This document shows positions 1 to 31,522 of a stretch of DNA of 31,522 nucleotides, one piece after another. Position numbers and translations under genes: made by a program. The stretch spans positions 1-31,522 of the forward strand of contig JANRLW010000053.1 of the NCBI GenBank assembly GCA_033762295.1. The letters are read 5' to 3'. Under the pieces are notes generated by a model. It saw nothing but the letters and a program-made list of their open reading frames with translations. It did no database searches and had not been told where the DNA came from. The DNA comes from Capsulimonadales bacterium (GTDB taxonomy: Bacteria > Armatimonadota > Armatimonadia > Armatimonadales > Armatimonadaceae). Positions within the stretch are counted from its first letter, which is position 1, and each line of letters opens with the position of its first letter.

Positions 1-747
1 GCCCGAAGACCGGATGCCACTGGTAGGTGGTCGCAAGATACCACCTATTAATAAATCGTTTCAATCCTCATCCGGCCCGAAGACCGGATGCCACGCTCCG
101 GGGACAGGCGTTTGTAGCCCGGTGCCTTAGTTTCAATCCTCATCCGGCCCGAAGACCGGATGCCACAGGATGACCACGTCCGCGCCGATCAGCGTAGCGG
201 TGTTTCAATCCTCATCCGGCCCGAAGACCGGATGCCACTCGACAACCTCCTGTTTCAGTTGAACCAAAAACTGGTTTCAATCCTCATCCGGCCCGAAGAC
301 CGGATGCCACGGAATGTCACTCGGCGCGAAACGGCTACGGAATGGTTGTTTCAATCCTCATCCGGCCCGAAGACCGGATGCCACGCGGACAGTAGTCGAT
401 CTGGTTCGCCACCAGATCGAGTTTCAATCCTCATCCGGCCCGAAGACCGGATGCCACTCGATGTCCAGAACCTCCGAAAAACACCCGTTACCTGTTTCAA
501 TCCTCATCCGGCCCGAAGACCGGATGCCACCCAACGAACAGGCTACCGGTCTGCTGCTTGACGAGTTTCAATCCTCATCCGGCCCGAAGACCGGATGCCA
601 CAGGGGGGCAAGACGTTCTATGCGCCGACGGTCAAGCCGTTTCAATCCTCATCCGGCCCGAAGACCGGATGCCACTCGCAGGAAGACGTTCAAACCGTCG
701 CCGGGGAATGGTTTCAATCCTCATCCGGCCCGAAGACCGGATGCCAC
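1..747 (-). CRISPR. CRISPR array, 37-bp repeat GTGGCATCCGGTCTTCGGGCCGGATGAGGATTGAAAC (minus strand), truncated by window start
   Basis: Ten identical full repeats start at 58, 130, 202, 274, 348, 421, 494, 565, 639 and 711, plus a partial repeat at 1-20. Spacers are unique, 34-37 nt. The repeat has a hairpin (CATCCGGTC-TTCG-GGCCGGATG) and a 3' ATTGAAAC end, which gives minus orientation, the same as the cas genes. Confidence 0.99.
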
Positions 748-787
748 ACTGGTGACAGTTGCGAGGCGGTCTCCTTTCTCCGGCATC

Positions 788-821
788 TTGCGGCACCCCG
801 TGGACGCCCGGAGTGCCGCAA
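788..821. repeat. Inverted repeat/hairpin between cas7 stop and first repeat
   Basis: TTGCGGCAC (788-796) pairs with GTGCCGCAA (813-821); no U-tract. Confidence 0.6.
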
Positions 822-832
822 CCCGTACTGGA

Positions 833-1708
833 TCAGCCCTCGATGAGGCGTGTCAACGCGACTTTGCCTTCGTAGTCGTCGGGGACACGCGGACCGGCGA
901 CGACGTAGTCGTCGAAGCGGCGCGGGGTTTCCACCCCGTCCTTTTTGCGGACGACGAGGGTGTCGAAGAGTTTATGAGCCGGTGCGTTACCGAGTGGGGT
1001 TTCGTGGGTGAAGACGTAGAGTCCGCGACAGGCCATCATGCCACGGGCGGCGGAACGGTCGACGTCCCACATCATTTGAAGTGCGTCCCAGAACAGGGTC
1101 AGGTCGTCTGCTGTCACGCCGGTTTGCGCGGCGAGCGCCGCAGAGACGAAGCCACGGGCGACATAGAGGGCGTACGGCAAGAGCGTTTTACGGCCCATGG
1201 TCCGGTTGTCACCGCTCTGAGCCGCCGCTTCCTTGGTGGTAGCGACGGCCATGCGGGTGATGGGGAGGTCGAGCGGGGCGACAGGGTCGATGCTGCGTCC
1301 GAAGGTGAACTGAATGGGGCCGCGCACCTGCCCGGCGTTGGACTCCTTCAGGGACATGACAGCTCCGAAGAGGCGGACGTCATAGAACAGTTCGCACATC
1401 TTGCGGCGGGCATCGGCGACGGTGGCCTTGCTGCCGAGAGCGTCGTAGGCCCGCTGATGCTGCTGGGCGAGAACGGCCTTTTCCTGAACGTAGATCTCGC
1501 TGCCGGGCGCACCGGGTCGGGCGGCGGCGACGTAGTTGCGGACCTTGCGCTTGAGGCAGACATCGGTCACGATACCGTGGCCGGTCTGCGGGTCGGTGCG
1601 GGGCAGGTTCCCTGCGTCGGGGTCGCCGTTGGGGTTGCCGTCAGTGACGTCGAAGAGCAGCAGGAAGTCGTGGCGTCGAGCCGGGTCGGTATGGAGAGTG
1701 ACGGACAT
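833..1708 (-). CDS. cas7c: Type I-C CRISPR backbone protein Cas7/Csd2
   Basis: Motifs [57 protein letters not shown] are typical of Csd2. Confidence 0.97.
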
Positions 1709-1720
1709 GGTGTTACCTTT

Positions 1721-2209
1721 CTATTCCTCGTTCGCGGTGTCAATGGTGTCAATGGTTTCATTGATGTCGCTGGTGTCATTGGTGTCGGATGCGGTGTCAT
1801 CCGCGGGTTCGTCGAGACCGTCGGTTTGCCGGAGGTTCCGGATTTCGCGACGGACGCGCGCGCGTTCGGCGTAGTAGCCGAGGGCAAAGCTGCCCTGTTC
1901 GCGGGCGGAGAAGTAGCCGGGGAACTCGGTTCCGATCGGCTCCATGATTTCCGCGAGCGTGTCCTGGAGACGGCTATGGGAGCGGGCGTAGCGGCCACGC
2001 CGGATGGCGGGCAGGTGTGCCTGTTTGGCCATGCGGAGGAGGGCCGGAAAGACGGCACGGGGTGTGGTGGAAGCGCCGCCGTAGTAGCGGTCCGTGAGGG
2101 TGACATTGGCCTCGCGTTCGAGGGCCATGTACTGGATGCGCTCCAACTGGTAGAGCAACCGACCGCAGAGGTAGGCTTTCTCGGTGTTACTAGGTTCGAA
2201 ATCGCTCAT
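1721..2209 (-). CDS. cas11c: Probable internally translated small subunit Cas11c (C-terminal part of cas8c)
   Basis: In-frame ATG (MSDFEPSNTEKAYLCGRLL) preceded by GGAG, just before the conserved AYLCGRL helical domain. Internal translation is established for I-C systems. Confidence 0.65.
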   Translation of the reverse strand: MSDFEPSNTEKAYLCGRLLYQLERIQYMALEREANVTLTDRYYGGASTTPRAVFPALLRMAKQAHLPAIRRGRYARSHSRLQDTLAEIMEPIGTEFPGYFSAREQGSFALGYYAERARVRREIRNLRQTDGLDEPADDTASDTNDTSDINETIDTIDTANEE

Positions 2210-3559
2210 GGTTCGGACTTTCTCCGCATCGAAGCGGCGGGATTGGGAATCGTAGGAAAGCAGCAGTTTGAGCAGAGCGGCGCGTCGATAGGAGACGTGC
2301 TCGCGGCGTTTGGTCGGGCCGTTTTTCGGCGGGTCGTCGCCGATGATGCAGCGACGGACGACGATAGGTAATAAGGCATCGGGCGGGGGTGCGTCATTGA
2401 GCGCCGTTTCGGTCATGGCGGCGTACAGGTAGTTCGGGACGTCCTTGCGAACGCGGAAGGCGGCTTCGACGGTCTGCCAGGTGGCGAGTGGTCGAGAAGC
2501 GTCGTCACCGTTCGGGCTGACGATCCGGGTGCGTTCGAACCAGAGCCGTTGTCGTTCGTAGAGATCGGCGACGGTGAGATGCAGGGCGGACCGGAGGGCG
2601 ACGCGCCCACCGCTGTGCGAGGAGAGGCCGAGGATATGGAACGGGGCGTCGTCGGGCAGAGCGTGGATGCGTTTACCGAGGCGTGGTCCGTCGAGCAGAG
2701 CGCGGACGGCGGTGGGATCGGGTTCGGGAGCGAAGAGGTGTAACGTGACCTCTCCGGCGGGCGACCAGAAGACGTATTTCACACCGCTATCCCGGTCGCC
2801 GACGGTGACACTATGGCGTTGGGACTGGAGCAGGGCATTGAGCGCCTTGGCGACGTGCTCTCCGGCTTCACGACTGATGGGCGCGGAGTATTCGCTGAGG
2901 TTGTACGACATGAAGGCGTTGACATTGAACGACGAAAGGGGGGCACCGGAGGTATTGGCACCGGGAACGCCTTTGAGGGCGAGCGGCAGTTTGGACTCCA
3001 CGAGAGCGGGCTGGCCGGTGACGAGGCAGGTCATGGAGCGGGCTTTCCGATCGCGGGTGTGTTCGGCCCAGAAGTCGCGGACGACCTCGATTTCATGGAG
3101 GAGCCGTCCGCGCACACGGAATCCGATCAGGTCGTTGCTTCTGAGATCGGAAGGGAGAGGGAATTCGGGGGCGATCGGATTCCAGCGATCGAGGAAACGA
3201 ACGACGGGTTCCAGTGCTTCGACACCTGTCTGTTCGTGACAGAGGTGGACGAGTTCGCGGAACGCCTTGCGAGTGTTCTCGTTCCGGGTTTTGCCGGGGG
3301 CGGTCTTGCCGTCGTCGACGCCAAAGACATACTTGGCGTTATCGACGAGGAGAATGGGCGAAATGTCGGAGGAGCGTCCGAGGTAGGGCAGAAAGGTACG
3401 TCCGGCGGCGTTTTCGGGATAGACGATACCGGTATCGGGATCGATATCGAGGATCAGTCGGAGCGGCTGAAGCGCGTACATGGGCGGGGGCAGCGGCTGG
3501 CCATCGTGAATCTGACCGAAGATCGCTTCGGCATCGTGGTAGAGGGATTGCAGGATCAT
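1721..3559 (-). CDS. cas8c: Type I-C large subunit Cas8c/Csd1
   Basis: MILQSLY start, CLVTG, SFNVNAFMSY, AYLCGRL, TLTDRYYGGASTTP, EQGSFALGYY; lies between cas5 and cas7; ATGA overlap with cas5. Confidence 0.95.
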   Translation of the reverse strand: MILQSLYHDAEAIFGQIHDGQPLPPPMYALQPLRLILDIDPDTGIVYPENAAGRTFLPYLGRSSDISPILLVDNAKYVFGVDDGKTAPGKTRNENTRKAFRELVHLCHEQTGVEALEPVVRFLDRWNPIAPEFPLPSDLRSNDLIGFRVRGRLLHEIEVVRDFWAEHTRDRKARSMTCLVTGQPALVESKLPLALKGVPGANTSGAPLSSFNVNAFMSYNLSEYSAPISREAGEHVAKALNALLQSQRHSVTVGDRDSGVKYVFWSPAGEVTLHLFAPEPDPTAVRALLDGPRLGKRIHALPDDAPFHILGLSSHSGGRVALRSALHLTVADLYERQRLWFERTRIVSPNGDDASRPLATWQTVEAAFRVRKDVPNYLYAAMTETALNDAPPPDALLPIVVRRCIIGDDPPKNGPTKRREHVSYRRAALLKLLLSYDSQSRRFDAEKVRTMSDFEPSNTEKAYLCGRLLYQLERIQYMALEREANVTLTDRYYGGASTTPRAVFPALLRMAKQAHLPAIRRGRYARSHSRLQDTLAEIMEPIGTEFPGYFSAREQGSFALGYYAERARVRREIRNLRQTDGLDEPADDTASDTNDTSDINETIDTIDTANEE

Positions 3560-4290
3560 TCGGCGTCCTCCGGCGTGGGAGCGTTCGGCCGCGGGCGGGA
3601 GAGCCAGGGACCGGAGAGTGTTTCAAGCAGGGCGTATTGTGCATCGGGGATGGTCACGCGTCCGTCGATGACTTCGGCTTCGAAGAAGAGGGGGGCGTTG
3701 GCATCGCTATCGGCGGCGAAGGCGATGTCGAAGAGCATGAGGGAGGGCGGCTGTCGGAAGGGGGCAGGGCGGAGGGAGCCTTCGTACTGCAAGGGGTGGC
3801 AGAAATCGGCGGCGAATTCGCGACACCCGAGGGCGGGGCGGTGGAAGCACCGTCCCTGTTCGACGCGCCGTCGGAACTGATCGCGGAATTTGGCCGGGGT
3901 ATCGGTGACATCGGGACGGACGACAATATCGGCGAAGAGTCGATAGGCGACATCGCGGAGGGCGAGGGTAAGGCGCTGGGTTCGTTTGTCGACGATGTCG
4001 ATGGGGTTCAGCTTTTCTCGGCGCGGATCGGGCATTTTGTCGGTGACCTCGTTGCGCAGGAAGGAGATGTACTGCACGGGTTTCAGGAGATGGATCTCAC
4101 GGACGCGGTACCGAAACTCGGGTTTCCAGAAGATGGCTTCGAAGATACCGCGAGCGGCACCGGGGGTGGGGAACGGATAGGTAACCCGTTCGGCTTTGGC
4201 CTCGGGGCGAGTGAAGCAGGCGTAGTCTCCCCAGACAACGACTTCCACGGGCGGTAGTTTGGGGATATTTTCGGATTCGGTCGAACTCAT
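3556..4290 (-). CDS. cas5c: Type I-C Cas5c (Cas5d), pre-crRNA processing endoRNase
   Basis: VWGDYACFTRPEAKAERVTYPFPTPGAARGIFEAIFWKP, GRCFHRPALGCREF; AAGGAG RBS. Confidence 0.97.
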   Translation of the reverse strand: MSSTESENIPKLPPVEVVVWGDYACFTRPEAKAERVTYPFPTPGAARGIFEAIFWKPEFRYRVREIHLLKPVQYISFLRNEVTDKMPDPRREKLNPIDIVDKRTQRLTLALRDVAYRLFADIVVRPDVTDTPAKFRDQFRRRVEQGRCFHRPALGCREFAADFCHPLQYEGSLRPAPFRQPPSLMLFDIAFAADSDANAPLFFEAEVIDGRVTIPDAQYALLETLSGPWLSRPRPNAPTPEDAE

Positions 4291-4406
4291 GTCAGTTATC
4301 TCCTTGGAAAGGATCGGAAAACAGCGAGATCAGGGGTTCGGGCGTTCGGGACGACGCGATTTCGGAAGGCGCTCCTGCGATGGACGAAGAAACGCCTTCC
4401 GTTATC

Positions 4407-4439
4407 AGGTTACAGTCGCTGAGTGCAGTATTTCTGCAC
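4407..4439 (-). promoter_or_regulatory. Palindrome plus -10 promoter element upstream of cas5 (copy 1)
   Basis: Minus strand GTGCAGAAATACTGCACTC-N8-TAACCT; a near-identical element lies at 7562-7594. Confidence 0.65.
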
Positions 4440-4474
4440 CGGGTCCGGCAAAGCGAAGTTTGTTGGAATGGCGG

Positions 4475-4840
4475 TTAGGGACGTTGGGGAGGCAACGTCA
4501 GCACGGAGAATCTGGTCAATTCGCGATGGAGATCGTTCGCCTTACCCGATAGACCGGGCTCTACAGCAGGAACGAACAGACCGTTGTTCCTCTGTGCGAC
4601 AGCGATCAGAGTTGCCCATCTGTGTCTTGCGGCGGAAGTGTTCAGGCTGCTCTCAGTTTCCACCACAACGATGATATTAAGTTCGCCGATACGGCAGCAT
4701 ATATCAGGAGAAACGCCTTTGATTAGCGATGGGGGCGAAAACACCGCCGAGTCAACGACTTGCAGATCAGTTGCGCCCTGACGAAGCAGTTCATTGACGG
4801 TCGTTCGAATCAGACCGTCACGGGACACTTGTTTTTTCAT
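4475..4840 (-). CDS. Orphan 121-aa protein with PD-(D/E)XK-like signature, inserted between cas3 and cas5
   Basis: Strong AGGAGG RBS before ATG (MKKQVSRD...). SPDICC...IIVVVETESS resembles the PD...ExE core of small restriction-fold proteins. Lower GC than neighbours. Confidence 0.6.
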   Translation of the reverse strand: MKKQVSRDGLIRTTVNELLRQGATDLQVVDSAVFSPPSLIKGVSPDICCRIGELNIIVVVETESSLNTSAARHRWATLIAVAQRNNGLFVPAVEPGLSGKANDLHRELTRFSVLTLPPQRP

Positions 4841-4919
4841 TTTCCCTCCTAAAAAGGACCATTGGTTAACGGAGGGGTAATGCGATACAATTCTGTGCAT
4901 TTCTGGACCGCACTACCCG

Positions 4920-5025
4920 GTTCATGCCCCGCAGAAGCGCCAACTTCTGCGGGTTTTTGTTTGCCTCCCATATTGCCGCGATGCGATTCTACGTTTCGAT
5001 CCTCGTCGCTTGAAAGCAACGCCTT
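4920..5025 (-). ncRNA. Putative crRNA-like regulatory RNA (pseudo-repeat, ~35-nt spacer, hairpin)
   Basis: 4993-5023 minus reads GGCGTTGCTTTCAAGCGACGAGGATCGAAAC: a 7-bp stem plus 11-nt handle AGGATCGAAAC (array: AGGATTGAAAC). The next hairpin begins one spacer length later. Confidence 0.6.
4928..4962 (+). terminator. 10-bp hairpin with T-tract on + strand; also candidate second pseudo-repeat on - strand
   Basis: CCCGCAGAAG-CGCCAA-CTTCTGCGGG followed by TTTTTGTTT. Confidence 0.6.
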
Positions 5026-5123
5026 TAACCAGATGCTATTACCGACGGAAGTAATGTATTCACCTTCCATATTTCACGTGAGACTCTACGAAGTTTTACA
5101 ACCGTCTTCCTGGTTTCAAACGG

Positions 5124-5152
5124 ATATTATCGAACGACCTCAACGGTGTCAA
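5124..5152 (-). promoter_or_regulatory. Sigma70-type promoter immediately downstream of cas3
   Basis: TTGACA (5152-5147), 17 nt, TAATAT (5129-5124). The -35 overlaps the palindrome GTCAA-TCC-TTGAC. Confidence 0.7.
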
Positions 5153-5167
5153 GGATTGACGCAAAAA

Positions 5168-7519
5168 TCACCGAATTAGTTTTTCCGGCGAGTGCGGGCG
5201 GACACGGTCGTTGGGATCGTGCAGGAGCGGGACGCCGGTTTTGGGGTCGTAGGAACCTTCATAGACGATCAGGCCGGGGACGGGTTCGGACAGACCGTCG
5301 GCCTGGTTCGGGTAGAGTTGGACGCAGAACGGATGGAGTTTGCGCCAGTCGGAGCGTGTCAGACCGCCGCGCCGGTCGGCATCACCCAAGAGGGTATCGA
5401 GATCGAGAGACAGGTCGACCGCAGCGCGAGCGAGGACGGTGACAGTATCGTCGGGAATGAGGCGCATTTTTCGGGCGACTTCGGGAAAGTCGAAAGCGCG
5501 GATGTCGGGCATCACCCTATGGGCGTCGGTGGCGTCGTTGAGTTCGCGGATCATTTCGCGGAACCAGGCGGTGACGTTTTCCGGATCATCGAAATCGAAC
5601 GCTTCGCCCCGGTCGGCGGCGCGGCGAAGGGCGTTGACGGTTTTATCTCGCGCTTTTTTATAGATCGGATCGGAAGGAGTACGGTCTTCGGCAGGGCGGA
5701 AGAGGGTGACGAGGCTGTCCTGCCAGGGGCGTCTGCCTTCGCGGTTGCATCGACCGGCGGCCTGAATCAGGGACGGGAGCGGGGCGAGGGCGCGGAAAAG
5801 TCGGGGAAAGTCGACATCGACGCCCGCTTCGACGATGGAGGTGGAGATTAGGCGAGTCGGCAGACCGGCAGCGAGGCGCGCGCGAACGTCGTCAAGAACG
5901 CGGCGGCGATGTCGCCCGCAGAGCAGAGTTGACAGGTGGAAGACGGACGGGTCTGTACGATCCGGGTCGAGCGCATCGACGAGTTCGATCGCCTGTTTCC
6001 GGGTGTTGACGACGCAGAGTACGGTCGGCTCGGAGCGCAGTCGTTTGGCGAGCGCGGAGGAATCGAGTTCGGGCAGGTCGGTTTCAAAGCGGACGCGGCG
6101 GAGGCGACGAAAGTGGGGCGCTGGGTCGCCGACGATCTCGACCGGACGGGGATCGAAGCCGCGGAACCAGGGGGTCCGTTCCTCAAAGGCGGGCTGTGTC
6201 GCCGTGCAGAGAACGACGGTGACGCCGAAGGCGGCGGCGAGCGTTTTCAGAGCTTCGATGAGCGGGCGTAACAGGCCGGCAGGCAGAGATTGGACTTCAT
6301 CGAGCAAGAGAACGCTATCGGCGATCCGGTGTAGTTTACGGCAGCGGGCGGGGCGTTGAGAAAACAGGCTTTCAAAGAGTTGCACCTGGGTCGTGACGAT
6401 AAGAGGCGCATCCCAGTTTTCGGCGGCGAGGCGGCGACGGAGGGCGGTTTCTCGACCGTTGTCTGTGGCGTCATCGGAGGGGGTATCGATTTCCGCGGCG
6501 GAGTGGTGTTCAAGAACGATCCCGGTGTTTTCGCCGAAGATTCCTTCGAACACGGCGGCGGTCTGGTCGAGGATGCTGGTGAACGGGGCGGCATAAATGA
6601 TCCGCCGCTTGCCGTGGCGGACGGCATGCTCCAGCGCGAAGGCGAGGGAGGAGCGTGTTTTTCCTCCGCCGGTGGGTACGGTCAGAGTGAAGACGCCGGG
6701 GCGCTCAACCGCGCGGGCCAGGCAGTCGGCGAAGACGGCGCGCCGCACCTGATGGACGGGATTTTCGCCGTTTCCGGCGGCGTCCGCTTCGGCGCGAAGT
6801 CGTTCTTGGTCACGTAGGAAGGCGGCGCGGAGGTCGGCGAGCGGCGGTGATCGGCGCGTTGCTTCCTCGCGTTGTCGAGCGGTATCGGGGGAAACATGTT
6901 TTTCGGTATCGAGTGCGTCGGCGTCGACCAGACAGGAGAAAACGAACCGCAGGTACATTTCGGCGGCTTCGCGAGTTCGAATCGCAGGTGGGTAGAGGAC
7001 CCCCGGATCGGGAAACGGGGGGACGAGAGCAGGGGAGACACTACGGGCGCGTTCGACGAGGGCGGGGAAGGGCAGGACAGCGTATTGCTGACGTTCCTGT
7101 GCGCCATCGCGGGTGTCCTGCCGATTTTTCATTCCTCCGTGATGGCCGAAGAGGACCTGTGCGAGCGGGTCGCCGAAGGCCGCGTTTTCCGCGTGCGCCA
7201 GTAACGCGCCGGTCTGTTTGTGGGGAGCGGAACCCGGTTGCGGTTTCTCGGAGATTTCGCCGCGATCAAACCGGAAGCACTGTCGCAGGTAGTTTTGAAA
7301 TCCGTCATCGAACTTGCCGAGATCATGGAGAAGGCCAACGTAGCGGGCGGTGGCGGCACCGCCAAAGGGAGTGGCAAACGATTCGGCAAGGTGGGCGACG
7401 GCGAGCGTATGGTCGACGAGATCGTGCCATTCCGGGTTATCGCGGGAGGGGGTATGGGCGACGAATTGGTCGGCGTCCGGCAATGCCTGGGTTGATTTCG
7501 AGAAAAGATAATCCGACAT
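5168..7519 (-). CDS. cas3: CRISPR-associated HD nuclease/helicase Cas3
   Basis: HD domain (HDLVDH, LLHDLGK, LVDADALD), Walker A PTGGGKT, LEHHS, DEVQ, EAGVDVDF, QAAGRCNREG. Start placed at MSDYLF (7519); exact start uncertain. Confidence 0.96.
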   Translation of the reverse strand: MSDYLFSKSTQALPDADQFVAHTPSRDNPEWHDLVDHTLAVAHLAESFATPFGGAATARYVGLLHDLGKFDDGFQNYLRQCFRFDRGEISEKPQPGSAPHKQTGALLAHAENAAFGDPLAQVLFGHHGGMKNRQDTRDGAQERQQYAVLPFPALVERARSVSPALVPPFPDPGVLYPPAIRTREAAEMYLRFVFSCLVDADALDTEKHVSPDTARQREEATRRSPPLADLRAAFLRDQERLRAEADAAGNGENPVHQVRRAVFADCLARAVERPGVFTLTVPTGGGKTRSSLAFALEHAVRHGKRRIIYAAPFTSILDQTAAVFEGIFGENTGIVLEHHSAAEIDTPSDDATDNGRETALRRRLAAENWDAPLIVTTQVQLFESLFSQRPARCRKLHRIADSVLLLDEVQSLPAGLLRPLIEALKTLAAAFGVTVVLCTATQPAFEERTPWFRGFDPRPVEIVGDPAPHFRRLRRVRFETDLPELDSSALAKRLRSEPTVLCVVNTRKQAIELVDALDPDRTDPSVFHLSTLLCGRHRRRVLDDVRARLAAGLPTRLISTSIVEAGVDVDFPRLFRALAPLPSLIQAAGRCNREGRRPWQDSLVTLFRPAEDRTPSDPIYKKARDKTVNALRRAADRGEAFDFDDPENVTAWFREMIRELNDATDAHRVMPDIRAFDFPEVARKMRLIPDDTVTVLARAAVDLSLDLDTLLGDADRRGGLTRSDWRKLHPFCVQLYPNQADGLSEPVPGLIVYEGSYDPKTGVPLLHDPNDRVRPHSPEKLIR

Positions 7520-7561
7520 GTGCGTTTTCTTTTTAGTGGAGGATGCCAGGCATCCCATCTC

Positions 7562-7594
7562 AGGGTAGCGGGGGAGAGTGCAGTATTTTCGCAC
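7562..7594 (-). promoter_or_regulatory. Palindrome plus -10 promoter element upstream of cas3 (copy 2)
   Basis: Minus strand GTGCGAAAATACTGCACTC-N8-TACCCT, same spacing as the copy at 4407-4439. Confidence 0.65.
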
Positions 7595-7596
7595 TC

Positions 7597-8580
7597 TCAG
7601 AATTCGTTGTAAATCGTTTTCAGACGGTGGAGTTCCTGGCGGATCGTCTGGCGTAGTTCGGCAGGTTCCATTACCTCGACTTCCGCACCGTAGCCGAGAA
7701 TCCAGCGGGTAAGGTCTTCGGTGAGGGCGACATGCAAGGTGATGATCAGTCCGCCGTCGTCCTGTTCGTGATTGTGCTGGGTCGCATGGTAGCGGCGTTC
7801 CCGAATCCAGACGGCCTGTCGCGCGGAGAAGCGGAGACGTACCGAGACCGGATTACCGCCTCGCTGGAGTTGGAACGCGGTTTCAAGGTAGGAACGGATA
7901 TCGAAGTCCGGAGGAACCGTGAAGGTCTCGTCGTCGGGCAGAAGTCGCCAGTGTCGGATGCGGGGGAGAAAGAAGTGTCTCAGGTCCGTGCGCCGTTCGC
8001 AAAAAGCGATCAGATAGAGTTCGCCACGCCAGTTGAGGAGGGTATAGGGCCGAACGATCCGTTCGGTGATCTCACCTCGGTGCGCTCCGAAGTAGGTGAT
8101 ATCGAGTCGACGACGTTGTTCAAGAGCGTGGCGGATGTCTCGCAGCAGTTCTTCAGGAATCAGGAACTCGTCCGCGAGGCGAATGCGACCGGTCAGGATT
8201 TCCTGTCCGTCGGAAGCAAAATCATCGTGCCGGGGCAGGTCGCGCAGGTAGGGAGAGAGTCGGACGGCGAGTTGGCGGACGAGGGCCGCATCCGTCGGCG
8301 GCAGGTAGCTCTGAGCGGCAAGAAGGGATTGCCGGAGGGTATTCGCTTCGGTTTCGGTGAGAGCGAGGTAGGGCAGTCTGTAGGTGGGTTCCGTGTAGTA
8401 GTAGCCGCGTCGGGCGGAATGGAAGACGAGCGGTGCGCCGATGCGTTGCCGCAGATGGCGGATATCTTCCTTCGCCTGTCGTTCCCGGATGCCGAAGGTT
8501 TCGCACAAGTCCTTCCAGTGGGGGTAACGGCGCTCACGAATGCGGGCATCCAACCAATACAATCGTTCGAGGCTTGACAA
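7597..8580 (-). CDS. HTH-WYL-WCX transcriptional regulator (PafB/PafC/DriD-like)
   Basis: N-terminal wHTH (DLCETFGIRERQAKEDIRHLR, RRGYYY), WYL (RIVRPYTL..RGELYLIAFC..R..LRHFFLPRI), WCX (WILGYGAEVEVMEPAELR). Likely TTG start at 8580 with AGGAG RBS. Confidence 0.92.
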   Translation of the reverse strand: MSSLERLYWLDARIRERRYPHWKDLCETFGIRERQAKEDIRHLRQRIGAPLVFHSARRGYYYTEPTYRLPYLALTETEANTLRQSLLAAQSYLPPTDAALVRQLAVRLSPYLRDLPRHDDFASDGQEILTGRIRLADEFLIPEELLRDIRHALEQRRRLDITYFGAHRGEITERIVRPYTLLNWRGELYLIAFCERRTDLRHFFLPRIRHWRLLPDDETFTVPPDFDIRSYLETAFQLQRGGNPVSVRLRFSARQAVWIRERRYHATQHNHEQDDGGLIITLHVALTEDLTRWILGYGAEVEVMEPAELRQTIRQELHRLKTIYNEF

Positions 8581-8889
8581 TTTTAAATCTCCTGTCAGGT
8601 TGTTTGCCGAGGGATCGTTTTTTTCCTGTGGAGAACGGCGTTCCGTTGTAACGACCGAGAGAAGAACCGACAACCGCGCCGTGTCCGATGTGCGGGATGA
8701 GGCATAAAAGGTGAAGCGCCGGGATACAGTTGTGGTAGGAGGCACGAAGTGGCGACGACGTTTGGGGAGCGGAACGGGCTTCGTTCGGAACTGGTAGGCG
8801 GGATTCCGGCCTGGCGACGTATACCTCGCTGGTGGCGTTAACCCTGGCTTGCGGCTGCGATATGACGATTTAGCGGGCGACGGAACGGG

Positions 8890-9156
8890 TTATCGGTGTT
8901 CCCAGAGGGCGTCCTGCCATCGTCGGTAGAGGCGGACGGCGTCCCGAATGTTGACGTAGGCGAGTCCGGTGTTGAGCAGGGCGAAGGGGAGCAGGATGAG
9001 GAGGAGGGACCCGTGACGGGCCTCCCCGGCCCAGACGAAGAGGCACTGAAGAAGAAGAAAGATCGATACGCCGATCGCCACTTCGAGGGCTTTCCAGAAG
9101 AAATCCGACTGCGTTTCGCGAACCCGGGCCGGTAGATGTTTTTTGTCGGATGGCAT
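8890..9156 (-). CDS. Small hypothetical membrane protein (2 TM)
   Basis: MPSDKKHLP...; two hydrophobic stretches; GGAG upstream. C-terminal part of the listed 8890..9750 ORF. Confidence 0.55.
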   Translation of the reverse strand: MPSDKKHLPARVRETQSDFFWKALEVAIGVSIFLLLQCLFVWAGEARHGSLLLILLPFALLNTGLAYVNIRDAVRLYRRWQDALWEHR

Positions 9157-9359
9157 GGTCAGCGCGTCGCTCCCTGTGAATAGTGTGTACTTTTGTATGC
9201 AATTATCGGGAGAAAGATCGTTCTTCTTGAGGGCCTCCGGTGGCGTGCCGGTCCTCTCGCAGGTTCGGTCACGAAAGGTCGTCGGGCCGGCGGACGACGC
9301 GGGAAAGGTGGCCGACTTCGGACACCCGGCACCCGATACCCGGCAGGGTACAATAGGCC

Positions 9360-10943
9360 GTGAATTCCGAACCTTCCTCTTCGATACCGCCGACCGGAAC
9401 GGTGTACCTGGTCGGGGCGGGACCGGGCGATCCCGGTCTGCTGACACTCGCCGGTCGTCAGGCGTTGACCCGCGCCGATGTGGTGATCTACGATCGACTG
9501 GCCCATCCCTCGCTACTGCGATTTGCACCGCCCGACGCCGAGCGATTGTTCGTCGGCAAACAGTCGGCCCATCATTTTGTCCGCCAGGAGGACACCAATG
9601 CGCTGATGGCGGAACGCGCCCGCGCCGGGAAGACCGTGGTTCGCCTGAAGGGGGGCGATCCGTTCGTTTTCGGGCGTGGCGGCGAGGAAGGCGAATACCT
9701 CCGGGCGCAGGGGGTGCCGTTTGTCGTGGTGCCGGGGGTAACGTCGGCAATCGCCGCGCCGGCCTACGCCGGGATTCCGGTGACGCACCGGGATGCCGCG
9801 TCGTCGTTCGCGGTGATCACGGGGCATGAACGGGCCGAGGAGCGTGAGTCGGGCGAGCGGGCGGCGGGTCAGGCGGAGCAGCGGCGACGGTGGGACCGGA
9901 TCGCGTTCGCCGCCGATACGCTGGTCTTTTTGATGGGGGTGGAGGCGTTGCCGGAGATTGTCGCGCGCCTGATCGAGCACGGGCGGTCGCCGTCGACCCC
10001 GGTCGCGCTGGTGCAGTGGGGGACGTGGACACGGCAACGGGTGGTGACGGGCAATCTGGAGACGATCGTCGAGATCGGGAAGACCGCCGGAATCACCGCG
10101 CCCGCCGTGACCGTGATCGGGGAGGTGGTTCGTTACCGCGAGACCCTGCGCTGGTTCGATGTCGGGCCGCTGTTCGGGAAGCGCGTGCTGGTGACCCGGG
10201 CGCGCGAACAGGCGTCGACGCTGGCGGAGGATCTGCGGGCGCGGGGCGCGGAACCGATCGAGTTTCCGACGATCCGGATCACCCCGCCGGCGGACGATTA
10301 CGCGGCGCTGGAGGCGGTTCTGGCGGTCGACGCTCCCGCGTTTGACTGGGTGGTGTTTACGTCGGCCAACGCGGTGTCCCATGTTTTCGACTGGCTCCTG
10401 CGGACCGGGCGCGATGCCCGGACCTTTGCGGGATGCCGGATCGCGGCGGTGGGAACGGCGACGGCGGAGGCGCTGAAGGAACGCGGTATCCTGGCGGATT
10501 TCGTGCCGTCCGAGTTTGTGGCGGAGGCGGTCGTGGCGCAGTTTCCCGAACCGGTGCGGGGACGGCGACTTCTCCTGCCGCGCGCCACCGAGGGGCGGGA
10601 AACGCTGGCCGATCTGTGGCGCGCGCAGGGCGCGTTGCCGGAGGTGGTGGCGGTCTACCGAACGGAACGGGAGACCGAGGGCGCGGACGAGATACGGGCG
10701 ATGCTGGCGAACGGGGAGATCGACGCAATCACTTTCTCCGCGTCCTCGACGGTGAGGAATCTGGCGACGGCGCTGGCGGGGGCGACGGTTCCGGAGGGGG
10801 TCTGTCTGGCGGCGATCGGTCCGGTCACGGCGGAGACCTGTCGGGAACTGTTGCGTGAGCCTGATTGTATCGCTGATACGCATACGATGGACGGGTTGAC
10901 GGCGGCTCTGGCGCAGTGGTTCGAGCGGAACGCCGCCGTGTAA
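9360..10943 (+). CDS. cobA: Fused uroporphyrinogen-III C-methyltransferase / uroporphyrinogen-III synthase (CobA-HemD)
   Basis: VYLVGAGPGDPGLLT, RLKGGDPFVFGRGGEE, VPGVTSAIAAPAYAGIPVTHR, then HemD part (LFGKRVLVTRAREQA, WVVFTSANAV, TFSASSTV). Confidence 0.95.
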   Translation: MNSEPSSSIPPTGTVYLVGAGPGDPGLLTLAGRQALTRADVVIYDRLAHPSLLRFAPPDAERLFVGKQSAHHFVRQEDTNALMAERARAGKTVVRLKGGDPFVFGRGGEEGEYLRAQGVPFVVVPGVTSAIAAPAYAGIPVTHRDAASSFAVITGHERAEERESGERAAGQAEQRRRWDRIAFAADTLVFLMGVEALPEIVARLIEHGRSPSTPVALVQWGTWTRQRVVTGNLETIVEIGKTAGITAPAVTVIGEVVRYRETLRWFDVGPLFGKRVLVTRAREQASTLAEDLRARGAEPIEFPTIRITPPADDYAALEAVLAVDAPAFDWVVFTSANAVSHVFDWLLRTGRDARTFAGCRIAAVGTATAEALKERGILADFVPSEFVAEAVVAQFPEPVRGRRLLLPRATEGRETLADLWRAQGALPEVVAVYRTERETEGADEIRAMLANGEIDAITFSASSTVRNLATALAGATVPEGVCLAAIGPVTAETCRELLREPDCIADTHTMDGLTAALAQWFERNAAV

Positions 10944-10968
10944 GCGGTATTTACGGAAAGGCGGGGCG

Positions 10969-11910
10969 ATGATTACAGGTATCCACCATGTCACCGCGAT
11001 CGCGAGCGATGCCCAGCGAAATGTCGATTTTTATGCCGGTATCCTGGGATTGCGGCTGGTGAAGAAGACGGTGAATTTCGACGATCCGGGGACGTATCAT
11101 CTGTACTACGGGGACGGCCTGGGCCGTCCGGGCACGATCCTGACGTTTTTCCCCTGGCCGGGAGCGAATCGGGGGCGGCGTGGAACCGGTCAGGTGACGA
11201 CCACGCTGCTGGCCGTGCCGTCCGGCTCCCTCGACTGGTGGAAGGAGCATCTGACGAAAAGCGGCGTGACGCTTCTGCCGGACAGCGCGGTCGATGAGGA
11301 CGGAAACGGGTGGTTGTTTTTCGATGACCCGGACGGCATGCGTCTGGCGTTGACGGCGGACGCGACGTCGGGCGACGGTTCGGGCAGCGGGACGGTCCCG
11401 CCGGAGCGGGCGGTTCGAGGTATCTGGGGCGTGAACCTGTGGGAGGCGCGCGCCGAACCGACGGTGCAGTTTCTGACGGACGTGGCCGGGTTTGTTCCGC
11501 AGGGAGAGGGACTGGCGTTCGCGGCGGCGAAGGGGGAACCGTTTGACCGGGTCGTTCTGACGGCGGCGGACCGGGAGGCCGGGATGTCCCTGCCACGCGG
11601 GTTGATGGGGGCGGGAATCGTTCATCATGTGGCGTTTCGCGTGCCGGATGACGCGACGCAGGCGGAATGGCGGGACAAACTGACGGGCCTGGGCTTTCAT
11701 GTATCGCCGGTGATGGATCGAAACTATTTTCATTCGATCTATTTCCGGGAGCCGGGTGGGGTACTGTTCGAGCTGGCGACCGACCCGCCGGGATTTACGG
11801 CGGACGAGGCACCGGAGACGCTGGGGCGCGAGCTGAAACTGCCGCCCCAGTACGAGGCGTTACGAGCGCAGCTGGAGGAGGTATTGCCGCCATTGCGGGT
11901 TCCGTCGTGA
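10969..11910 (+). CDS. Ring-cleaving dioxygenase, VOC/glyoxalase family (MhqO/MhqA-like)
   Basis: GIHHVTAIA, LRLVKKTVNFDDPGTYHLYYGD, HHVAFR, DRNYFHSIYFREPGGVLFELATDPPGF. Confidence 0.93.
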   Translation: MITGIHHVTAIASDAQRNVDFYAGILGLRLVKKTVNFDDPGTYHLYYGDGLGRPGTILTFFPWPGANRGRRGTGQVTTTLLAVPSGSLDWWKEHLTKSGVTLLPDSAVDEDGNGWLFFDDPDGMRLALTADATSGDGSGSGTVPPERAVRGIWGVNLWEARAEPTVQFLTDVAGFVPQGEGLAFAAAKGEPFDRVVLTAADREAGMSLPRGLMGAGIVHHVAFRVPDDATQAEWRDKLTGLGFHVSPVMDRNYFHSIYFREPGGVLFELATDPPGFTADEAPETLGRELKLPPQYEALRAQLEEVLPPLRVPS

Positions 11911-11949
11911 GAACCGGAGAGTCACGGTGCTTTTCGTACGGAGCATGAC

Positions 11950-11994
11950 AAAAAGCGAAACGGGGAGGCCGATCGGCCTCCCCGTTTCGCTTTG
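11950..11994. terminator. Probable bidirectional terminator between convergent genes
   Basis: AAAAGCGAAACGGGGAGGCC-GATC-GGCCTCCCCGTTTCGCTTT long inverted repeat. Confidence 0.8.
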
Positions 11995-12009
11995 CACGAG
12001 AACGTCCGT

Positions 12010-13791
12010 TCAGATTTCCGAAGCGACGCGCTGGTAGGAGACGACGCGGAACTGGTTGCCGGTGGTGGGGAAGAACGGCGGGGGGGTGCTGGCGACGCGG
12101 GGATCATAGTTGCGGTTGATTCCCACACCGGTGTACTGGAGGGCGTCCGCACCGAAGCCGGCGAGGACGCCGGGGTTCTTCTGGATCATCCCGCCGTACA
12201 GACCGACGGTTGCCACACTTCGACTGAGGGCGCCTTCGGCGTTGATGGTATCGTTGGCCATGAGGATGGCATGCATACGAGAGTTGTTGGGCAATTCCAT
12301 GGTGAACTGGATCTTCCCGGCCACCACCCCGAACATGCCGGATGCGGTGGTGGGCCGGTTGGCGCCATCGAGGGAAGTATGCGAGATAGCTCCGTTCAGA
12401 TTGACGGTCTTGTCGGGCGGGGTTGCCACGGTCCAGGCATTCTGTTTGACGATGGTCGTTCCGCTCATGACATTGTTGGAGATCCATCCGCTCAGGCCGC
12501 CGCTCGCGGCGGTCAGGGGTGCGCCGTTCGGGTTCGACGGGTTGGGAACGCTGGGTTTGCCGATATTGCCGTTGACATAGACGACGCCGTTGGTTCGTCC
12601 GGCCAGGGTGGTGGCACTGCCGACATTGGTATAGATGTTGCTGGTCAGGTTGGGGGTCTGGGATCTCTGGATGGAGACGGTCTCGTTGATCGGATTGACT
12701 GTGATATAGGTTTTGATCTTTCGGACGCCGTCGTTCTGTATGATTTCGATATTCTGAATGCGACTATCGCTATCCCCGGGGATCATGCGCATATTATCGA
12801 CGTCGCCGTTGATGTAAATTCCTCCGGAGGTCGCGCCGCCGTTAGAGGGAACGGTAACGGAGGGGCCGGCGGGGACGGAGGCGGGCGGGGTGCCGAGGGC
12901 GGCGTCCTGCTGCCGGTTGGTCTCCGTCGGCATATCGACCATCGGCTGGTCGGTGCGCATGGTGGACTGTCCGCCACGGGCGACGAAGTTCCAGTCCGCG
13001 CCGCTGGGCGCTTCCTGATTGGTCGTCGTGTTTTTGAAATACTGGACCTTGCCAGCGGAGGCGGAGGTGGTAAACGCGCCGTCTCCGGTGAACTGGAAGA
13101 TCGGAACGGTTCCGGGGCTGTTCGGGTCCCACCATGGTTGCCGCCGCCAGAGAAGTTTGAACCCGGCGTTGATGTTATAGGCGGGATCGCTGGCAAAGGT
13201 ATTGCGGGCGTTGACGTGGACGGGGCCGGTGAAGGCGGAGTTGCCCCCCGCCCAGAAGGAACCGGTCGGGGCGTTATCGGCGAAGTAGGCGTATCTGGCG
13301 AAGGTATCCTGAAGAATGACCGCCCGGACGACCTGTTTGAGTCCCTGATAGGTGCCGACGGACTCGATCGCGTAGCTTTTGAGAGCGTTGACGTCGTTGT
13401 TGGCGGCGGGGAGGATGCGAACGTCGATGGTGCCGATCGTATCACCGTTCGGAGCGGTAAACGTGATGCGGTCGTAGTTCCCGTTGGCGGTGGTTCCGGT
13501 CCAGAAGGCGGCGGCCTGGGAGGGCCGGAAGGGGGTCATCTGGGAGGGCGGCCCGGCCTGAACGCTAATCCACTGAAGGACGGCTCGGATGCCGATATCG
13601 GCCAGGTTCTGCGCCTGGTACGACGCCGAGCGCTTTCGTGTCAGGTGCAGGGAGTTCCGGGTAACATCGGACAGACCCGCGGTGCCACCGATGCCGGCGA
13701 GCATAAAGGCCATCAGCATCATCAGGACCATCATAACGCCGACGAGAATCATGCCGCGACGATGTCGTTTGTGTGTGTGGACGGTGTTCAT
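12010..13791 (-). CDS. PilX/GspK-like minor pilin with large beta-rich C-terminal domain (copy B)
   Basis: RRRG|MILVGVMMVLMMLMAF prepilin-like leader lacking Glu5; QAQNLADIGI; C-terminal YDPRVASTPPPFFP; paralog of 15074-16876. Confidence 0.75.
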   Translation of the reverse strand: MNTVHTHKRHRRGMILVGVMMVLMMLMAFMLAGIGGTAGLSDVTRNSLHLTRKRSASYQAQNLADIGIRAVLQWISVQAGPPSQMTPFRPSQAAAFWTGTTANGNYDRITFTAPNGDTIGTIDVRILPAANNDVNALKSYAIESVGTYQGLKQVVRAVILQDTFARYAYFADNAPTGSFWAGGNSAFTGPVHVNARNTFASDPAYNINAGFKLLWRRQPWWDPNSPGTVPIFQFTGDGAFTTSASAGKVQYFKNTTTNQEAPSGADWNFVARGGQSTMRTDQPMVDMPTETNRQQDAALGTPPASVPAGPSVTVPSNGGATSGGIYINGDVDNMRMIPGDSDSRIQNIEIIQNDGVRKIKTYITVNPINETVSIQRSQTPNLTSNIYTNVGSATTLAGRTNGVVYVNGNIGKPSVPNPSNPNGAPLTAASGGLSGWISNNVMSGTTIVKQNAWTVATPPDKTVNLNGAISHTSLDGANRPTTASGMFGVVAGKIQFTMELPNNSRMHAILMANDTINAEGALSRSVATVGLYGGMIQKNPGVLAGFGADALQYTGVGINRNYDPRVASTPPPFFPTTGNQFRVVSYQRVASEI

Positions 13792-13869
13792 AGTAAGTGC
13801 TCGATAATTATAACGGGTTCGATTTCGTACTGTTGACGGTGCGTGCGGGTTCGGTCGGAGCCGGGCTAT

Positions 13870-14787
13870 CTAGCTCCCCTCCACCAGAGGGGGAAGGGTC
13901 GGCGTCGGCGTGGGGGTCGGCGTCGGTGTTCCTGCAGGGGTCGGCGTCGGTGATCCTGCAGGGGTCGGCGTCGCGGTCGGCGGCACAGTGGGCACGGCGA
14001 CGGCACCGACGGGCGAGTTACGGGAGAAGACGATCCTGCCGCCGACCTGACTGACCAGGTTTGAGGCGTTGACGTTCGTGCCGGTGACATCGCCGGACTG
14101 TTCGCCCTGCAAGCCGCCATACTCGGAGGTGACGATTTTGACTTCGATGCTGCGGGTGCTGGAGATCAGGTTGTTCTGTCGGACGAACCGAACGGCGTCC
14201 GTTGAGTGGGCGATATTTCCGGCGATCAATTGATATCCGCTACCGCCGTCCATCGCACGCTTCCAGAGGCAGGTTCCCGCATCGGCGTTCGCGGTCCGGT
14301 CGGCATTGCCGCGGTAGATGAGGCAGTAGGGCAGGCCGGACGCGGTCCGGTCGGCGGTGTTGAAGGTGGTACTGCCGCCGGCGACGGTAAAGGGTTTGTT
14401 CGCCGCCTTGTAGAGGAAAATACCCGTAAACCGACCGGTGGAACTGGTGTACTGGCTGGCGTTCCCGGCGTCGGCGGCAGGCCAGGGGACGCCCCCGCTA
14501 CCATCGGGCAGAGCGGTGTAGTAGGCTTCCTTGAGCTCGTCCCCGACCAGCTGATTGGCCTCCGCGCTGGAGCGGAAGGCATCCGTCATGGCCAGGATCT
14601 TGGCGCCGTTGCCGGACGCGGAAGCGAACAGGGTCAGCGTTCCGACGAAAATCAGGGTCATCAGGGTGACGCCGATCAAAATTTCGATCAAGGTGAATGC
14701 GCCGGAAGTCCGGCAGGTGTTCCGCGATCTGAACGGATGATTCACAATTAGTAGACGAGAATTGTTGTTATTTTTACTGCTATTCAT
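13870..14787 (-). CDS. Prepilin N-terminal methylation domain protein (PilW-like) with Pro/Thr tail (copy B)
   Basis: GA|FTLIEILIGVTLM; C-terminal PTPTP repeats; paralog of 16965-18047. Confidence 0.8.
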   Translation of the reverse strand: MNSSKNNNNSRLLIVNHPFRSRNTCRTSGAFTLIEILIGVTLMTLIFVGTLTLFASASGNGAKILAMTDAFRSSAEANQLVGDELKEAYYTALPDGSGGVPWPAADAGNASQYTSSTGRFTGIFLYKAANKPFTVAGGSTTFNTADRTASGLPYCLIYRGNADRTANADAGTCLWKRAMDGGSGYQLIAGNIAHSTDAVRFVRQNNLISSTRSIEVKIVTSEYGGLQGEQSGDVTGTNVNASNLVSQVGGRIVFSRNSPVGAVAVPTVPPTATPTPAGSPTPTPAGTPTPTPTPTPTLPPLVEGS

Positions 14788-15004
14788 ACACAGCCTGCTT
14801 TACGGCGCAAAGGAGAGGCTTTGTGCCGGTTGTCATGATTTCCCTTTCGGCCATTTTGGAGTCACGGCGGATTCTACGAAAAGGTAGAACGCTTTAACAC
14901 TTATTAAATTGGTCACAGTGGTCGGCAGCCATAGGTGATTTTATTTCTACAATTTTTTAGTTTTTTTTACCGATTCGAATTAGTATTTTTTACTTGAAGA
15001 ACCT

Positions 15005-15047
15005 AAAACAACGAAGGCCGGAGAACTCTCCGGCCTTCGTTGTTTTT
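15005..15047. terminator. Rho-independent terminator after PilX-like copy A
   Basis: AAAACAACGAAGGCCGGAGA-AC-TCTCCGGCCTTCGTTGTTTT inverted repeat with A/T tails. Confidence 0.8.
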
Positions 15048-15073
15048 GTCGTGCGCCGTTCGCGCAACGGTTT

Positions 15074-16876
15074 TCAGAGCGTGGCGGCTACTCGCTGGTA
15101 GGATCGTATCTTGTACTGGTTGCCGGTCGACGGGAAGAAGGGCGGCGGGGTGTTGGCGACCCGCGAGTCGTAGTTGCGGTTGACGGCAAACCCGGTCCAC
15201 TGGGTCCCGGCGTTGTCGATCCCGGCGAAGGTTCCGGGCGACTTGACGATGTAACCGCCGAGCAGGTTGAAGTTGGCGATCGGACGGTTGAGCGGAGCCT
15301 CGGCATTAAACGTGTCGTAGGCCATGACCGTGGCATGTACGGTGACCGTCGCCAGGCCGTCGTTCATGTCGTCGCCGACCAGGTTGCTGAGGAGCTGGAC
15401 CTTTTTGGAGACGATCCCCAGAATGCCGGACTGGGTCACCGCGTTTCCGCCCGACGTGCTGGCGTAGACGATATCCCCGGAGATATTGACACTGTTGGTG
15501 GAGCCGGTGACGATGCTCAGGGCGCTCTGTTTGGTCACCGTGCCGCCGCTGACGACGCTGTTGGCGACCTTGCCGGAGACGCCGCCGGACCCCCAGGTCG
15601 TCGGAGTGCCGTCCGGGTTGCCCGTCGGAGGAACGCTCGGACTGCCGACGTTCCCGTTGACGTAAAGGACCCCGTTGGTCCGTCCGGCGAAGGCGGAGGG
15701 GCTACCGACCTGGGTGTAGGTCGTTCCGGACATATTGGCGGTCTGGAATTTGGTGATGGTGACGGTGCCATCGGCGCCGGAGTTGGGATCGATGGAGATA
15801 ACCGTCTTGATCTTTCGGGTGCCGTCGTTCTGAAAGATTTCGATGCCCTGGACCGTGTTGTTGGTGCCCGAGGCCGTCAGTTTCATGTCATCGACGTTGC
15901 CGTTGACATAGATTCCCCCGCAGGTCGCTCCGGAGTTGGCCGGAACGGTGACCGACGGACCCGACGGGATCGTGGCGGGCGGGGTGCCGAGGGCGGCGTC
16001 CTGCTGACGGGTGCTCTGGGTCGGCATTTCGACCGCGGCCACTCCGGCTTTGACCGTCGGTTCGCCGCCGGCGGCGACCCGGCCCCACTGGGTCGTGCCA
16101 CTGGGAGGGGCCAGGGTGGTCTGGTTTCCTCGATACCACTTGACCTGCGAGGACGAGGCGGCGGTGGTAAAGGCGCCGTCCCCGGCGTACTTGAAGATCT
16201 GCCTGTTGTTGACGTTCTGCCAGAGGATCTTGATGGCAGCGTTGGGATCGTAGTCGGGGGTGCCGGAGACCATGTTTCGGGCGTTGACATGAACGGGCCC
16301 GTTGAAGATGGTGGACCCGGCGGTCCACCAGGTGTTGACGGGGGCGTAGTCGGAGAAGAAGGCGTACTTGGCGAAGGTGTCCTGGATGATGGCGGCGCGG
16401 ACGATCTGTTTGTGTCCCGAGTAGGTGCCGACGGACTCGACCAGGTAGCTTCGCATGGTGACGGTGTTGTTGTCTCCGAACGGATGGACCCGGACATCGA
16501 TGGTCCCGATGGTGTTGTTGGTCGGGTCGTTGAAGGTCACACGGTCGTAGTTTCCGTTGACGGTGGCTCCGGTCCAGAAGGTGGCGACCTGGGAGGGTCG
16601 GAAGGGGCTCATGTTGGTGGGGGCGGCGGACTGGACGTTGAGCCACTGGAGGACGGCGCGGATGCCGGTGTCGGCCAGGTTCTGCGCCTGGTACGAAGCC
16701 GACCGCTTCCGGGTGAGGTTGGCGGTTCCCCGGGTGGCATCGGAAACGCTGGCGTTGCTGCCGATACCGATGAGCGAGATGGCCATGATCATCATCAGGA
16801 CCATCATGACGCCGACCAGCACCATGCCGCGGCGTCCCTTACGTGCGGCGACGGATCGATTGATTCCCTGTTTCAT
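15074..16876 (-). CDS. PilX/GspK-like minor pilin with large C-terminal domain (copy A)
   Basis: GRRG|MVLVGVMMVLMMIMAI; shares blocks with 12010-13791 (RKRSASYQAQNLAD, QDTFAxYAxFxD, RQQDAALGTPP, PPPFFP). Confidence 0.75.
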   Translation of the reverse strand: MKQGINRSVAARKGRRGMVLVGVMMVLMMIMAISLIGIGSNASVSDATRGTANLTRKRSASYQAQNLADTGIRAVLQWLNVQSAAPTNMSPFRPSQVATFWTGATVNGNYDRVTFNDPTNNTIGTIDVRVHPFGDNNTVTMRSYLVESVGTYSGHKQIVRAAIIQDTFAKYAFFSDYAPVNTWWTAGSTIFNGPVHVNARNMVSGTPDYDPNAAIKILWQNVNNRQIFKYAGDGAFTTAASSSQVKWYRGNQTTLAPPSGTTQWGRVAAGGEPTVKAGVAAVEMPTQSTRQQDAALGTPPATIPSGPSVTVPANSGATCGGIYVNGNVDDMKLTASGTNNTVQGIEIFQNDGTRKIKTVISIDPNSGADGTVTITKFQTANMSGTTYTQVGSPSAFAGRTNGVLYVNGNVGSPSVPPTGNPDGTPTTWGSGGVSGKVANSVVSGGTVTKQSALSIVTGSTNSVNISGDIVYASTSGGNAVTQSGILGIVSKKVQLLSNLVGDDMNDGLATVTVHATVMAYDTFNAEAPLNRPIANFNLLGGYIVKSPGTFAGIDNAGTQWTGFAVNRNYDSRVANTPPPFFPSTGNQYKIRSYQRVAATL

Positions 16877-16964
16877 CTGTGTTCGTTTCCTCGTTCCTGA
16901 ATCCTGACCGGGTTTCCGGCGACGGGTCGGCCCTGCCCGACTTTGCCGGGCAGGGCGGGCGGAG

Positions 16965-18047
16965 CTATCGTCCGGAACCGGACAGCGGCGGTAGAGTCGG
17001 CGTCGGTGTCGGTGTCGGTCGCGGCGTGGGTCGCGGCGTCGGTGTCGGTGTCGGCGTCGGTCGCGGCGTCGGTGTGGGTCGCGGCGTCGGTGTGGGTCGC
17101 GGCGTCGGCGTCGGCACCGGAGTGGGTGTGGGTCGCGGCGTCGGTGTCGGTGTCGGTGTCGGTCGCGGGGTGGGCGTGGGCCGCGGCGTCGGTGTCGGCA
17201 CCGGAGTGGCGGTCGGCACCGGGGTGGGCGTGGGCGTGGGCGTGGGCGTCGGCGTCGGGAAACCGGTGCCGCTCGGGGTGGCGACGCCGGTGATGCCGAG
17301 GGAGGAGTTACGCGGGATCACGACGCGCCCGCCGATCGTGCTGACCAGGTTCTGCGCGTTGGTGACGTTGCCGGTCTTTTCGCTGGACTGGTTTCCCATC
17401 ATGCCGCCGTAATCGGCGCAGACGATCTTGAATTCGATGGACCCGGTAAGCCCGGCGGTGAGTCGCTTGAACTGCACGGCATCGGTGGCGGGGGCGATGT
17501 TATTGGCGATGAGGGTCCGCGGGTTGCCGCCGGTGGTGAGCTGTTTCCAGAAGCAGGTTCCGGTATTGGGGTTTGCCGTGCCGTCCGGATCGCCCCGGTA
17601 GTAGAGGCAGTAGGGCTGACCGGTGCCGGAGCGGTTGGCGAGGCTGACGCTGCTGCCACTGCCGGCGAGAGAGATGGTCTGAGCGGGCGCGGTATAGAGG
17701 AAGACCCCGGTAAACCTGTTATTGGTGTTCCGGTACAGGGTGGAGTTGCCGACGGCGGTGGGCCAGGCGAGTCCTCCGGAACCATCGGGCAGAGCGCAGG
17801 CAAAGGATTCCTTGATATCGTCGGCAACGATCTGCATGGTCTGCGCGCTGCTACGGCTCGCATCGTTCATGGCGAGAACGCGGAATCCGCTGGTGCTTGT
17901 CGACGCGAAAAGCGTAAGAGTGCCTATAAAGATGAGTGCCATCAGGAAGACGGCAACCATTATTTCCGGCAGGGTAAATCCCGTCTTGACCAGACGTCGT
18001 TGAAGCAGACGCTTGATCTGTCCATTCGAGAACATTTTCATTGACAT
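16965..18047 (-). CDS. Prepilin N-terminal methylation domain protein (PilW-like) with long Pro/Thr/Arg tail (copy A)
   Basis: [15 protein letters not shown]; ~85-residue PTPTPRPTP tail. Confidence 0.8.
16996..17258. repeat. Low-complexity tandem repeat encoding (PT)n/PTPR
   Basis: Repeated 6-nt and 18-nt units such as GTCGGCGTCGGT and GGTCGCGGCGTC. Confidence 0.9.
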
Positions 18048-18098
18048 GGGGTGGACCTTTTCTCTGTTCCGATTCTTCGTGCCGACGGTACGGGTGGT

Positions 18099-18683
18099 TT
18101 ACGGAACGGCCATTCGGGTGATCAGGGTGGAGACGGAATAGTTTTGAATCGGCCCGGTGGCCTCGCGCCAGGTGATGGTGACGGTGGCCTGCATCAGCAT
18201 CGGCTGGGTGGTCCCGTTCAGGGTGTACATCCCCGGAGCCCAGGGTTCGATGCGAATGGTGCCGGTCGCGCCGCTGGGGAAGTATTGCCTCAGGTTATCC
18301 GGGTTGTTGCTGTTGGACGCCGTGTCGTTATCGGTGAACGTGTAGGTGGTGATCGTTCCGTTCGCGCCGGTGGAGGTCGTCGGGGTGGTGTTGTCGACGA
18401 TACCGAGGGTGCGCAGGTTGGTCGTATCGAGTCGGTTGAAGCCGGCTTCGAGCAGCTGGTCGACCTTACGGGTGGCGATGGTCATCGCATGGCCGTAGCT
18501 TCCGGTCGATTTGGCGGACCGGAGCGCGGTCGGGATGACGGCGGAGAACATCAGACCCATCATCGCGAAGATGAACAGAGAGATCAGAACCTCGATCAGG
18601 GTGATTCCCCGGAGGGTACGACGCTTCCTCAGGAGCGCCCGGTTTCGGGCGGTTGTGTCAACAGCAGCGAATTCGGATTTCAT
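18099..18683 (-). CDS. Prepilin N-terminal methylation domain protein (PilV-like)
   Basis: LRG|ITLIEVLISLFIFAMMGL, C-terminal ATVTITWRE. Start placed at MKSEF with GAGGA RBS; start 18698 also possible. Confidence 0.82.
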   Translation of the reverse strand: MKSEFAAVDTTARNRALLRKRRTLRGITLIEVLISLFIFAMMGLMFSAVIPTALRSAKSTGSYGHAMTIATRKVDQLLEAGFNRLDTTNLRTLGIVDNTTPTTSTGANGTITTYTFTDNDTASNSNNPDNLRQYFPSGATGTIRIEPWAPGMYTLNGTTQPMLMQATVTITWREATGPIQNYSVSTLITRMAVP

Positions 18684-18869
18684 ACGAGCGTTCCTCATTA
18701 ACTGGCACGAGAGATACCGTGGGACGGTGTCCCAATATTTGGTGTCGGCAGTATCTCTCCGAATATTTATGCCGATTTACTATAGAATCGGCGCCCGTCA
18801 TGAGCAACTGGAAGAATTACCGGATGGGATGGGTACTTTCGGACCTGCGGGAGGGGGCGTCGGATGCGG

Positions 18870-20867
18870 TCAGCGGACCTTCAACAGCCGGTATTCCCCG
18901 ACGGAAAGCACGACCGGGAAGCGGTCCAGATAGGCAAGGTTGAGCGACATACCTTCCTGGGTGCGTTCGGGCGGTCCGACGGTGATGTATTCGACCCGGT
19001 AGCGGCGCAGGAGTTCGTCGGCATCGGGCGCCCCGGCATAGATACGGAAGACATCGGCCTGTCGTGGTTCGTGGTCGAAGCCGTGCGTCCAGAGGTGCCC
19101 GCCATATCCGCAGATCAGGCGTCGTCCGGCATATCCGACCGCATTGCCGGCACTGGGCGCGTGCAAAATGCGGCTGCGGGGTGGGACGGCGCGATCGACG
19201 GCCTCGCCGTACGCGATCTCCTCGGCCGAGTAGATGCGCTGACGGAACTGCCGGGTGGCGACCCGGAAGACATCGATCCCGCCGGACAGAGTCATCAGGA
19301 GGAGGAGGACGAGGCAGGTCGTTTTTCCGAGCGCACGCTGCCGCCAGAGACGGGCGAGCAGGAGCAGAACCAGGGGAATCGCCGCGAGGTAACCGTAGAA
19401 CAGCACTTTGATATTGTCCCAGACCCAGGGCGCGAAGCGGAACACGTTGCCCAGAAGAAACCAGAGCAGGAACGGCAGGCAGAAGCGGCGCACGCTGTCC
19501 GGGACTACGGAGCGAAAGCGTCGGAAGAAGACGGGCAGGAGCAGGGCGGCCAGGAGCAGGGGCAGGAAGGGGCCGGTGTTCCGCAGCCAGAAGACCAGAG
19601 GATGATCCCTGCCGTGGTCCCAGCCGAGTTCGATGCCGAAGAACCGAACCGTGTGGGCATCGCTTCCGGAGAGGAGCATCAGGCCCTGCGGGGCCATCAG
19701 AAGGCAGGCGGGGAGAAAAAAGGCGAGCCAGTCTCGCCATGCGCGGTCCCCACGGCGGAGTTCCGGCAGGGCGTAGCAGGCGGCGACGGTGAGGAGGACC
19801 AGAGCGGAGTGGGTGTGGCTGAGCGGGAGCAGTCCGGTGATGCCTCCGGCGGCCAGCAGCAGGGTTCGGCGTTTATGTCGGCGCGCCGCTTTGGTCGTTT
19901 CGTCGGTGTCGTCGAGGCGGAGGCGAAGGGCGGCCTGCAGCGGCAGCAGGGCGGCCAGAGCGAGCGGGATTCCGAGCAGGATGCTGCGCTGGGTCGTCAG
20001 CAGGACGGTGAGAGAGTCGCCCCAGCGGTAGAGCGGTTCGGTGAGGGAGTGCGGATTTTTTTCGTCAGGGACGGCCATTGTGTAGTCGTGCGGCAGGTTA
20101 AGGAGAAACTGCCCTAGCGGTCGGTTGGACTCCCGGAAATCCCGGAACAGCATCAGCCACCCCCATCCGCCGTTGAAAAAGAGCAGGAGCGGCGTGGTCA
20201 TCATCACGAACGGCGAGCGGGTGAGGCGGAAGGCCCATTGCTGGACCAGGGCGAGGAGACAGAAGGCCAGAGCGAGGTTGGTGATCAGGAAGGCGGCGAC
20301 CAGGTTCGCCCCGCAGGCGTTGAACTCGGCGGTGATGAAGTCGCAGAGGTAGGGGTAGGTCAGGCGGGATCCGGCGAACTGAAGGTGTTCCGGCGGGTAG
20401 TTGCCACCGACGACGAAGCCGCGCACGAGCATAATGTGCCAGGGGAGGTCGCCGTAGTTGTGGTGGTTGTTGGTATGGATGCCGCCGTTCTCGGCGTAGA
20501 CGACGCCCCCGAAGAGATGGAGCAGCAGGGCGAGGAGCAGAAGCGAGAGTAGAAGGTGGGCGAACCGGTGGCGGGAGCGTCCGCGCAGGTGGGGCAGGCG
20601 TCGGATATCGCCGGCGGCGCGGGCGCGGAGACGGCGATCGCGAAAGACGAGCAGGGGTGTCAGCAGGGGGAGCGCGGCGACGACGATGACGGTCAGGTTG
20701 AGGCCGAAGCGAAGCGCCAGGGCGAAGGCGAGCAGGGCATGGGCGGTCAGTCCGGTGACGCAACCGACGGCGAGACGGACCAGGAGCGGCGACTCCCGGT
20801 CGTAGAGGTAGGTCAGGGCGAATCCGCCCAGGGTAACTACGGAAAGCAGAAGCAGCGCGTTCAGCAT
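18870..20867 (-). CDS. Polytopic membrane protein, probable GT-C fold glycosyltransferase
   Basis: Many TM helices; loop NYGDLPWH...NYPPEH...LTYPYLCD; C-terminal ELLRRYRVEYITVGPPER domain seen in GT-C/YYY-type membrane proteins. Confidence 0.65.
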   Translation of the reverse strand: MLNALLLLSVVTLGGFALTYLYDRESPLLVRLAVGCVTGLTAHALLAFALALRFGLNLTVIVVAALPLLTPLLVFRDRRLRARAAGDIRRLPHLRGRSRHRFAHLLLSLLLLALLLHLFGGVVYAENGGIHTNNHHNYGDLPWHIMLVRGFVVGGNYPPEHLQFAGSRLTYPYLCDFITAEFNACGANLVAAFLITNLALAFCLLALVQQWAFRLTRSPFVMMTTPLLLFFNGGWGWLMLFRDFRESNRPLGQFLLNLPHDYTMAVPDEKNPHSLTEPLYRWGDSLTVLLTTQRSILLGIPLALAALLPLQAALRLRLDDTDETTKAARRHKRRTLLLAAGGITGLLPLSHTHSALVLLTVAACYALPELRRGDRAWRDWLAFFLPACLLMAPQGLMLLSGSDAHTVRFFGIELGWDHGRDHPLVFWLRNTGPFLPLLLAALLLPVFFRRFRSVVPDSVRRFCLPFLLWFLLGNVFRFAPWVWDNIKVLFYGYLAAIPLVLLLLARLWRQRALGKTTCLVLLLLMTLSGGIDVFRVATRQFRQRIYSAEEIAYGEAVDRAVPPRSRILHAPSAGNAVGYAGRRLICGYGGHLWTHGFDHEPRQADVFRIYAGAPDADELLRRYRVEYITVGPPERTQEGMSLNLAYLDRFPVVLSVGEYRLLKVR

Positions 20868-20936
20868 GTCGGTCTCCCCCGTTCGTTTTCTTGCTTGTTT
20901 CGCATGGTCTCGGTCGGCGCGGTCCGTGTGGCGGTA

Positions 20937-22466
20937 TTACACCCAGATTCGGTCGAGCCACAGGTGAAGGCGGAAGTACCAGTCCGGGATGGGCTGGGCG
21001 GATAGCAGGGGGTAGTAGAAGATGAACCAGAATCCGGCCAGTTTGGCGATGGTCGAGACGAACCGGCGGGCGGATTCGTCACCGGACTGCCAGAGTCGCC
21101 AGCCGAGATAGGCGAGGGCGATACAGGCGAAGGGGATCGCTTCGAAGTAGTAGTGAGTGAAAACGAGCGGTCGCGCCTTGATGCCCCAGCAGAGCCACAT
21201 ACCGAAACCGAGCAGGGATACGACGCCGAGAGCATGGATGCGTTCCCGGACGGCGAGCAGGGCGGTGGCGGCGAGGACGGGGACGCTGGTCCACCAGAGG
21301 ACGGCGTTGCCGATCGCCCAGATGCCGGTGCTGGAGTTGTTGGCCCCATGAAAGTGGTACCAGGTCGGCCGGAGCATCAGCGGCCAGGACCACCACGGGG
21401 CGCTGTAGGGGTGGGTGTCCTTGATCTCGGCGTGGTAGTTCCACATATCCTTCTGCTGATTGAGGACCTTGTACCATCCGTGCCCGTGGGCGTAGTGGTT
21501 TCGTTCGAACACACGGGACCAGTCCGGGGTTCCTTTTTCGCCGGAGGAGAGGAGCTTGGTCTGCCAGTCGCCGGTCCCCTGCAGGACGAAGGGGATATAG
21601 GAGACCAGGTAGAGGGCCAGGGGAAGGAGGAGCATGGCGGCCCCGACGGTCACCGCCCACCGGGCGAGTTCGAGGGGGATCGATCGTTTCTCCTGTTGCC
21701 AACGGGGTATTTCGACGCGAACCAGGTGCCAGATCAGGAGGAGACCGTTCAGCCCCCAGGCCCAGAGACTGGACCAGCGGGTGCAGAGGGCGAGTCCGAG
21801 GGCGACTCCGGAGAGCAGAAGCCAGCGTCGATCGGCGCGTTTCAGGCAGAGCCAGGTGCCCAGGGTGCCGTACACGATAAAGCAGACGGTGAAGATATTG
21901 GTCATGCCGATCCGGCTATGGACGAAAAAGACGCCGTCCAGCGCCAGGAGGGTGGTGGCGGCGGTGGCGACGGAGCGGGAGTTGAAGAGGGTCCGGGTCA
22001 GGGCGAAGGTTCCGAGCAGGGCGAGGGTTCCGAAGCAGACGGCGGGAAACCTCCAGGCGATCGGGACCCGATCGGGGTAGTGGGTATCTGCGGACCAGAC
22101 GCCCTCGGTCGGATTGAAGGAGACGTCGAACATCCGCAGGCTGGCGGCCATGATCAGTTTGGCGAAGGGGGGATGGGACCATTCATGGGGCGGTTGTCCC
22201 CAGAGGTATTCCATCGCCGAGCGGACGTGGTGCACTTCGTCGAAGTAGGTGATCTGCGGGGTGGCGAGACGCCAGAGGCAGAGCAGGTAGAAGGCGACGG
22301 CGATGGTGGCGGCGGAGAGGAAGTCGGCTTTGACGAGGGGTTCCGGTTCGGGGACGGAGGCGGGTTCGGCGGTCATCGTGCGTCGGAGGAGGGGCCAGAG
22401 TTCGCGGGTGAACCAGGCGATCACCAGGAGCGGCACGAGGACGGCGGGTGCGTTGAGATGTTCCAT
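20937..22466 (-). CDS. Dolichyl/polyprenyl-phosphate-mannose protein O-mannosyltransferase (PMT family, GT39-like)
   Basis: YFDEVHHV, HPPFAKLIMA, WRFPAV, SRIGMTNIF, HPYSAPWWSWPLMLRP, IGNAVLWW, FTHYY. Start at MEHLNAP. Confidence 0.88.
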   Translation of the reverse strand: MEHLNAPAVLVPLLVIAWFTRELWPLLRRTMTAEPASVPEPEPLVKADFLSAATIAVAFYLLCLWRLATPQITYFDEVHHVRSAMEYLWGQPPHEWSHPPFAKLIMAASLRMFDVSFNPTEGVWSADTHYPDRVPIAWRFPAVCFGTLALLGTFALTRTLFNSRSVATAATTLLALDGVFFVHSRIGMTNIFTVCFIVYGTLGTWLCLKRADRRWLLLSGVALGLALCTRWSSLWAWGLNGLLLIWHLVRVEIPRWQQEKRSIPLELARWAVTVGAAMLLLPLALYLVSYIPFVLQGTGDWQTKLLSSGEKGTPDWSRVFERNHYAHGHGWYKVLNQQKDMWNYHAEIKDTHPYSAPWWSWPLMLRPTWYHFHGANNSSTGIWAIGNAVLWWTSVPVLAATALLAVRERIHALGVVSLLGFGMWLCWGIKARPLVFTHYYFEAIPFACIALAYLGWRLWQSGDESARRFVSTIAKLAGFWFIFYYPLLSAQPIPDWYFRLHLWLDRIWV

Positions 22467-22637
22467 ACGTGAATGAACTCCGGAACCGGTCCGTTCGGGA
22501 CGGCGATCGTGACAACCTCTTCGCGGGTTTCGTCCGCGGAGGAGACGCTCTATTTTGCGCGGAAAATGAACGTGTGGCAAGTCCTGCGATCTGCCATCCT
22601 GTCCGGGTTTCCGGAAAATAATGATAGGAACGTAAAA

Positions 22638-23033
22638 ATGAACGTGACAGCGGTTTTCGGTACGAGCGGCCCGGTTTCGGGTGCGCCCTACACCCCGGCG
22701 GTACGCGCGGGCAACCTCTTATTTATATCGGGTCAACTGGGACTTGATCCGGAGACCGGAAAACCGTATCCGGAGTTCGAGCGTCAGGCGGAGGGCGCGA
22801 TCGCGGGTCTGCGGGCGTTGGCCGAGGCGGCCGGGGGCGATCTCGGGCATATCGTGAAGACGACGGTCTTTTTGACGGACCTGTCGCAGTTCGCACAGTT
22901 GAACGCGATTTACGCGCGTCACTTCACGGGCGCGGTTCGTCCGGCGCGTTCGACGTTCCAGGTTGCGGCGTTGCCTCTGGGGGCGGCGGTGGAGATCGAG
23001 GCGATCGCCGTCCTGCCGGAGCCGTCGCCGTAG
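22638..23033 (+). CDS. RidA/YjgF family enamine-imine deaminase
   Basis: APYTPAVRAGNLLFISGQLG, IVKTTVFLTDL, PARSTFQVAALPLGAAVEIEAIA. Confidence 0.92.
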   Translation: MNVTAVFGTSGPVSGAPYTPAVRAGNLLFISGQLGLDPETGKPYPEFERQAEGAIAGLRALAEAAGGDLGHIVKTTVFLTDLSQFAQLNAIYARHFTGAVRPARSTFQVAALPLGAAVEIEAIAVLPEPSP

Positions 23034-23207
23034 GTAGAAAACGCCCCGTATACCTACGGTTTTTTGGTCTACGGGGGGCCTTTCCTCTCAATGGCATATA
23101 AATTGCCCTAACTCCGTAAACCTTTCCCTGCCAATATTCCATCTGTAGGCTCGTCCTAAAGGTATTGTTTTTTCTATTATTCGGATCAGCAGGGAGGAAG
23201 AATTTCG

Positions 23208-24653
23208 ATGCAGTTAGCGCATACGCTGGAGGCTCGTCAACAGCAGACGCAACGGATCGATCCGCGTCAGATCCTGGCGAGCGAGATTCTGGCCTGGACG
23301 ACCGCCGAACTGGAGTCGGCGATCGAGCGCGAACTCGCCGAGAACCCCGCGCTGGAAGTGCGAGACGAGGACGGGTTCGCGCTTCCGTCGTCCGCGTTCG
23401 CCACCGCGCAAAACGCTCCCGTGACACTGGCTCCCAACGCTTCCTCCCTGACGCGCACGGTTCAGGACGACGCCGGGCGATCGTTTACCCTGACGGTGGT
23501 GGAGGGGGGCGTGGCGTCGGAGGACGATCCGCTGGAACGGGTGGCGTCGGCGTTCACTCTGCAGGAGCATCTCCGTCAGCAGGTCGGGCAGGTGGCTTCG
23601 GGGATGATCGGGGAACTGGTCCGGTATCTGATCGAGTGCGTGGACGACCGGGGCTACCTGTCGATCAACGAAACCGAGGCGCTGGAGATCTTCCGGGTTC
23701 CGCGAGCGACACTGGAGGAGGCGGTCGGCGCGCTGCAGATGATGGACCCGCCGGGGGTGGGCGCGCGCGATCTGCGCGAGTGTCTGACGCTGCAGATGGA
23801 GTTTCTGGAGCAGAACGACGAGGGGAGTCCGCTGGCGACCCGGATTTTGAAGCAGTGCTGGGAGGAGTTGGTGACGCGTCGCGAGGACCGTATCGCCGCG
23901 CGTCTGCGGGTCGGCAAGCCGGAGGTTCGAGCGGCGATCGCATATCTTCAGCGGGCGACGACACCCTATCCGGGGGCGGCGTTTCGGGCGGCGTGGCAAC
24001 ACAAGGGGGCGGGCGCTTCGCCGGCGGTGCGCCCGGACATCGTGTTCCATCGTGGTGAAATGGGGTTCACGGTCGAACTGACACGGGAGTTCGAAAACGC
24101 GCTGACGGTCGCTCCGCTGTGGAAGCGTCTGTCCGAGCGTCCGGAGCGGACCGATGACGAGGCGATGCGTCGGTATATCCGGGAGCATGTGGACCGGGCG
24201 CAGACGTTTTTGACCGGGGTGGCGCGGCGCGGCCATACGCTGCGTCGGATCGCGATGGCGTTGATCGAATGTCAGCAGGGGTTCCTGGAAACGGGGAACC
24301 GCGCCTTTCTCCGACCGTTGACCCGTCAGAGCATCGCCGAGCGTCTCGGGTTGGACGAATCGGTGATCAGTCGGGCGGTAACGGATAAGTGGGTTCAGCT
24401 GCCGGGCGGCGATGTCGTTCCGCTGGACGCGTTTTTCGGGAACGCCCATGCGATCCGGGACGCGCTGACGCAGTTGATCGCGAGCGAGGATCCGTCCGCG
24501 CCTTATTCGGACGACGAACTGGCGGACCTTCTGTCCGAGCAGGGCTTTCCGCTGGCGCGGCGCACCGTCGCCAAGTATCGCAGCCTGGAGAAGATCCTTC
24601 CGGCGCGGCTTCGCCGACGGGGGGGAGAGGGTCCGGGACGGATTTCCGCCTGA
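23208..24653 (+). CDS. rpoN: RNA polymerase sigma-54 factor
   Basis: Q-rich region I, ELAENPALE, DPPGVGARDLRECL, HTH (IAERLGLDESVISRA), RpoN box ARRTVAKYR. Confidence 0.93.
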   Translation: MQLAHTLEARQQQTQRIDPRQILASEILAWTTAELESAIERELAENPALEVRDEDGFALPSSAFATAQNAPVTLAPNASSLTRTVQDDAGRSFTLTVVEGGVASEDDPLERVASAFTLQEHLRQQVGQVASGMIGELVRYLIECVDDRGYLSINETEALEIFRVPRATLEEAVGALQMMDPPGVGARDLRECLTLQMEFLEQNDEGSPLATRILKQCWEELVTRREDRIAARLRVGKPEVRAAIAYLQRATTPYPGAAFRAAWQHKGAGASPAVRPDIVFHRGEMGFTVELTREFENALTVAPLWKRLSERPERTDDEAMRRYIREHVDRAQTFLTGVARRGHTLRRIAMALIECQQGFLETGNRAFLRPLTRQSIAERLGLDESVISRAVTDKWVQLPGGDVVPLDAFFGNAHAIRDALTQLIASEDPSAPYSDDELADLLSEQGFPLARRTVAKYRSLEKILPARLRRRGGEGPGRISA

Positions 24654-24713
24654 GCCGCCTGATCCGCCGCCCTCCTCACCGGGAGAGGAGCGCGGCGGCA
24701 GGTCTACGGAAGT

Positions 24714-25181
24714 CTACAGTTTGAGGTCGATGAGGGCGGAGGTGCCGACGCCCTTGACGCGGGACAGTTTGCTCAGGTCGGAGACGCCACGGGTGGAGAC
24801 GGGGATCAGGGCGCGGACGCGGACCTGCCCTCCGATCCGGGTCTGACCTTCGACCTGCGCGACGGCCTTCACCTGATCGACCAGTTCCTTCGGGCCGGTG
24901 ACCTGGACGGCGCCGGCATATCCGCCGCGTCCGACGGTGAGGATCGGGACGACGCGGGTGGATTCCTCGACATTATTCGTCCGGTTGCCGGTGATCTGGT
25001 TAACGAAGCGGTCGATCTGTCCGCTGAACTTGTCGACCAGTACGAGGACCGCGCCCCCTTTGAGGATATCCCCGAAATTCTGCGCCTGCGAGGGCAACGC
25101 CTGACCGACAATTATTCCGCCCAGAGCCGCCGCGACGACCAGGGATGTCGTGGAGATCGATTTCGTATTTCGTGTGTTCAT
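24714..25181 (-). CDS. Hypothetical secreted protein
   Basis: Signal peptide ending SQA-Q; TRVVPILTVGRGGYAGAVQVTGP; GAAGG RBS. Confidence 0.7.
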   Translation of the reverse strand: MNTRNTKSISTTSLVVAAALGGIIVGQALPSQAQNFGDILKGGAVLVLVDKFSGQIDRFVNQITGNRTNNVEESTRVVPILTVGRGGYAGAVQVTGPKELVDQVKAVAQVEGQTRIGGQVRVRALIPVSTRGVSDLSKLSRVKGVGTSALIDLKL

Positions 25182-25298
25182 CGTTTCTTACCTTCGGATT
25201 CGTTGATTCCCCTCTTGAGACGAGGATCGGGTGCCGAAAGGTTCGAAAAAGTGACGGGCGGACACGAAAACGGTCGTTTTCGTCGTTAGATCAGGAGA

Positions 25299-27194
25299 TC
25301 ATGCGACGGTCCCGGTTCGACGGCGGGCGGCGAGGTGGAGCGAGAGCACCGAGATATCGACCGGGGTGATGCCGGGGATACGGGCCGCCTGTCCGAGCGA
25401 GATCGGGCGCAGGCGGGTCCATTTTTCCTTTGCCTCCAGCGAGAGCGAGGGCACGCCGGCATAGTCCAGGTCGGGCGGAAGCGGTACGTCGTCCCGTTTG
25501 CGCGACGATTCGATCTGCTCGGCCTCACGTTCGATATAGCCATCGTAGCAGGCGAGAATCGCGGCCTGTTCGAGAGCGGGCGCGTCCTCGGGGGCGAGTC
25601 TGGCCAGCACGTAGACCTGCTCCTTCCGCACTTTGGGGCGGCGCATCAGGTCGAACAGCGACAGGCGTCCGACGAACGGCTCCAGCCCGACCGCTTTGAG
25701 GCGTTCGGCGTCGCTCGTGGTGACGAAGGAGGTTTTCAGTCGTTCCAGTACGGTCTCGAAGTGCCGCTTCTTTTCGTTGTACAGGGCCCACTGGCGCGGT
25801 CCGACGAGGCCGACGGCGTGGCCGATCTCTGTCAGGCGAACGTCGGCGTTGTCCTGGCGCAGGGTCAGGCGGTATTCGGCGCGGGAGGTGAGCATACGGT
25901 ACGGGTCGGTCACCCCCCGGGTCACCAGATCATCGATCAGGACGCCGATGTAGGCGTCGGAACGGGACAGGAGGAACGGCTTGCGTCCCTGAACGTAGAG
26001 AGCGGCGTTCGCTCCGGCCATGAGTCCCTGGGCGGCGGCTTCCTCGTAGCCGGAGGTGCCGTTGATCTGACCGGCCAGGAACAGTCCGGCGACCCGCCGG
26101 GTCATCAGGGCGGGCGTCAGTTCGGTCGGCTGAACGGCGTCGTACTCGACCGCGTAGCCGGGGCGAACCATCTCAACCTTCTCCAGTCCGGGCATGGTTC
26201 GAAGGAAGGCGAGCTGTACCTCGGCGGGGAGCGAGGTGCTCATTCCCTGAACGTAGAGTTCGTTCGTCTCCCAGCCTTCCTGTTCGAGGAAGACCTGATG
26301 CCCGGTCTTTTCGGCGAACCGGACGACCTTATCCTCGATCGACGGGCAGTAGCGTGGGCCAACCCCCTCGATGAAACCGCCGTACATCGCGGAACGGTGC
26401 AGGTTTTGGCGGATGATGGCGTGGGTGTTTTCGTTGGTGTGGATCAGCCAGGCCGGGAGGAGTTCCTGTCCGTTCGGGCCGGTGAAGCGTCGGGGGGGCG
26501 TACGGAACGAGAACGGCGGGGTCTCAGGCTCCGATGGCTGAGCCTGGGTTCGGGAAAAGTCGACCGTTTCCCTGGCGATGCGGGGGGTCGTCCCGGTCTT
26601 CAGGCGCAGCAGGGGGAAACCGTGTTCGGCGAGGCTGGCGGAAAGTCCGTAGGCGGCGGTTTCGTCCTTTCCCCGGATGCGGCGACCGGCCTCCCAGCGG
26701 TTTTCGCCCATGTGACAAAGGCCGCGCAGGAACGTCCCCGTGGTGATAACGACGGCGTTCGCTCGCAGCTCGGTCCCGTCGGCCAGGCGGACACCGACAA
26801 TATGGCGGTCCTGGCTGACCAACGCCTCGACCATGCCGTTGCGAAGCGACAGTCCCGGCTGCGCGGCGAGGTATGCCTGCATGGCGGCCGGGTAGGCGAG
26901 GACATCGACCTGGGCGCGCAGGGAGCGGACGGCGGGACCTTTGCTCGTGTTGAGCATGCGGTAGTGGGTCATCGTCGCGTCGGTAATCTCGGCCATCGCG
27001 CCGCCGAGAGCATCGACTTCACGGACCAGGTGAGCCTTGGCCGGTCCGCCGATGGAGCAGTTACAGGGCAGGGACGCGATCCGGGAGATATCTCCGGTCA
27101 CGAGCAGCGTTTCGCAGCCCAGACGCGCGGCGGCCAGGGCCGCTTCACAACCGGCGTGTCCCCCGCCGACGATAATGACATCGTACACGTTCAT
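25299..27194 (-). CDS. mnmG: tRNA uridine-5-carboxymethylaminomethyl modification enzyme MnmG (GidA)
   Basis: [71 protein letters not shown]. True start MNVYD at 27194. Confidence 0.97.
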
Positions 27195-27353
27195 AGCGAT
27201 ACGATTATATCGCGAGACGCGGTCGGCGAGATTCCCGGAGGGCGGCTTGGTGAAATCGGGGTCCGCCGGCGAAAAGAGGCGGAAAAGCGGAAACCGGGTA
27301 GCGATCGCCGCTGTTGTTACCCGTGAAAGCGTTTTCCCGACAGAAAGCCTTGC

Positions 27354-28457
27354 ATGTCGCTTTTCCCGACCGATTACGAATCCATTCTCGCCCGACTGCA
27401 GTCCATCGATCCGGAGCGTTACGATTCGACCCGGAACTACCTCGATGGCGCGGTGACACGGCTCAGTCCTTATCTGACCCACGGAGCGCTGACTCTGCCG
27501 GATGTCCGGGATTTTGCCTATCTGCGGGCGGGAAAACGCGCTTCGTACCGTCTTGTGTTCGAACTGGCCTGGCGGGAGTATTTCCGGAGGGTGTGGTGGG
27601 ACCTCGGGGACGGGATTTTTTCCGACATCAAACGTCCGCAGGCACCGGTGCGGGAGGCGGTGGGGTTGCCGACGGCGCTGCTGAACGCGGCGACGGGAAT
27701 CGAGGCGATCGACGCGTCGGTCCGGGACCTGTACGAGACAGGCTATGTCCACAACCATGCGCGGCTGTGGACGGCGATGCTGGCGGCCAATATCGCGCAG
27801 GTCCGATGGAATGCCGGGGCGGATTGGTATTATTACCATCTTTTGGACGGTGATCTCGCCAGTAACACGCTGTCCTGGCAGTGGGTCGCCGGGACGTTCT
27901 CCAGTAAAAAGTACTATGCGAATCAGGAGAACCTGAACCGGTTCGACCGGAAACATCGGCAGCAGGGAACCTTTCTGGAGGTTCCGCCTGAGGAACTGGC
28001 GGACCTGCCGATTCCGGAGGCATTGCGCGAAGTGCGGTCACCGGAACGGGACTGCGTGTTGCCGTTGAGCGAACCGATACGGGTCGAACCGGGCGCGACG
28101 GTGCGACTGTATCACCCGTGGTCCCTGAACCCCCGGTGGCGGCAGGGTCCGGACGCCGTTCGAATCCTGGTGCTGGAGCCTTCCCATTTCGCCCGGTTTC
28201 CGATGAGCGAACGCCGGATGGATTTTCTTCTTGCCCTGGCCCGGAATATTCCCGGTTTGAGGGTGTATGTCGGGGAGGCCGGGGAGTTGCCGGGTCTGGC
28301 GGAGGCCGGGGAGGTGGTGAGCCTGGCGCATCCGGCGACGCGTCACTTTCCGGGATGCAAGGATCGTCCGGCCTGGCTGTTTCCGCAGTGGCCGGATTTC
28401 CAGTCGGTTCCCGGCAGTTTTACGGCTTTCTGGAAACAGACGGAGAGGTGGTTGTAG
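27354..28457 (+). CDS. Short photolyase-family protein with N-terminal FAD-binding domain (inverted domain order)
   Basis: [47 protein letters not shown] in the N-terminal half; alpha/beta antenna-like segment (RILVLEP...SERRMDFLL) at the C-terminus. Confidence 0.85.
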
Positions 28458-28461
28458 AGGG

Positions 28462-28650
28462 ATGAAGGCAGGACATCGGGGACCGACACACGGGCAGGAG
28501 ACCAGAGTCTGCGCGGTCTGCGGGCGGACGTTCGCCAACCGGAAAAGCTGGTCGTCGCGCGGGCAATGGGAGAGCGTCCGATACTGCTCGGAACGCTGCC
28601 GCCGGGCGAAGGGCAAAGGGATGCCGAAAAGCGCCGGAGATTCCGCCTGA
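28462..28650 (+). CDS. DUF2256-type small Cys-rich protein
   Basis: CAVCGRTFANRKSW...WESVRYCSERCRR; this family commonly flanks photolyases. Confidence 0.85.
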   Translation: MKAGHRGPTHGQETRVCAVCGRTFANRKSWSSRGQWESVRYCSERCRRAKGKGMPKSAGDSA

Positions 28651-28669
28651 ATCGTTTCGCGGGGGTGTT

Positions 28670-29566
28670 TCAGGGCGACTCGGGGAGAGGAGTCCACGAA
28701 AGGCCGTCGGCGGATTCGAGCAGGCCGAAGCGGCTGATGCCGTCGGTAGCCTCGCCCATCAGGATCATCCGGTAGGTATCGCCCTCCTCCCAGACACAGG
28801 GCGCACCGTAGCGCGCCGCCATCCAGGACTGCCGTGGCAGGTCGAGCCGACCGAGGGGTGTCCAGGTCAGAAGGTCCTCCGAGCGCGCGGCGGCCAGTCG
28901 CGGTTCGGCCAGACCTTCGGTGTAGATCATTCGCCACCCATCCTCGGCGGGGAAGACGGTGACGTTCTCGACGCCGTCCGGAGCGGTCTCCGACGGGCCG
29001 ATCAGCGGACGGTCGCGGGTCGTGATCTCCCAGAAGCGCAGGTCGGGATCGACGGTGAAGGCGTGTCCGAGGAGGTTCGCGTCGACGTCGCCGTGGCCCG
29101 CACCCGTGCCGACAAACCAGCAGTGGAGAGTGGGCGGGCCGGAGCCGCCGGGCAGAAAGACGAGGGTCGGGTCGATCACATGTTCGGCGCGGTTCCAGGG
29201 AAGATCGGCCGCTTCGTCGAGGAACGGCTGCGGGTCGCTCCAGTGCTTGCCGTTCCGGCTTTCGCTGAAGTGCAGGCGCGCAGGGTGTTCCGGAAAGCTA
29301 TGGTAGGGGAGAATCCAGCGGTCGTGCCAGCGGACGACGTCGCCGGGCGAGGCGAAGCCTTTGGGCGTGACGTCGTGGTCGCCGTGAAACTCGATGAAAT
29401 CGCGGGTGTAGACGGCGGCGACGGCCCAGTTCTCACGTCGATCCGGTTGCCGGTTGGACAGGCGGGTGTAGTAGAGTTTGTAGAGGGATTCCTCCACCCG
29501 GACGACCATCGGGTCGCACAGATGGTCGCTGGTCTCCCAGACCGGGTTACGGAGTGTCTTTTCCAT
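28670..29566 (-). CDS. Glycoside hydrolase-like five-bladed beta-propeller (GH43/32/130 clan-like)
   Basis: LCDPMVV, IDPTL, GVENVTV, Asp-box-like SEDLLTW / SADGLSW / SRNGKHW repeats. Confidence 0.7.
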   Translation of the reverse strand: MEKTLRNPVWETSDHLCDPMVVRVEESLYKLYYTRLSNRQPDRRENWAVAAVYTRDFIEFHGDHDVTPKGFASPGDVVRWHDRWILPYHSFPEHPARLHFSESRNGKHWSDPQPFLDEAADLPWNRAEHVIDPTLVFLPGGSGPPTLHCWFVGTGAGHGDVDANLLGHAFTVDPDLRFWEITTRDRPLIGPSETAPDGVENVTVFPAEDGWRMIYTEGLAEPRLAAARSEDLLTWTPLGRLDLPRQSWMAARYGAPCVWEEGDTYRMILMGEATDGISRFGLLESADGLSWTPLPESP

Positions 29567-29593
29567 GACGTTGCTCCGGGATGAAAAGGGACG

Positions 29594-29645
29594 AAAAAGC
29601 CGTCGCGTTTTCTCTTAATTCGTGAAAGACGCGACGGCTTCCTTT
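29594..29645 (-). terminator. Terminator after lipoprotein/prepilin genes
   Basis: AAGCCGTCGCGT...ACGCGACGGCTT stem with a T-tract on the minus strand. Confidence 0.65.
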
Positions 29646-29681
29646 GCCCGGTGTCCGGGGAACGGTTCGGTTTACTTACGT

Positions 29682-29819
29682 TTACTTACTGGTGCTGCGG
29701 TCCGTGGTGTTCGGCGCGGCCTGCTTTCCCGGGGTGTCCGAGGTCGGCGGTTCGCCGGAGCATCCGGCGACCAGCGACAGGGCGACCAGCAAGAGTACGG
29801 GAAGAAGCCTTTTCCTCAT
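29682..29819 (-). CDS. 45-aa lipoprotein (not in ORF track)
   Basis: MRKRLLPVLLLVALSLVAGCSGEPPTSDTPGKQAAPNTTDRSTSK; lipobox VAG|C; GGAGG RBS just after the upstream stop. Confidence 0.75.
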   Translation of the reverse strand: MRKRLLPVLLLVALSLVAGCSGEPPTSDTPGKQAAPNTTDRSTSK

Positions 29820-29831
29820 TGCGGTCCTCCG

Positions 29832-30737
29832 TTACGGGGCGACCAGCCCGTTCTTGCAGTTGTACGGGTTGTTGCCGCCGTCGAACTCCGAGAAGTAGGA
29901 GCAGACGTCGGGAAGGACGGACGGCTGATTGGCGTCGAAGGTTCCGCCGGTCAGCGGGTTGGGGCCGCCACCGGCCAGGATCGTGTTGTTGAAGCGGTAG
30001 AACTTGGCGTGTCCGTCGACGTATACGGCGTTGTTACCGCCGCTGTGCCGGGGCCAGTTGGCCTTGCGGGCCGCGTCGCACGGGCTGCCGATGTTCAGGT
30101 TCAGGTCGCCGCGTCCGAGACCGGCCACGGTGGTATCGGCGGTATCGCCGAGAAGGATGACGCTCGCCGGAGCCGCGACGGCAGCCAGGTTCTTGCCGAT
30201 CATCGGGCGGGTGCGGTAGCGGGCGGTGAACGTCTGGCCGTTGATGACGGTGTCATGGGTGCCGGTCAGGTCGGGACCGACGTAGGCTTCGGTAAGACCG
30301 GTGTTGTTGTTCCAGTCGCAGCCGGTGTTGTAGCCGTAGCCCCACATATTCAGTTCACGATACGGGTTGTCGATACCGCCGGGCGCCAGGTTCGGGTTGT
30401 TGCAGGCGGTGGAGATACCGGTGGACGTCGTCGGGTTGGACGGGCAGAACAGGATCTTGGTGTTCTTCATGTACGGCTGGGTGTAGAACGAGAAGTCACC
30501 GGGGAAACCGAACGACCAGGAGGTGACCAGTCGCTCATCGTAGTCCTGGATGTACATCAGGTGCGCCAGGCCGACCTGCTTGACGTTGGAGAGGCACGAC
30601 GTCTGGCGGGCTTTTTCGCGCGCCTGAGCGAAGACCGGGAAGAGGATCGCGGCCAGAATCGCGAAAATCGCGATGACGACGAGCAGTTCGATCAGCGTGA
30701 AACCGGAGGTTTGCGCGGGGGCAAACGTTTTTCGCAT
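29832..30737 (-). CDS. DUF1559-type prepilin cleavage/methylation protein with H-X9-DG motif
   Basis: [56 protein letters not shown]. Confidence 0.93.
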
Positions 30738-30842
30738 AACGGACTCCTAAAGCGTATGGTGACAGGACGGGCGATCGGTGCGCGACGACGCGCGAAGGAC
30801 GACGGTGGTGTGCGAAGGCTCCTCGGTTCTTCCATGTTCCCC

Positions 30843-31522
30843 TTACTGTGTTCTCAAATCGTTTTTACAGTTGCCCGGATTGTTGCTGCCGTCGAATTCG
30901 TGGAAGTAGCCACAGACATCGGGCAGAACGGACGGGTCGCCGTCGGCGAGCGGACGATCGTTGTACCGGTACCATCCGGCGTGTCCGTCGGTATAGACGG
31001 CGTTGTTTCCTTCGTTATGGCGCGGCCAGTTGAACTTTCTCAGGCGATCGCAGGCGTCGTCCTGGGGCGACGGGCGGTGCAGATGGAACCGTCCGAGTCC
31101 GACCACGACGGTGTCGCTGGAGTCGCTGACCAGGAGGACCCGGCTCGGCGCGCCGATCCTGGCGGTCGGAATTCCGAGCAGCGGTCGTTCCCGATAGCGG
31201 ACGTTCACCTTTCTTCCGCCGACGACGATATCGTACGTTCCGGTCAGGCGATAGGAGGCGTTCAACGTCAGACCGGTATCGTTGGCCCATTGATGGCCGG
31301 TGTTATAGCCGTAGCCCCACATCCGGGTTTCGCCGGTCGGGTTATCGACGTTGCCGGGGAGGTAGTTCGGGTTGCAGTAGCGACCGTAGGCTTCGGCGCT
31401 GGCGGGAAACGACGGGCAATGCAGGATATCGAAGTTCCGCAGGTAAGGTTGAATATACCAGGAGAACTCGCCGGGAAACCCGTAGGACCAGGAGGTCACG
31501 GTGACCGAGTCGTTGTCCTGCC
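30843..31522 (-). CDS. Paralogous DUF1559/H-X9-DG prepilin protein, 5' part outside window
   Basis: [45 protein letters not shown] shared with 29832-30737; the frame stays open to the window end. Confidence 0.88.
   Translation of the reverse strand, partial: QDNDSVTVTSWSYGFPGEFSWYIQPYLRNFDILHCPSFPASAEAYGRYCNPNYLPGNVDNPTGETRMWGYGYNTGHQWANDTGLTLNASYRLTGTYDIVVGGRKVNVRYRERPLLGIPTARIGAPSRVLLVSDSSDTVVVGLGRFHLHRPSPQDDACDRLRKFNWPRHNEGNNAVYTDGHAGWYRYNDRPLADGDPSVLPDVCGYFHEFDGSNNPGNCKNDLRTQ

Follow-up and report, generated by a model that had tools for sequence, protein, structure and literature searches.

A small PD-(D/E)xK-fold gene between cas3 and cas5c of a type I-C CRISPR locus in Armatimonadota, preceded by a guide-like RNA that matches its own promoter region

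We analyzed a 31,522-nucleotide stretch of DNA from a Capsulimonadales bacterium (contig JANRLW010000053.1; here called the window), which on its minus strand carries, in this order, a WYL gene, cas3, a 327-nt gap, an open reading frame (ORF) of 121 amino acids, cas5c, cas8c, cas7c, and a CRISPR array. An earlier note on this DNA had placed an ORF of low GC content with a PD...VVVET pattern between cas3 and cas5, directly downstream of a promoter, a target site, and a pseudo-repeat, and each of these elements was recovered. The ORF (4840-4475, minus strand) is flanked by cas3 and cas5c, encodes P45-D46 and V58-V59-V60-E61-T62, and has a GC content of 0.53 (GC3 of 0.55) compared with 0.63 to 0.65 (GC3 of 0.70 to 0.81) in the four cas genes; promoter, target, and pseudo-repeat all lie upstream of it. 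The features of the locus are as follows.

7597 to 8745, minus strand: WYL/WCX transcription factor (domain search)
7562 to 7594, minus strand: second palindrome copy with TACCCT, before cas3; candidate WYL-activator promoter
5168 to 7594, minus strand: cas3, given as the longest ORF; actual start probably at 7519 (PF22590/PF18019)
5124 to 5152, minus strand: predicted sigma-70 promoter (TTGACA at 5152-5147, TAATAT at 5129-5124, spacing of 17)
5059 to 5092, minus strand: guide target (TTC PAM at 5092-5090, protospacer from 5089)
4993 to 5021, minus strand: pseudo-repeat 1 (7-bp hairpin at 5021-5004 and 11-nt handle at 5003-4993)
4958 to 4992, minus strand: 35-nt spacer of the crRNA-like RNA
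4928 to 4953, minus strand: hairpin 2, likely a degenerate second repeat or guide 3' end
4875 to 4918, minus strand: hairpin 3, the conserved leader hairpin; its 3' arm overlaps an anti-Shine-Dalgarno (anti-SD) segment at 4877-4871
4845 to 4850, minus strand: Shine-Dalgarno (SD) sequence AGGAGG (read from the sequence)
4475 to 4840, minus strand: 121-aa PD-(D/E)xK-fold gene (translation, homologue alignment, structure model)
4407 to 4439, minus strand: palindrome (4439-4423) with TAACCT 10 nt later; candidate WYL-activator promoter for cas5c-cas8c-cas7c
3556 to 4290, minus strand: cas5c (PF09704)
1721 to 3559, minus strand: cas8c (domain search)
833 to 1708, minus strand: cas7c (domain search)
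1 to 747, minus strand: CRISPR array with 10 full 37-nt repeats, continuing past the contig end

With a period of 71 to 74 and a repeat of 37 nt, the array has spacers of 34 to 37 nt. It apparently resumes on G000:C76:1-1620 with 16 repeats and a distant degenerate repeat, and no cas1, cas2, or cas4 was recognized by eye among the ORFs adjoining the array there. A short array with a different repeat lies at G000:C54:6031-6247, with no cas gene recognized nearby. A second set of I-C effector genes, arranged as cas8c-cas5c-cas7c and without cas3, is found at G000:C22:10874-14096; there, a single full repeat stands just before the cas5c start and may be a Cas5c cut site in the mRNA.

For the 121-aa ORF, use of an alternative in-frame ATG at 4900 would lengthen the product to 141 aa, and the alignment with homologues supports the start codon at 4840 instead. 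The strong ribosome-binding site claimed for it is present as a motif (AGGAGG at 4850-4845), but its strength is qualified by predicted pairing with the anti-SD segment, which leaves it a mean unpaired probability of 0.28.

A word search with the single ORF sequence returned only itself, while an exhaustive search yielded two genuine distant matches, P0004 and P0005 (P0002 and P0003 were discarded as repeat-rich chance matches). A profile built from these three sequences found matches in 6 of 301 genomes of the phylum, with syntenic homologues in five other loci at E values of 1e-12 to 1e-18. The improved profile matched 9 of 401 phylum genomes and 7 of 71 genomes of the class, and five further new loci came from metagenomes (L033 is a duplicate of L012 and L029 to L032 are duplicates of genome loci; L039, with no family-profile match, cas gene, or leader, was dropped). 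The ORF thus belongs to an unnamed family of about 122 aa in Armatimonadota. Far from being the orphan described in the earlier note, its gene adjoins type I-C cas5 or cas3 in all 17 distinct loci (15 directly before cas5, 2 before cas3), the outcome of the gene-neighborhood survey which that note had proposed. Since cas7c occurs in 101 of the 401 phylum genomes and the family gene in 9, the latter is a minority accessory of type I-C. Searches with eight members gave no family above the cut-off in Pfam, PADLOC, or NCBIfam; none in PHROGs exceeded the cut-off either, where P0005 had one weak, unnamed match, and phage collections, plasmid collections, and viral contigs held no family match. Look-alike clusters outside Armatimonadota, mostly in Bacteroidota, were found in the Atlas (score, 0.95), the linkage to cas genes being counted in Armatimonadota.

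The protein was modeled from 16 aligned sequences with a pLDDT of 89.6 (a single-sequence model was unusable, with a pLDDT of 40), and the model bears out the predicted restriction fold: it is of the PD-(D/E)xK type, and nearly all of the top structural matches have the same fold. The solved structures matched are restriction-like domains, with AF1548 (Z of 8.7) first, followed by NucS (8.6), XisH (7.8), the Can2/Card1 nuclease domain (7.5/6.7), and Hjc (6.6), over 92 to 98 superimposed residues at an rmsd of 2.8 to 4.3 and 4 to 16% identity. Foldseek also put this fold on top, but without a match at E of ≤0.001. The family profile aligned with Hjc at PD and at E-x-K, where the family has E-x-E (E of 0.12), and P45-D46 of the window protein falls on the PD of both.

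Typical members carry PD, E-x-E, His-Thr, and Gln in 10 of 10 alignment rows covering those positions, and dN/dS ratios of 0.16 to 0.28 in the 11 closest family pairs indicate that they are under purifying selection. The window protein retains D8, D46, E61, and W75. A suspected substitution of its catalytic Glu is borne out by Val59, which stands where 10 of 10 typical rows have the first Glu, so that V59-x-E61 replaces E-x-E and the second acidic residue of an active PD-(D/E)xK site is missing; R7, D30, A70, and R74 occupy the family His, His, His, and Gln positions. Because the first Glu, three His, and the Gln, i.e., five family-conserved polar residues, are lost, the window copy is probably nuclease-dead. 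It groups with the L008 copy (P0004), which lacks the PD itself, on a supported long branch (97/97). Both have open frames, with 35% identity and long branches. In simulations, a neutral frame persisted through 0.95 changes per site in 24 of 2,000 runs; the frames being still open, a description as a disarmed relic is incomplete unless the loss was recent. Judged from the sequences, either a recent loss or a remaining noncatalytic use would account for them.

Damage or active-site loss affects 5 of the 17 loci (the window, L008, L013, L028, and L038), which fits a costly gene without proving it, and broken copies from assembled metagenomes may be assembly errors. In L028 (G301, 7850-8300), a CRISPR array leads straight into the family gene, which lacks its 5' part, and the end of the last repeat encodes the codons at the PD position. 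In L038 (3441-4229), the N-terminal half of the family gene is fused in frame to cas5c. In P0006, on a 1.2-kb contig, a WYL N-terminal HTH is joined to the last third of a P0005-like protein, which suggests that WYL lies directly upstream in that lineage or that the contig is misassembled.

Upstream of the gene, two promoter-like sites were found in 1,051 bases scanned (0.6 expected), and of the 16 upstream regions displayed, 13 have a TTGACA located 249 to 324 nt ahead of the start codon. The target lies about 25 to 60 nt downstream of the predicted start site. The pseudo-repeat handle AGGATCGAAAC at 5003-4993 is identical to the end of the array repeat at 10 of 11 positions, and the spacer behind it matches the target at 9 of 10 informative seed positions, a value equaled in 2 of 3,000 simulated regions. 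Genome-wide, four TTC sites reach 9/10, namely, the window target and three others, so the significance of the pair derives from its location. The target and the spacer behind the pseudo-repeat form a guide-target pair with a TTC PAM, which predicts repression by Cascade.

The 14 loci that have upstream sequence and no array in it have in common a spacer, two hairpins, and a handle located 163 to 194 nt ahead of the start codon (L028, with an array in place of the leader, did not enter the guide tests). Handles were chosen by similarity, that of L012 by eye, and the first 11 nt of each spacer were compared, with the PAM left free, with the 230 nt upstream of the handle of the same locus. The PAM of the best site was TTC in 12 of 14 loci, GTC in one, and unconvincing in L038. 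Guides scored 8 to 10 of 10 in their own region in 13 of 14 loci and 4 to 8 in other regions except those of close kin; the loci are related, and both these guide statistics and the gap statistics below overstate their independence. Position 6 is mismatched in most loci, and according to the CRISIS preprint text (10.1101/2024.12.27.630466) this position does not pair. Because spacer and target covary across loci, Cascade likely represses the gene's unit via the guide, as far as can be judged from sequence comparison. The L013 leader (G049) has two tandem targets with TTC and TTT PAMs, 28 nt apart and both upstream of the promoter.

Beyond the seed, the window guide pairs over about 30 nt (to position ~33) only if bases 12 and 18 are left unpaired. 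With DNA that lacks partners for these two bases, 12 of 15 distal positions match versus 4 in the ungapped register, and this extension was equaled in 1 of 20,000 random cases. When gaps were placed freely, at least 5 extra matches were gained in seven loci with a valid target, and a multiple of six lay inside 12 of the 14 gap ranges of these loci (5.3 expected; P = 1.6e-4). The count is 11 of 12 without one close relative and 8 of 9 in L026, L034, L055, and L072 alone. L038, which has a handle but no convincing target, was left out and would make it 13 of 17; this exclusion and the gap threshold were chosen after the window and L008 had been seen. An extra target base takes the place of a missing one in L011 (at 12 and 24) and L025 (near 10 to 12). 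With indels limited to sixth positions, the score was matched by at most 1 in 300 controls in 9 of 18 loci; L037 did better in other phases, eight loci were without clear effect, and the phase comparison in this test favors phase 0 by design.

These data suggest that Cascade may tolerate the gain or loss of a single base at its kinks, a tolerance that selection may use to hold the promoter without cutting. A high-throughput study of I-E Cascade by Jung et al. in 2017 may reportedly cover indel tolerance in vitro. A literature search returned no description of the sixth-position pattern. The word "bulge" is missing from the main texts of 10.1101/2023.03.03.530964 and 10.1101/2024.12.27.630466, whose figures and supplements could show gaps, and "indel" and "gap" are likewise missing from the text of the latter. 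Should Cascade tolerate the loss or gain of one base at each sixth position, ungapped searches would underestimate the length of regulatory self-targets, the rules on off-targets of type I tools would need an added term, and guides bulged at the kinks could repress without Cas3 cutting; the natural guide-target pairs make the pattern directly testable.

Between guide and gene, 10 of 14 loci have a stem of 8 to 13 bp whose end lies 31 to 36 nt from the start codon (the script chose the wrong stem in L026). RNAalifold gave no consensus on a first, poorly aligned set of 13 sequences, and the structure of hairpin 3 comes from a subset of seven. Its outer pairs are changed on both sides in 6 of 9 cases, in an alignment that had been adjusted to the model and in which one sequence is a reverse-strand duplicate. 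The seven-locus model recovered the hairpin in four unseen loci (L009, L011, L013, and L038), missed the window, L008, and L025, and made 9 weak matches in 151 genomes, near the chance number; Rfam gave no match near the gathering score for hairpin 3. The loop contains a handle-like word (8/11 in the window), and hairpin 3 may serve as a translation switch or represent a third pseudo-repeat. In a test of the anti-SD switch, deletion of the 5' arm lowered access to the SD in 7 of 14 loci and did not in the other 7. A leader peptide in hairpin 3 was rejected as not common to all loci by eye, as was a type III toxin-antitoxin system, since hairpin 3 also precedes the HTH gene of L055 (E of 0.03) and no Rfam antitoxin matched. 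Hairpin 2 (4928-4963, plus strand) resembles an intrinsic terminator on the plus strand and by eye is not so conserved in relatives.

The leader is also found with other cargo or none. L054 has promoter, handle, and a TTC target matched at 17 of 18 positions but no cargo gene. In L055 (G053, minus strand, 3285-3503), the full leader including hairpin 3 precedes a 73-aa HTH_3 gene, and the guide is paired at 28 of 33 positions with gaps at 17-18 and 24. The leader therefore needs no toxin, and its slot is swappable. Among 20 control I-C loci without the gene, 14 lack a credible handle upstream of cas5, and in one an array occupies that place. L057 (G145, 5500-6226) has four handles in its cas3-cas5 gap; by eye, its opposite strand shows a hydrophobic, basic-tailed ORF of about 40 codons with an SD, which resembles a type I toxin peptide. 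In L061 and L066, a handle stands ~36 nt before cas5 and ~75 nt before the cas5 match, and a 36-nt spacer equivalent would cover the cas5 ribosome site.

A second regulatory layer may act on the cas genes. With two mismatches allowed, the palindrome with TAnCCT 10 nt later matches three sites in 5.16 Mb, of which two are at this locus, and in L008 (1942-1958), also beside a WYL gene, the palindrome follows the family ORF. The copies before cas3 and cas5c are putative promoters activated by WYL and would make the Cascade genes less dependent on the guide-controlled promoter. As in PafBC-type WYL activators (PMC11804915), the motif lies just upstream of a -10 element beside a WYL gene; here it is a palindrome that matched no known site, and binding is putative.

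Taken together, we favor, with confidence evenly balanced against doubt, a reading in which the gene is cargo of the I-C operon behind a guide matching its own promoter region and is likely repressed by Cascade, the family is predicted to be a toxic nuclease released when Cascade is blocked, and the window copy likely no longer cuts. By analogy with published I-C work, Cas5c would cut at the pseudo-repeat and Cascade would load the guide. The loaded complex would bind the TTC site ~25 to 60 nt into the transcript and block transcription without calling Cas3. Pairing in five-base blocks over ~30 nt, with one-base indels at flipped-out sixth positions (a pattern seen in the alignments, with a presumed function), would keep Cascade on the DNA while the R-loop stays imperfect. 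Once Cascade is lost or an anti-CRISPR acts, guide and cargo would be derepressed, as would the Cascade genes through read-through, and intact relatives of the window protein might then cause nucleic acid damage and cell arrest. The toxin reading fits the family better than the window copy, as judged from the residues retained. An active safeguard in this genome, as the earlier note had envisaged, is disfavored because the five conserved polar residues are replaced and because a separate WYL-type promoter for cas5 seems to lie downstream of the ORF; here, the safeguard would be disarmed, with cas3 and cas5c perhaps transcribed from WYL-dependent promoters.

Three other readings were weighed against this one. 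That the ORF is no gene, or a long-dead remnant, would suit its low GC3 and the word search without a near relative, but is very improbable given syntenic homologues at E of 1e-12 to 1e-18 in five other loci, a confident fold, and conserved leader spacing; the ORF is a real gene. A rather doubtful account takes the leader as plain Cascade autoregulation (CreR) and the gene as a coregulated, nontoxic accessory or regulator, with the nuclease-dead branch of the window and L008 kept for binding of nucleic acid or protein. It draws on the HTH gene of L055 and the empty slot of L054, on the well-supported long branch (97/97) with open frames, and on the layout of most loci, in which only ~100 nt and a hairpin separate the gene from cas5, so that the Cascade genes probably share its promoter. 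Against it, typical members retain the full acidic site under purifying selection, few polar residues are common to the window and L008, and 14 of 20 control loci lack both leader and cargo, so neither is needed for I-C function. The window protein itself could still be an active toxin via D46, E61, and perhaps E63, or act by binding without cutting. D46 and E61 are retained, the frame is open, the predicted fold is intact, and the still long guide-target pairing suggests that repression still matters; the five replaced polar residues, the sister copy without PD, and the location of E63 in a variable column, modeled in a helix, make this option unlikely. Our preferred reading of a guide-controlled cargo gene can be extended to a wider proposal, which we put forward tentatively and would sooner expect to fail than to hold: regulatory I-C guides would have evolved self-pairing over nearly the full spacer through one-base bulges at Cas7 kinks, a "bind but do not cut" code that searches without gaps overlook; the swappable slot of Armatimonadota would most often hold small nuclease toxins of a new anti-anti-CRISPR family; and the further conserved leader hairpin would add Cas5c-dependent translational control.

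The architecture of cargo regulated by a mini-array, as in CRISIS, is already known, and the unit is predicted to work like CRISIS or CreTA. The leader shows what is described for crlRNA mini-arrays: a hairpin with an 11-nt handle, a PAM-flanked partial match near the promoter, and a mismatch at position 6. In CreR/CreA autorepression (Liu et al., 10.1101/2023.03.10.532045), a degenerate mini-array likewise has a spacer partly matching the cas promoter; the available text mentions I-C examples once and, unlike here, describes no protein cargo of the restriction-fold kind. The mini-array cargo of Shmakov (10.1101/2023.03.03.530964) is alike in its place after the mini-array and before the effector genes, in a target in the promoter region upstream of the cargo, and in having relatives with a leader but no cargo as well as empty ones; the cargo hotspots of I-D in the same main text match the swappable slot found here. 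That cargo is described for I-D, "I-C" being missing from the main text, and consists of toxin-antitoxin pairs and regulators, in contrast to the restriction-fold gene here, beside which no cognate antitoxin or phage sensor was seen at the loci analyzed.

Closest is type I-C CRISIS (Shu et al., 10.1101/2024.12.27.630466), whose preprint text likewise describes a non-cas gene between cas3 and cas5c, a pseudo-repeat with a hairpin and an 11-nt handle, TTC/TTA PAMs, and mismatches at positions 6 and 12, and proposes release by anti-CRISPRs. Toxicity upon derepression and activity against phages are CRISIS traits. The layouts differ. In CRISIS, a repeat unit follows the cargo, whereas here the guide precedes it, with the handle 163 nt before the start codon, and no repeat unit was seen by eye between cargo and cas5c (4474-4291). 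The CRISIS start site lies 37 to 46 bp downstream of the target, whereas here the target is downstream of the predicted start, the sole consensus promoter upstream of the gene preceding it. None of the ten CRISIS systems described in the preprint text is a single restriction-fold protein of ~120 aa, and PADLOC, Pfam, and NCBIfam, searched with eight members for homology to a named CRISIS protein, gave no match above the cut-off. Because the CRISIS layout was not found, we file the unit as a new variant of guide-regulated cargo. The fold itself is shared with AF1548, NucS, XisH, Can2/Card1, and Hjc, but here it forms a stand-alone domain without a sensor, and the E-x-K of PD-(D/E)xK nucleases contrasts with E-x-E in the family and V-x-E in the window copy. 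With this locus, an unnamed family of predicted small nucleases joins the genes that CRISPR systems apparently carry as guide-RNA-controlled cargo, in Armatimonadota, a phylum outside the coverage of the related papers found.

Follow-up and report, generated by a model that had tools for sequence, protein, structure and literature searches.

In the type I-B system of Haloarcula hispanica, CreTA relies on a guide with degenerate repeats that represses a neighbouring gene through Cascade without cleavage (PMC8501985). Cas-regulating RNAs (CreR) have been described for types I-B, I-E and V-A, their autorepression being one that abundant crRNA can relieve, and creA-like elements for type I-C were found by hand in the same work (bioRxiv 10.1101/2023.03.10.532045). 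In CreA-CreP, the effector complex carrying the CreA RNA represses the promoter of a small protein (bioRxiv 10.1101/2024.01.05.574328). According to the available text of Shu et al. (bioRxiv 10.1101/2024.12.27.630466), type I-C solitary repeat units (SRUs) and their crlRNAs supervise genes inserted between cas3 and cas5c, among them Nezha, Gabija and eight 'CRISIS' systems. These crlRNAs have a hairpin, an 11-nt handle and a 3' end in the loop of a 3' hairpin, and they repress promoters by 5- to 60-fold; every sixth base is flipped out in the pairing with Cascade, and an SRU is recognised by a palindromic stem-loop, a conserved 3'-terminal 7 nt and a partial target with a 5'-TTC (or TTA) PAM (10.1101/2024.12.27.630466).

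The stretch of DNA analysed here, 31,522 nucleotides in length and referred to as the window, carries a type I-C locus that resembles the published type I-C SRUs in subtype and in having a non-cas gene (the cargo) in the same operon gap. The likeness extends to a hairpin pseudo-repeat, an 11-nt handle, one pseudo-spacer and a 3' hairpin, and to a TTC-flanked partial target near the cargo promoter. In the published units positions 6 and 12 and the PAM-distal end are mismatched, and the window has an extra mismatch at position 9. In CRISIS the SRU follows the cargo and stands directly before cas5c, whereas in the window it precedes the cargo, within the 5' leader, as it does in all eight leaders that we compared. 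The CRISIS target is 37-46 bp upstream of the cargo start site, in contrast to about +28 of the predicted start and the sense strand in the window; with predicted starts, only two of the eight leaders (L104 and L106) match the CRISIS geometry. The CRISIS cargos named in the available text are Sir2, PHP-ATPase, an ATPase with a partner, TIR with a caspase, TIR with SLATT, 2TM, 3TM with MBL and the three-gene Tudigong, and the window cargo is none of these, although Supplementary Data 1 of the preprint may list more (10.1101/2024.12.27.630466).

Similar comparisons can be drawn with the other systems, as far as the available text of each source extends. CreA-CreP of Acinetobacter baylyi ADP1 also places a small protein gene and a degenerate mini-CRISPR between cas3 and the first effector gene, the protein having 103 aa as against 121 aa here. 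It belongs to type I-F, with Csy4 processing and an 8-nt handle, in contrast to type I-C and an 11-nt handle in the window, and its toxin has a KilA-C domain and stops cell division, whereas the window cargo has a predicted PD-(D/E)xK-like fold (10.1101/2024.01.05.574328). CreR resembles the proposed unit in being a degenerate mini-CRISPR whose guide partly matches a promoter region, which for CreR is that of the effector genes; CreR stands alone by definition, whereas a conserved partner gene follows the guide in all eight leaders studied here (10.1101/2023.03.10.532045). CreTA is alike in its guide and in repression through Cascade, but CreT is a small RNA toxin that sequesters tRNA, and the putatively regulated gene of the window encodes a protein (PMC8501985).

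Repression of inserted genes by type I-C SRUs of the cas3-cas5c gap, by way of partial targets next to a TTC, is thus already published (10.1101/2024.12.27.630466), and the original prediction overstated its novelty in this respect. Among unrelated type I-C loci of other phyla, strict criteria returned an SRU with a TTC target before cas5c in 5 of 80; together with the published type I-C SRUs, CreA-CreP and CreR, these loci establish that the principle is known. In the literature on crlRNA, CreA, CreR and CRISIS, within the text available, we did not find the cargo family, an SRU in a cargo leader or an example from this phylum, and the supplementary tables of 10.1101/2024.12.27.630466 may bear on this. 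What is new here is the cargo, with its PD-(D/E)xK-like predicted fold, and the position of the unit in that cargo's 5' leader; the switch type itself is known. On the evidence presented below, the element of the window is very probably an SRU encoding a crlRNA of the CreA/CreR kind, located in the 5' leader of the small operon that separates cas3 from cas5c, and Cascade guided by it would repress the leader, the cargo and perhaps cas5c-cas8c-cas7c.

The type I-C locus and its probable solitary repeat unit

All genes of the locus, as assigned with Pfam and the list of open reading frames, lie on the minus strand (Table 1), and the gap between cas3 and cas5c is 877 bp. The array repeat reads GTGG-CATCCGGTC-TTCG-GGCCGGATG-AGGATTGAAAC, with spacers of 34-37 nt (repeat spacing 71-74), and copies of the repeat are also present on contig C76. 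Between cas7c and the array there is no cas4, cas1 or cas2, and a search of the whole assembly (94.5% complete) for Cas1 (PF01867) found none. The same Cas1-less genome has a second, Cascade-only type I-C operon on contig C22, in which a repeat is embedded at the cas8c/cas5c junction. Rfam returned CRISPR-DR9/DR29 array repeats only, in the window and in four related loci, and did not report the pseudo-repeat. Among sequencing runs, no RNA run was found to contain the stretch, and one DNA run matched a small share (0.05) of its words.

Table 1. Features of the type I-C locus, in the order of minus-strand transcription.
Feature	Position	Strand	Basis or remark
WYL/WCX regulator	8745-7597	minus	Pfam; upstream of cas3
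cas3 (HD nuclease and helicase)	5168..7594	minus	Pfam Cas3_HD, DEAD, Cas3-like_C_2; upstream neighbour of the element
Terminator-like hairpin with T-run, end of cas3	5168..5191	minus	consensus scan
Sigma-70-like promoter TTGACA-17-TAATAT, predicted start near 5117	5124..5152	minus	10/12 consensus matches; start inferred
TTC, type I-C PAM of the putative self-target	5090..5092	minus	sequence check, genome scan and leader comparison
Protospacer-like self-target	5055..5089	minus	about +28 to +62 of the predicted start
Pseudo-repeat GG-CGTTGCT-TTCA-AGCGACG-AGGATCGAAAC	4993..5023	minus	read base for base
Pseudo-spacer (guide), 35 nt	4958..4992	minus	length within the array's 34-37 nt
3' hairpin, 10-11 bp	4928..4953	minus	T-run absent on minus strand, present on plus strand
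Second long leader hairpin, 12-bp stem	4875..4918	minus	conserved loop motif TTGTATC / TATGATACC
121-aa cargo gene	4475..4840	minus	RBS AGGAGGG at 4850-4844; PD-(D/E)xK-like predicted fold
cas5c (pre-crRNA endonuclease of type I-C)	3556..4290	minus	Pfam Cas_Cas5d
cas8c (Csd1)	1721..3559	minus	Pfam
cas7c	833..1708	minus	Pfam
CRISPR array, 37-nt repeat	1..748	minus	runs off the window

Re-reading of the sequence bore out the original prediction of this unit in every detail of its anatomy. The pseudo-repeat has the predicted pairing stem, TTCN loop and handle: the stem (5021-5015 with 5010-5004) comprises 7 bp, one of them G-U, around the 4-nt loop TTCA, and the 11-nt handle AGGATCGAAAC at 5003-4993 is identical to the array handle at 10 of 11 positions, while the last 7 nt of the pseudo-repeat, TCGAAAC, agree with the array's TTGAAAC at 6 of 7. 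The spacer-like stretch of about 35 nt, with a length in the range of the array, and the 10-bp hairpin behind it were likewise exact (4992-4958 and 4953-4928), and the two are separated by 4 nt, AAAA, where a true repeat would have GTGG. The unit is not a canonical array, since it has a single degenerate repeat and the sequence GCATGAACCGG after the 3' hairpin shares few bases with the handle. It does have the features published for SRUs, namely a stem-loop with the 3'-terminal repeat end, a TTC-flanked partial target and a 3' hairpin after the pseudo-spacer. When the 116-nt stretch was folded, the minimum-energy structure lacked the pseudo-repeat stem, which was displaced by other pairing; the stem does form in a fold limited to the 34 nt ahead of the handle.

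Two other readings of this stretch were rejected. The hairpin at 4953-4928 has no T-run on the minus strand and so should not end transcription there; as a terminator it was set aside because the T-run is missing on the cas strand and the one on the plus strand faces no supportable plus-strand gene. A 73-aa frame that runs through the unit (5070-4849) was not accepted as a gene, there being no Pfam match and no RBS seen ahead of the frame.

The putative self-target, too, is as the original prediction gave it, with the TTC-flanked site, the paired positions, the displaced block and the sigma70 promoter upstream all found exactly (TTGACA-17-TAATAT, 10/12). The site pairs with pseudo-spacer positions 1-5, 7-8 and 10-11 (5089-5079), and its PAM falls near +25 of the predicted start. 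The match is short, with 9 pairs, a true mismatch at position 9 and no pairing in register past position 11; guide and site also have the block AATATGGxAGG in common, displaced by 2 nt (19-29 in the spacer, 17-27 in the site).

To judge how often such features arise by chance, we counted them through the genome. The handle with at most one mismatch occurs at 70 sites, and about 33 non-array sites are expected by hand calculation from base composition, so the handle alone means little. Joined to an abutting stem of at least 7 bp, it occurs outside arrays at two sites only, the window unit and C22:12414, and both fall inside type I-C Cascade operons. A TTC followed by at most one mismatch in guide positions 1-5 and 7-11 was found at 4 sites in 10.3 million positions, as against about 2.7 expected (hand calculation); one of these, on the strand of the pseudo-spacer and 97 nt upstream of it, is in the 327-bp gap between cas3 and the 121-aa gene, and the chance of a background site falling in that gap is about 2e-4. 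The remaining three sites agree in number with the chance expectation and were set aside, and handle-like sites on C31, C69, C81, C103 and C122, which have no TTC site with at most one mismatch within 2.5 kb, were taken as chance. The arrangement of handle, stem and target in the window is not a chance one.

Related loci and the covariation of guide and target

The DNA of the gap had no match in related genomes (0 of 40), and the comparison was therefore made through proteins. The closest Cas5c proteins elsewhere share at most 56% identity. A word-index search with the 121-aa protein returned the self-match only, and a full HMMER search gave four other matches, two of them full-length and weak. 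A three-member profile run against 401 genomes of the same phylum matched 13, the window's genome included, 7 of them at E below 1e-10. Eight regions were fetched and the window's Cas proteins were mapped on them by tblastn. In L104 to L109 the order is cas3, family gene, cas5c, cas8c, cas7c; L110 is cut inside the family gene, which is followed by cas5c-cas8c-cas7c; and in L103 the order is WYL regulator, family gene, cas5, cas8, cas7, cas3. L103 and a metagenome locus, L092, gave the same tblastn rows and were counted as one. The family gene stands directly upstream of cas5c in all nine distinct loci (the window, L104-L109, the partial L110 and L103), and in L109 it is apparently frameshifted.

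In L107 and L110 a hairpin with a T-run lies between the cargo gene and cas5c, which argues for a separate unit there. In the window the consensus scan found no terminator-like site in the interval from the 121-aa gene to cas5c, and this would suit a pure Cas autoregulator of the CreR type, in which the guide sets the level of cas5c-cas8c-cas7c by read-through and the 121-aa gene, rather than being a toxin or defence gene under supervision, is a passenger or codes for an ordinary Cas accessory protein. Such an autoregulator would also be in keeping with the five SRU-bearing loci of other phyla, which have no full-length cargo gene between the SRU and cas5c (two have a short Arg-rich ORF), and with the creA-like I-C elements whose targets adjoin the effector-gene promoter, as described in the available text of bioRxiv 10.1101/2023.03.10.532045. 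It is at odds with the joint occurrence of the cargo family and the SRU in all eight complete leaders, the SRU always being ahead of the cargo RBS, and with the predicted nuclease-like fold of the cargo, which would suit a supervised effector. We therefore regard pure autoregulation as unlikely, and supervision of the cargo by a crlRNA in its leader as the preferred reading.

Eight complete leaders, those of the window and L103-L109, were compared, the partial L110 being left out. All eight have the same order: promoter, handle-like motif, unrelated pseudo-spacer, strong hairpin, second hairpin, RBS and gene, with the SRU upstream of the cargo RBS. A promoter led by TTGACA as its -35 hexamer is at the same place in each, and the window and L092 both carry CTTGACACC at the -35 position. 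The handle-like motifs are AGGATCGAAAC, GGAGTTTAAAC, AGGATTGAAAC, AGGATTGAAAT, GGGATTGAAAC, AGGGTTGTAAC, AGCGTTGCAAC or TGGATTGTAAC; array repeats on the fetched DNA end in (A/G)GGATTGAAAC, and in loci with an array seen, the leader handle is identical to that of its own array at 8 to 11 of 11 positions. A strong 3' hairpin lies 33-46 nt past the handle in 8/8. The stem abutting the handle is clear in three leaders (window, L104, L107), weak in L106 and absent in four. Conservation of handle, stem and target, on which the original prediction had staked its validity, speaks for that prediction: the handle-like motif, a match in the own leader and the 3' hairpin are kept in eight of eight, and the abutting stem is clear in the three named. 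The stem sequence of the second long hairpin varies between loci, and RNAalifold on the eight leaders returned the 3' hairpin and short helices only, the long hairpin being beyond the reach of so loose an alignment.

As the guide of each leader we took the 35 nt that follow its handle, and with these guides each leader was searched on both strands. Every guide has a partial match in its own leader (8/8). With a TTC PAM, the seed mismatches number none in L105 and L106, one in the window, L104, L107 and L108, and two in L109; L103 has one seed mismatch and the PAM GTC instead of TTC. Counting TTC with at most two seed mismatches, 7 of 8 cognate pairs qualify, compared to 0 of 56 non-cognate pairs (non-cognate minimum 3), and shuffled seeds reached at most two mismatches with TTC in 97 of 16000 cases. 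This is the covariation of spacer and target in related genomes that had been named beforehand as a check. Position 6 is mismatched in all eight pairs, and position 12 is also always mismatched in the seven loci that have at most one seed mismatch. In L106 the mismatches through position 18 are only those at 6 and 12, and in L103 those through position 23 are at 6, 8, 12 and 18; the extra mismatch at position 9 is seen in the window and L107, while in L105 and L106 mismatches are confined to 6, 12 and the PAM-distal part. A periodicity of mismatches together with a PAM is the pattern predicted by Cascade recognition, and is not expected of an RNA hairpin or a protein operator.

The targets differ between loci in strand and position. 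The window site is on the sense strand, as against the antisense strand in six of seven relatives. The PAM is at -39 to -37 of the predicted start in L104 and L106, the antisense site is within the first 55 nt of the predicted transcript in L105, L107, L108 and L103, and L109 has a weak site only, at -95. Judged from these predicted starts, the position of the candidate target in the window is not unusual within the group, and its strand is.

These features bear on two further alternatives. In the first, the pseudo-repeat would act at the RNA level only: Cas5c would bind or cut it, as a processing site that releases the cargo mRNA from the leader or as a decoy for Cascade subunits, and the upstream match would be no Cascade site. 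The antisense sites of six relatives share a transcript with the guide, so an RNA hairpin around the handle could form there, and the window match is weak (9 pairs, position 9 unpaired). Such a hairpin, however, needs no PAM, yet TTC is present in 7 of 8 loci against a background of about 1% (hand calculation); it would favour pairing at positions 6, 12 and 18, exactly those that are mismatched; and the window site, lying on the guide's own strand, cannot pair with the guide in RNA. Action at the RNA level alone is accordingly improbable. In the second alternative, the conserved leader elements would be operators bound by a protein, whether the WYL-domain regulator encoded nearby or a different one, while the repeat-like motif would be a functionless remnant of a decayed array. 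A WYL/WCX regulator is indeed encoded upstream of cas3 in the window and L104 and directly before the leader in L103/L092, and the fixed place of the TTGACA hexamer in 8/8 leaders and the CTTGACACC common to the window and L092 would be in line with an operator. An operator would be conserved, though, and guide and site instead change together (0/56 cross-matches), while a remnant would not be expected to keep handle, spacer length and 3' hairpin in eight diverged loci. We judge this alternative very improbable.

The reading as a crlRNA-type self-regulatory unit is thus well supported at the level of sequence. Its anatomy is conserved and not random, and its spacer and PAM-flanked target covary. 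The central claim of the original prediction, a one-spacer crRNA-like guide that would bring Cascade to a partial TTC-flanked match some 25-55 nt past the promoter and so repress the insert and possibly cas5-8-7, draws its support from this comparison, that is, from the covariation and from the layout of all eight leaders.

The cargo protein

No member of the cargo family reaches the cut-off in Pfam, NCBIfam or PADLOC, and matches below threshold are to Hjc, AHJR-like and YraN. A profile of typical members found 37 clusters among 5.8 billion, none of them named. The window cargo is divergent, with 19-36% identity to the other members. AlphaFold2 run from the single cargo sequence gave an unusable model (pLDDT 40.6), and with an alignment of 35 sequences gave pLDDT 89.8 and pTM 0.80. 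The topology of this model, alpha-beta-beta-beta-alpha-beta-alpha, contains the alpha-beta-beta-beta-alpha-beta core of the PD-(D/E)xK fold, and the top Foldseek matches are archaeal Hjc resolvases (probability 0.99, E 5e-3, TM 0.41-0.46).

The motifs of the family are P-D and E-x-E-S, with E or S at the expected K, plus H-T..Q; the classic (D/E)-x-K is not kept. The window cargo keeps PD (residues 45-46) and ETES (E-T-E-S, 61-64) and is without H-T..Q, and the L103 cargo is without both. With a predicted nuclease-like fold and motifs that are partly kept, nuclease activity of the cargo is therefore plausible. The cargo might act as a toxin or an abortive-infection effector.

Proposed mechanism and implications

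In the mechanism that we propose from these comparisons, transcription would start from the promoter at 5152-5124, and Cas5c would cut at the base of the pseudo-repeat hairpin to leave the 11-nt handle AGGAUCGAAAC. Cascade (Cas5c, Cas8c and Cas7c) would then assemble around an RNA made up of handle, 35-nt guide and 3' hairpin. With the TTC at 5092-5090 recognised by this complex, the guide would form about 9 pairs over the 11 bases at 5089-5079, about 28 nt past the predicted start. The match would be too short for a full R-loop, so that Cas3 would not be recruited, and Cascade would act as a roadblock: the leader itself, the 121-aa gene and, given read-through, cas5c-cas8c-cas7c would be transcribed less. 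Loss of Cascade, its titration by abundant crRNAs or its inhibition by an anti-CRISPR would free the promoter. Guide processing, Cascade binding and repression are each predicted here from sequence features.

More tentatively, and with somewhat less than even confidence, the guide and the 121-aa protein may constitute a module that the available literature does not describe, seen so far in this phylum, in which a small, stand-alone nuclease-like effector with a PD-(D/E)xK-like fold is held down by a crlRNA in its own 5' leader and released on inhibition or loss of Cascade as an abortive-infection, anti-anti-CRISPR or addiction effector; the second hairpin, at 4918-4875 and with a TATGATACC-like loop, would add another level of control through a ligand. 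Since the same genome has the embedded repeat on C22, wider use of repeat-derived RNAs is possible, and this genome may employ them more broadly to wire Cascade into gene control.

With this locus, CRISPR-guided self-regulation of the crlRNA, CreA and CreR kind would reach another bacterial phylum and gain a new partner gene. Its eight diverged loci are a natural experiment in which guide and target have changed together. The regulatory unit can occupy the leader of its cargo, and targets may occur in both orientations, upstream or downstream of the start, which widens the search pattern for such switches. Finally, the comparison nominates a family of nuclease-like proteins of about 120 aa as a candidate toxin or defence effector under the supervision of Cascade.

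Guide ancestry and the hairpins of the leader

In the window, the likeness between the guide of the solitary repeat unit (SRU), which lies between cas3 and cas5c, and its TTC-flanked target extends beyond the seed to a block, AATATGGxAGG, displaced by 2 nt. Two related loci whose cargo gene belongs to the same family as the window's 121-aa PD-(D/E)xK-like one, L106 and L103, show guide-target similarity as far as positions 18–23. Because similarity exceeds the seed in this way, the sequences suggest that the guides were derived from the target sequence itself, and would later have decayed through substitutions and small indels. The match is weakest in L109 (G086:C23), with 2 mismatches and a position far upstream; the cargo family gene of this locus is apparently split across two frames, either through a frameshift or through misassembly.

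A long hairpin separates the guide's 3' hairpin from the RBS and recurs at the same place in L103–L109 (8/8 leaders, window included). Its stem sequence varies among loci, the loop motif TATGATACC or TTGTATC is common to them, and Rfam returned no match for it. A GAACCAAC-like motif comes after the first leader hairpin. In L103/L092, a single locus, the cargo start codon is covered by a perfect 15-bp inverted repeat. Read on the + strand, the window's 3' hairpin followed by TTTTTGTTTG scores as an intrinsic terminator; no + strand gene running into this site was supported.

Coordinates of the features discussed
Feature	Location	Strand
Guide	window 4958-4992	-
Target	window 5055-5089	-
Long leader hairpin	window 4875-4918	-
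Terminator-like site	window 4928-4962	+
WYL/WCX-domain regulator	window 7597-8745	-
WYL/WCX-domain regulator	L104 8319-9275	-
WYL/WCX-domain regulator	L103 160-1206	+
Unit with short ORF, alphaproteobacterial loci	L090:3600-3870; L049:1100-1390	
Second type I-C operon (cas8c, cas5c, cas7c)	L010 8815-12097	-
Repeat-derived element	C22:12404-12450 = L010 ~10405-10451	-

Possible protein partners

These loci come with a WYL/WCX-domain regulator, which in the window and L104 is encoded upstream of cas3 and in L103/L092 immediately before the leader; a second, protein-based layer of control over the leader promoter is therefore possible. Two alphaproteobacterial type I-C loci (L090 and L049; Acidiphilium, Acidocella) have, between TTC target and SRU, a short conserved ORF that is preceded by a strong RBS and has an M-R-R-R N-terminus (MRRRQKLTIRL... 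/ MRRRHRLSIKL...); the unit closes with a terminator-like hairpin ahead of cas5c. This ORF seems to be a partner of CreT-like or small-protein type.

Arrays and a second Cascade operon

The window's array directly follows cas7c, with cas4-cas1-cas2 missing between. Cas1 (PF01867) was not found in the window's own assembly (94.5% complete), which nevertheless holds two array repeat types (contigs C53/C76 and C54) and two Cascade operons. The second operon, on contig C22, is Cascade-only, with cas3 and an array absent nearby. A repeat-derived element sits exactly at its cas8c stop/cas5c start: a CATCCGCC/GGCGGATG stem with a 15-nt loop is followed by 16 nt, GGATGAGGATTGAAAC, the same as the 3' end of the array repeat, and the first codons of cas5c form the would-be 'spacer'. 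No convincing TTC target was found for this element, the best site having 2 mismatches and lying 98 nt upstream. The element could be a site for Cas5c cleavage or Cascade loading on the operon's own mRNA.
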